DNA of 35,316 nucleotides from Candidatus Micrarchaeota archaeon. Lineage in GTDB: Archaea; B1Sed10-29; JAJRYS01. Below are positions 1 to 35,316 of this stretch, in pieces (within the stretch, counting starts at the first letter, position 1; every line of letters starts with the position of its first letter). The position numbers and the translations under genes are program-made. Below the pieces are notes generated by a model. The model made no database searches and was not told where the DNA came from. It saw only the letters and a list, made by a program, of their open reading frames with translations. The stretch is taken from positions 1-35,316 of the forward strand of contig CAZBZN010000006.1 of NCBI GenBank assembly GCA_964496415.1, written 5' to 3'.

Positions 1-1
1 T

Positions 2-1516
2 TATTATAGTTACTGCTAATCCAATTATTTTCTTTTTAATATTTTTATCCAGTTTTTTTCTTTCAATTTTTTGTTCTTGTTCTTCTTTTTTCAATACTCC
101 AGTGTCTACTAAGTAATCTATTGCAAATGAAATAAGTTCTTTTGAGTATTTCATTTCTGAGGAAAGTTTTTCAAGGTCTACTTCTCCTTTTTCTTCTTTT
201 ATCTTTTGCAGTACTTCATTTATGAAAGGATCTTTGACTTCTTCTTTTAGGATGTTGTACTTACCGCTTATTACTTCTTCTTTGATTAGTTTTTCTCCTT
301 TAGTAATTTCTTTTGTAAGGGTTTTAGCTTTTAATTGAACTATGAATAAGACTATTGCTGCTGTTGAAAGGACTAATATTAAGTATAAAAAGTAATGACT
401 TTCTCCAATTTCTTTAACCCATTTAGTGCTTTCATAAAAGTCTTCTGTCGTGTTTCCTTTAAGGGTAATTGTTTTTCCAGTAGGCTCTTCAAAGATTATT
501 TTATAACCTGGACTGCTTTTTATTCCAGCATAAGGATCAATGTCCTGCCAGTAATTATAGTATGCTCTTATCCATGAGTACATTTTTGAGTCTTTTTTCC
601 CGATTATTACTTTGCAGGGAAGTTCAAGTTTTTTACAGAGTTCTTTTGCGTAAGCAGTCATTCCAAGACTGTCTTTTTCACTTTCAAGGTTGACTTTTTT
701 TATTAAAGCAAATTCAGGGTCAGTGCTTTTTTTAGCATCTCTTAAAGCATTTAATAAGGTCTTTAGTTTGTCACCTGAATTAGTTACTTGCCTTACTCTC
801 CCGCTTGTTGTTATTATCTTATTAAAAGTTAATGGGTAAAGTTCTGTAGGGTAATCCTTTTTCTGCGTGGTGGAGTAAAAAGGATAAAAGTACACGTCGT
901 AATAGAATTTTTTGCCAGGTTCTAAGTTTACTGTTATCATAAGAGAATAACTTTCAGATGAAGTGACAGGAATCCCACTTACTGGAAGAGGATAACTTGC
1001 TTTCACGCCAAGACAAGGCCCTGCAAGTCCTTTTGAAAATACTAAGTAGTTTTCTTTTTTCTTGCTTAAAGCTGATGGAAAAAGAATACTGCCACTGTTA
1101 ATCAACCTTATAGGATAGCTTATTGATATTGTTTTTTTTCTTTTTCCAAGATTTATTACTTCGATTCTCGTTTTCACGTACTCATCATTGAATTCTATGT
1201 TTTCTTTTATGTTTATGTCTTCTTTTAAGTTTTCAAACTCAAACAAGTACCTGTTTTTTAACCCGCTTAGCATTTCTTCTTTTATTGTTGGCGAGAAAGT
1301 ATAAGCTTTTCCAGAAATCGACACTACTGGAACTACATTTATCTCATACGCATTGTTTATTATAACTGGTTTTGAGAGCACTGCAGGTGCTTTTGCAACA
1401 TAGTTTTCTCCTACTATTATGAATCCTTCTTCATGAAGCCCAAGACTTTTTATCGCGAGACCCTGGCTTGATAGGATTAAGATGATTATGATCATGTGGG
1501 CTTTTTTTATTTTCAT
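2..1516 (-). CDS. Secreted/membrane-anchored protein with degenerate transglutaminase-like domain (partial, runs off the left edge; not in ORF track)
   Basis: ATG at 1516 overlaps the thpR stop (ATGA). Signal peptide MKIKKAHMIIIILILSSQGLA. The same frame gives ...DSLGMTAYAKELCKKLELPCKVIIG...MYSWIRAYYNYWQDIDPY (TGase-like spacing), a TM helix YFLYLILVLSTAAIVLFIV, and a second hydrophobic stretch at the edge. I translated the two ends by hand; the middle was not checked codon by codon. Confidence 0.75.
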   Translation of the reverse strand, partial: MKIKKAHMIIIILILSSQGLAIKSLGLHEEGFIIVGENYVAKAPAVLSKPVIINNAYEINVVPVVSISGKAYTFSPTIKEEMLSGLKNRYLFEFENLKEDINIKENIEFNDEYVKTRIEVINLGKRKKTISISYPIRLINSGSILFPSALSKKKENYLVFSKGLAGPCLGVKASYPLPVSGIPVTSSESYSLMITVNLEPGKKFYYDVYFYPFYSTTQKKDYPTELYPLTFNKIITTSGRVRQVTNSGDKLKTLLNALRDAKKSTDPEFALIKKVNLESEKDSLGMTAYAKELCKKLELPCKVIIGKKDSKMYSWIRAYYNYWQDIDPYAGIKSSPGYKIIFEEPTGKTITLKGNTTEDFYESTKWVKEIGESHYFLYLILVLSTAAIVLFIVQLKAKTLTKEITKGEKLIKEEVISGKYNILKEEVKDPFINEVLQKIKEEKGEVDLEKLSSEMKYSKELISFAIDYLVDTGVLKKEEQEQKIERKKLDKNIKKKIIGLAVTII

Positions 1517-2052
1517 AATTCCACCTCAAACAAGGTCTCGTAGGTAGGACCTGCCTTATTTAATGTGCTTTTTATCAGTTCTATCTTATTAACCTTAACT
1601 TCTAATTTTAAGCTCTCGGCTAATTCCAATATTTTGTTCACGAGTTTTTCATCTGGTTTTTTCTTACATCTTGCAAGAGTGATGTGTGGAATGAATTCTC
1701 TTTTTTCTTTTAAGAAACCTATTTTTTCAAGCTTTTCTTCTAACTGTTTTTGAAGCTTGTTTAGTTCGTTAGCTTCTGCTTTTAGAAAAATCACTCTTAT
1801 GAAGCTCTTGCTTGGGAAAAAACCGACTCCTGTTACTTTTACTTTAAACGGGCGCTCTTTTATGGTTTTTAAAATTTTAGTTACTTCGTCGTATTGGCTT
1901 TTGCTTATTTCTCCTAAGAACTTTAAGTTAATATGAAGGTTTTCAGGCTCTACTGCTTTTATTCCCTTTTCTTTTTTAAGCAGATCTAGTATTTCGATTA
2001 TTTTTTCGTTACTTGGGATTCTTATTCCTATAAATGCTCTCATGTTATTCAT
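1513..2052 (-). CDS. thpR: RNA 2',3'-cyclic phosphodiesterase (2H family, LigT/ThpR)
   Basis: MRAFIGI start (ATG 2043 is an alternative start), ENLHINLKFLG, FIPHITLAR, KSTL...GPTYE. Confidence 0.92.
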   Translation of the reverse strand: MNNMRAFIGIRIPSNEKIIEILDLLKKEKGIKAVEPENLHINLKFLGEISKSQYDEVTKILKTIKERPFKVKVTGVGFFPSKSFIRVIFLKAEANELNKLQKQLEEKLEKIGFLKEKREFIPHITLARCKKKPDEKLVNKILELAESLKLEVKVNKIELIKSTLNKAGPTYETLFEVEL

Positions 2053-2078
2053 AAGGAGCGCTGGGTTTAAAATTTCTT

Positions 2079-2759
2079 CTAAATTCCTCTAATCTCTACT
2101 TTTTTGACATAAGCTTTCATTATTTCAGCAAATTCCTTAAGTTTTTTTGGAGGATAAGGGACAACATGGTTTGCTGCCAGCGTGTGTTTGTTTCTGAATT
2201 GCTGAAGGTAGTATTTTTCAGCTCCTTTTATTAGTTCCCCTATTTCATGAAAGTCTTGTTCTTTTAATGCTGGAAAGACAGTTGTTCTAAACTCATATTC
2301 TGGAGCTTTTTTCATTATTAATCCAATGCTTGAGGCTATTGCTTTTTCATCAACTTTGACTCCTGCTATTAATTCATATTTTTTTAGTGGTGCTTTGACA
2401 TCCATTGCAACATAATTAACTATTCCTAAGTCAAGGATTTGCTTAAGCATTTTAGGATTTGACCCATTAGTGTCAAGTTTTATTAAAAAACCCAGTTCAC
2501 GTACTTTTTCAATGAATTCAATCAAATCAAACTGAAGAGTGGGTTCTCCTCCTGTTATTTCAACAGCATCAATTACTCCTTTTCTTTTTTCCAAGAAAGA
2601 GAAAACTTCTTTTTCAGGAATCAAATGTTGTGAGCCGTTTATTATTTCAAAATTATGGCAGTAAGGGCATCTAAAGTTGCATCTTGGAGTAAATACTATG
2701 CTGCAGGCTTTTCCAGGGTAGTCTATGAAGGAGAGTTTTTCAAACCCAGCGATTTCCAT
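2079..2759 (-). CDS. nrdG: Anaerobic ribonucleoside-triphosphate reductase activating enzyme (radical SAM)
   Basis: SFIDYPG, CNFRCPYCHN (CxxxCxxC), ITGGEPTLQ, KLDTNGSNP, YEFRTT; lies downstream of nrdD. Confidence 0.93.
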   Translation of the reverse strand: MEIAGFEKLSFIDYPGKACSIVFTPRCNFRCPYCHNFEIINGSQHLIPEKEVFSFLEKRKGVIDAVEITGGEPTLQFDLIEFIEKVRELGFLIKLDTNGSNPKMLKQILDLGIVNYVAMDVKAPLKKYELIAGVKVDEKAIASSIGLIMKKAPEYEFRTTVFPALKEQDFHEIGELIKGAEKYYLQQFRNKHTLAANHVVPYPPKKLKEFAEIMKAYVKKVEIRGI

Positions 2760-2769
2760 GGTTTCACTG

Positions 2770-2898
2770 TCACATGCTTATTTTTACGTATGCCCTGTTC
2801 TTGAATTCTTCTTGTTTTCCATCATTCCACTGGTTTACAGGCCTTAAATAACCAACAATCCTTGAATACACCTCACATTTTGTTCTTTTCCCGTTCAT
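2770..2898 (-). CDS. Stand-alone glycyl-radical domain of class III RNR, 42 aa (MNGKRTKCEVYSRIVGYLRPVNQWNDGKQEEFKNRAYVKISM); not in ORF track
   Basis: Hand translation. Carries the NrdD radical motif YSRIVGYLRP and W-N-x-G-K-x-x-E-F. SD GGAGGTGA lies 7 nt before the ATG, which overlaps the nrdD TGA. Confidence 0.93.
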   Translation of the reverse strand: MNGKRTKCEVYSRIVGYLRPVNQWNDGKQEEFKNRAYVKISM

Positions 2899-4928
2899 TT
2901 TAAAGTCACCTCCACTTTTGCAACGTCTTTTACACCCATTTCAGCATCGCATATTGGGCAGTATTCATGTTCTCCAGGAAGATACCCGTGAATAGGACAA
3001 ATACTAAAAGTAGGAGTAATTGAAAGGTAAGGAAGTTGGTATCTTGAAAATACTTTACGTACTATTGTTTTTGCAGCTTCCTTGCTTAATCTTTCACCTA
3101 TAAAAGCATGGTATACTGTTCCTCCAGTGTATTTTGTTTGCAGTGGGTCTTGATGGTCAAGGATTTCAAACAAGTCAGCATTCCAATCAACAGGAGGAAG
3201 ACTTGAATTAGTGTAATAAGGTTTTGCTCCTTTTTTTACCTGTTCTTCGTTAGCCACGATTATTTCAGGATATTTTTTCTTATCTATTCTTGCCAGCCTG
3301 TAACTGGTTCCTTCTGCTGGAGTAGCTTCTAAGTTGAATAATTGACCTGTTTCTTCTTGGAACTCGCTTATTCTTTCTCTCATGAACTCAAGAACTCTTA
3401 TAGCAAATTCATGTCCTTGTTTTGATATGATGCTTTCACCTAACAAGTTTAAGCAGGCCTCGTTCATGCCTACTAAACCAATTGTTGAGAAGTGATTTTT
3501 CCAGTACTGTCCATAAGCTTGTTTTATTGATCTAAGGTAAAATCTTGAATAAGGATAAAGTCCCTGTTCAGTGTATCTTTCAATTATTTTTCTTTTTATT
3601 ATCAGAGAGTCTTTTGCAAGAATCATTAATTGTTCCAGTTTTTCGAAGAATTCAGTTTCATCTTTACTTAGGAAACCAATTCTCGGAAGGTTTATTGTTA
3701 CTACCCCTATGCTTCCAGTTAATGGGTTTGCTCCAAACAACCCGCCTCCTTTTTTCTTAAGTTCACGGGTGTCTAATCTTAGCCTGCAGCACATTGACCT
3801 TGCGTCTTCAGGTTTCATGTCAGAATTCACGAAATTAGCAAAGTAAGGAATGCCATACTTTCCAGTCATTTCCCAAAGAGCATCTAGTCTTTCATCATCC
3901 CATGGGAAGTCTTTTGTAATGTTATAAGTTGGAATTGGAAAAGTAAATGGTCTTCCGTTAGCGTCTCCTTCCATCATTACTTCTGCAAAAGCCCTGTTTA
4001 TCATGTCCATTTCTTCTTGGAATTCTCCATAAGTTTTGTCCATTATTTTTCCGCCGATTACTACTCCAACATTTTTTAGGTAAGAAGGAGGTTCTAAGTC
4101 AAGGGTTATGTTAGTGAAGGGAGTTTGGAATCCAACTCTTGTAGGGACGTTAACATTGTAAATGAACTCTTGCATGATTTGTTTTACTTCTTTATATTCA
4201 AGTTTATCATAGTAAATGAAAGGAGCTATGAGAGTATCAAAATTTGAAAATGCTTGAGCTCCTGCTGCTTCTCCTTGTAATGTGTAGAAAAAGTTAACTA
4301 CTTGCCCTAACAAGGCTCTTAAGTGTTTAGCTGGTCTTGAACTTATTTTTCCAGGCACTCCTGTAAAGCCGGTTATTATTAGGTCTTGAAGGTCCCAGCC
4401 AACGCAGTAAGCTGCCAGTGTTCCTAAGTCATGAATGTGGAAGTCTCCTTCTTTGTGTGCTTTGGCAATGTTCTCTGGATAGACTTTATTAAGCCAGTAG
4501 TTTGCTACTATTGTTGAAGAAATGTGAAAGTTTAATCCTTGTAAGGAGTAGGTCATGTTGGCATTTTCTTTTACTCTCCAATCTATTTGGTGTAAGTATG
4601 AGTCAATGATGTCAAAGTCATGCATCATTGCAGCGAACTCTCTTAGTTCAGCATGCTTTTTTCTATAGATTATGTATGCTTTTGCTGTTGCAGCATGCCC
4701 TTCTTCTATCAGTACTTTTTCAACAACTTCTTGGATGTCTTCAATTCCAGGAATGTTTATTTCATCGTACTTTTTGCTTAGTTTTTCAACAACTATTTCT
4801 GTGAGTCTTTCAGCTTCTTTTCTGTCTTTTCCCCCTACTGCTTGCGCTGCTTTAAAAATAGCATCTGTTATTTTTGTCTTGTCAAAGTCAACGATTCTAC
4901 CGTCTCTTTTTCTTACTTTGGTGAGCAT
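2895..4928 (-). CDS. nrdD: Class III anaerobic ribonucleoside-triphosphate reductase, catalytic subunit lacking the C-terminal glycyl-radical domain
   Basis: N-terminal ATP cone (VRKRDGRIVDFD), HIHDL, AYCVGW, finger loop RSMCCRL, NLEATPAEGTSYRLA, YYTNSS, YTGGTVYH, Zn site CPIH...CPIC. It then stops with no RxxGY motif. Confidence 0.95.
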   Translation of the reverse strand: MLTKVRKRDGRIVDFDKTKITDAIFKAAQAVGGKDRKEAERLTEIVVEKLSKKYDEINIPGIEDIQEVVEKVLIEEGHAATAKAYIIYRKKHAELREFAAMMHDFDIIDSYLHQIDWRVKENANMTYSLQGLNFHISSTIVANYWLNKVYPENIAKAHKEGDFHIHDLGTLAAYCVGWDLQDLIITGFTGVPGKISSRPAKHLRALLGQVVNFFYTLQGEAAGAQAFSNFDTLIAPFIYYDKLEYKEVKQIMQEFIYNVNVPTRVGFQTPFTNITLDLEPPSYLKNVGVVIGGKIMDKTYGEFQEEMDMINRAFAEVMMEGDANGRPFTFPIPTYNITKDFPWDDERLDALWEMTGKYGIPYFANFVNSDMKPEDARSMCCRLRLDTRELKKKGGGLFGANPLTGSIGVVTINLPRIGFLSKDETEFFEKLEQLMILAKDSLIIKRKIIERYTEQGLYPYSRFYLRSIKQAYGQYWKNHFSTIGLVGMNEACLNLLGESIISKQGHEFAIRVLEFMRERISEFQEETGQLFNLEATPAEGTSYRLARIDKKKYPEIIVANEEQVKKGAKPYYTNSSLPPVDWNADLFEILDHQDPLQTKYTGGTVYHAFIGERLSKEAAKTIVRKVFSRYQLPYLSITPTFSICPIHGYLPGEHEYCPICDAEMGVKDVAKVEVTLK

Positions 4929-4967
4929 GACTAATCACTTTAAGTCTTTTTTCAGGAGAATTTGGTT

Positions 4968-5078
4968 TTACTGGAGGGGAATGCTGGGTGAGCCTTCTTC
5001 ATCCAGTGGTTTTGTTTCTTTGAAGTAAACTTTTATTACTTCTCCTCTTACATTTTCAATTGTTTTTACTGTAAGCAT
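4968..5078 (-). CDS. Putative 36-aa leader/small protein upstream of nrdD (MLTVKTIENVRGEVIKVYFKETKPLDEEGSPSIPLQ); not in ORF track
   Basis: ATG 5078 preceded by strong SD GGAGGGG, stop TAA at 4968-4970; fills the gap between the nrd promoter and nrdD. Confidence 0.55.
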   Translation of the reverse strand: MLTVKTIENVRGEVIKVYFKETKPLDEEGSPSIPLQ

Positions 5079-5092
5079 TTTCTCCCCTCCAG
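4971..5092. repeat. Inverted repeat flanking the leader ORF
   Basis: ctggagggga (4971-4980) and tcccctccag (5083-5092) form a perfect 10-bp inverted repeat, extendable by atgct/agcat across a 4-nt bulge. Confidence 0.75.
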
Positions 5093-5094
5093 CA

Positions 5095-5141
5095 TTAGGC
5101 TGGTTAACAATCCTAAATCAACTATTATTTATTAATAAATA
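5095..5141 (-). promoter_or_regulatory. Putative nrd operon promoter with palindromic sites
   Basis: Perfect AT palindrome tatttattaataaata (5126-5141) containing a TATA-like box. Imperfect 22-bp palindrome ttaggctggttaacaatcctaa (5095-5116, 9/11 pairs) at the expected transcription start. Confidence 0.5.
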
Positions 5142-5157
5142 GGTTTGTTTTTCTAAC

Positions 5158-7005
5158 TTAGAATAGTTTTAAGAATAAGATTTCCTTACTTTTCAAAAGA
5201 TTTTTGTCACTAGTTTCGTAGAATGAGCCTGCATTATACAAAGGCTGTAAGGCAGAAAGCACGTCAATAAGCTTTTCATCATCAAGCTCTTGAAAGAAAG
5301 AAGACCTTGAAATATCCTCTTCAATCCCATGCTTTTTATTCTCAGCAGTGAATCTAGTAAGAGCATTAACGTTGTCAGACTCTCCTACAAGAACATGAAT
5401 CCCTTCTTCTTTTTTAAACTCCCTCAGCTTTTTATGAGTAAATCTTAGAATTCTTTCAGAAAAAACAAGACACTCTTTGTCATAATTCTCTTTTTTCAAG
5501 AAGAGCTTTGCTGCTGCAGAAAGACCTGTGAACAACACTACTCCTTTAAATCTTTCAATTTCAGCAACTGGTTTGCCTTCAAAACTCTGAGCAAGAAACT
5601 CAAGCATTTTCGTCTTGTAAGCTTTTTCTTTTACGAGTTTAAGTTTTAGTTTTACAGTTTCTTTAGTAAGTTCAAGCAATCTGCCTAATTTTTCATAAAA
5701 AGCATTATCATCAGGGTTTAATTTAGCTACTTTAGGCAAGTTAAGTGAAACTGTTTGAATAATGCCAGAACCAAGCCCATGCAATGAGTTCTCTTGAAAA
5801 GTCAAGTTTTCAACAAGAGAACTGTTTTTCATTTCTTGTCTTATATAATAAACAGGCCTTAGTTCTTTATCAATGAGTTTCTCAGGAACTTTGTTTCTAA
5901 GCTTCAAGCACACTGAAGGATGTCTGAATTCTCTTCCACTGTAATCTCCTTTTTTCATCATGTCTATGAAAACCTCAGCCAAAAGCAAGGCTTCATCATA
6001 ATAATTTTCATAAGTGTTTTTCTCTTCTCCTTTAGGGCCTATTGCTTTTTCTTCTTTCAAGAACTCAGGAAGCTCTACTTCAAGGTTTATTGCAAAAGTG
6101 TTATCATAATAATTAGCCCTGTTCAATTCATAAAGAAAAGTCTGGCAATACTGTTTTACCTGTTTTTTGCTTTTTCTACTAATGAAAGGCGCTAAGAAAA
6201 AATTAAAGAAGTCAAACCCGATTCCTCTTGCAACATAACTCTTTGCAGTGGTTAGAAACCTTGCGGCATGACTCATAGCCACTTCAGGATTTTTAGCAGG
6301 ACCAGTAGTAACCACTCCTGGCAAGACAAAACCATGCTTCAACAACACTCTCAAGTCAGGGTTAAACGCATAAGGCAAAGTAGCAAAATCCTCAATAGCA
6401 TGAATGTACAAGTCAGAACTAAGATAAGCAAGGCTAACCTCTTTTGAAAGAAGCTTGTTGATTACAAATTCCTCCATTATCCTATTGCCAAAAAGCTCAT
6501 TAAGCTCACCAGGGCTTTTTACTTCTTTCTTATCAATGATTCTCTTAATGTCAAACACTGGAATTCCAGCACGAGTATAATTGCTTTGAGCATTGATTAA
6601 TTTTCTTTCAAGCAACTCAGCATTAACCAACTCCCTAATCAAACTTGTTGAAGCAGTTCTAATTTGAGCCCTTCTGATTTCTTTTTCAACTTCTTTAGCA
6701 ATATCTTCTGCTATTGCTTTTGGTATTCTTGTTTCCTTTATGAGAGACTTTGTAATCTTATCCCTATTAAAAGTTTCAAGCACATGACTAGAAGTGATAA
6801 CTTCAATGGAATGATAACTTTCAAACTGAGAAGCAGCTTCACTGTCTATTTCTTTTAAAACACTTAGTATCTTTTTGTTGATCTCTAAGTCAGTTGCTTT
6901 TTCAGAAAGCTTTCCTTTAAGTCTTAAAGCTGCTTCTGATGCAATCCAAAAGCTTACTCCAGCTTGCCGGCATTTTTCAATAACAACATTCTCTGAAACA
7001 GCCAT
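5158..7005 (-). CDS. NrdD-like protein with tandem ATP-cone-like domains, apparently catalytically inactive
   Basis: ATP cone VITSSHVLETFNRDKITKSLIKET...LIRELVNAELL, YTRAGIPVFD, GPAKN, GIGFDFFNFFLAPF and TVSLNLPK resemble archaeal NrdD. No finger-loop Cys, Zn site or RxxGY motif. Confidence 0.75.
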   Translation of the reverse strand: MAVSENVVIEKCRQAGVSFWIASEAALRLKGKLSEKATDLEINKKILSVLKEIDSEAASQFESYHSIEVITSSHVLETFNRDKITKSLIKETRIPKAIAEDIAKEVEKEIRRAQIRTASTSLIRELVNAELLERKLINAQSNYTRAGIPVFDIKRIIDKKEVKSPGELNELFGNRIMEEFVINKLLSKEVSLAYLSSDLYIHAIEDFATLPYAFNPDLRVLLKHGFVLPGVVTTGPAKNPEVAMSHAARFLTTAKSYVARGIGFDFFNFFLAPFISRKSKKQVKQYCQTFLYELNRANYYDNTFAINLEVELPEFLKEEKAIGPKGEEKNTYENYYDEALLLAEVFIDMMKKGDYSGREFRHPSVCLKLRNKVPEKLIDKELRPVYYIRQEMKNSSLVENLTFQENSLHGLGSGIIQTVSLNLPKVAKLNPDDNAFYEKLGRLLELTKETVKLKLKLVKEKAYKTKMLEFLAQSFEGKPVAEIERFKGVVLFTGLSAAAKLFLKKENYDKECLVFSERILRFTHKKLREFKKEEGIHVLVGESDNVNALTRFTAENKKHGIEEDISRSSFFQELDDEKLIDVLSALQPLYNAGSFYETSDKNLLKSKEILFLKLF

Positions 7006-7041
7006 GAACTTATTTAAACATTCAGGGTTAAATAAAACCTT
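7006..7041. promoter_or_regulatory. Compact divergent promoter
   Basis: 36-bp gap between divergent ATGs, with TATA-like tatttaaa and ttaaataaa each roughly 25 nt from one start, implying leaderless transcripts. Confidence 0.5.
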
Positions 7042-7461
7042 ATGGACTTAACAGAAAATGATAGAAAAATTCTTGAACTTTTATCCAAAGACTCAAGAGC
7101 CTCTTATACAGACCTTTCAAAAGAACTTGGAATCTCAGATGTTGCAGTAAAAAAAAGAATAGACAAGCTTCTTTCAGAAGGAGTTATAAAAAACTTCACA
7201 ATAAACATTGACTATGAAAAACTTGGAAAACCAGTTTACGGCATAGTTCTTCTAAAGATTATTCCAAAAGAATTAGAAAGAGTGAAAGCCTTTCTTGAAA
7301 AAACAGAGGAAATAATAAGCAAAAAAAGAGTGCTTGGAGAATATGATTTCATAATAGAAATAGCAGCAGAGAGCATTACAAAACTTAAGGAATTCATAGA
7401 AGAAAAACTTGGAAATGTTAAAGGGGTAATAGAAACAAACACCCTGATTTTGGTAGAGTAA
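7042..7461 (+). CDS. Lrp/AsnC family transcriptional regulator
   Basis: DRKILELLSKDSRASYTDLSKELGISDVAVKKRIDKL HTH, GVIKNFT, and a GEYDF RAM domain. Confidence 0.93.
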   Translation: MDLTENDRKILELLSKDSRASYTDLSKELGISDVAVKKRIDKLLSEGVIKNFTINIDYEKLGKPVYGIVLLKIIPKELERVKAFLEKTEEIISKKRVLGEYDFIIEIAAESITKLKEFIEEKLGNVKGVIETNTLILVE

Positions 7462-7462
7462 A

Positions 7463-7753
7463 ATGAAAATCGAATGCGAAGTAAGACCAACAGAAGACAA
7501 AGAAAAACTCAAAAAGATGCTTTCAGCAGTATTCAAAGGAGTAAAATTCAAAGAAGAACAAGGAAAAATAACAGGCGAGATTTCAGAAAAAGATTTCCTC
7601 TCACTCTGCGAAGAAAAACAAACACTGATAATCCCACAAATGCTTGAAGAAAACAAAGAAGTAAAACTAAGCAAGCTAGCCTTATTTGCCGGAAAACTCG
7701 TCCCAGATGAAGATTTTCCGTTGGGGGCAGTTGTAGTAAAAAAGGAAAATTAA
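7463..7753 (+). CDS. UPF0201-like putative RNA-binding protein
   Basis: EVRPTEDKEK N-terminus; K-x-A-x-F-A-G-K and PLG near the C-terminus. Confidence 0.65.
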   Translation: MKIECEVRPTEDKEKLKKMLSAVFKGVKFKEEQGKITGEISEKDFLSLCEEKQTLIIPQMLEENKEVKLSKLALFAGKLVPDEDFPLGAVVVKKEN

Positions 7754-7780
7754 AATACAACTTCTACGTTTTTTATACTC

Positions 7781-8587
7781 ATGAAGAGGATGTTTTTGTT
7801 TTTGGTGGTGTTGTCATCTGTTCTGGCTAGTGCTACGTTGGTTTATCCGAAGCATGTAATCATGAATTATGGCACTTACTTGGAGGATAACAATTATTTT
7901 TTAGGCGAGTATGACTTGGGGGACGTTGCTCCAGGTCAGGTGATTGAATTAGTGTTTTCCAGGAATACTGGGCCTAATAATACTGAGAGTTCTGCATCTA
8001 TTTTTTGGGAGTCAGCTGAGGTAAAACCTTTTCCTTACTCTTTCAAATTAAACCCAAAAAATCTTACTGTTAGGGTTTCTGTTCCAGAAACATTAAGAGG
8101 CGACCAGAAGTTTAATGTTACTCTTTATGGGCATGTTGGCACTATTGCTCCTCATTTGATTACTTTTAAGGTAAAAGTAAAGGAAGATGTTTTTTCTTTT
8201 GAAGCTCCTTCAAGTCTTGAAGTTGTTCAAGGGCATACTGAGTACTTTTTCATTAAGGTAAAAAGCAGTTCAGCTGCTTCTGATACTTTGATAATAAGGA
8301 AGCTTTCTGGAATTCCTTCAAAGTGGATTGATGGCAGGGAAGTTTTTTTAGGTCCTTTTGAAGAGAAGACTTTGAAGTTTAGTCTGACGCCTAACGAGGA
8401 AGGATATTACCCTGGTGGAATTGTTGTTGAAAGAAAGTCAAGCGCGTTGCGGGATTTCTTGAAATTGGATCTTAGGGTGAAGCCTTCTTTTGACTCTAAA
8501 CTTAAAGCTTTTTCAGAAGGTTATTCAGTTATTCCAGTAGTTCTTCAGCCGTTTTATTCTCTGATGTCTCTTTTAGGATTGTTATGA
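7781..8587 (+). CDS. Secreted/surface hypothetical protein, beta-rich (Ig-like), hydrophobic C-terminus
   Basis: Signal peptide MKRMFLFLVVLSSVLASA, alternating beta pattern, N-x-T/S sequons. Confidence 0.6.
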   Translation: MKRMFLFLVVLSSVLASATLVYPKHVIMNYGTYLEDNNYFLGEYDLGDVAPGQVIELVFSRNTGPNNTESSASIFWESAEVKPFPYSFKLNPKNLTVRVSVPETLRGDQKFNVTLYGHVGTIAPHLITFKVKVKEDVFSFEAPSSLEVVQGHTEYFFIKVKSSSAASDTLIIRKLSGIPSKWIDGREVFLGPFEEKTLKFSLTPNEEGYYPGGIVVERKSSALRDFLKLDLRVKPSFDSKLKAFSEGYSVIPVVLQPFYSLMSLLGLL

Positions 8588-10143
8588 TGGATTTTTTCAC
8601 TGAAGTGATTGAGGAGCTTAAGTCTGGAAAGATAAAGACTAAGCAGGAGCTTCAGAAGGAAAAAGCAAGGCTTGCTGAAAAATATAATCTTGACTATATT
8701 CCTTCTGATGCTGATATCTTGGAGTTTCTTCCAGACGAGGATAAAGAGCTTTTTCTACGTTTGCTTCAGAAGAAGCCTTCAAGGACTTTGTCAGGGGTTG
8801 CTATTGTTTCTGTCATGACTTCTCCTGCTCCTTGCCCGCATGGAAAGTGTATTTACTGTCCAGGGGGAGTTGACATTTCAACTCCTCAGTCTTATACTGG
8901 AAGAGAACCTGCTGCGATGAGAGGCATTCAATATGAGTTTGATCCTTACGAGCAGGTGGTTAATAGGATAAGGCAGCTTGAAGCTATAGGGCATGCTACT
9001 GATAAGATTGAGTTAATCATCATGGGAGGTACTTTTCCAGCAAGAGATGAGCAATACCAGAAAGAGTTTGTTAAAGGCTGTTTTGATGCGATGAATGGCT
9101 TTAAGAGCAGGACTCTTGAAGAGGCTTTGAAGAGAAATGAATCTGCTGAGCATCGTTGTGTTGGTTTGACTGTTGAGACCAGGCCTGATTATTGTTTTGA
9201 AAAAGAGATAAAGCTAATGCTTTCTTATGGCACTACGAGAGTAGAACTTGGAGTGCAGAACCCTGATGATAAAATTTATGAAATTATAAAAAGAGGGCAC
9301 TCTGTGAAGGACGTGGTTAAGGCAACTCAACTTGCGAAAGACAGTTTTTTGAAGGTGAATTATCATTTGATGCCTGGTCTTCCTGGAAGTGATTTTGAAA
9401 AAGACTTGAGAATGTTTAGGAGAGTTTTTGAAGATGAGAGGTTCAAGCCTGACATGCTTAAGATTTATCCTTGCTTGCTTGTGAAAAAAGAATATGGTGA
9501 AGTAGGGTTGCATGAACTTTATGAGAAAGGATTGTGGAAGCCTTATGATGATGAAACTGCTGCAAGGCTTATTGCTGAAGCTAGGAGGTATTTTCCTAAG
9601 TGGGTTAGGGTCATGAGGATTCAGAGAGATATTCCTTCTCATTTGATAGAAGCTGGAGTTAAGAGCAGTAACTTGAGACAGTTAGTTGATGAAAAATCAG
9701 AAGAGTTAGGCATAAAATGCAGGTGCATTAGGTGTAGGGAAATAAGGGACAGGACTCCTAAGAGAGTAGAGTTGATGGTTGAAGAGTATAAAGCTTCTGG
9801 AGGTAAGGAGTTTTTTATTTCTTTAGAAGACCCTGTTCAGGACTTGTTGATAGGGTTTTTAAGATTAAGGTTTCCATACAGGCCTTTCATTGAACAGATT
9901 ACTTCGGATACTGCTGGTGTTAGGGAGCTTCATGTTTACGGGCCAGTTGTTAGGATTGGCAGAAGGTCTTTGGTTGGACAGCAGCATAAGGGTTATGGTA
10001 GTATGCTTTTGGAAAAAGCAGAAGAAATAGCTAAAGAGAATGGGATGCGTAAGCTTTTAGTCATTTCAGGAGTGGGAGTAAGGAATTATTATAGGAAAAA
10101 AGGTTTCATGCTTGAAGGGCCTTACATGAGCAAACTGCTTTAA
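8584..10143 (+). CDS. elp3: Elp3 tRNA uridine(34) acetyltransferase (radical SAM + KAT)
   Basis: RTLSGV, CPHGKCIYCPGG, QSYTGREP, ETRPDY, RIQRDIP, VRELHVYG, QHKGYG, VISGVGVRNYY. Confidence 0.96.
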   Translation: MMDFFTEVIEELKSGKIKTKQELQKEKARLAEKYNLDYIPSDADILEFLPDEDKELFLRLLQKKPSRTLSGVAIVSVMTSPAPCPHGKCIYCPGGVDISTPQSYTGREPAAMRGIQYEFDPYEQVVNRIRQLEAIGHATDKIELIIMGGTFPARDEQYQKEFVKGCFDAMNGFKSRTLEEALKRNESAEHRCVGLTVETRPDYCFEKEIKLMLSYGTTRVELGVQNPDDKIYEIIKRGHSVKDVVKATQLAKDSFLKVNYHLMPGLPGSDFEKDLRMFRRVFEDERFKPDMLKIYPCLLVKKEYGEVGLHELYEKGLWKPYDDETAARLIAEARRYFPKWVRVMRIQRDIPSHLIEAGVKSSNLRQLVDEKSEELGIKCRCIRCREIRDRTPKRVELMVEEYKASGGKEFFISLEDPVQDLLIGFLRLRFPYRPFIEQITSDTAGVRELHVYGPVVRIGRRSLVGQQHKGYGSMLLEKAEEIAKENGMRKLLVISGVGVRNYYRKKGFMLEGPYMSKLL

Positions 10144-10146
10144 CAG

Positions 10147-10162
10147 TTGGTTTTAAAACCAA
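10147..10162. promoter_or_regulatory. Perfect 16-bp palindrome containing a TATA box upstream of gatD
   Basis: ttggttttaaaaccaa ends about 28 nt before the gatD ATG. Confidence 0.5.
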
Positions 10163-10189
10163 TCCAAGAGTTTATAATAAGGGGTTTGA

Positions 10190-11509
10190 ATGTACTCAAA
10201 AAAAGCGCTTAAGCTGCTTGAAGGAATGAATTTTGGTGATAAGATTAAAGTAATTACTTCTAAGACAGAGTATGAAGGAATTTTAATGCCTTCTCATGAT
10301 TTTTCAGACCCAAATACCATAGTGTTAAAGCTTGATAATGGTTATAATGTAGGTGTCTTAATTGATGATGATACAAGAGTTGTGTTGGTTGAAAAGAAGA
10401 AGTCAAGAAAAGTTGAAAGAAAGCTTAGAGGGTTTTCTGAAGATAAGCCAAGGGTTTCTTTAGTTACTGTTGGGGGGACAATAACTTCAAAGGTTGATTA
10501 CGAGACTGGTGGGGTTACTTCTTTGATGAGTCCTGAAGAATTGCTTGAGTTAGTTCCTGAATTGTTTGAGAGAGTTAATATCGTTGATATTAGAAATCCT
10601 TTTAATAGGATGAGTGAAAGCATGGAGTTTGAAGATTATGAGAACTTAGTTAAGGAGGTTGAGAAAGAATTGAATAAGTCAGATGGGGTAATAGTAACTC
10701 ATGGTACTGATACTCTTCATTTCACTGCAGCTGCTTTAAGTTTTGCTTTTCACAGGTCTTCAAAACCAATAGTGCTTACTGGGGCTCAGAGAAGTTCTGA
10801 TAGGCCTTCTTCTGATGCTGCTGTGAATTTGATATGCTCTGCTATTGCTGCTTCATCTGATATTGCTGAAACCATGGTTTGCATGCATGCTACTGTTAAT
10901 GATGATTATTGTTACTTGCTTAGGGGGGCTAAGGTTAGGAAGATGCATTCAAGCAGGAGAGATGCTTTTAGACCAATAAATGATAAGCCTTTGGCAAGGG
11001 TTTTTCCTGATGGCAGGATTGAAAAAATACAAGAGACAAAGAACAGGGAAGACCGTAAGGTGAAGGCAGTTAATGGTTTTGATAAGAGGGTTGCTTTGGT
11101 CAAGGCATATCCTGGTTCTGACCCTGGCTTAATAGAGTTTTATTTGTCAAAAGGAGTGAAGGGGATAGTGGTTGAGGCAACTGGGCTTGGTCAAGTTCCT
11201 CTTCATACTGCAGAGAAAAAGTACTCTTGGCTTCCTGCAGTGAAAAAAGCAATAAAAGAAGGGGTTGTTGTTTGTTTTGCTCCTCAGACTCTTTATGGTG
11301 CTCTTAATCCTTTTGTTTATTCTGAGGCAAGAGTTTTTAAGGAAGCAGGCGTTGTTTTCTGTAAGGACATGTTGCCTGAGACTGCTTACATCAAGCTTTC
11401 TTGGTTGCTTGCTCATGAAAAGTCAACAGAGGAAGTTAAGAGAAAAATGCTGGTTAATTATGTTGGTGAGTTGAAAGAAAAACTTAATATTGATGAGTTT
11501 TTGGTTTGA
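10190..11509 (+). CDS. gatD: Glu-tRNA(Gln) amidotransferase subunit D
   Basis: KLDNGYNVG, GGTI, HGTDT, GAQRSSDRPSSD, RKMHSSRRDAF, DMLPETAY. Confidence 0.96.
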   Translation: MYSKKALKLLEGMNFGDKIKVITSKTEYEGILMPSHDFSDPNTIVLKLDNGYNVGVLIDDDTRVVLVEKKKSRKVERKLRGFSEDKPRVSLVTVGGTITSKVDYETGGVTSLMSPEELLELVPELFERVNIVDIRNPFNRMSESMEFEDYENLVKEVEKELNKSDGVIVTHGTDTLHFTAAALSFAFHRSSKPIVLTGAQRSSDRPSSDAAVNLICSAIAASSDIAETMVCMHATVNDDYCYLLRGAKVRKMHSSRRDAFRPINDKPLARVFPDGRIEKIQETKNREDRKVKAVNGFDKRVALVKAYPGSDPGLIEFYLSKGVKGIVVEATGLGQVPLHTAEKKYSWLPAVKKAIKEGVVVCFAPQTLYGALNPFVYSEARVFKEAGVVFCKDMLPETAYIKLSWLLAHEKSTEEVKRKMLVNYVGELKEKLNIDEFLV

Positions 11510-11518
11510 GGTGATTGG

Positions 11519-12052
11519 TTGATAATTGGTTTGACTGGCTTGGCAAGAGCAGGAAAAGATACAGTGGCAGCTTACTTGGTTGAGAAGTATGGCTTTAAGC
11601 ATTTGGATTTTTACAGGGACGTGTTGCTTGAAAAAGCGAAAGAGAGAGGAATAGAGTCAAAAGATAAGATGGCGATGTCTATTTTAGGTGATGAATTACG
11701 GAAAGAAGGTGGGAGAGGTATTCTTGCAAAGTTTTTAGCTGAAAAGATAGTACCTGAAAATGATTATGTTATTACTGGTTTTAGGTCTCCTGAAGAGGTT
11801 GATTTTATTAGGAATGAATTTCAGGATTTTGTGTTGGTTGAAGTGAGGGCTGGAAAGCTTAACAGGTTTTCAAGAAGAAAAGACACAGATCCTGATGACA
11901 TAAATGCTTTTTTTGAAAGAGACAAGAGGGACATTCAAAACAAGGGTCTTGGGGAAGTTCTTAGGATGGCTGACTACGTTATTGATAATGATGGTACGAT
12001 TGAAGAATTAAAGAGTAAGATTGATGAGTTGATGAAAAAGGTGATGGCTTGA
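11519..12052 (+). CDS. P-loop nucleotide kinase (dephospho-CoA-kinase-like/UPF0200)
   Basis: IIGLTGLARAGKDT Walker A, GFRSPEEV, ADYVIDNDGT; TTG start with SD GAGGTGA. Confidence 0.75.
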   Translation: MIIGLTGLARAGKDTVAAYLVEKYGFKHLDFYRDVLLEKAKERGIESKDKMAMSILGDELRKEGGRGILAKFLAEKIVPENDYVITGFRSPEEVDFIRNEFQDFVLVEVRAGKLNRFSRRKDTDPDDINAFFERDKRDIQNKGLGEVLRMADYVIDNDGTIEELKSKIDELMKKVMA

Positions 12053-13872
12053 AAGTTAGGGTCGGCCTTGAGTTTCATCAGAGGCTTGATACGCATAAGC
12101 TGTTTTGTAGTTGTTCCTCTGAACAAGGCGGGGAGAAGATAGCTGAGATTGTTAGAAGGCTTAGACCAGTTGTTGGTGAGCTTGGTGAAAGAGATCCTGC
12201 TGCTTTGCTTGAGGCTTTGAAAAGTAAAGAGTATGAGTACTTAGTATATGATGATACTTCTTGTTTGGTGGAGTGCGATGAAGAGCCTCCTCATGAGTTG
12301 AATAATGAAGCCTTGGATATTGCTTTAGAAATTGCTTTACTGCTTAATTGTGAGATAGTTGATGAGTCTCATGTGATGAGAAAAATAGTTATTGATGGTA
12401 GTAACACCACTGGTTTTCAAAGGACGATGATGATAGGGAGGAATGGGTTTATTGAAACCAAGCATGGGAGAATAAAAGTTGAAGGTGTTTTTCTTGAAGA
12501 AGAAGCAGCTGGGATTGTAGGTGAGAAAAAGAGAAGGAAGGTTTACAGACTTGACAGGCTTGGTATTCCTTTAGTAGAAATATCAACAGGGATAATGGAG
12601 TTGTCCCCTGTTCAGGTAAAAGAAGTAGCCCTTGAGCTTGGAAAGCTTTTAAGAATGACTGGGAAAGTTAAGAGAGGGATAGGGTCTATTAGGCAGGATG
12701 TTAACATCTCAATTCCTGAAGGAGCGAGGGTTGAGATTAAAGGCTTGCAGGATGTGAAGTTGTTAGATAAACTTATTGAGCTTGAAGTAATGAGGCAGGA
12801 GAACTTGCTTAAGTTAAAGCAAGAGCTTAGGAAAAACAAGGCAGTCAAGTCTGATGGGAAGTTTTTTGAAGTGACAAAGTATTTTAAGAATTCAAAAAGC
12901 AGGCTTTTTTCAGGAAAAGAAGTTTATTGTTTAGTGTTAAAGTCTTGGGCTGGGTTGCTTGGTTTTGAGCTGACTCCTGGAAGGAGGTTTGGTACTGAGC
13001 TGGCTGGAATTGCTAAGGCTTTTGGCTTGAAAGGAATAGTTCATACTGACGAGGACCTTGAAAAGTACAAAATAACTGAAGAAGTTAAAAGAATTTGTAA
13101 TGATAAAAAACTAAGCAGCAAGGATGCTTTGATATTTTTGGTTGCTGACAAGGGTACTGCTTCAAAAGTATTCCAAAAGTTAGCTGAAAGAATAAACCTT
13201 GCGTTTGAAAAAGTGCCTGAAGAGACTAGAAGAGCTCTTCCAGATGGCAACAGTGAATTCATGAGGTATTTGGCTGGAAAGCATAGAATGTATCCTGAGA
13301 CTGACCTTCCTCCGGTTTTTATTTCAAAAGCAAGACTTGATGCTCTTAGAAAGAATCTTCCTAAAAAACCAGAGGAAGTACTTAAAGAGTTGAGGGCTTT
13401 TGGCTTGAGTGAAGAACTTGCTGAAAAGCTTGTCACATCTCCAAGAAGAGCATTGTTTGAGGAGTTAGTAAAGCAAGGTGTCAATCCTAAAGTGGTTGCT
13501 GTTACTCTTGAAGAAACAATTAAGAGTCTTAGAAGAGAAGGGGTTGATGTTTCAAGAATAACTGATGACAAAATAAGAGAGCTTTTTGCTGAATTTACAA
13601 AGGGCTTGTTTTCAAAGGAAGCAATTCCGTCAATTTTGAAGAGCATTGCAGAAGCTCCTGAAAAGAAAGTAAAAGAATTAATCAAAGCAGGAAAAGTAAA
13701 CGTAAAACAGTTAGAAGAAGAAGCCTTGAAAATACTTGAACAGAACAAGCACTTAAAAGAAGACAAAAGAAAAGCATTCAAGGCAATAATGGGAGAGCTA
13801 ATGAAAAAGTACCGTGGAAAAATTGATGGGAAAATAATAGCAGAAGCAGTGAAAAAAGCAGTTGGTTTATAG
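12049..13872 (+). CDS. gatE: Glu-tRNA(Gln) amidotransferase subunit E
   Basis: GLEFHQRL, RKIVIDGSNTTGFQRT, LDRLGIPLVEI, RQDVNISI, RMYPETD. Confidence 0.96.
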   Translation: MKVRVGLEFHQRLDTHKLFCSCSSEQGGEKIAEIVRRLRPVVGELGERDPAALLEALKSKEYEYLVYDDTSCLVECDEEPPHELNNEALDIALEIALLLNCEIVDESHVMRKIVIDGSNTTGFQRTMMIGRNGFIETKHGRIKVEGVFLEEEAAGIVGEKKRRKVYRLDRLGIPLVEISTGIMELSPVQVKEVALELGKLLRMTGKVKRGIGSIRQDVNISIPEGARVEIKGLQDVKLLDKLIELEVMRQENLLKLKQELRKNKAVKSDGKFFEVTKYFKNSKSRLFSGKEVYCLVLKSWAGLLGFELTPGRRFGTELAGIAKAFGLKGIVHTDEDLEKYKITEEVKRICNDKKLSSKDALIFLVADKGTASKVFQKLAERINLAFEKVPEETRRALPDGNSEFMRYLAGKHRMYPETDLPPVFISKARLDALRKNLPKKPEEVLKELRAFGLSEELAEKLVTSPRRALFEELVKQGVNPKVVAVTLEETIKSLRREGVDVSRITDDKIRELFAEFTKGLFSKEAIPSILKSIAEAPEKKVKELIKAGKVNVKQLEEEALKILEQNKHLKEDKRKAFKAIMGELMKKYRGKIDGKIIAEAVKKAVGL

Positions 13873-14775
13873 GTTTTTCATTAACTCGCATGCTTTGCAT
13901 AGTTTTCCTGATGTTAGCTCGCCGCATTCTACGCATTCGTTTAGTTCACTTGCACTGGTTTTTGAGAAGTATTTTCTTAAGAATGGAAGCATTCTATCAA
14001 AACTTCTTAAAATACCTATTTTTACTCCAGGGTGTTTTTCTTCCATTAAGTTAATTGCTTCTCTTACAGTGCTTCTAAAAGCTTCATGAGCATAAGGGCA
14101 TTCAGCTTCACTGTATTCTATGCCTTTAAGCAAAGCATATATTACGTCTTCTTTTTCACTGCATTCTCTTAGTGGTTTTGCTCTTGGAACAAACTTTCCA
14201 TGCTTGACTAACCCGACTACAGGACCGCTTCTTGCAAGTCTTAGAAGCTCTGACCTGGTGAGGTTCATTATTATCATTTGCACTTCATCATCCAAATTGT
14301 GGCCTATTGCTAGCTTGTCGCATCTTAGTTCTCTTGCTGCTTTGTTAAGTAGAGACCTGCGTAACACACCACAGTAACTGCATGCTAATGTTTTTTTCTT
14401 AGAATGAATCTGGTCAAGGGTCATGCCGTACTCTTGTTTGAAGGAATACAAGTGCAATGGAACATCAAGTTCAGCGCAGAGTTTTTTAACATAAGGAAGA
14501 GTCTTGTCCCTGTATCCTTTAATACCTTCATCAATGGCTATGGCTGTAACATCATAATGCATTTTTTTCAAAAGGTAAAGCATTACCAGAGAATCTTTCC
14601 CACCGCTTACTCCTACACCTATTTTTTCTTTTCTTGAAAACATGTTATTCTTTTTTATCACTCTTCTTACTTTTCTCTCATAAAAGTCAATGAAGTGTTT
14701 TTCACAGAACTTCTTACCAGCATACCTTAAGTTAACAACAGCTTTTTTTCCACAATAAGAGCATTTCATTTTCAA
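13867..14775 (-). CDS. TtuA/NcsA (Ctu1-like) tRNA 2-thiouridine synthase
   Basis: N- and C-terminal Zn fingers, PP-loop SGGKDS, CSYCGVLRR, GHNLDD, CPY. Confidence 0.9.
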   Translation of the reverse strand: MKMKCSYCGKKAVVNLRYAGKKFCEKHFIDFYERKVRRVIKKNNMFSRKEKIGVGVSGGKDSLVMLYLLKKMHYDVTAIAIDEGIKGYRDKTLPYVKKLCAELDVPLHLYSFKQEYGMTLDQIHSKKKTLACSYCGVLRRSLLNKAARELRCDKLAIGHNLDDEVQMIIMNLTRSELLRLARSGPVVGLVKHGKFVPRAKPLRECSEKEDVIYALLKGIEYSEAECPYAHEAFRSTVREAINLMEEKHPGVKIGILRSFDRMLPFLRKYFSKTSASELNECVECGELTSGKLCKACELMKNL

Positions 14776-14972
14776 CCGCCGCTGATTACTGAATAAAGTT
14801 TTATTTCATCCCCGTCTTTTAGTTTTTCATCTGGCAGGACTATTTTTTTGTTTTTTGATATGACATAATCTTCTGTTCTTAGTTTTAGTTTTTGCATTAG
14901 GTCTTTCACAGTGCTTTTTTCAGGAAGTTTAATTGTTTTTTTAAAGTCTCTTGACTCTACTTTTATTTTCAT
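14772..14972 (-). CDS. Ubiquitin-like sulfur carrier (SAMP/ThiS/MoaD family)
   Basis: 66 aa, LKDGDEI, C-terminal ISGG; overlaps the ttuA start. Confidence 0.9.
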   Translation of the reverse strand: MKIKVESRDFKKTIKLPEKSTVKDLMQKLKLRTEDYVISKNKKIVLPDEKLKDGDEIKLYSVISGG

Positions 14973-15349
14973 TTTCTAACTGCCTCTCTTGCTTTTTCAA
15001 TGTCATCTGTTTCTATTCCTATTAACGCGTAGTCTTTTTCTCTGGTAATTAAGAAAATGTTTTTTACTACAGTTCCTGAGTGAAGGAGTCTTCTAGTGAT
15101 TTTTGCAAGTTCTCCTGGCTTGTCAGGAATTTTTACTGGAAGAAAGTCTTTTACAGTAACTTCAAACCCTGCTTGCTTGAAAGCTTTTTCAGCACTTACT
15201 TCATCTTCAGTGATTATGTAAAATAAGTGGCCGTTGGTTGTTTTTCCTCCGAACAAGGATATTATGTTTATTCCTCTTCTTCCTAAAGCCTCACATAGTT
15301 CTGTTATTTCTTGCTCTTTTCCTTCTCCTTTTACGATTATTTGTTTCAT
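14969..15349 (-). CDS. Tandem ACT domain protein
   Basis: LGRRGINI and VKIPDKPGELAKITRRL ACT signatures. Confidence 0.82.
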   Translation of the reverse strand: MKQIIVKGEGKEQEITELCEALGRRGINIISLFGGKTTNGHLFYIITEDEVSAEKAFKQAGFEVTVKDFLPVKIPDKPGELAKITRRLLHSGTVVKNIFLITREKDYALIGIETDDIEKAREAVRK

Positions 15350-15353
15350 TTTT

Positions 15354-16067
15354 TCACCTCACTATTTTTGATTCTTTCCAAGCAAGTTCCAAAAAGTCTT
15401 TCACATGCAATGCTATTTCAGGGTTGTTTACCCAAGCAGCAATTACAGGTATTTCAGGGGCTATTAAAACTTCTGACTCATCTGAAACAATGTCAATTCC
15501 ATGAATTTTTTCCCTTGTCCTAACTAAAGCGTATTTTTTTGCTTTTTCAACCCCTTCTGGCTGAGTAGTGATTTTTATTTTTACTTTTCTTTTCTTTGCT
15601 TCTTCAAGTTCTTTTTCCACTGGCTGTAAAAGTGACACGTCTGGAAGGTTTATTAAGAGTTCTTTTTTACATCTTTTTATCATTCCAGAGAATTGTTTTA
15701 TAACAGAATTATATCCTTTTATCCCCCAGATTAAGGTTGGTTGAATGTCTTTACCCCTGCTTTTCAGTGAAAGGTTTTTCAATAGTTCTTTTTTTGCTTT
15801 TTTTAACCCGTCGGTTATTTCTTTTTCAGCTTGATTCAGGGCTTTTTCAGGGCTTATTGCTTTAAAGATTATTGGCCTTCCTCTTTGCACTTCTGCAAAT
15901 CCTTTTTTGTTTAGTGATTCAAGCACTGAGTAAAGGTTTGACCTTGGTACTTCACAGATTTGAGATATTTCTGTAACTGTACCAGCCCCTATGCTTACTA
16001 GGGCAGAATAAGCTTTTGCTTCATACTCAGTTAATCCAAATTTTTTTAAAGCAGAAATAATATCCAT
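15354..16067 (-). CDS. TrmB family transcriptional regulator
   Basis: FGLTEYEAKAY, VPRSNLYSVLESLNKKG, GRP; C-terminal effector-binding domain. Confidence 0.92.
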   Translation of the reverse strand: MDIISALKKFGLTEYEAKAYSALVSIGAGTVTEISQICEVPRSNLYSVLESLNKKGFAEVQRGRPIIFKAISPEKALNQAEKEITDGLKKAKKELLKNLSLKSRGKDIQPTLIWGIKGYNSVIKQFSGMIKRCKKELLINLPDVSLLQPVEKELEEAKKRKVKIKITTQPEGVEKAKKYALVRTREKIHGIDIVSDESEVLIAPEIPVIAAWVNNPEIALHVKDFLELAWKESKIVR

Positions 16068-16099
16068 TGTTGTCTTTTATACAACAATATGTATTTAAA
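16066..16099. promoter_or_regulatory. Operator-like 8-7-8 inverted repeat and TATA box in the TrmB/Tes divergent region
   Basis: attgttgt-cttttat-acaacaat (16066-16088); tatttaaa (16092-16099). Confidence 0.65.
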
Positions 16100-16148
16100 C
16101 CTTGCTTTTGCCTTTTCTAATAGAAGTCTTTCTTAGCTGGTGATTTGA

Positions 16149-17765
16149 ATGCAGGTGATTGGCGAGACAGTTTCATTATGCCCAAAGTGTGTTGATGAAA
16201 AAAACTTCGCAGAAATGACTGTTAAGGCAATTGTTTATGTTGAAGATGGCAAAGTTAAGATTAAAAAAACCTGCCCTAAACATGGAGAGTTTATTGATGA
16301 TTATTGGGAAGATTATGAAATGTACAAGAAGGCTCAAAAGTATGCTGATGAAAAGGGAATTGTTTTGGAAAATCCTGAGATAACAAAGCCAAAAGAAGAG
16401 ATAAAATGCCCTAATGACTGTGGATTATGCTCGCTTCACATGTCCCACACAAATCTTGCTAATATAGTAGTTACTAACCGTTGTGATTTGTCCTGCTGGT
16501 ATTGTTTCTTTTATGCTAAGAAAGGAGAACCTATTTATGAACCAAGCTTAGAGCAGTTTAGAGAAATGTTTAGAAGACTTAAAAATCAAAAGCCTGTTCC
16601 TTGTAATGCTGTCCAGCTTACTGGCGGAGAGCCAACAGTAAGAGATGATTTGATTGAAATAGTTAAAATGGCTAAGGAAGAAGGATTTGACCATGTTCAA
16701 GTCAATACAAACATAATCAACATTTCAAAAGATCCTGAGCTTGCTAAGAAATTAGTTGAAGCAGGGGCTAATGTTTTTTACGTGAGCTTTGATGGCATGA
16801 CTCCTGAGTCAAATATTAAGAATTACTGGGAGTTTCCAAAAGCATTAGAAAACTTTAGAAAAGCGAAAGCAGGAATAGTTTTGGTTCCAACAGTTATTAG
16901 AGGGGTTAATGATGACCAGCTTGGTGACATTGTAAGGTTTGCTGCTGGAAACATTGATGTTGTTAGAGGCATTGTTTTTCAGCCAGTATCCTTGGTTGGA
17001 ATGATGCCTAAAGAAGAAAGAGCCAAACAAAGAATAACTATTCCAGAAGTGATTAAGAGAATAGAAGAGCAGACTGATGGACAAATAGGCAAAGAAGATT
17101 TTTATCCAATTCCAATATCAACGGTTGTCTCTGATTTTATTCAAGCATTAAGAGGAACAACTAAACCAGTCTATAGGCTTTCAGCTCACTTTGCTTGTGG
17201 CATGGCTACTTATATATTTAAAGATGGTGATAAGCTTATTCCTGTTACAAGGTTTATTGACGTAGATGGCTTGTATGAGTTCTTAAAAGAAGAAACTGAA
17301 AAAATTAACAATGGCAGAAGCAGGTTGCTTGCAAAGCTTGACTTGTTATTTGCTTTAAGAAAGTTCATTGATAAGGATAAGAAGCCGAAGAGCCTAAGCT
17401 TTAGGAAAATGCTCATGGAAGCACTTGCAGGTGGAAGCTATGATTCTTTAAGGTCTTTCCATCATAGTTCATTATTCATTGGAATGATGCATTTCATGGA
17501 TCCTTACAACTATGACGTTGAAAGAGTGAAAAGATGTGTCATTCATTATGTAATGGCTGATGGTAGGGTTGTTCCTTTCTGTGCTTTTAATGTCATCCCA
17601 GAACTTTATAGGGATAAGGTTCAAAGAGAGTACAGTATGAGTGTTGAGGAGTGGGAAAAAAGGACTGGTAAGAAGTTTGGTTATGAAAAGTATGTTAGGA
17701 AGAAGCTTTCTCCTGAAGAAGAAAAGAAGATTCATGAGTTTTATGCTCAATACAAAAAACATTAA
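16149..17765 (+). CDS. tes: Radical SAM protein, tetraether lipid synthase (Tes/GDGT-MAS) family
   Basis: N-terminal CPKC...CPKHG and CPNDCGLC metal sites, TNRCDLSCWYCFFYA, QLTGGEPT, FQPVS, HFACG, MHFMDPYNYDVERVKRCVIHY, PFCAFN. Confidence 0.85.
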   Translation: MQVIGETVSLCPKCVDEKNFAEMTVKAIVYVEDGKVKIKKTCPKHGEFIDDYWEDYEMYKKAQKYADEKGIVLENPEITKPKEEIKCPNDCGLCSLHMSHTNLANIVVTNRCDLSCWYCFFYAKKGEPIYEPSLEQFREMFRRLKNQKPVPCNAVQLTGGEPTVRDDLIEIVKMAKEEGFDHVQVNTNIINISKDPELAKKLVEAGANVFYVSFDGMTPESNIKNYWEFPKALENFRKAKAGIVLVPTVIRGVNDDQLGDIVRFAAGNIDVVRGIVFQPVSLVGMMPKEERAKQRITIPEVIKRIEEQTDGQIGKEDFYPIPISTVVSDFIQALRGTTKPVYRLSAHFACGMATYIFKDGDKLIPVTRFIDVDGLYEFLKEETEKINNGRSRLLAKLDLLFALRKFIDKDKKPKSLSFRKMLMEALAGGSYDSLRSFHHSSLFIGMMHFMDPYNYDVERVKRCVIHYVMADGRVVPFCAFNVIPELYRDKVQREYSMSVEEWEKRTGKKFGYEKYVRKKLSPEEEKKIHEFYAQYKKH

Positions 17766-17992
17766 GTTTTTGCTTCTTCTACTGCTTTTTTTAATGCTTT
17801 GAGTATTTTTTCGTTTAGAAGTCCTTTTTCACGGAGTTTTGCTTTTGCTTGTTTTAAAGTTATTCTTCCATCTTCAAGGTCTGAAAGTACTTTTCCTAAC
17901 AAGAGTCTTCTTTCAGCAGTAAGCGTGAATACCCTGTATTTTTTCAAGGCATTAAGTGCTTTTAGCTCTTCTACTGTTACTGTGTTTAGCAT
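17762..17992 (-). CDS. Small basic helical hypothetical protein
   Basis: 76-aa ORF fills the gap between tes and thrS, with normal composition and a TATA-like sequence upstream. Confidence 0.65.
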   Translation of the reverse strand: MLNTVTVEELKALNALKKYRVFTLTAERRLLLGKVLSDLEDGRITLKQAKAKLREKGLLNEKILKALKKAVEEAKT

Positions 17993-18049
17993 AAGTTTTA
18001 TTAAACAACTGTAATATAAAACAATTCAAGAATAACTGAAGTGTTTTGT

Positions 18050-19918
18050 ATGAAGGTCCTCTTAGTTCATTCTGATTTCATTGAATATGAGGCTTTAGAG
18101 AAAGCAGTAAAGCAAGCAGAGGAAGTTAAAGAAAAAAAGAAGAGAGTAGAAGAGTGCTTGGTAGTTTTTGTAAGTTTTGAGCAAGAAGATGATGAAAGGT
18201 TGCTTGAAAAGTTTTCAGAGGAAATTGAAGATGTCAGTACCAAGCTTAAGGTTAAGAGGGTTGTTCTTTACCCATGGGTTCATTTGTCAGCAAAGCCAAG
18301 CAGTCCTGCAAGAGCTTATGAGTTGCTGGTTAAGGCTGAAGAAGTTTTAAAGTCAAAGGGTTTTGAGGTTTGTCATGCTCCTTTTGGCTGGTATAAGTCT
18401 TTTGAAATAAGATGCAAGGGACATCCTTTGTCAGAGCTTTCAAGGGAAATTAAAGCTGGTGAAGAAGAATCAAAAGCTTTAAAAGCAGAAAGGAAGATTT
18501 CTTCAAGATGGTTCATAATTACTCCTGAAGGAGAACTGCATGAAATAAAAGCAGAAGACGGAGAAGTTGTTGGATTTGATTTTAAGAGTTATGAAAACCT
18601 TAAAAAGTTCGCTGCTTATGAGATTTCAAAATCAAGAAAAGTAAATCAAGAACCACCTCATATTAAGTTAATGCGTGGTCTTGAGTTGGTTGACTACGAG
18701 CCAGCAAGTGATCCTGGAAACTTAAGGTATTATCCTAAAGGTAAACTCATAAAATCACTGCTTGAAGAATTTGTTACGAGGAAAACATTGGAGTACGGTG
18801 CAATGGAAATAGAGTCACCGATAATGTACGATTACAACCATCCTACTTTGAAGAAGTACCTTGATAGGTTTCCTGCAAGACAGTACACGATTACTACTCC
18901 TAACAAGAAAGTATTTTTAAGATTTGCAGCTTGTTTTGGGCAGTTCTTAATGCTTCATGATGCTGTTATTACTTATAAGCACTTGCCTTTAAGGCTTTAT
19001 GAGCTTACAAAGTATTCTTTCAGAGTAGAGCAAAGAGGAGAACTTGCTGGGCTTAGAAGACTAAGGGCTTTTACCATGCCTGACTGCCATGCATTATGCA
19101 AGGATATGAATCAGGCAAAAGAAGAAATGCTGAGAAGGTTTGAGCTTTCAGAACAAATACAAAAAGAAATCGGCTTCAGTGTACCTGAAGACTTTGAGTT
19201 TGCTATAAGAGCAACAAAGGACTTCCTTGAAAAAGAAAAAGAGTTTATCGTAAGCCTTGTGAAAAAGTGGGGTAAGCCAGCATTGCTTGAAGTATGGGAT
19301 GAAAGGATTTTTTACTTCGTGCTTAAGTACGAGTGGAACTTTGTTGATTCTCTTGGAAAAGCAGCTGCTTTAAACACTGACCAAATTGATGTTGTTAATG
19401 CTGAAAACTACGACATTTCATTCGTTGACTCTGACGGGAAAAAGAAAAGGCCCATAATAATGCACTTGTCACCTTCAGGAGCAATTGAAAGAGTGATGTA
19501 TGCTCTTCTTGAAAAAGCAGCTATTGAATCAAAAAAAGGAAAAAAGCCTGAACTGCCTTTATGGCTTTCACCTACGCAGTTGAGGTTAGTTCCTGTTTCT
19601 GAAGATTATGTTGATTACTGCTTGAAACTCTTGGAAAAAATAAAGGGTGTAAGAGTTGACATTGATGATACTAATGACACTCTTTCTAAGAAGATAAGGA
19701 AAGCTGAGAAAGAATGGATTCCTTACATAGCAGTAGTCGGCGAAAAAGAAGTAGAGTCAGGAAAGCTTTCAGTGAGGATTAGAAATGAGAGTCAAAAACA
19801 GTGTTCTATTGAAGAGATAGCTGAAGAGATTAAAGAAAAAACTAAAGGAATGCCTTTTAAACCATTGCCAATGCCAGTGCTCTTGTCAAAAAGACCTGTT
19901 TTTGTCGGCAGTAGTTGA
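18050..19918 (+). CDS. thrS: Threonine--tRNA ligase (archaeal type with editing domain)
   Basis: MKVLLVHSD (ATG 18050), YPWVHLS, APFGWYKSF...CKGHPLSELSR, LRFAACFG, RLRAFTMPDCH, GAIER. Confidence 0.97.
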   Translation: MKVLLVHSDFIEYEALEKAVKQAEEVKEKKKRVEECLVVFVSFEQEDDERLLEKFSEEIEDVSTKLKVKRVVLYPWVHLSAKPSSPARAYELLVKAEEVLKSKGFEVCHAPFGWYKSFEIRCKGHPLSELSREIKAGEEESKALKAERKISSRWFIITPEGELHEIKAEDGEVVGFDFKSYENLKKFAAYEISKSRKVNQEPPHIKLMRGLELVDYEPASDPGNLRYYPKGKLIKSLLEEFVTRKTLEYGAMEIESPIMYDYNHPTLKKYLDRFPARQYTITTPNKKVFLRFAACFGQFLMLHDAVITYKHLPLRLYELTKYSFRVEQRGELAGLRRLRAFTMPDCHALCKDMNQAKEEMLRRFELSEQIQKEIGFSVPEDFEFAIRATKDFLEKEKEFIVSLVKKWGKPALLEVWDERIFYFVLKYEWNFVDSLGKAAALNTDQIDVVNAENYDISFVDSDGKKKRPIIMHLSPSGAIERVMYALLEKAAIESKKGKKPELPLWLSPTQLRLVPVSEDYVDYCLKLLEKIKGVRVDIDDTNDTLSKKIRKAEKEWIPYIAVVGEKEVESGKLSVRIRNESQKQCSIEEIAEEIKEKTKGMPFKPLPMPVLLSKRPVFVGSS

Positions 19919-19966
19919 ATTAGGTGATGGTTTAGTTTTAAATAGCTGGAGGTCTTATTTTTCCTT

Positions 19967-21337
19967 ATGAAGCTTCAGACTTCATTAGAATACTTAATCA
20001 TAATAGCAGCTGTTTTAGCAATAGTTGGTTTTATTGTTTATTTTGTGATTGGTTCTTATTCTTCTTCAAGCATTAGTGCTAAGTTTAGTGAATGTAAGTC
20101 TGCTGCTGCTCAATGCAAGTCAAAGCATTTAGTTGCTCCTAATGATCCTTGTTTGTTCTGTGAAGAAGCATGTACTATTAATGGAGTAGACTTGCTTGAA
20201 GGAACAGGATACAGTGCTGTTGAACTATGTAGACAAGGCAACGCAAGCGCGATTTATCAAAGGGAAAAACTTCCTCCAGCGTGTTATAATGATTCTGACT
20301 GTGATGATGGTAATGCTTGTACTATTGACTACTGCCAGAACCCTGGAAGTTCAGAAGCGGTTTGCGTGAACGAGCCAATATTCGGGTGCATTAACACTGT
20401 TGGAAGGTTTAACAGTCCTGACACGGCTTTTGACGTGATAAGAGAAGAAGGTAAGGATGTTGTTTTCTTAGCTGATGGGAGTTCTGTTTTTGCTGTTAAT
20501 GTTTCTAATAAGTCTTCACCTTCAGTGATTTCAAAGTCTTTTTGTGAGGATGAATGCTTTAACTTGGCGGAAGTTAATGCTGGCAGCAATAGGTTTCTTG
20601 TAAGTGTTGGAAGGAAAAATCCCTTTGGCAGTAGTTCAATTTATGTTTTTAAAGTTTCTGGAACATCAACTTTAGAGCAAGTTTTTGCGCAAGATGTTAA
20701 AGATAACATGCGTGACGTGTTCGTTGACGACAGGGGTTATGTGTTTGTCGTAGCAGACAAACTTGGATTGTTGATTTACAAGATTGACCAGGATACTGGC
20801 GTTCTTTCCAGGATTTCTTCATTTAGCATTGACGGGGTTCCTTCTTCAGTCACAGTAGTTGAGAGGGGTAGGGATTATGTTGCATATGTGTTGTCTTCTA
20901 ATGGTTTGTATGCTGTTGATGTTAATGATGTTTCTAACCCGTCACTCATTGGTTCCATAAATGAAATTAAAAGTAATTACATTAACAATGAAAAAATAAT
21001 AAGTAATGAAAAATTATTGTATTTGAGCGCAAATAGTTTTTTCTATGTTATTAATGTCTCTTCAGTAACTTCTGATTCTTTCAACCCAGTAATCATTAAG
21101 AGAGTTGGTATTCCGTCCCCTGCTTGGGACCTTTATTATTCTCATCATTCTTCTGTGAACTTAGTTTTTGCAGCTGCTTCAGAAGCTGGAGTAATAGTGC
21201 TTAATGTCACTGACCCGAGCTCTCCTCATATGATTAGTAATTGGACTTCTTATTCTCTTGGAGTCTGTGAGGATTCTTGGTTTGTTTACTCCTGTGCTGG
21301 CGGCGGTGGCCTTTACATTGGAGAGGTTACTCATTAG
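19967..21337 (+). CDS. Pilin-like adhesin: class III signal peptide + Cys-rich repeat + LVIVD-type beta-propeller
   Basis: MKL/QTSLEYLIIIAAVLA; CYNDSDCDDGNACTIDYC; repeats such as FAVNVSNKSSP, GLYAVDVNDVSNP and GVIVLNVTDPSSP. Confidence 0.8.
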   Translation: MKLQTSLEYLIIIAAVLAIVGFIVYFVIGSYSSSSISAKFSECKSAAAQCKSKHLVAPNDPCLFCEEACTINGVDLLEGTGYSAVELCRQGNASAIYQREKLPPACYNDSDCDDGNACTIDYCQNPGSSEAVCVNEPIFGCINTVGRFNSPDTAFDVIREEGKDVVFLADGSSVFAVNVSNKSSPSVISKSFCEDECFNLAEVNAGSNRFLVSVGRKNPFGSSSIYVFKVSGTSTLEQVFAQDVKDNMRDVFVDDRGYVFVVADKLGLLIYKIDQDTGVLSRISSFSIDGVPSSVTVVERGRDYVAYVLSSNGLYAVDVNDVSNPSLIGSINEIKSNYINNEKIISNEKLLYLSANSFFYVINVSSVTSDSFNPVIIKRVGIPSPAWDLYYSHHSSVNLVFAAASEAGVIVLNVTDPSSPHMISNWTSYSLGVCEDSWFVYSCAGGGGLYIGEVTH

Positions 21338-21379
21338 TATTTCATAACTTTTTTAAACCATGCTTGTTTCTTTAAACCC

Positions 21380-22903
21380 ATGGCTTATATTGATGAGTTA
21401 ATCAAGAAATCAAAGTCAAGGCAGGAAAAAGAAAAGAAGCCGGCAGAAAAAACAGAGGTTGAAACAAAGAAAAAATTGGTTGCTTCTTATGGAAGCGTGA
21501 AGATTTATAAGGTTGAAGGAGAGCCGCTGCTTCATTATACGGTTCCTGTGATTAAGCCTTCTGGTCCTGAAAAAACGATAATAAAGCTGATACAAGAGGC
21601 AGCGACCAGGCTTATTACTATTTCTCCAGAGGAGATAAGAGACCCTCAGCGTAGGAGGAGTTTTTATTTTCAAAGGGTAAAGGAGATAATTGAGTCTTCT
21701 CCTGAGTTAGGTGTTCCAAAGACTAAAGTTGACTTTTATGCTGACATGGTTGTTAGGGAAATGATTGGTTACGGTGTTTTAGATGTTCTTACTCAGGATG
21801 ACCAGCTTGAGGAAATAATGGTTATTGGCCCTAACAAGCCTGTTTATGTTTTTCATAGGAAGTATGACATGATGAAGACAAATATTGTTTTTGCTGATGA
21901 TGAAGAGATAAAAAATATTGTTGATAGGATTGCAAGGCAGGTTAATAGAAGAGTTGACATGCAGACTCCTTTGCTTGACGCAAGGCTTCCTGATGGTTCA
22001 AGAGTTAATGCCACTATTCCCCCGATTTCGTTAGGCGGGACTACTTTGACTATTAGGAAGTTTAGGACTGATCCTTTTTCAATGATTGACTTGATAATGA
22101 ATAATACTCTTTCTTCAGAAGCAGCTGCTTTTTTGTCTTTGGCAGTTGATGGTTTTGGAGCAAAACCAGCTAACATGCTTATTTCAGGAGGAACTGGAAG
22201 TGGAAAGACTACTACTCTTAATGTTTTGGCTTCTTTTATTCCAAAGCGTGAGAGAATAATTTCAATAGAAGACACTGCTGAGTTGAATCTTCCAATAGAG
22301 CATTGGATTCGTTTTGAGACAAGACCACCTGGCTTGGAAGGAACAGGTGAAATAACAATGGATATTCTTGTTAAGAATGCTTTGCGTATGAGACCTGATA
22401 GGATTATTGTTGGTGAGATAAGGCATGCTGAGGCTTTTACTTTGTTCACTGCAATGAATACTGGTCATGATGGAAGTCTTGGTACTGTTCACTCTAACTC
22501 TGCTCATGAGACAATAATAAGGCTTCTTAATCCTCCCATGAATGTTCCAGCGATAATGATTGATGCGCTTGATATAATAGTTGTTCAAAAAAGGATTCAT
22601 GACAGGAGAAAAGGCACTATAAGAAGGGTTACTGAGATTGCTGAGGTTTTAGGAGTTCCTGAAGGAAACCCTGAGCTTCAGATGCTTTACCAGTGGGATG
22701 CTAAAACAGATTCTCTTAAAAGGACAAACGTTCCGTCAAAGTATTTGAAGGAGTTATGCGAGTACACTGGCCTTAATGTCGAGCAGTTGGAAGAAGAGGT
22801 TAACGCAAGGAAAGCTTTATTTGAGTCTTTAGCTGAAAAAGGAATAAGAAGCATGAGAGAAGTAATTCAAGAGTTTGAAAAGTTTAAGGAGAGTAGGAAA
22901 TGA
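21380..22903 (+). CDS. Type IV pilus assembly ATPase (CpaF/TadA/VirB11 family)
   Basis: DARLPDGSRVNA, TIRKF, GGTGSGKTT, IEDTAEL, LRMRPDRIIVGEIR, MNTGHDG. Confidence 0.95.
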   Translation: MAYIDELIKKSKSRQEKEKKPAEKTEVETKKKLVASYGSVKIYKVEGEPLLHYTVPVIKPSGPEKTIIKLIQEAATRLITISPEEIRDPQRRRSFYFQRVKEIIESSPELGVPKTKVDFYADMVVREMIGYGVLDVLTQDDQLEEIMVIGPNKPVYVFHRKYDMMKTNIVFADDEEIKNIVDRIARQVNRRVDMQTPLLDARLPDGSRVNATIPPISLGGTTLTIRKFRTDPFSMIDLIMNNTLSSEAAAFLSLAVDGFGAKPANMLISGGTGSGKTTTLNVLASFIPKRERIISIEDTAELNLPIEHWIRFETRPPGLEGTGEITMDILVKNALRMRPDRIIVGEIRHAEAFTLFTAMNTGHDGSLGTVHSNSAHETIIRLLNPPMNVPAIMIDALDIIVVQKRIHDRRKGTIRRVTEIAEVLGVPEGNPELQMLYQWDAKTDSLKRTNVPSKYLKELCEYTGLNVEQLEEEVNARKALFESLAEKGIRSMREVIQEFEKFKESRK

Positions 22904-24039
22904 AGAGGATTGGAAAGCTTAAGAAGCTTTTGAAAAAGGAAAAGAAAAAGAAGGAAGAAATCAAGCTTGAGAAAGAGCTTCCTGAAGAGGATGTGCTTGC
23001 TAAAGTAGTTGAAAGAATGAAAGAGAAGTACGTTAAGGAGGGATTAATAAAAGAAAAAGAGGAAGAGGTTGCTTCTGCTGACTTGAAGAAAATGATTGAA
23101 GGAGCTAAAAAAATAGAGTACGGTGCTTCTCCAAGAGAACTTACTCTTTATGATAATTCTCTTGTCAGAGCCTTTGGTAAGATGTACCTTGCTTTAGAAG
23201 CTCCTTTGTCTTTATTCGTTAAGTTTTTCAAAAAGAAGATGGGTGAAAGCCTTAAGTATGACTTGCTTGCTTCTGGGATGAATTATTCAATAGAGCAATA
23301 CCTTGCGTTGGTTTTTTCAGCTTCTTTTTTTACTTTTATAATTTCTTTTGTTTTGTTCCTGCTTCTGTGGATGGCTAAAGCAGTAAGCATTGTGATGCTT
23401 GCTTTTATTCCTCCAGTAATCACTTTGCTTGTGATGTTTTTGATGTTAACTATTCCAAGAAGCAAGGCTAATAAGATTGCTAACGAGATTGACAAGGAAC
23501 TTCCTTTTGCTTTAAGGCATATGAGTATTGAAATCAGGGCAGGGGTGAGTATTTACAAGACTTTAGAGTCTGTTGCAATGTCTGGTTATGGTCCTTTAAG
23601 CACAGGGCTTAAATGGGTTTTAAGCCAGGTTGAGAAAGGAAAAGCAACAGAAGACGTTCTTGAGGAATGGGCGCAGAGGACTAAGTCAGAGGCTTTAAAG
23701 AGAGTGGTTTCTCATATTGTGAGGGCTTTAAGGACTGGTGGGAATCTTTCAGACATAATGGTTACTATTGCAGAAGATGTTTCTTTTGAAAGAAGAGCAA
23801 AGATAGCTGACTTTGCTGAAAAACTAAACCTCATAGGATTATTTTTAATGATGTCCATAGTTGTCCTTCCAGTAATGGTGTCTATTTTGACTACTATTGC
23901 AAGCGCTCCTTCAATAAGCCAGTATCTTGGAATGCTTTCATTTTTCTCACCATCATTTTTAATGTTGCTTTACTTTGTCTTGGTTCCTGGAATGATGTTC
24001 GTGTTCATGTATTATATTAAAAGCGCTGACCCTGGGTGA
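22900..24039 (+). CDS. Pilus membrane platform protein (TadB/TadC, T2SSF family)
   Basis: IDKELPFALRHMSIEIRAG, GYGPLS, RTGGNLSD, multiple TM helices. Confidence 0.9.
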   Translation: MKRIGKLKKLLKKEKKKKEEIKLEKELPEEDVLAKVVERMKEKYVKEGLIKEKEEEVASADLKKMIEGAKKIEYGASPRELTLYDNSLVRAFGKMYLALEAPLSLFVKFFKKKMGESLKYDLLASGMNYSIEQYLALVFSASFFTFIISFVLFLLLWMAKAVSIVMLAFIPPVITLLVMFLMLTIPRSKANKIANEIDKELPFALRHMSIEIRAGVSIYKTLESVAMSGYGPLSTGLKWVLSQVEKGKATEDVLEEWAQRTKSEALKRVVSHIVRALRTGGNLSDIMVTIAEDVSFERRAKIADFAEKLNLIGLFLMMSIVVLPVMVSILTTIASAPSISQYLGMLSFFSPSFLMLLYFVLVPGMMFVFMYYIKSADPG

Positions 24040-24043
24040 TTGA

Positions 24044-24919
24044 TTGAGTTTGCTGAAAAAGTACGAAGAAACAGTTGAGTTTGCTGGAATAAAGCTTCCT
24101 GGAAAAGTTTTAGCTTTCCTTACTATAATGTCTGCTGTTGGAGTTAGCTTTGTGACTTTGTTTTTTGACCCAATGCTTTCAGTATTAATGGCTATTCTGC
24201 TTATTGATATTGGTTTTGGTCTTCCTTTCTTCTTAGCAGAGGCAAAAATAGCTAAGATTGAAAGAAGGCTTCCTGACGTGCTTCATCATATTGGAACTAC
24301 TTTAAAGACAGGCGGAACTATTGAAGCTGCTTTGAAAGAAGTTTCAAGGATTGATTATGGGCCAATAACTGTTGGAGTAAAGCAAATGCTGAAGAGGATA
24401 AATGAGGGCCAGACTTTTGAAGAAGCTTTTTCAGAGTTTGCTTTGAATTCAAGGTCAAAGCTTTTGAAAAAAGCAGCTGTTATCATTATTGCTGCTAAAA
24501 AATCAGGAGGAGCTTTGGTAGAAACTCTTTCAGCAATGGCAGAGGACTTTAGAGCTCTTTACAGGCTTGAGAGAGAAAGAAAGACTAAGACTTTCATGCA
24601 GTTCTTGTTCATAATAACAGCTGGTTGTTTTGTAGCTCCTTTTGTCTTTGGAATCGTGAAGTCAGTGCTTGGGATCTTGCTTCAGGTTGGCGGGAGTACA
24701 GCCATGTATGCTGAGACAGTAAGAATAGTGTCTCAGTTTGACTTTTTGTTTAAGGCTTACTTAATGCTTGAGTCAGCACTTTCAATGATGGGCGCTGTTC
24801 AAGTGAGGGAAGGGAAGCTTTCAAAAGCAGTGATTTACATTCCAATAGGCATGCTTGCAAGTTACGTGATTTACGTCCTGACTTCTTCAGTATTCTTGTC
24901 TTTCTTAATGGGTTCATGA
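24044..24919 (+). CDS. Second pilus membrane platform protein (T2SSF family)
   Basis: IERRLPDVL, DYGP, KSGGALVETL, TM helices; TTG start. Confidence 0.9.
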   Translation: MSLLKKYEETVEFAGIKLPGKVLAFLTIMSAVGVSFVTLFFDPMLSVLMAILLIDIGFGLPFFLAEAKIAKIERRLPDVLHHIGTTLKTGGTIEAALKEVSRIDYGPITVGVKQMLKRINEGQTFEEAFSEFALNSRSKLLKKAAVIIIAAKKSGGALVETLSAMAEDFRALYRLERERKTKTFMQFLFIITAGCFVAPFVFGIVKSVLGILLQVGGSTAMYAETVRIVSQFDFLFKAYLMLESALSMMGAVQVREGKLSKAVIYIPIGMLASYVIYVLTSSVFLSFLMGS

Positions 24920-24984
24920 AGTTTGATAGCAAGGTTTTTAAAGCAATATGTTGTTTTTTAAACTAAATGTTTGGAGGGTTTTCA

Positions 24985-25290
24985 ATGAAAAAAGGACAAG
25001 GAGCTTTAGAGTATTTGATTATCATTGCTGCTGTCTTGGCTATTGCAGCAATAGTGGTTTTGTTCCTTTCAGGAGCTTTCAAAAGCGCTAGCACTGGCGG
25101 TGACGTTGGAAAATGTAAGCAAGCAGCTTCACAGTGTGCTACCGAACTTGCTACTTCTTCAGGAGCAACTTGTAGTTATTGTGATGAGGCTTGTTCAGGA
25201 ACTGGGTTAACGACAACTGACACAGCAACTTACCCAACAGCTGTTGATGCATGTAAGGCTGGAAAACCAGAGGTAATAGTTTCAGCATGA
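24985..25290 (+). CDS. Probable major type IV pilin (class III signal peptide)
   Basis: MKKG/QGALEYLIIIAAVLA. Has its own TATA (tttttaaa near 24935-24942), SD GGAGGG at 24973 and a downstream T-tract. Confidence 0.88.
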   Translation: MKKGQGALEYLIIIAAVLAIAAIVVLFLSGAFKSASTGGDVGKCKQAASQCATELATSSGATCSYCDEACSGTGLTTTDTATYPTAVDACKAGKPEVIVSA

Positions 25291-25325
25291 AACCTTCTTG
25301 TTTTTTATTTTTGTTTTGTTTTTAG
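25291..25325 (+). terminator. Oligo-T archaeal terminator after the major pilin
   Basis: Several T-runs (ttgttttttattttttgttttgttttt) immediately after the stop. Confidence 0.55.
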
Positions 25326-25331
25326 TTAAGC

Positions 25332-26165
25332 ATGCTTGAAGAAGTTGCTTTTTTACTGGCGTTTTTTTTACTTGGCATAGCTAGTTATTATGATTTTAAG
25401 AGTCATGAAGTTCCTGATTTTTTATGCTATTTGTTTTTGTTTCTTGGCTTGGTTTTTTTCGCAGTAAACCTTTTCACTCATTGCTCTAACTTGGTTTTGT
25501 TGTCAGCGTTCAGTGCTGTGGTTTTTTCTCTTGCCATGAAGTTTTTCGGAGGCTGGGCTTTAGGGGATGTTTTTATTTTTTCAGGCATCAGCTTAATGCT
25601 TCCTGAGTTTAATGGAGTAGCGTTTTTCCCATTTTTGGTTTTTTCAGCAGGAGTTCTTTCTTCAGCTCCTTTTGTCTTAGGTTACTGTGTTTTCGAAGTG
25701 TTTAAAAATGATAAAGCTAAGCAGTCTTTTCTCTCGCTCATTAGAAGAAGGTTTTTCAAAGAGCTTGGCTTTGCATTAGTGTTGTTCTTAGTGTTTTTGT
25801 TTATTGAAGGAGTTGAAACAGGCATTGGTGCTGCTTTAGGTTATTTCTTGGTTTTTTTTGCTGTTTCTTTTTATAAGGCTTCAAAAGATTTTGTGCTAAG
25901 AGAAGTGAAGAAAGTTAATGAGTTAATGGAAGGGGACATTCCTGCGGTAAGCATTGACGAGAAAGGAAGGATTGTAAAGGGATTTTCCAGAAATCTGGTG
26001 GTTAGTTCAATGAATGCTGATGGCTTGACTTTGGATCAAATTAAAAAGTTGAAGAGTCTTGGAGTCAGTGAGCTTGTGGTTAGGAAAAGCATTCCGTTCA
26101 TTCCTCTTCTTTGGGCTGGTTTGGTTTTAGCTGGCTTGATAGTTTTTTATATAAGGGTTTTTTAA
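25332..26165 (+). CDS. Prepilin peptidase (A24, EppA-like)
   Basis: ASYYDFKSHEVPD, GGWALGD (GxGD variant), ELMEGDI...GLT insertion, C-terminal IPFIP; polytopic membrane protein. Confidence 0.85.
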   Translation: MLEEVAFLLAFFLLGIASYYDFKSHEVPDFLCYLFLFLGLVFFAVNLFTHCSNLVLLSAFSAVVFSLAMKFFGGWALGDVFIFSGISLMLPEFNGVAFFPFLVFSAGVLSSAPFVLGYCVFEVFKNDKAKQSFLSLIRRRFFKELGFALVLFLVFLFIEGVETGIGAALGYFLVFFAVSFYKASKDFVLREVKKVNELMEGDIPAVSIDEKGRIVKGFSRNLVVSSMNADGLTLDQIKKLKSLGVSELVVRKSIPFIPLLWAGLVLAGLIVFYIRVF

Positions 26166-26173
26166 CTTTTATC

Positions 26174-26329
26174 ATGAAGTCTCAAACTTCAACAGAGTAC
26201 TTAATCCTGGTTGGGTTGTCAATAATAGTAGCAGCAGTGGTTACTTTAGTTGCTTTTAACATCATTGGAATTAGGAACAATGTCCTTGACTTGATTAAAA
26301 CTTATAGGATTAAGCTTTTGGGTGGTTAA
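26174..26329 (+). CDS. Minimal pilin-like protein (51 aa)
   Basis: MKS/QTSTEYLILVG; the likely start is ATG 26174 rather than 26111. Confidence 0.82.
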   Translation: MKSQTSTEYLILVGLSIIVAAVVTLVAFNIIGIRNNVLDLIKTYRIKLLGG

Positions 26330-26494
26330 GTGAAGTCACAGATTAGTACTGAGTATTTAGTAATCCTTGCTGGTTTGGTCATTCTTACTGCAGTAGTTAC
26401 TGTGCTTGCTTTCATGGTTTCTTCAAAAGCAGGTGCTTTGAAACAAGAAGGAGTTTCTCTTGCTAATAAAACTGTTGGCATGATAGGTGGTTGA
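26330..26494 (+). CDS. Minimal pilin-like protein (54 aa; not in ORF track)
   Basis: GTG start directly after the previous TAA: MKS/QISTEYLVILAGLVILTAVVTVLAFMVSSKAGALKQEGVSLANKTVGMIGG. Its TGA abuts the next ATG. Confidence 0.85.
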   Translation: MKSQISTEYLVILAGLVILTAVVTVLAFMVSSKAGALKQEGVSLANKTVGMIGG

Positions 26495-26884
26495 ATGAAG
26501 TCTCAAGTAACTGTTGAATACTTGCTTATCCTTGTGGTAATGCTTTTGCTTTTTTCAAGTGTTTCCATGAACTTGGTGGAAGAAAGTTTAAAGACTTCAA
26601 TGCAAGTGCAGACAAAACAAAGCATTGCTTTTGTTAATTCTTCTCTTGTTTCAGCAGCTGGCTTGCTTTTAACTCAGGCTGAAGGTGCTTCTGTCTTGGT
26701 TGAGGTTAAGGCGCCTGCTGACTGCAGCATAGAAGTAAATAATTATTACTTAAAGTATGTTTGTTCTGGTTATTCTGAAGAGTATAATGGAACTGTTGTT
26801 GGTTCAGGTTTAGGAGTATCTTATTCTCCTGTGGGGGTAATTAATAATGGTGAGAGGGGAGAGATTAAAGTTCAAAAAGTTTAA
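26495..26884 (+). CDS. Minor pilin
   Basis: MKS/QVTVEYLLILVV class III signal peptide. Confidence 0.85.
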   Translation: MKSQVTVEYLLILVVMLLLFSSVSMNLVEESLKTSMQVQTKQSIAFVNSSLVSAAGLLLTQAEGASVLVEVKAPADCSIEVNNYYLKYVCSGYSEEYNGTVVGSGLGVSYSPVGVINNGERGEIKVQKV

Positions 26885-27233
26885 GTCTCAGGGAAGCTAT
26901 GAGCTATTATTAGTGATTGGGGTAGTGTTAGTTTTGTTGTTTTCGATAATGGATGGCTTTTTCTCTCAAGCAAGCCCAGCAGTTGTTTTGACTGCGTTGA
27001 AGGATGGTGCTTTAAGAATTAATTTTGAAAAGCAGGTAATGTTTAAAAGGAAGTGTGACACACCAGTTGTAAATTCCAGTGAAAATGGTTTTGTGGTTGC
27101 TGGCTCTTGTTTGAATTCTTCTGATGCAATTACTTTGGCTAATCTTGTTGAAGAAGAACAATGTGGAGTTTCTCCTGATAATGATAATGTGATTGATTGT
27201 TTTGGAAACCCTGTTGTTGAGGTGAGCTCTTGA
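26847..27233 (+). CDS. Minor pilin
   Basis: ...KKFKS/QGSYELLLVIG; start codon uncertain. Confidence 0.78.
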   Translation: MVRGERLKFKKFKSQGSYELLLVIGVVLVLLFSIMDGFFSQASPAVVLTALKDGALRINFEKQVMFKRKCDTPVVNSSENGFVVAGSCLNSSDAITLANLVEEEQCGVSPDNDNVIDCFGNPVVEVSS

Positions 27234-27598
27234 AAGGAGTCGTGTCTTTGGATGCTTTAATAATGTTTGTTTTGTTGTTTTTGTTAGTGTTATGGCTTCA
27301 GAATCTTGCTTTTTCTTATTTGAAAAGTTCAGAGGATTTCGGAAGGCAGGTTCAATGCAGTGGGTTTGCTCAGCAAGCTGGGTCTGAAGCTAATGCTTTT
27401 TACGCTGCAAGTCCTTCTAATGATGCTTATTTGAATTATTCTGGCGAGGCTGTTTTCCTTTCAGGGCGTAAAGATGTTTCTGTTAAAAAAGAAGCTGGTT
27501 CAAGTTCGTTGGTTGCTTCTGTTGATGGTTTTGATTGTTATTATGATGTTGTTGATGGTGTTTATTATGACACTGATTTGAAGGTGTTTAAGGAATGA
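27230..27598 (+). CDS. Minor pilin-like protein
   Basis: MKG/VVSLDAL plus hydrophobic helix; TTG start with SD GAGGTGA. Confidence 0.75.
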   Translation: MKGVVSLDALIMFVLLFLLVLWLQNLAFSYLKSSEDFGRQVQCSGFAQQAGSEANAFYAASPSNDAYLNYSGEAVFLSGRKDVSVKKEAGSSSLVASVDGFDCYYDVVDGVYYDTDLKVFKE

Positions 27599-27972
27599 AA
27601 GCGCAGGTGTTTTCTTTGGATGCTTTGATTGCGTTGGTTTTGGTAATAGTAATTCTTTCTATTGTTGTTGAGAGGACCACTGAAGCAAGAAGCGTAGATG
27701 TGCATTATCTTGAGTTAAAGCAGTTGGCTGATGATTTTTCCCAGATTGCTGTTAAAAGGAGCCTTACTAATGGCGAACCAAATGTTATTAGTTCTTCAAA
27801 GCTTCAGGAATTTTCTTCTAAGATGAGTTCTCTCTCTTATGATTATGAGATAGAATTGTCTACTGGTGAAAAAATTGGGGATTGTTCAGGTCATGATGAA
27901 GTAGCTGTTTCAAAAAGAGCAGTGGTCATTGATGGGGTTTCTGGCTGGCTGGAGGTGAAAATCTGCTCATGA
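27595..27972 (+). CDS. Minor pilin-like protein
   Basis: MKA/QVFSLDAL plus hydrophobic helix. Confidence 0.78.
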   Translation: MKAQVFSLDALIALVLVIVILSIVVERTTEARSVDVHYLELKQLADDFSQIAVKRSLTNGEPNVISSSKLQEFSSKMSSLSYDYEIELSTGEKIGDCSGHDEVAVSKRAVVIDGVSGWLEVKICS

Positions 27973-28265
27973 AAGGATTTTTCATTTCAATGGATGCGGC
28001 AATGGCTGTAATAGTAGTGTTGATTTTTTCAATGACTGCTTTGTTAGTGTTAAATTCAAGCCATGATGATGGAGTAGTTTACTTGTCTAGGCTGGCTAGG
28101 GATTACTATGAGGTTAAGAGAATCGATCCTTCTGCTGACTTGTCATGGATTAATACTTCATGTGATAATGCTCCTGTTGTTGTTTCAAAGAAAGCTTACT
28201 ACTATGATTCTGAAGCAAATGAAGTAAAAGCTGAGCTTGTGAAAGTATGCGGGGTATATGGGTGA
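27969..28265 (+). CDS. Minor pilin-like protein
   Basis: MKG/FFISMDA plus hydrophobic helix. Confidence 0.75.
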   Translation: MKGFFISMDAAMAVIVVLIFSMTALLVLNSSHDDGVVYLSRLARDYYEVKRIDPSADLSWINTSCDNAPVVVSKKAYYYDSEANEVKAELVKVCGVYG

Positions 28266-28269
28266 TGTG

Positions 28270-28689
28270 ATGAAGGGTTTTATAATTACTGGTATTGCTT
28301 TGGTTTTAGGCGTGATCATGCTTGTGTTTGTTAATTATTCTGTAGTAGCGGGTAAAGTTTATTCTTCTAAAGACCAGGCTTTAATGCTTATTGATGAGAC
28401 TTATAATAGGAAAGTTGATGTGCTTAGGATTGTTGAGGCTGCTTCTAATGATTCAGTAGAGGAGTCAAAGTCAGCGTCGCTTTCTTGCGATTCTGCTGTC
28501 AGTGCTTTAGTTCAAAGGCTTGATGAAGTTCTTTCAAGTCCCTTGCTTTCAGAAAATGGCGTGAATACTACTTATTATGTGAATGTTGTTAATAATTGCC
28601 CTTCTTCTTTTACTGTTGAAGTTTCTTTGAATTTTACTTCAAGAATAATGAAAGACAGCGCAGTTTTTTCTAAGACTTACAATTATTAG
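28270..28689 (+). CDS. Minor pilin-like protein
   Basis: MKG/FIITG plus hydrophobic helix; ATG 28270 with SD GGTGA. Confidence 0.68.
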   Translation: MKGFIITGIALVLGVIMLVFVNYSVVAGKVYSSKDQALMLIDETYNRKVDVLRIVEAASNDSVEESKSASLSCDSAVSALVQRLDEVLSSPLLSENGVNTTYYVNVVNNCPSSFTVEVSLNFTSRIMKDSAVFSKTYNY

Positions 28690-28757
28690 GCTTTAACTGG
28701 TTTTGTCTCTTTAAAGTTAAGAATTATTTTTTAACAAGAGATTTTATTTCCATATTC

Positions 28758-29090
28758 ATGAGAAAAGCTTTTTTATTTTTGGGTTTTGCAGTACTCGGCT
28801 TGTTTTTAAGTTATTATTTTTCAGATGACAGATATGAAAAAGTAGACCCTAAAGCTCTTGCTGAAAACTGCTATGGCAGAGTGGAATTAGACGGCAGGCT
28901 TCTCAGGGTCTTTTACTCTAAAAAGGGTAACTTGATAGGAGTTGTTTCAAGCAATGGTTATCATTTTCTTGTGTTGTTGAATGGTTATAATTATTCTAAA
29001 GGGGACTTGTTGACTGTGAAAGGTTTTGCTTCAAAGTATTCTGGTTCTTGCTGGGTTTTTCCTAAGCAGGTGAAACTCAATGATTTTTGA
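28758..29090 (+). CDS. Membrane-anchored OB-fold-like protein
   Basis: N-terminal TM/signal; VELDGRL..V..SKKGN, KGDLLTVKGFASKY OB-type pattern. Confidence 0.6.
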   Translation: MRKAFLFLGFAVLGLFLSYYFSDDRYEKVDPKALAENCYGRVELDGRLLRVFYSKKGNLIGVVSSNGYHFLVLLNGYNYSKGDLLTVKGFASKYSGSCWVFPKQVKLNDF

Positions 29091-30159
29091 AGTATTTTTA
29101 GGAGTGCTTGCAGGGTTTGCTGTTGGCTTAATACCAGGGTTTCATGTTAATAACGTGCTTTCTTTTTTGAAAAGTGATTTGGTGATTGTTTCTGCTTCTA
29201 TTGCTTTTGTGTTTGCTTCATTGATTAGTTCTGCTTTTTTAGGTTCAGGGGAGAACTTTGTTGTTCTTCCTCCTGTTCAAAGGATTTTGCTTAAGAGAAA
29301 AGGAATCTTAGTGCTTTCAAAAACAATTAACACTTTAATGTTTTCAGCTTTTCTCTTGCCTTTCTTTTTTTACTTGTTTTTTCTGATTTTAGGAGTCTTT
29401 TCTTTTTTCAAAAAGCTTTTTTTCTTCTTTTTGTTTGGCGCATTGATTGGTTTTTTGAAGCATGGTCTTAAAGCATTAGTGGTTATTTTGCTTTCATCTG
29501 GTCTTGGCTTGATTTGTTTGAATAAGGATCTGTTGTTTCCTTTGCTTGCAGGGTTTTTTGCTTCACCTACTTTGCTTGCTTCCATCTTTATGGTTAGAAG
29601 TTTCCCTAAACAAGTAGAAGTATTCTCTAAGGAAGTTTGTTACAGGCATAGTTTTTTAGCTGGTTTTTTAAGTTTGTTTTTTTCTTTGATTCCAGCTGTT
29701 TCTTCTTCAATAGTTGCAGTGATAGCTAAAAGTTTTTTTGGTTTAGAAGAAGATGATTTTATCATTTTTACAGGAGCGGTTAGTTATTATTACATGGTGT
29801 TTTCTTTTGCTGCTTATTCTTTTTTTGGAATTACTCGCAGCGGTTCAGCTGCTTACTTAACTTCAAAGCCAGGTTTGCTTAGCTTGCTTGGTCTTTTGAT
29901 TTTTACTACTATTGTTTCAGGTTACTTGGCTTTGTTTTTTCTGAAGAAAGCTTTTACTGTCCTTTATTTTTTTGGAAGAAAGCTTTTTTCTTTTGTTTTT
30001 CTCCTGTTGCTTTTTTTAGTGTTTTTTCATCATGGCTTTTTTGGTTTGTTAGTGTTTTTTACAAGTACTTGTATTGGATTGTTATGTCAGGAGCTTGAGG
30101 TTCCAAGGCATGTTTGTATGGCTTCCTTGATTGTGCCAACAATGTTACTTATTTATTAA
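29080..30159 (+). CDS. TctA-like (DUF112) polytopic membrane protein
   Basis: GLIPGFHVNN, LPPVQRIL, LFPLLAGFF, TRSG, and C-terminal MASLIVPT match the archaeal TctA-like family. Confidence 0.72.
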   Translation: MIFEVFLGVLAGFAVGLIPGFHVNNVLSFLKSDLVIVSASIAFVFASLISSAFLGSGENFVVLPPVQRILLKRKGILVLSKTINTLMFSAFLLPFFFYLFFLILGVFSFFKKLFFFFLFGALIGFLKHGLKALVVILLSSGLGLICLNKDLLFPLLAGFFASPTLLASIFMVRSFPKQVEVFSKEVCYRHSFLAGFLSLFFSLIPAVSSSIVAVIAKSFFGLEEDDFIIFTGAVSYYYMVFSFAAYSFFGITRSGSAAYLTSKPGLLSLLGLLIFTTIVSGYLALFFLKKAFTVLYFFGRKLFSFVFLLLLFLVFFHHGFFGLLVFFTSTCIGLLCQELEVPRHVCMASLIVPTMLLIY

Positions 30160-30179
30160 CTTGTGCTGTAACTTACTTT

Positions 30180-30530
30180 ATGAGAATAAAAAAAGAGGTT
30201 CTTAAGAGGATTTTGGAATTGTCAAAACAAGCTTATCCTAATGAAGTTGCTGGGATTCTTTTAAATGACCCTGTTGATGATTTTGTATTAATGCCAGGTA
30301 AGTTTTCAAGGAATTCAGTTCAGGTTTTTTTAAATGCTGTTCCTTTGTATCCTAACTTGTACGGGTCTTTTCATTCTCATCCTCTTCCAAGCGGGATTCC
30401 TTCTAAGGCTGACCTTGAGTTTTTTTCAAAGTTTGGTAAAGAACATTTAATAATTCATTATCCTTATGAGTTTAACTGCGTTAGTTGTTATACTTCCTTA
30501 GGTAAAAGCTCTTTTATTGAGTTAGTTTAG
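30180..30530 (+). CDS. JAB/MPN+ (JAMM) metalloprotease
   Basis: YPNEVAGIL and HSHP-x5-PSKAD JAMM motif; ATG 30180. Confidence 0.88.
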   Translation: MRIKKEVLKRILELSKQAYPNEVAGILLNDPVDDFVLMPGKFSRNSVQVFLNAVPLYPNLYGSFHSHPLPSGIPSKADLEFFSKFGKEHLIIHYPYEFNCVSCYTSLGKSSFIELV

Positions 30531-30538
30531 TGGTATGC

Positions 30539-31771
30539 ATGAAAGCTTTGTTAGTGGTCTTGGATGGTGCTGCTGGAAAGAAGGGAAAGAGCGCTTTTGA
30601 AAAAGCATTTAAGCCAAACCTTGACAACTTAGCTTGTTTTTCAAAGTTGGGTCTTGTTGAAGTACTTCCAGGGGTTGCTCCAGAATCTGATGAAGCAGTA
30701 TTAGCTCTTTTAGGCGTTAAGTTGAGAAGGCATCCTGGCAGGGGATTGTTTGAGGCTCTTGGTTTTGGAGTTGATTTCAAAGACGGCATGCTTGCTTTAA
30801 GAGCAAATTTTGCAACAGCCAGCAATGGAAGGCTTGTTGACAGGAGGGTTGGCAGGAGCTTAAGTTCAAAGGAGGCTAAGAAGCTTGAAAAAGAAATTAA
30901 TTCAAAGGTAAGGCTTTCAGGGGCAAGTTTTGCGTTTAAATCAACTTTGCAGCATAGGGGTGTTCTTGTTTTAAAGTCAAAAAAGAAGCTTTCAGCTAAG
31001 ATAACTAATGTTGACCCTGCTTATAAGATTGGTGAGAACGGTTACTCAGTAGCTTTGAAGAAGTATCCTATGAAAGTGCTTAAAGCAAAGCCTTTGGAAA
31101 AAAACGCAGAGTTTTCAGCTGAGCTTGTTAATGAATTTGTAGAAAAATCAAGGAAAGTTCTTGAAGCTTCAGAAGTCAACAGAAAAAGACTGAAGAAAGG
31201 ATTACTTCCAGCTAATGTTATTTTATTAAGAGGAGCATCTGATAAAGTTCCAAGAGTAAAAAAGCTTCCTGAAAAATATGGTAAAAGGTTTTGTGTTATT
31301 GCTGACTATCCTTTAGAAGCAGGCATAGGAAGGTTCCTTGGGATGAGAGTAATACGCTTGGAGTATCCTAAAAAGTTTAAGCCAAGTGACTATAAGCTAC
31401 GGGCTTTTAAAGCAGTTAATGCTTTGAAGCGTAATGATTTTGTTTACGTTCACTTGAAAGGCCCTGACGTGTTCGGTCATGACAAGGACTGTGATGGGAA
31501 AGCAAAATGCATTGAAGTTATTGACAAGTATTTTTTCAAGCCATTGCTTGATAACGTTAACTTAGAGAAGACCGTGATAGTTGTCACTTCTGATCATGCT
31601 ACTCCATGCGTTGTTGGAGCTCATACCGCAGATCCTGTTCCCATGTTATTTTACTCGCCTAAGTTTTCAGAGTATGCTGAAAAAAGATTTACTGAAGCTC
31701 AATGTTTTAAAACAAGGTTCAAGCTTAAAGGCAGTGATTTGGTTTCTTTTATCATGGAACAGCTTAACTGA
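30539..31771 (+). CDS. apgM: 2,3-bisphosphoglycerate-independent phosphoglycerate mutase (archaeal type)
   Basis: VVLDG, PESD, GRGLFEALG, RANFAT, DRRVGR, HLKGPDVFGH, TSDHATP...HTADPVP. Confidence 0.92.
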   Translation: MKALLVVLDGAAGKKGKSAFEKAFKPNLDNLACFSKLGLVEVLPGVAPESDEAVLALLGVKLRRHPGRGLFEALGFGVDFKDGMLALRANFATASNGRLVDRRVGRSLSSKEAKKLEKEINSKVRLSGASFAFKSTLQHRGVLVLKSKKKLSAKITNVDPAYKIGENGYSVALKKYPMKVLKAKPLEKNAEFSAELVNEFVEKSRKVLEASEVNRKRLKKGLLPANVILLRGASDKVPRVKKLPEKYGKRFCVIADYPLEAGIGRFLGMRVIRLEYPKKFKPSDYKLRAFKAVNALKRNDFVYVHLKGPDVFGHDKDCDGKAKCIEVIDKYFFKPLLDNVNLEKTVIVVTSDHATPCVVGAHTADPVPMLFYSPKFSEYAEKRFTEAQCFKTRFKLKGSDLVSFIMEQLN

Positions 31772-33530
31772 CCACGTAGTAATACTCGCCTTTCTTTTTT
31801 TGCTCTGAGTCCATTTGAGAACCTGGCTTGTTCATTCTTGGTCTTCCTGTTTCAGGGTCTCTTCTAAAAGTAACGTTCATGCTTTTAAGGAACCTGTTCA
31901 TTCCTTCATGCATTCCAACAGGCGGTAAAGCAGTTCCTTTTTTTCCAGGTTCTCCTTCAAAAATCATTATCCTGTTTGACACTAAATCCTGAAACGCTAT
32001 GTCATGATCCACGTTAAGAGTCGTGACTTCTCTTTTTTCTGTGACTCTTTTTATCATCTGAGCTAATTTGAATCTTTGTTCAATGTCAAGGAAAGCACTT
32101 GGTTCATCCAAGAGTATTAAGTCTTTCGTCTTGCTGATTGCAATTCCAATAGCTAATCTTTGAGCTTCTCCACCAGACAGGTTCTTTACTTTTTTATCAT
32201 ACAAGTCTTCTACTGTTTTCTTAACTTCAGAGTTGAAGAATGCAAAGTCAAAGTCTTTTTGACTTTCAATAAATTCTCTTACCGTGATGTCTTCTTCAAA
32301 CTCAACGTATTGTGGTTTGTAAGAAGTAGTTAACTTTAATTCAGGGTCTCCTTCTGTTGGTTTTTCAACTCCTGCAAGAACTTTTACAAAAGTTGATTTC
32401 CCAATAGCGTTTGGGCCCATTACTCCTATTACTTCCCCTTTTATTAGTTCTCCTTCTTTAACCTCAAGTTCAAAGCTTTTGTATTTTTTCTTAAAAGCAT
32501 GATAGGTTATGATTTCTTTGTTTTCCCACTCGCTTGAAGGAGGCTTTACTTCAAATTTGATTTCATAGTCCCTGATTCTAACATTTTCATTTTTTAAGAA
32601 CCCGTGAAGAAACTCGTTTATTCCTGTCCTTGCAGTTTTCAGTCCACTTACTACTCCAAACACTCCTGGCTTTCCATAAAGCACGTGAACATAATCAGCT
32701 AAGTAATCAAGCACTGCCAAGTCATGTTCTACTACAAATACTGCCTTGCCTTCAAGTTCTTCTTTTATCACTCTTGCTGTTTTTAGCCTTTGTTTTATGT
32801 CAAGAAACGAAGAGGGCTCGTCAAAAAAATAAAAATCAGCCTCTTTTAGCAAAGAAGCAGTTATCGCTATTCTTTGAAGTTCTCCTCCAGAAACTTCTGA
32901 AAGAGTTTTGTCAAAGCATTTTTTTATTTCAAGTTTTTCACTTAACTCGTCAAGTTTGTTTCGTTCATCTGTTTTTTCAAGCAGTTTTTCAACATTGCCT
33001 TTGAATACTTTCGGAAGCAGCATTATTTCCTGTGGCTTGTAAGAAACTTTAGCATTCCCGCTTGCAATTAATTCAAAGTACTCTTGAATTTCATGTCCTT
33101 TGAATTCTTCAATAACTTTATCCCAGGACCCTGGTTTTTCAAAGTCACCCAAATTTGGAACAAGATTCCCTGATAAGATTTTTATTATTGTTGACTTTCC
33201 AATTCCATTAGGCCCAATTATCCCAATAACTCCTTTCCTTATTAAAGGGAATTTGTAAATCCTAAAAGAGTTCTTACCATACTGGTGGAAAGGCTTTCCA
33301 ACTTCATAAGGAAGATTAACTATGCTTATCGCATGAAAAGGACATTTTTTAACACAAATCCCGCATCCAGTGCATAAGTTTTCATCAATTGAAGCTATCT
33401 TTTTCTTTTCCTCGTTTATCGTAATGCATTCAGCGCCTGTTCTGTTTACTGGGCAGGCTTTAACACACTCCAACCCACATCTGTCTGGATTGCATTTTTC
33501 TCTGTCAACTACTGCTATTCTTTTTTTCAT
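31764..33530 (-). CDS. rli: Ribosome recycling ATPase ABCE1/RLI
   Basis: Two N-terminal 4Fe-4S Cys clusters, two ABC domains (GPNGIGKS, GPNAIGKS), TFRRD...GRPR.NK...GEYYY. Confidence 0.96.
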   Translation of the reverse strand: MKKRIAVVDREKCNPDRCGLECVKACPVNRTGAECITINEEKKKIASIDENLCTGCGICVKKCPFHAISIVNLPYEVGKPFHQYGKNSFRIYKFPLIRKGVIGIIGPNGIGKSTIIKILSGNLVPNLGDFEKPGSWDKVIEEFKGHEIQEYFELIASGNAKVSYKPQEIMLLPKVFKGNVEKLLEKTDERNKLDELSEKLEIKKCFDKTLSEVSGGELQRIAITASLLKEADFYFFDEPSSFLDIKQRLKTARVIKEELEGKAVFVVEHDLAVLDYLADYVHVLYGKPGVFGVVSGLKTARTGINEFLHGFLKNENVRIRDYEIKFEVKPPSSEWENKEIITYHAFKKKYKSFELEVKEGELIKGEVIGVMGPNAIGKSTFVKVLAGVEKPTEGDPELKLTTSYKPQYVEFEEDITVREFIESQKDFDFAFFNSEVKKTVEDLYDKKVKNLSGGEAQRLAIGIAISKTKDLILLDEPSAFLDIEQRFKLAQMIKRVTEKREVTTLNVDHDIAFQDLVSNRIMIFEGEPGKKGTALPPVGMHEGMNRFLKSMNVTFRRDPETGRPRMNKPGSQMDSEQKKKGEYYYVVS

Positions 33531-33550
33531 AAGAAGACCTCAGAAAAAGT

Positions 33551-33739
33551 TTATATGAAAATCAAAAGCAAGCCAATTACCAGCAGTACTATTGCAAACC
33601 AAACTATGCCGCCGAGAATTATAGTGGTTAATAACTGCATCCAGTTCCAAGAATAATAAAACTGCATTAACCCGCATAAGATCAGTAAGCCGACGATTAT
33701 TATTGTTATTCCAAACTTATCAAATCTCATTAACAGCAC
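33551..33739 (-). CDS. Small two-TM membrane protein
   Basis: 62 aa with two hydrophobic helices; SD GAGGTG; upstream of rli. Confidence 0.65.
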   Translation of the reverse strand: MLLMRFDKFGITIIIVGLLILCGLMQFYYSWNWMQLLTTIILGGIVWFAIVLLVIGLLLIFI

Positions 33740-33780
33740 CTCAATACCTTTTTAAACTATAAGTGTTTTTAAATTTTTTG

Positions 33781-34200
33781 ATGAAACACCAAGGTTCTCT
33801 TGAGTACTTGATCATTATTGCAGCTGTTTTAGCAGTTGCAGCAATAGTAGTTTTGTTCTTAACAGGAGGCTTGTCTTCAGCAAACAGGCAAGCGTTGATT
33901 AATAACTGCAAGCAAGCAGCTTCTAAATGCGCTAACCTAATGGCTACAAGTGATATTGAAATGTGTGATTATTCTGAAAACAGTGAGTGTTACAAGGCCT
34001 GTGTGGTTGATGGTAAAGATGTAATGACTGGGTTGCCTTACCCAGATTATTATTATGGTTTATATTACTGTGCGCTTGGGAAGCCTGAGAACATTTCATA
34101 TTACGAGCCTTCTCAGGGCTCTCCAACCCCACCACTTCCAGGGCTTCCTCCAGAAGTAAAGCCACCTGGTGGAGAGATAGGAGGCATAAGCCCAAGATAA
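33781..34200 (+). CDS. Orphan pilin paralog with Pro-rich C-terminal tail
   Basis: MKH/QGSLEYLIIIAAVLAVAAIVVLFL, CKQAASKC, GKPE; tail SPTPPLPGLPPEVKPPGG. Confidence 0.85.
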   Translation: MKHQGSLEYLIIIAAVLAVAAIVVLFLTGGLSSANRQALINNCKQAASKCANLMATSDIEMCDYSENSECYKACVVDGKDVMTGLPYPDYYYGLYYCALGKPENISYYEPSQGSPTPPLPGLPPEVKPPGGEIGGISPR

Positions 34201-34233
34201 GCCTTTATACTTGTTTTCCCTTTAACAAGCTTT

Positions 34234-35256
34234 ATGAAAGTAATTTTCAGACAGGATAAGCTCATGAAGCTTAAAATACAGTCAGTGGAAGACTTATGGC
34301 ACTTGCATAAAGTCATAAGGCCAGGGGATTTAATAAGTGCTAGTAGTCGGAGAAAGTTTACCACAGAATCTGGGAAAAGTGAAAGGAAACCAGTTTTTTT
34401 GACTTTAAAAGTTGAAAAAGTAGAGTTCCATAAAGGTTATGGAGTGCTTAGGGTTTTAGGAGTAATAATAAGCGGAAAACCTGAAGAATACGTTAGCATT
34501 GGGGAACATCATTCAATAGACTTCTCCCCAGGCGACGTGATCACTATTGAAAAAGAATGGAAAATGCATGAGCTTGAAAGAATAAAAGAAGCTGAAAAGT
34601 CTTCCCAGGAGCTTTTAGTTAACGTGCTTGTGATTGATGAAAGAGAAGCAGAATTGTTTAAAGTAAAATTATTTTCAGTCGAGCCAGTAGGTAGAATAAC
34701 GGTCTCCGGAAGAGGTAAGAAAATAGAAGAAGACAAGCAAATCAAAAACAAGTATTTTAAAGAAGTTGTTGAGCTTCTTGAAAAAACCAAAGGCAAGATA
34801 ATAATAGCAGGGCCTGGTTTTGAAAAAGAAAACTTTTACAATTACTTAAAAGAAAAACACGCTGACATTGCCACTAGGGTTTTCTTAAAAAGCACTAATA
34901 ATACCGGCAAGCAAGCTGTTTTTGAGTTAATGAAGTCAGGAATGCTTGAGGAAGTTGAAAAACAACTCAGGATAATAAGAGAAGTTAAAGCAATAGAAAA
35001 GCTGGTGGAAGCTCTTCCAAAAGACCAAGCAGTCTACGGATTTGAAAAAGTCAAAGAAGCCTTAGAGTACGGGGCAATAGAAGAACTATTAGTAATCGAC
35101 TCACTTGTCATCAAAGACCCAAAAGTAGAAGAGTTAATAGAAGAAGCCAGGGACTACGGGACAACAATAATAATGATATCAGAAGAAAACGAGGAATCAG
35201 AAAAACTTAAAGCACTTGGAGGAATAGCAGGAATACTAAGGTTTAAACTTGAATAA
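34234..35256 (+). CDS. pelA: mRNA surveillance/ribosome rescue protein pelota
   Basis: EDLWHL...PGD, LRVLG, GEHHS, IIAGPGF, AVYG, LGGIAGILRF. Confidence 0.95.
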   Translation: MKVIFRQDKLMKLKIQSVEDLWHLHKVIRPGDLISASSRRKFTTESGKSERKPVFLTLKVEKVEFHKGYGVLRVLGVIISGKPEEYVSIGEHHSIDFSPGDVITIEKEWKMHELERIKEAEKSSQELLVNVLVIDEREAELFKVKLFSVEPVGRITVSGRGKKIEEDKQIKNKYFKEVVELLEKTKGKIIIAGPGFEKENFYNYLKEKHADIATRVFLKSTNNTGKQAVFELMKSGMLEEVEKQLRIIREVKAIEKLVEALPKDQAVYGFEKVKEALEYGAIEELLVIDSLVIKDPKVEELIEEARDYGTTIIMISEENEESEKLKALGGIAGILRFKLE

Positions 35257-35316
35257 AAAGAATTATTGAAGATTCTTTCTTTTAGTTAATCGTCGAGGCA
35301 AAAGCTTTAAATACTC

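Follow-up and report, generated by a model that had tools for sequence, protein, structure and literature searches.

The locus considered here, located in a stretch of 35,316 nucleotides of Candidatus Micrarchaeota DNA (the whole stretch is referred to as the window), raises the question of how to understand a class III (anaerobic) ribonucleotide reductase (RNR) gene, nrdD, that ends before the glycyl-radical loop, and of what the small open reading frame (ORF) directly behind it encodes. We report that nrdD and this ORF very probably specify an obligate two-chain class III RNR, which would be produced by translational coupling. The direct basis for this reading is gene anatomy, conservation, purifying selection and predicted docking, and from these we infer the activity, the radical site and the stoichiometry. 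The host of this split class III RNR is a small-genome archaeon. The features of the locus are listed in Table 1.

Table 1. Features of the nrdD, radical peptide and nrdG genes (positions refer to the window)
Feature	Position	Strand	Remarks
nrdD large chain	4928-2895	minus	677 aa: ATP-cone, ten-stranded barrel with Cys finger loop, Zn site; without glycyl-radical loop
ATP-cone (PF03477), NrdD residues 4-93	4650..4919	minus	Pfam E 1.4e-24
Finger loop S-M-C-C-R-L, NrdD residues 378-383	3780..3797	minus	Read from sequence; holds the presumed thiyl-radical Cys
Zn site C644-x2-H647...C657-x2-C660	2949..2999	minus	Read from sequence; metal binding presumed from the family
Shine-Dalgarno site GGAGGTGA of the peptide gene	2913-2906	minus	Inside the nrdD end; 7 nt before the peptide ATG
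T_TTA_AAA, -1 slippery-type heptamer	2904-2898	minus	In the nrdD frame, just before the stop; probably coincidental
ATGA stop/start overlap	2895..2898	minus	ATG 2898-2896, TGA 2897-2895; predicted translational coupling
Radical peptide, 42 aa	2898-2770	minus	Gly16 in R-I-V-G-Y motif; Gly16 codon 2853-2851
nrdG activase, 226 aa, radical SAM	2759-2079	minus	10 nt past the peptide gene; TIGR02495 NrdG2 E 1.8e-62
nrdG C-x3-C-x2-C, residues 27-34	2658-2681	minus	Read from sequence

According to the preliminary description, NrdD keeps the ATP-cone, the S-M-C-C-R-L loop and the Zn site and ends just past the latter, which was confirmed by the coordinates and by the extents of the Pfam and NCBIfam profiles. 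Specifically, NrdD residues 121-663 correspond to positions 1-530 of the 562 in the NRDD profile PF13597 (E 1.8e-183; 611.7 bits, cut-off 26.2), TIGR02487 was matched with 533.6 bits (cut-off 326.35), and the best NCBIfam model, NF006126, was matched over positions 2-653 of 684 (1056.5 bits, cut-off 548). Residues 152-661 could be aligned with residues 100-609 of the T. maritima NrdD (4COI). Moreover, M379, C380 and C381 in the finger loop and C644, H647, C657 and C660 in the Zn site are invariant in an alignment of homologues (A2, 46 rows). The chain stops 17 residues past the Zn motif, and the radical glycine motif (R-V-x-G-Y) is absent from it and present instead on the separate 42-aa ORF. 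This ORF matches positions 529-560 of PF13597 (E 8.5e-11), the only Pfam family that it matches at E≤0.01 (no homology to the PFL-type glycyl radical domain), and positions 649-682 of NF006126, i.e. exactly the segment missing from the large chain; jointly, the body and the peptide cover the NrdD family profile. The peptide has its own start and its own Shine-Dalgarno site, and G16 is invariant. Hence the proposed arrangement, a separate ORF for the radical domain with the GGAGGTGA site and an ATGA overlap, followed by nrdG, was found as described. The Shine-Dalgarno site of the peptide gene (8 nt) looks stronger than the G-T-G-A-T preceding nrdD.

The activase encoded downstream reached 210.1 bits against TIGR02495 (cut-off 131.15). 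A fused nrdD-nrdG gene is also present in the same assembly, on a 3.5-kb contig (C38), and its NrdD paralogue is 57% identical; the split enzyme therefore need not be the sole or main reductase. An upstream 615-aa NrdD-like protein was considered as a second acceptor of the peptide and rejected, since it lacks both the finger-loop Cys and the Zn site and occurs in genomes without NrdD.

Among 31 genomes of the same phylum, 12 carry a separate radical piece, and a separate ribosome-binding site accompanies each split junction (in relatives, 12 of the 12 other split loci inspected have a purine-rich stretch 5-12 nt ahead of the peptide ATG). All the junctions differ: the two genes overlap by ATGA or by 8 nt, the stop directly adjoins the ATG, a spacer of 12 to about 95 nt intervenes, or the break falls within the Zn site. 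The gene order nrdD, peptide, nrdG is kept in 12 of the 13 split loci, the 13th being cut by the locus end, and all 22 tail matches in the phylum lie directly behind an nrdD, with no extra copies. In 80 of 94 fused close relatives, C-x2-C and E-V-Y-S-R are separated by four residues; at this locus the same stretch comprises 17 residues of body tail and eight of peptide lead. The caveat raised at the outset, that the architecture may not be unique, was right: it is widespread, occurring in DPANN archaea and Patescibacteria, in other bacteria and on viral contigs. Free-standing peptides of the same kind form at least 207 protein clusters (207 of 207 candidates of 23-74 aa at E≤1e-3, with PF13597 in 120 of the 120 listed). 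Residues E9, Y11, S12, R13, G16, Y17, R19, P20, N25 and R35 are invariant in 70 peptides, and the 28-codon core shows a pN of 0.14 vs a pS of 0.90 across 18 split loci, values that indicate strong purifying selection. On a tree of 119 close homologues there were at least six changes between split and fused. One fused/split pair is 0.06 apart, and split-only clades persist across branch lengths of 0.1-0.4. Some tail-less NrdD proteins were classed as split from the missing motif alone (one of these, P0235, is labelled partial by its source).

The body and the peptide were modelled as a complex, and the peptide was placed at the position of the covalent tail with an ipSAE of 0.90 in three of three runs against 0.00 for the best control (the mark for this score is reached by 116 of 157 solved complexes and by 2 of 215 mismatched pairs). 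The partner pLDDT was 84-85 and at least 95% of the contacts were common to the runs. Docking at the site of the covalent tail is thus predicted, and the score may in part reflect memory of solved single-chain NrdD structures. In the model the peptide buries about 160 contacts; its residues 8-11 meet body residues 640-644 and it also touches body residues 120-126, while finger-loop residues are not among the contacts listed. Peptide Cys8 is positioned against C644 and residues 654-657, beside the Zn site. Cys8 as an obligatory fourth Zn ligand was rejected, because this position is Thr in L008, a split relative, as well as in several fused ones with C-x2-H retained. In other relatives (L014, L017, L018 and L024) a true Zn ligand is located on the peptide.

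For the two-chain enzyme we propose that ribosomes would end the 677-aa body and restart at the overlapping ATG, aided by the strong Shine-Dalgarno site, to give the 42-aa radical peptide. The C-E-V-Y strand of the peptide would join the T-F-S-I-C strand of the Zn ribbon in the body, the R-I-V-G-Y loop would be threaded into the barrel, and the tail would lie over the barrel top and touch the N-x-N flap, like the covalent C-terminus of single-chain NrdD. NrdG would then take hydrogen from Gly16, and the radical would shuttle to the finger-loop Cys, whereupon nucleotide reduction could start.

An artefact or a decaying gene, i.e. a sequencing indel within the run of A or a frameshift of recent origin that leaves nrdD dead while the fused copy on C38 does the work, has in its favour that one extra A in the run would join both frames and that a fused nrdD-nrdG does exist in the same assembly. 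Nevertheless, we regard it as extremely improbable. Contigs of run X1 (possibly the source) and of X2 (another study) span 2000-5100 with two and four substitutions, respectively, and no gaps, on a comparison of contigs in which rare variants would not show, and a contig of X3 covers 2845-2969 without difference. No indel was thus seen across the nrdD/peptide junction, and the split at this locus is no assembly error. Decay is also opposed by the conservation of the split, at junctions that differ, in 11 further genomes of the phylum, by the purifying selection on the peptide core, by the retention of all family-invariant residues in the body and the peptide, and by the different appearance of real frameshift-like cases, where nrdD itself is in two frames (L077 and L101). 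A programmed -1 ribosomal frameshift, where a slip on T_TTA_AAA would give a single 719-aa NrdD with the upstream GGAGG as stimulator, draws on a heptamer that follows X_XXY_YYZ in the zero frame, on the exact joining of both frames by a -1 slip, and on a -1 frameshift demonstrated in an archaeon, as reported in PMC1616953. This is very unlikely, however, given that no stable structure is predicted downstream (MFE -15.2 kcal/mol, z +0.72; 157 of 200 shuffled versions fold equally or more stably), that the heptamer is common to none of the 12 other split loci, that a -1 slip could not get across the in-frame stop and following ATG, or the spacer, of several split loci, and that every split locus offers an ATG preceded by a Shine-Dalgarno site at good spacing. 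Given the heptamer at the junction, some fused product may be made.

A different matter is whether the peptide is exchanged. Because no covalent bond joins the radical loop to the Zn site, a radical piece damaged by oxygen might in principle be swapped for a new one: oxygen would cleave only the peptide at Gly16, the fragments would leave, a fresh peptide would bind and NrdG would activate it, such that repair would cost 42 residues, and the fused paralogue might be served too. We consider this replaceable cartridge doubtful, and equally tentative is its wider form, in which the peptide would be diffusible, made in excess and usable by more than one NrdD body, and viruses would carry only a cartridge of 40-130 aa to recharge host reductases. 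Other lineages lend the cartridge indirect support, in that NrdD-type radical pieces there are unlinked, multi-copy or found alongside a complete NrdD. Specifically, one genome (G042) has a tail-less NrdD with an adjacent tail and two more tails on other contigs, in G043 as well as in G045 a fused NrdD occurs together with orphan tails, in another (G044) the tail is 6.8 kb away from its NrdD, and in 61 of the best 80 viral loci a short tail ORF has no nrdD within 2.5 kb. The precedent of GrcA for pyruvate formate-lyase (described in PMC12288474), the glycyl radical domain of the P. copri NrdD, characterized as highly mobile in PMC11226230, and the seemingly stronger Shine-Dalgarno site of the peptide gene point the same way. 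On the other hand, the tail matches in the phylum are all directly behind nrdD with none extra, the contacts buried in the model suggest that spontaneous exchange may be slow, the repeated flips and the closeness of one fused/split pair are expected of near-equivalent states, and split genes are known in DPANN genomes (as noted in PMC3491384). Repeated fission and fusion fits neutral drift equally well as it fits a replaceable radical part. Of the original proposal, a real split class III RNR with the radical loop on a separate, coupled 42-aa gene is supported, and an exchangeable part selected against the cost of oxygen damage is conjectural, neutral fission explaining the flips equally. Since every radical piece in the phylum is directly behind nrdD without extra copies, the peptide here would first of all be an obligate subunit of the two-chain reductase.

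In a full-text literature search, with subscription journals and supplements outside its scope, we found no description of a separate NrdD radical peptide. Likewise, among the glycyl radical enzymes in searchable papers and solved structures, none has its radical glycine off the catalytic chain, GrcA being an extra copy. Here the only radical site of the split copy of an essential enzyme would be a 42-residue peptide. If the enzyme is active, a class III RNR can do without a covalent connection from Zn site to radical loop, and the activase has a natural minimal substrate that would be convenient for EPR, structure work and studies of the mechanism. Repair by subunit exchange, long discussed for pyruvate formate-lyase only, would also become directly testable in ribonucleotide reduction, and should the peptide prove replaceable, a repair system of the GrcA kind would exist for class III RNR in archaea, bacteria and viruses alike. 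There are also implications for annotation: tail-less NrdD genes may pass as truncated or inactive, and peptides this small can go unnamed; among those listed most are without a source name and two are labelled hypothetical protein. Metabolic reconstructions would be skewed by such gaps in DPANN archaea, Patescibacteria and viruses.

Split RNR genes that work or may work are known from phages, as surveyed in PMC3653736, and include Aeh1 nrdA-a/nrdA-b, an nrdD with a group I intron and the phiAS4 nrdD in three pieces. Some of these breaks are due to homing endonucleases or introns and others are unexplained; they are at other places in the gene, and the account in PMC3653736 presents none of them as a separate radical peptide that is conserved. 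The split class II RNR NrdJa/NrdJb of Pseudomonas aeruginosa (cited in PMC9669993) likewise has its catalytic chain divided over two genes in a row, the latter of which encodes the C-terminal Zn-finger part, but it belongs to the B12-dependent class, and NrdJb, as presented there, is a folded multi-domain protein without the radical residue. With single-chain class III NrdD/NrdG the enzyme proposed here has in common the ATP-cone, the barrel, the Cys finger loop, the Zn site, the R-V-x-G-Y radical loop and the adjacent radical-SAM activase. In contrast to the solved single chains (T. maritima 4COI/4U3E, P. copri 8P23, phage T4 1H78, 9D3X), its chain is interrupted past the Zn site and ahead of the radical loop, at a point equivalent to about residues 609-612 of 4COI; the solved chains that match the peptide profile are all full length (651 and 671 aa). 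Finally, the peptide resembles GrcA/YfiD, which is likewise small and free-standing, bears the radical glycine of a glycyl radical enzyme and acts in trans, as is predicted for the peptide. GrcA, as described in PMC12288474, copies the C-terminus of PFL and rescues the full-length, oxygen-cleaved enzyme. The 42-aa peptide, on the other hand, belongs to the NrdD family only, and because the neighbouring NrdD is without a radical loop of its own, the peptide would, unlike GrcA, be an obligate subunit.

The class III ribonucleotide reductase locus consists of nrdD, a 42-codon ORF and nrdG, arranged head-to-tail on the minus strand (see the table below). NrdD (the body) has an ATP-cone (residues 4-93), a barrel matching PF13597 at profile positions 1-530 of 562 and NCBIfam NF006126 at positions 2-653 of 684 (1056 bits), the S-M-C-C-R-L finger loop (residues 378-383) and a predicted Zn motif, C644-x2-H647...C657-x2-C660, and it ends 17 residues further on. 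The 42-aa ORF (the peptide), which carries the glycyl-radical motif R-I-V-G-Y with Gly16, has NRDD as its sole Pfam family (positions 529-560 of 562, E 8.5e-11) and matches NF006126 at positions 649-682 of 684; the family profile is thus covered by body and peptide jointly and by neither singly. The peptide ATG overlaps the nrdD stop codon as ATGA and GGAGGTGA is located 7 nt 5' of it, while NrdG carries the radical-SAM C-x3-C-x2-C motif. The preliminary description had listed this NrdD anatomy, the separate tail ORF with its Shine-Dalgarno sequence and ATGA overlap, and the nrdG that follows, and it was correct in all details.

Features of the window at and around the nrdD locus (window positions)
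Feature	Position	Strand	Size	Remark
LigT-type 2'-5' RNA ligase/phosphoesterase gene	1513-2052	minus		26-nt gap after nrdG
nrdG	2759-2079	minus		TIGR02495, E 1.8e-62
Radical peptide ORF	2898-2770	minus	42 aa	PF13597 tail match
T_TTA_AAA	2898-2904	minus		last two nrdD sense codons and preceding base
nrdD	4928-2895	minus	677 aa	
Small ORF	4968-5078	minus	36 aa	between NrdD-like paralogue and nrdD; G-rich Shine-Dalgarno-like site; zero matches in Pfam search
NrdD-like paralogue	5158-7005	minus	615 aa	directly upstream of nrdD
Archaeal type IV pilus-like cluster	21380-26165	plus		secretion ATPase, two membrane platform genes, class III signal peptide protein, prepilin peptidase
Seven small ORFs	26495-29090			after pilus-like cluster; no Pfam matches

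The host is a small-genome, DPANN-like archaeon (assembly of 687 kb in 41 contigs, 91% completeness, 36% G+C), and the window also encodes GatD, GatE, Elp3, TrmB, ABCE1-like and eRF1-like proteins, a threonyl-tRNA synthetase with the archaea-specific editing domain and a class III signal peptide pilin. The runs holding the window DNA are labelled hydrothermal vent metagenome. An indel at the nrdD/peptide junction, a possibility raised in the preliminary description, was absent from contigs that span 2000-5100 in two runs belonging to separate studies (2 and 4 substitutions, no gaps; the assembly may derive from one of the two runs), and over 2845-2969 a third run supplies a contig with zero differences; contigs rather than reads were compared, and rare variants are therefore invisible in this comparison.

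The NrdD-like paralogue combines a weak ATP-cone with an NrdD barrel (25% identity to NrdD; profile positions 7-413 of 562), and the finger-loop Cys, the Zn site and the radical loop are all absent from it. An additional stretch of about 70 aa at its N-terminus includes one invariant Cys. The paralogue occurs in 29 of the phylum's 31 genomes (33-59% identity for full-length matches), including genomes lacking an NrdD tail match (G006, G011 and G020), and is often unlinked to nrdD. These features suggest a conserved derivative of NrdD that is catalytically dead.

Among these 31 genomes the peptide match was found in 19, and each of the 22 tail matches is located behind an nrdD. In ten genomes the tail is encoded by an open reading frame of 49-67 aa (the window's assembly G000, G002, G012, G014, G018, G023, G024, G026, G027 and G029), and in two a divergent NrdD has its tail in its own frame of 89-90 aa (G003 contig C3 and G028); seven genomes have only the fused form, and split and fused copies occur together in three (G000, G018 and G003). 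The preliminary description had proposed looking in relatives for a conserved split and Shine-Dalgarno sequence, and both are there, with differing junctions: ATGA in the window, an 8-nt overlap (loci L004 and L007), the stop directly followed by an ATG in the same frame (L002 and L005), or a spacer of 12 to approximately 95 nt (L006, L008, L011, L014, L017, L018, L021 and L024). A purine-rich ribosome-binding site is positioned 5-12 nt before the peptide ATG at every split locus, and 12 of the 13 split loci keep the order nrdD, peptide, nrdG, while the remaining one is cut by the locus end. The position of the break is variable too. In L014 (G024), L017 (G026) and L018 (G023) the bodies end in C-P-Y-x and the peptides start with M-C, placing the last Zn ligand on the peptide; in L024 (G003 contig C3) the peptide carries the second C-x2-C pair, and the radical piece of L021 (G028) is 89 aa long with an extra Cys-rich N-terminal part. 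Where the break falls within the Zn site, Zn could clamp body and radical piece together. In L006 (G012) the approximately 95-nt spacer contains another ORF of 30 aa. The window's assembly also has a second, single-chain nrdD on contig C38 (L022; 3.5 kb, G+C 0.365, in line with the genome), with a 693-aa frame, 57% identity, a short linker and its own nrdG after it.

Over a 28-codon core compared among 18 split loci (153 pairs) pN was 0.14, and the mean pS of 0.90 means that synonymous sites are saturated. An alignment of 70 of the 120 listed free-standing peptides has E9, Y11, S12, R13, G16, Y17, R19, P20, N25 and R35 invariant and R5, T6, C8, V10, V15, L18, V21, Q23, W24, G27, K28, E31 and F32 conserved to at least 90%, while sequence varies freely in the N-terminal lead and at the C-terminal end.

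The preliminary description had also proposed predicting the complex structure, and in a model of body residues 100-677 (46-row alignment) and the peptide (70-row alignment) the two dock with an ipSAE of 0.90 in three runs, compared to 0.00 for the best of three controls (partner pLDDT 84-85; 162-168 contacts, at least 95% common to the runs). Among solved complexes 116 of 157 attain the ipSAE mark, as do 2 of 215 mismatched pairs; these counts are only approximate here since we used our own alignments. In the model a peptide segment (residues 8-11) pairs with residues 640-644 of the body, Cys8 contacts C644 and residues 654-657, and the peptide contacts body residues 120-126, which contain N-x-N. 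In P. copri NrdD this flap connects substrate, ATP-cone linker and radical domain (PMC11226230), and the study describes the radical domain as highly mobile, with rigid-body movement. Since single-chain NrdD structures have been solved, the docking indicates likeness and may merely reproduce those structures.

That the architecture may not be unique, as suggested earlier, is borne out by matches in other archaea, bacteria and viral contigs. A search of 1.84 billion representatives gave 2964 proteins at E<=1e-3, and the best 150 were all 42-192 aa long (<=113 aa in 149). Among protein clusters of 23-74 aa all 207 candidates matched at E<=1e-3, with PF13597 in all 120 listed; many of these short-tail clusters are on long contigs (up to 203 kb) and their source names include Nanoarchaeia, Nanoarchaeota and Aenigmarchaeota MAGs. 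The best 80 loci from 185,579 species genomes were called by script as 13 split, 49 fused and 11 unclear, with the motif missed in 7. Ten of these 13 split loci have the order nrdD, peptide, nrdG (Hippea, Micrarchaeota, Falkowbacteria, two Patescibacteria, an archaeon, Nanobdellota, two Woesearchaeota and a MAG labelled Gammaproteobacteria), one, in a Bacillota MAG, has nrdD, nrdG, peptide, and in two nrdD is absent within 2.5 kb. Six of the unclear loci are 130-206-aa frames with the radical motif at the end and nrdD not nearby, and two (L077 and L101) resemble real frameshifts inside nrdD. Frames of 104-206 aa with the NrdD radical motif last (L073, L074, L084, L094, L106 and L110 from Desulfobacterales and other Deltaproteobacteria MAGs, and L090) have a common upstream C-D-x-C-F-like motif and no nrdD nearby, and may represent a larger autonomous radical protein family.

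Inspection of the whole genomes of five orphan-tail cases (G041-G045) revealed a complete fused NrdD together with orphan tails in G043 (L115/L121) and G045 (L116/L122/L126), a tail-less NrdD with an adjacent tail and two further tails on other contigs in G042 (L117, L123 and two more places), a tail 6.8 kb away from a tail-less NrdD in G044 (L118/L124), and an orphan tail next to an NrdD matching in two pieces in G041; G042-G045 are bacterial genomes. Viral contigs contributed 419 relatives; the best 80 of these loci (L127-L206) comprise 61 short tail ORFs lacking an nrdD in the 2.5 kb fetched, one with nrdD near, 11 fused, four cut by contig ends, two of middle length and one pattern miss, and the viral stand-alone radical-tail ORFs are 41-128 aa long. 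The window represents one archaeal example of an apparently undescribed architecture that is much wider.

Of the 120 clusters closest to the body (65-100% identity), 94 are fused and 26 lack the tail, a state read from protein rather than DNA (one is labelled partial by its source). A FastTree phylogeny of the barrels, with tail columns removed, needs at least seven state changes (six without the partial row), five of which are forced by well-supported branches; the shuffled mean is 24, and none of 500 shuffles was as low as observed. The window's clade holds six split and one fused row (support 99), P0122 (fused) and P0123 (split) are 0.06 apart, and split-only clades persist along long branches. 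The gap between C-x2-C and E-V-Y-S-R is four residues in 80 of the 94 fused proteins, while a few, including P0122, have 21-34 residues and seem to be split genes that have fused again; split bodies extend 1-39 residues past C-x2-C. The state changes and linker lengths together imply that fission and fusion have both occurred repeatedly, and the two states appear functionally close. Among P0124, P0126, P0150, P0159 and P0225 and loci L006, L007 and L008, several close NrdD homologues are 985-1045 aa long, one has an intein Pfam family, and in L006 and L007 the NrdD match begins only at residue 381, which suggests inteins near the finger loop.

By every sequence criterion the split locus is real, conserved and functional, and that it encodes an obligate two-chain class III reductase is very probable; translational coupling would yield the peptide alongside the body, and the two chains would work like the single-chain enzyme. 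An artefact or pseudogene is barely credible: the junctions differ and the outcome is the same, which excludes a shared sequencing artefact and likewise a shared frameshifting signal. On paper, T_TTA_AAA is a textbook -1 slippery heptamer and a slip there would join the nrdD and peptide frames, but it has no downstream structure and is not conserved, and therefore it is probably a chance occurrence in A+T-rich DNA and frameshifting is highly improbable.

The idea in the preliminary description of a replaceable radical piece is attractive, and the unlinked, multi-copy and viral peptides elsewhere speak for action in trans; however, in this phylum 22 of 22 tails lie behind nrdD, and the repeated flips are equally compatible with neutral fission in reduced genomes, such that we regard replacement as possible but rather doubtful compared with the obligate two-chain enzyme.

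Full-text literature searches turned up no account of a free-standing NrdD radical peptide, and the PDB chains matching the peptide profile are full-length only. Known systems differ from this arrangement: GrcA serves pyruvate formate-lyase (PMC12288474), NrdJa/NrdJb is a split class II enzyme (PMC9669993), and phage RNR genes are interrupted by introns, inteins or endonucleases (PMC3653736). The split enzyme is a variant of a known enzyme class.

Follow-up and report, generated by a model that had tools for sequence, protein, structure and literature searches.

What a NrdD-like protein without catalytic parts does beside an active class III ribonucleotide reductase (RNR) is the question raised by a locus of Candidatus Micrarchaeota archaeon (assembly GCA_964496415.1). 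The window analyzed was the whole 35,316-nt stretch of contig CAZBZN010000006.1. It carried the NrdD paralog P0001 (5158..7005, minus strand; 615 aa plus stop, from the ORF list and its translation) and, downstream on the same strand, three RNR genes: (i) P0002 (2895..4928; 677 aa), an active-type NrdD large subunit with MCCR finger loop, TPAE, and Zn site (NCBIfam NF006126, 1056.5 bits; Pfam NRDD, 611.7 bits over profile positions 1–530 of 562); (ii) P0003 (2770..2898), a separate 42-aa glycyl-radical peptide with RIVGY (Pfam NRDD profile positions 529–560, 41.6 bits); and (iii) the NrdG activase P0004 (2079..2759; 226 aa; TIGR02495, 210.1 bits against a cut-off of 131.15). The P0003 start overlapped the nrdD stop as ATGA, with GGAGGTGA upstream, and this nrdD/peptide junction was reproduced with no indel in the independent metagenome run X2. 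The paralog–nrdD spacer (4929..5157, minus strand) held a 36-aa small ORF (4968–5078) that had a ribosome-binding-like site, GGAGGGGAG, and was enclosed by a 12-bp stem; the spacer folded at -52.3 kcal/mol (z = -3.97; 0 of 200 shuffles as good). The small-ORF peptide had one weak syntenic match, in L044 (E 0.67; loci and genome searched), and Rfam gave 0 matches across the window, spacer included.

The original prediction, made from the letters alone, described an intact 615-aa frame with a truncated ATP-cone-like segment, a second ATP cone, and NrdD barrel landmarks, and this outline largely held. The frame started with ATG and was open throughout; in run X2, which came from a second study, the same ORF was again intact, with four substitutions (two synonymous, I415V, and T402A) and no indels. 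HMM alignment matched residues 163–543 to Pfam NRDD (PF13597) at 136.9 bits (cut-off 26.2; profile positions 7–413 of 562), while the score to the NrdD equivalog TIGR02487 of NCBIfam was 152.7 bits, far below the cut-off of 326.35 and the 533.6 bits of P0002, to which P0001 was 25% identical. The homology to the NrdD-type alpha/beta barrel was displayed by the PF13597 score together with the ESM Atlas model (TM 0.85–0.87 to NrdD clusters, over residues 1–615 or 17–615), and profile comparison with the PDB placed the P0001-type barrel at E 1e-22 to 1e-13 to solved NrdDs.

P0001 was divided into three parts, all on the minus strand: (i) residues 1–66 (6808..7005), a first ATP-cone remnant lacking the beta-hairpin, with C12, A15, and G16 invariant in the family and F19 and W20 almost invariant; (ii) residues 67–134 (6604..6807), the second ATP cone, matched by Pfam ATP-cone over residues 68–134 at 29.0 bits (gathering cut-off 25.8) and by hhalign to canonical cones at 90.9%, with the hairpin K-R aligned to T71–S72 (I-T-S in P0001); and (iii) residues 135–615 (5161..6603), a cone–core linker (YTRxGLPxYD) plus a barrel that retained PAK(N/H), FDFFNxFxAPF, KQxxQTFLYELN, and SLNLP. 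The truncated first cone was the less secure element: BLASTP aligned residues 6–65 to residues 24–83 of L046, an active archaeal NrdD of 759 aa, inside its Pfam ATP-cone stretch 10–86, so this cone stood by transitive homology, but profile–profile comparison (hhalign) of residues 1–66/67 found no cone signal (probability 2.4% with canonical ATP cones as target, 0.4% with cone 2). A winged helix at the N terminus was ruled out by hhalign (0.2%, residues 1–67 against a winged-helix alignment), and a Pfam search of P0001 gave no HTH match; as judged from sequence, P0001 is without a recognizable DNA-binding domain. The domain search gave no Zn_ribbon_NrdR match in P0001 and was able to detect such ribbons, since it found one in P0018. 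P0001 was unmatched by PADLOC and thus showed no sign of a defense system.

The catalytic parts of P0001 were compared with those of P0002. The catalytic Cys of NrdD is carried by a finger-loop motif, MGCR or MCCR, as given in part of bioRxiv 10.1101/2022.04.23.489257, and the HxHD motif, the TPAE-type loop, and the NxN flap are substrate-binding elements in excerpts from PMC11226230. FHIHDL of P0002 became LYIHAI in P0001, a degenerate HxHD, as had been noticed originally (HIHDL to YIHAI). The beta-A Cys (AAYCVGW in P0002) was replaced by Ala (LPYAFNP), most orthologues having Ser there; the MCCRL finger-loop stretch was deleted or replaced by the Cys-free SSLVENLTF; and TPAE, YYTNS, and the NxN flap were gone. 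The four Cys of P0001 lay at positions 12, 287, 366, and 512, with none in the finger-loop region 381–412, and its C terminus fell short of both the Zn site and RxxGY; the claimed absence of all three was thus borne out. Every catalytic motif was absent from P0001 and from 25 of the 25 tabulated orthologues; across the family TPAE and NxN were absent throughout, and HxHD was kept only in the other subclade, P0001 having YIHA. No small ORF with a glycyl-radical or Zn motif was found beside the paralog in loci without an nrdD cassette. Judged on these motifs, the known radical mechanism of ribonucleotide reduction is not available to P0001, and the observation of a catalytically dead NrdD homologue beside an active RNR is confirmed.

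A gene stripped of all its catalytic motifs could be a decaying pseudogene or an assembly artefact, and this reading is already contradicted by the data and has next to no probability. Of 30 genomes in the class, 26 carried a full-length open frame of the paralog, at 28–51% identity, and the same ORF recurred in the second study's run with the four substitutions and no indel. The paralog family formed one clade whose branching followed family, order, and class (FastTree support 94 on 100 rows; IQ-TREE 'quick' SH-aLRT 100 on 40 rows; five rows were left out of the 100-row set, namely two class I/II RNRs, the G033 winged-helix protein, a partial paralog, and an intein-bearing NrdD). The dN/dS was 0.098 for the paralog versus 0.096 for NrdD, 0.14 for NrdG, and 0.155 for the glycyl-radical peptide, all from the single species pair L025–L031, dS being saturated or undefined in every other pair. 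Prevalence, a taxonomy-following tree, and this dN/dS together show that the paralog is no decaying copy and is vertically inherited. No finger-loop Cys, no loss of the NrdD fold, and no dN/dS near 1 with decaying homologs turned up, and these were the findings named beforehand as contrary to a retained pseudo-enzyme; that claim therefore stands. P0002 sat in a distant clade (branch 1.26–1.48), which confirms the earlier statement that P0001 is not a recent copy of its neighbor. The accompanying label 'methanogen-type' drew weak backing from one ESM Atlas structural-neighbor cluster of P0001 that was mostly Methanobacteriota; the nearest active relatives were archaeal single-Cys (MGCR/MACR) tandem-cone NrdDs.

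The pattern of constraint pointed to the parts for which the protein may have been kept. In the paralog family, mean top-residue frequency was 0.70 in cone 2, 0.61 in the N-terminal core, 0.43 in the finger-loop region, and 0.39 in the C-terminal tail; by the same measure, 31 active NrdDs had their minimum in the cone (0.46) and their maximum in the finger loop (0.61). In these alignments, conservation has shifted away from the catalytic barrel and now centers on ATP-cone 2 and the pair of dimer/specificity-site helices. These helices (PAKH and KQxxQxF..N) were present in P0001 and aligned to the specificity-site (s-site) region of Prevotella copri NrdD: the PAK motif was P96/A87/K87 in 31 family members versus P96/A74/K87 in 31 active NrdDs, and both Gln of KQxxQ were at 100% in either set. 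The s-site residues 290 and 298 of P. copri NrdD, as named in part of PMC11226230, corresponded by alignment to Q285 and E293 of P0001, the s-site hairpin directly preceding PAK; a numbering offset of +4 was checked on the NxN flap, HxHD, and Asn298, and the mapping of Glu290 carries a numbering doubt because the aligned chain position 294 reads Gln. The read-out position Asn298 was Glu in the paralog family and likewise in 32% of the 31 active NrdDs, and loop 2 of P0001 was short and variable. In excerpts from PMC11226230, the cone K-R pair of P. copri NrdD (Lys7 and Arg8) contacts phosphates. Both cones of P0001 looked non-canonical (cone 1 without hairpin; cone 2 with T-S for K-R, as also in the closest active relatives), and ATP/dATP sensing through them is thus doubtful.

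The best-fitting explanation is that P0001 descends from an archaeal class III RNR with tandem ATP cones and is non-catalytic. It has shed the parts that make or use the radical (glycyl-radical domain, Zn ribbon, both Cys, NxN flap, TPAE loop, and, in P0001 itself, HxHD) and kept the barrel scaffold plus the regulatory half (ATP-cone 2, the cone–core linker, and the PAK and KQxxQxFxYxxN helices, of which the dimer interface and the allosteric specificity site of NrdD are made). On the strength of this division between lost and kept parts, P0001 may be a regulatory pseudoenzyme and not a reductase, a dimer that would bind (d)NTPs, monitor the nucleotide pool, and influence the supply of deoxynucleotides, a reading about evenly balanced between right and wrong; nucleotide binding at the retained specificity site, dimerization, and an output are what its sequence would predict. 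Of the several roles offered originally, that of (d)NTP sensor fits best, cone 2 and the specificity-site helices being the most conserved parts, and the overall interpretation is partly supported.

The relation of the paralog to RNR genes was surveyed in the 26 paralog-bearing genomes. All 26 had a catalytic RNR: canonical NrdD in 18, and only PF02867 (class I/II) RNR in eight (completeness 61–92%), where neither a catalytic NrdD nor the glycyl-radical peptide was seen; in eight of the 26 the paralog was the sole PF13597 match. nrdD or nrdG cassettes of differing types lay just downstream of the paralog, NrdG-type genes being near it in 11 of 26 loci and NrdD within five genes in six of 26, with two further NrdD cases in L043 and L044; the paralog was directly upstream of nrdD in the window, G001, G003, and G004, and the order in G031 was nrdD–nrdG–class II RNR–paralog. 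The NrdD that accompanied the paralog differed between genomes, being of type A in some and of type B, from a clade far apart, in others, with none in the rest. The tie of the paralog to RNR is thus independent of RNR class.

These data bear on the two partnerships with the neighboring enzyme that had originally been offered beside sensing, and both are disfavored by the eight of 26 genomes that show only class I/II RNR. First, P0001 might serve the active class III RNR as an obligate pseudo-subunit that heterodimerizes with NrdD through the dimer helices and tunes its allostery, in the manner of yeast Rnr4 with Rnr2; the retained dimer and s-site helices and the position directly upstream of nrdD in four loci (within five genes in six of 26) speak for it, but the eight genomes show no canonical NrdD, and where NrdDs co-reside they come from distant clades while the paralog is vertical with constant interface motifs, which leaves this pairing distinctly unlikely. 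Second, P0001 might dock, store, or sink the free 42-aa peptide: its barrel has no glycyl-radical domain of its own, the lineage often encodes that domain in a small ORF apart from nrdD, and the peptide gene is two genes downstream. Against this, P0001 has lost the NxN flap and TPAE-loop Glu, by which P. copri NrdD holds its glycyl-radical domain in place according to PMC11226230; P0001 has no Cys as radical acceptor; the paralog occurs in G006, G011, G020, and G021, in which PF13597 found no glycyl-radical segment; and the split NrdD retains its own Zn ribbon for the peptide. Docking of the peptide is accordingly very improbable.

A third candidate partner is an NrdG-type radical-SAM protein, for which P0001 might be an activase regulator or scaffold or share a glycyl-free radical reaction. 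NrdG-type genes were the most recurrent insertions beside the paralog (the 11 of 26 loci above). In G018, G019, G027, and G029 every canonical NrdD had its own NrdG (196–222 bits), and a second, divergent NrdG-like gene (121–170 bits) adjoined the paralog, as one also did in G021; these extra genes kept CxxxCxxC and GGEP and fell outside the clade of 11 canonical NrdGs, and G006, G020, and G021 carried an NrdG-like gene with no NrdD found. However, G000 had only two NrdGs, each beside an NrdD, the window's subclade was without a dedicated NrdG copy next to the paralog, and G011 had no NrdG-type match above 41.9 bits. The paralog also has neither a glycyl loop, and so no known target for an activase, nor a catalytic Cys; the extra gene may be a leftover of an ancestral nrdDG operon that still serves other NrdDs, and the missing NrdDs possibly lie in unassembled genome parts. 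Partnership with an NrdG-type protein is therefore distinctly unlikely; even so, a pure sensor model does not account for the additional, intact radical-SAM gene of NrdG-like type that adjoins the paralog in the other subclade.

The paralog was also paired with a regulator gene. An Lrp/AsnC-family gene of 139 aa (7042..7461, plus strand; Pfam HTH_24 52.8, AsnC_trans_reg 50.2, and HTH_AsnC-type 48.0 bits) lay head-to-head with P0001. Its best orthologue (86–150 bits) was directly adjacent and divergent to the paralog in 24 of the 26 paralog-bearing genomes; in G021 it lay at a contig end, compatible with adjacency, and in G016 the pairing was missing. The four class genomes without the paralog had no orthologue match above 60.1 bits. 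In G037 the same Lrp stood head-to-head with the nearest active NrdD that has tandem cones, and in G031 it preceded the RNR cluster. The 36-bp shared upstream region (7006..7041, strandless) contained two opposed TATA-like boxes (TTTTATTTAA ... TTTAAATA), one about 25–30 nt ahead of each start codon, and is a predicted overlapping bidirectional promoter for leaderless transcripts; the layout recurred at orthologous loci, with gaps of 32–93 bp in 23 loci, the window counted. GGTTMG-N5-CKAACC, a palindrome of the f9 Lrp–paralog spacers, had single copies in G023, G026, and G018, three copies in G024, and none in G028; the G018 copy sat in the interval that separates the paralog from the NrdG-like gene. 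The search of the f9 genomes found it unique or nearly so to the Lrp–paralog locus and hence gave no sign of a wider RNR regulon. The pairing can be explained by adjacency of regulator and target or by inheritance as a block. The head-to-head Lrp/AsnC gene, the age of the paralog family, and the winged-helix relatives described below go beyond the original prediction.

For a related family of dead NrdDs with an N-terminal winged helix (DUF7347/ArsR-like), the stretches confirmed numbered 545, most of them under Bathyarchaeia titles, and neighborhoods were counted in the 80 loci that were kept. Like P0001, this family had an NrdD-like barrel without finger-loop Cys, TPAE, and Gly motif, a VRTS-type cone, the YTRxGLP linker, and RNR-gene neighbors; unlike P0001, it had the DNA-binding winged helix and kept the Zn ribbon, and both Gln of its KQxxQ helix were replaced. 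Regular-expression motif classing of the best 150 representatives was rough, with 35 of the 150 'mixed'. Of the 80 loci, 42 had pyrB next to the winged-helix gene and 18 had pyrI; in about 12 an active NrdD lay immediately downstream of it (a cluster of 13, one being a dead fragment). In G033 a member of the family adjoined a class I/II-type (PF02867) RNR, and no NrdG was found there at E<=1e-25. The family was sister to that of P0001 (support 82–91), and a single origin of all dead forms was not rejected by the AU test (p 0.546). No description of the winged-helix family was found in open-access papers and bioRxiv.

These relatives also bear on the reading that P0001 is a constrained protein whose role has nothing to do with nucleotides, merely an Lrp target with RNR nearby by synteny. 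The whole neighborhood is indeed syntenic (LigT, Elp3-like, and a 264-aa gene in 13–22 of 26 loci), and both cones are non-canonical. Yet what P0001 retains is the motif set of the NrdD specificity site, differing RNR cassettes were inserted at this single spot, and related dead NrdDs lie beside nrdD, PF02867 RNR, and pyrBI in other phyla, so that a role outside nucleotide metabolism is unlikely.

For the regulatory pseudoenzyme, the likeliest output would run by way of the paired Lrp regulator, which would control the locus with P0001 as its co-sensor or as its regulated target; an action on NrdG-type activases would be less likely. More broadly, and only tentatively, dead class III RNRs might be an old superfamily of archaeal nucleotide-pool sensors that control deoxynucleotide and pyrimidine genes, P0001 being the ligand-sensing subunit of the switch. 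The Bathyarchaeia sensor, fused to its own winged helix, would then be an archaeal counterpart of bacterial NrdR; the DPANN-class sensor would act in trans with a dedicated Lrp/AsnC inherited from an ancestral lrp–nrdD pair; in some lineages the sensor might also work with its own NrdG-like radical-SAM protein; and the nrdD–peptide–nrdG cassette that landed downstream of P0001 would have come under the same control.

Public records label members of the paralog family 'anaerobic ribonucleoside-triphosphate reductase' or 'hypothetical protein', and, the paralog being the only PF13597 match in eight of the 26 genomes, metabolic reconstructions could credit small symbiotic archaea with an absent class III RNR. 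To our knowledge, NrdR is absent from most archaea and archaeal RNR control is poorly known; the conserved dead NrdD, its fixed Lrp partner gene, and the winged-helix-fused relatives are testable candidates for such control. For enzyme evolution, the family presents a case in which the catalytic half was discarded and the allosteric half kept under selection as strong as that on the active enzyme. A search of open-access papers and bioRxiv found no description of such a dead-NrdD family.

Three known systems were compared with P0001. Class III NrdD (P. copri 8P23, T. maritima 4COI/4U3E, and phage T4 1H78) has the homologous barrel, and P0001 shares its N-terminal ATP cone, PAK and KQxxQxF helices, and NLP after the finger loop, but lacks both Cys, the NxN flap, TPAE, YYTNS, the Zn ribbon, and the glycyl-radical domain and has a degenerate HxHD. 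NrdR, about 150 aa with a Zn ribbon and one canonical cone, binds DNA itself, whereas P0001 has 615 aa, no Zn ribbon, non-canonical cones, and no recognizable DNA-binding domain. The two are alike as ATP-cone proteins genetically tied to RNR genes of any class, NrdR being a bacterial repressor of nrd operons in excerpts from PMC2795772. If dead NrdDs regulate RNR expression, NrdR is a possible functional analogue. Yeast Rnr4 is an inactive R2-like homologue and the partner that tunes Rnr2, and betaherpesvirus M45/UL45 is a dead class I RNR large subunit. Like P0001, both are RNR-derived, have lost catalytic residues, and are kept for a non-catalytic role; they belong to class I RNRs of eukaryotes and viruses, whereas P0001 is of archaeal class III with its allosteric parts kept.

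The paralog P0001 (615 aa) was encoded by an intact ORF at 5158–7005 on the minus strand, and by its sequence it is an NrdD homologue that lacks the catalytic hallmarks of NrdD. Pfam recognized (i) an NrdD barrel (136.9 bits; residues 163–543, profile positions 7–413 of 562) and (ii) one ATP cone (residues 68–134; 29.0 bits versus a cut-off of 25.8), and the score of 152.7 against the NCBIfam NrdD equivalog was far below the cut-off of 326.35. The ESM Atlas contained a model of exactly P0001 (pTM 0.73) that matched NrdD clusters over nearly its full length (TM 0.85–0.87). Column-by-column alignment was applied to P0001 and its active-type NrdD neighbour P0002 (25% identity): (i) FHIHDL of P0002 became LYIHAI in P0001; (ii) both Cys were lost, the beta-A Cys being replaced by Ala and the MCCR finger-loop stretch being deleted or replaced; (iii) the NxN flap, TPAE, and YYTNS were absent; and (iv) the C terminus fell ahead of the Zn ribbon and the RxxGY motif. 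The four Cys residues of P0001 (12, 287, 366, and 512) all lay outside the finger-loop region, and the original prediction of a catalytically dead NrdD paralog with no Cys in that region was borne out. The tandem ATP cones with a truncated first cone, also predicted, were a fair description: residues 1–66, not recognizable as a cone by comparison with the cone profile (2.4%), aligned within the first Pfam ATP cone of L046 (an active 759-aa archaeal NrdD from genome G037), and the beta-hairpin missing from cone 1 of P0001 was still present in the deeper relatives P0014 and L041. In an independent metagenome run the ORF recurred free of indels, differing by two synonymous and two conservative substitutions.

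The paralog was an old gene under selection, not a copy in decay. In a set of 40 related genomes, tblastn identified P0001-type proteins in 26 of the 30 genomes from the same class and none in G005, G010, G012, and G017 (78, 91, 81, and 62% complete, respectively), and the same catalytic motifs were missing in all 25 tabulated orthologous ORFs. The dN/dS values, which rest on the sole species pair with unsaturated synonymous sites, were 0.098 for the paralog, 0.096 for NrdD, 0.14 for NrdG, and 0.155 for the glycyl-radical peptide. With the paralog value away from 1 and the homologues intact, the proposal of a retained pseudo-enzyme held up, and P0001 is very probably both catalytically dead and under selection. 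The paralog family was monophyletic (FastTree support 94; IQ-TREE quick SH-aLRT 100), and its two subclades tracked genome taxonomy: one comprised the window's own order and the other the remainder of the class. Its closest active relatives were tandem-cone NrdDs from archaea whose finger loop has a single Cys (L046, 31% identity; L048, 28%). P0002 fell in a distant clade (branch 1.26–1.48) grouped with proteins named from bacteria; P0001 was no recent copy of its neighbour, as had been predicted. Profile searching across 1.84 billion representatives recovered 949 proteins with E≤1e-30, and a rough motif screen of the best 150 of these sorted them into 78 dead, 37 active, and 35 mixed. Public records name close protein relatives either 'Candidatus Micrarchaeota archaeon' or simply 'archaeon'. 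The dead paralog-type protein P0148 (971 aa) carried, in the N-terminal core, an intein with a LAGLIDADG domain, situated close to position 149 of the NRDD profile, and several active relatives of 1100–1700 aa also looked intein-bearing.

Downstream of P0001, all on the minus strand, lay P0002 (2895–4928), the separate 42-aa glycyl-radical peptide P0003 (2770–2898), and the NrdG P0004 (2079–2759). The window is contig C6 of an archaeal genome (0.69 Mb, 91% complete) that harbored three NrdD-like genes, among them a second, unsplit NrdD (C38, 1083–3383; 642 bits, full profile) that shared a 3.5-kb contig with an NrdG of its own; a search of this genome for class I/II RNR found none. Canonical NrdD was present in 18 of the 26 paralog-bearing genomes, and in the other eight (G006, G007, G011, G015, G016, G020, G021, and G030; 61–92% complete) the paralog was the sole PF13597 match and a PF02867 class I/II RNR was present in every case. 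The paralog had been proposed as a heterodimer partner of NrdD or as a dock for the glycyl-radical peptide; its presence in these eight genomes argues against obligate partnership with NrdD and against a peptide dock, as does the loss from the paralog of the anchors that hold the glycyl-radical domain of P. copri NrdD in place, namely the NxN flap and the Glu of TPAE (PMC11226230).

The ancestral gene order was LigT–paralog on one side and Lrp–116-aa gene–264-aa gene–Elp3-like on the other. The gap between paralog and LigT was an insertion hot spot, occupied by nrdD–peptide–nrdG cassettes from different NrdD clades or by a lone NrdG-like gene: NrdG-type genes were inserted at 11 of 26 loci and NrdD at 6 of 26, with two further cases in G001 and G004; the order in G031 was nrdD–nrdG–class II RNR–paralog. 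In G018, G019, G027, and G029, each NrdD had its own NrdG, and a second, divergent, intact radical-SAM gene lay beside the paralog; such a gene was also found beside the paralog of G021, where no NrdD was found, and the window's genome had none. These NrdG-like genes (L034, 5235–5912; L036, 5165–5836; L038, 5192–5857; L023, 4213–4950; L030, 8959–9657) scored 121–170 bits to TIGR02495 and kept CxxxCxxC and GGEP intact.

The active NrdD itself was naturally split (2770–4928, minus strand), its glycyl-radical segment forming a separate 42-aa ORF that has a GGAGGTGA site of its own and overlaps the nrdD stop at ATGA, and the junction was reproduced without indel in the independent metagenome run. 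Small glycyl-radical ORFs followed NrdDs of two clades in seven related loci (L017, L025, L031, L033, L043, L050, and L051), and further relatives had stops ahead of the glycyl-radical segment. The split in L025 passed through the Zn site, and thus Cys2 of the peptide would be the fourth ligand. The peptide is reminiscent of GrcA, the stand-alone glycyl-radical protein of pyruvate formate-lyase. The nrdD leader (4929–5157, minus strand) contained a 36-aa small ORF (4968–5078) that has a strong ribosome-binding-like site and sits inside a 12-bp stem (GCUGGAGGGGAG and its complement; MFE −52.3 kcal/mol, z = −3.97); the ORF had one weak syntenic match (L044, between paralog and nrdD), and no Rfam family was found for the leader.

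Across the paralog family, mean top-residue frequency was highest in ATP-cone 2 (0.70), followed by the N-terminal part of the core (0.61), the finger-loop region (0.43), and the C-terminal tail (0.39), while 31 active NrdDs showed the reverse order (cone 0.46, finger loop 0.61). The conserved core motifs were PAK(H) and KQxxQTFLYELN, with PAK (P96/A87/K87) and both Gln (100%) at the level of active enzymes; the helices bearing these two motifs build the dimer interface of class III enzymes. According to PMC11226230, as aligned with P. copri NrdD, the hairpin that becomes ordered on effector binding precedes PAK, and specificity-site residues 290 and 298 sit on the helix of the second motif. 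These two residues aligned with Q285 and E293 of P0001 under a +4 numbering offset, for which the NxN flap, HxHD, and Asn298 served as checks, the residue-290 assignment being uncertain because chain position 294 is Gln and that source names Glu290. With the dimer and specificity helices kept and the catalytic motifs lost, the regulatory half survives and the catalytic half is gone. A simple ATP/dATP sensor is counted against by the cones and loop: the K–R pair of the cone-2 hairpin was T–S in P0001 (T–S being common to active tandem-cone relatives), cone 1 had no hairpin, and loop 2 was short and variable.

An Lrp/AsnC gene (Pfam; 7042–7461, plus strand) was arranged head-to-head with the paralog, with starts 36 bp apart and two opposed TATA-like boxes in the spacer. 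Its orthologue (86–150 bits) was adjacent and divergent to the paralog in 24 of the 26 paralog-bearing genomes; it lay at a contig end in G021, which fits adjacency, and was missing from G016, and the four genomes of the class that lack the paralog gave no match above 60.1 bits. In G037 the same Lrp faced the active tandem-cone NrdD head-to-head, and in G031 it stood ahead of the RNR cluster; the pairing is therefore older than the loss of catalysis. A 17-bp palindrome, GGTT(C/A)G-N5-C(G/T)AACC, was located in the Lrp–paralog spacer of L025 (10698–10714), L031 (3160–3176), and L033 (10088–10104). It had one copy genome-wide in each of G023 and G026, and the single copy of G018 (C38, 79142–79158) was found upstream of the NrdG-like gene instead; the palindrome is likely the operator of a local regulator. 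In the f9 genomes, the spacer form GGTTCG-N5-CGAACC was unique or nearly so genome-wide. Beyond the Lrp gene, 96- and 268-aa genes (7463–7753 and 7781–8587, plus strand) had no Pfam match, and their counterparts kept synteny at 16 and 22, respectively, of the 26 loci.

Members of the sister clade of the paralog family (support 82–91) joined an N-terminal winged helix (DUF7347/ArsR-like) to a single VRTS-type cone and an NrdD-like barrel; they had lost the Cys, TPAE, and Gly motifs and kept the Zn ribbon. Of the best 150 representatives, those bearing the winged helix were dead (36) or mixed (4), and none was active. Scanning one genome per species yielded 545 confirmed stretches, from which 80 loci (L055–L134), mostly titled Bathyarchaeia, were kept: pyrB was a neighbour in 42 and pyrI in 18, and an NrdD-like ORF followed directly in 13 (about 12 active NrdDs from three clades and one dead fragment). 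G033, a complete genome, had a winged-helix protein (locus L054, 4870–6969) ahead of a class I/II-type (PF02867) RNR, and NrdG was not found there at E≤1e-25. One origin for all dead forms was not rejected by the AU test (p 0.546), whose group was set only after the first tree had been viewed. The winged-helix family is put forward as a candidate nucleotide-responsive transcription factor of archaea.

The most likely reading is that P0001, non-catalytic and probably dimeric, would bind a (d)NTP effector at the specificity site that it has kept and would serve regulation of deoxynucleotide supply, a sensor mechanism to which we give close to an even chance. As to its putative output, gene context and homology point in two directions: the Lrp pairing and winged-helix relatives to transcription, and the NrdG-like neighbours to the activase. 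Inactive homologues are known from class I RNR (yeast Rnr4 and betaherpesvirus M45); no description of a dead class III NrdD family was found in open-access papers or preprints. P0001 would work, at most, in the way of the allosteric half of an NrdD or in that of an NrdR-type nucleotide sensor.
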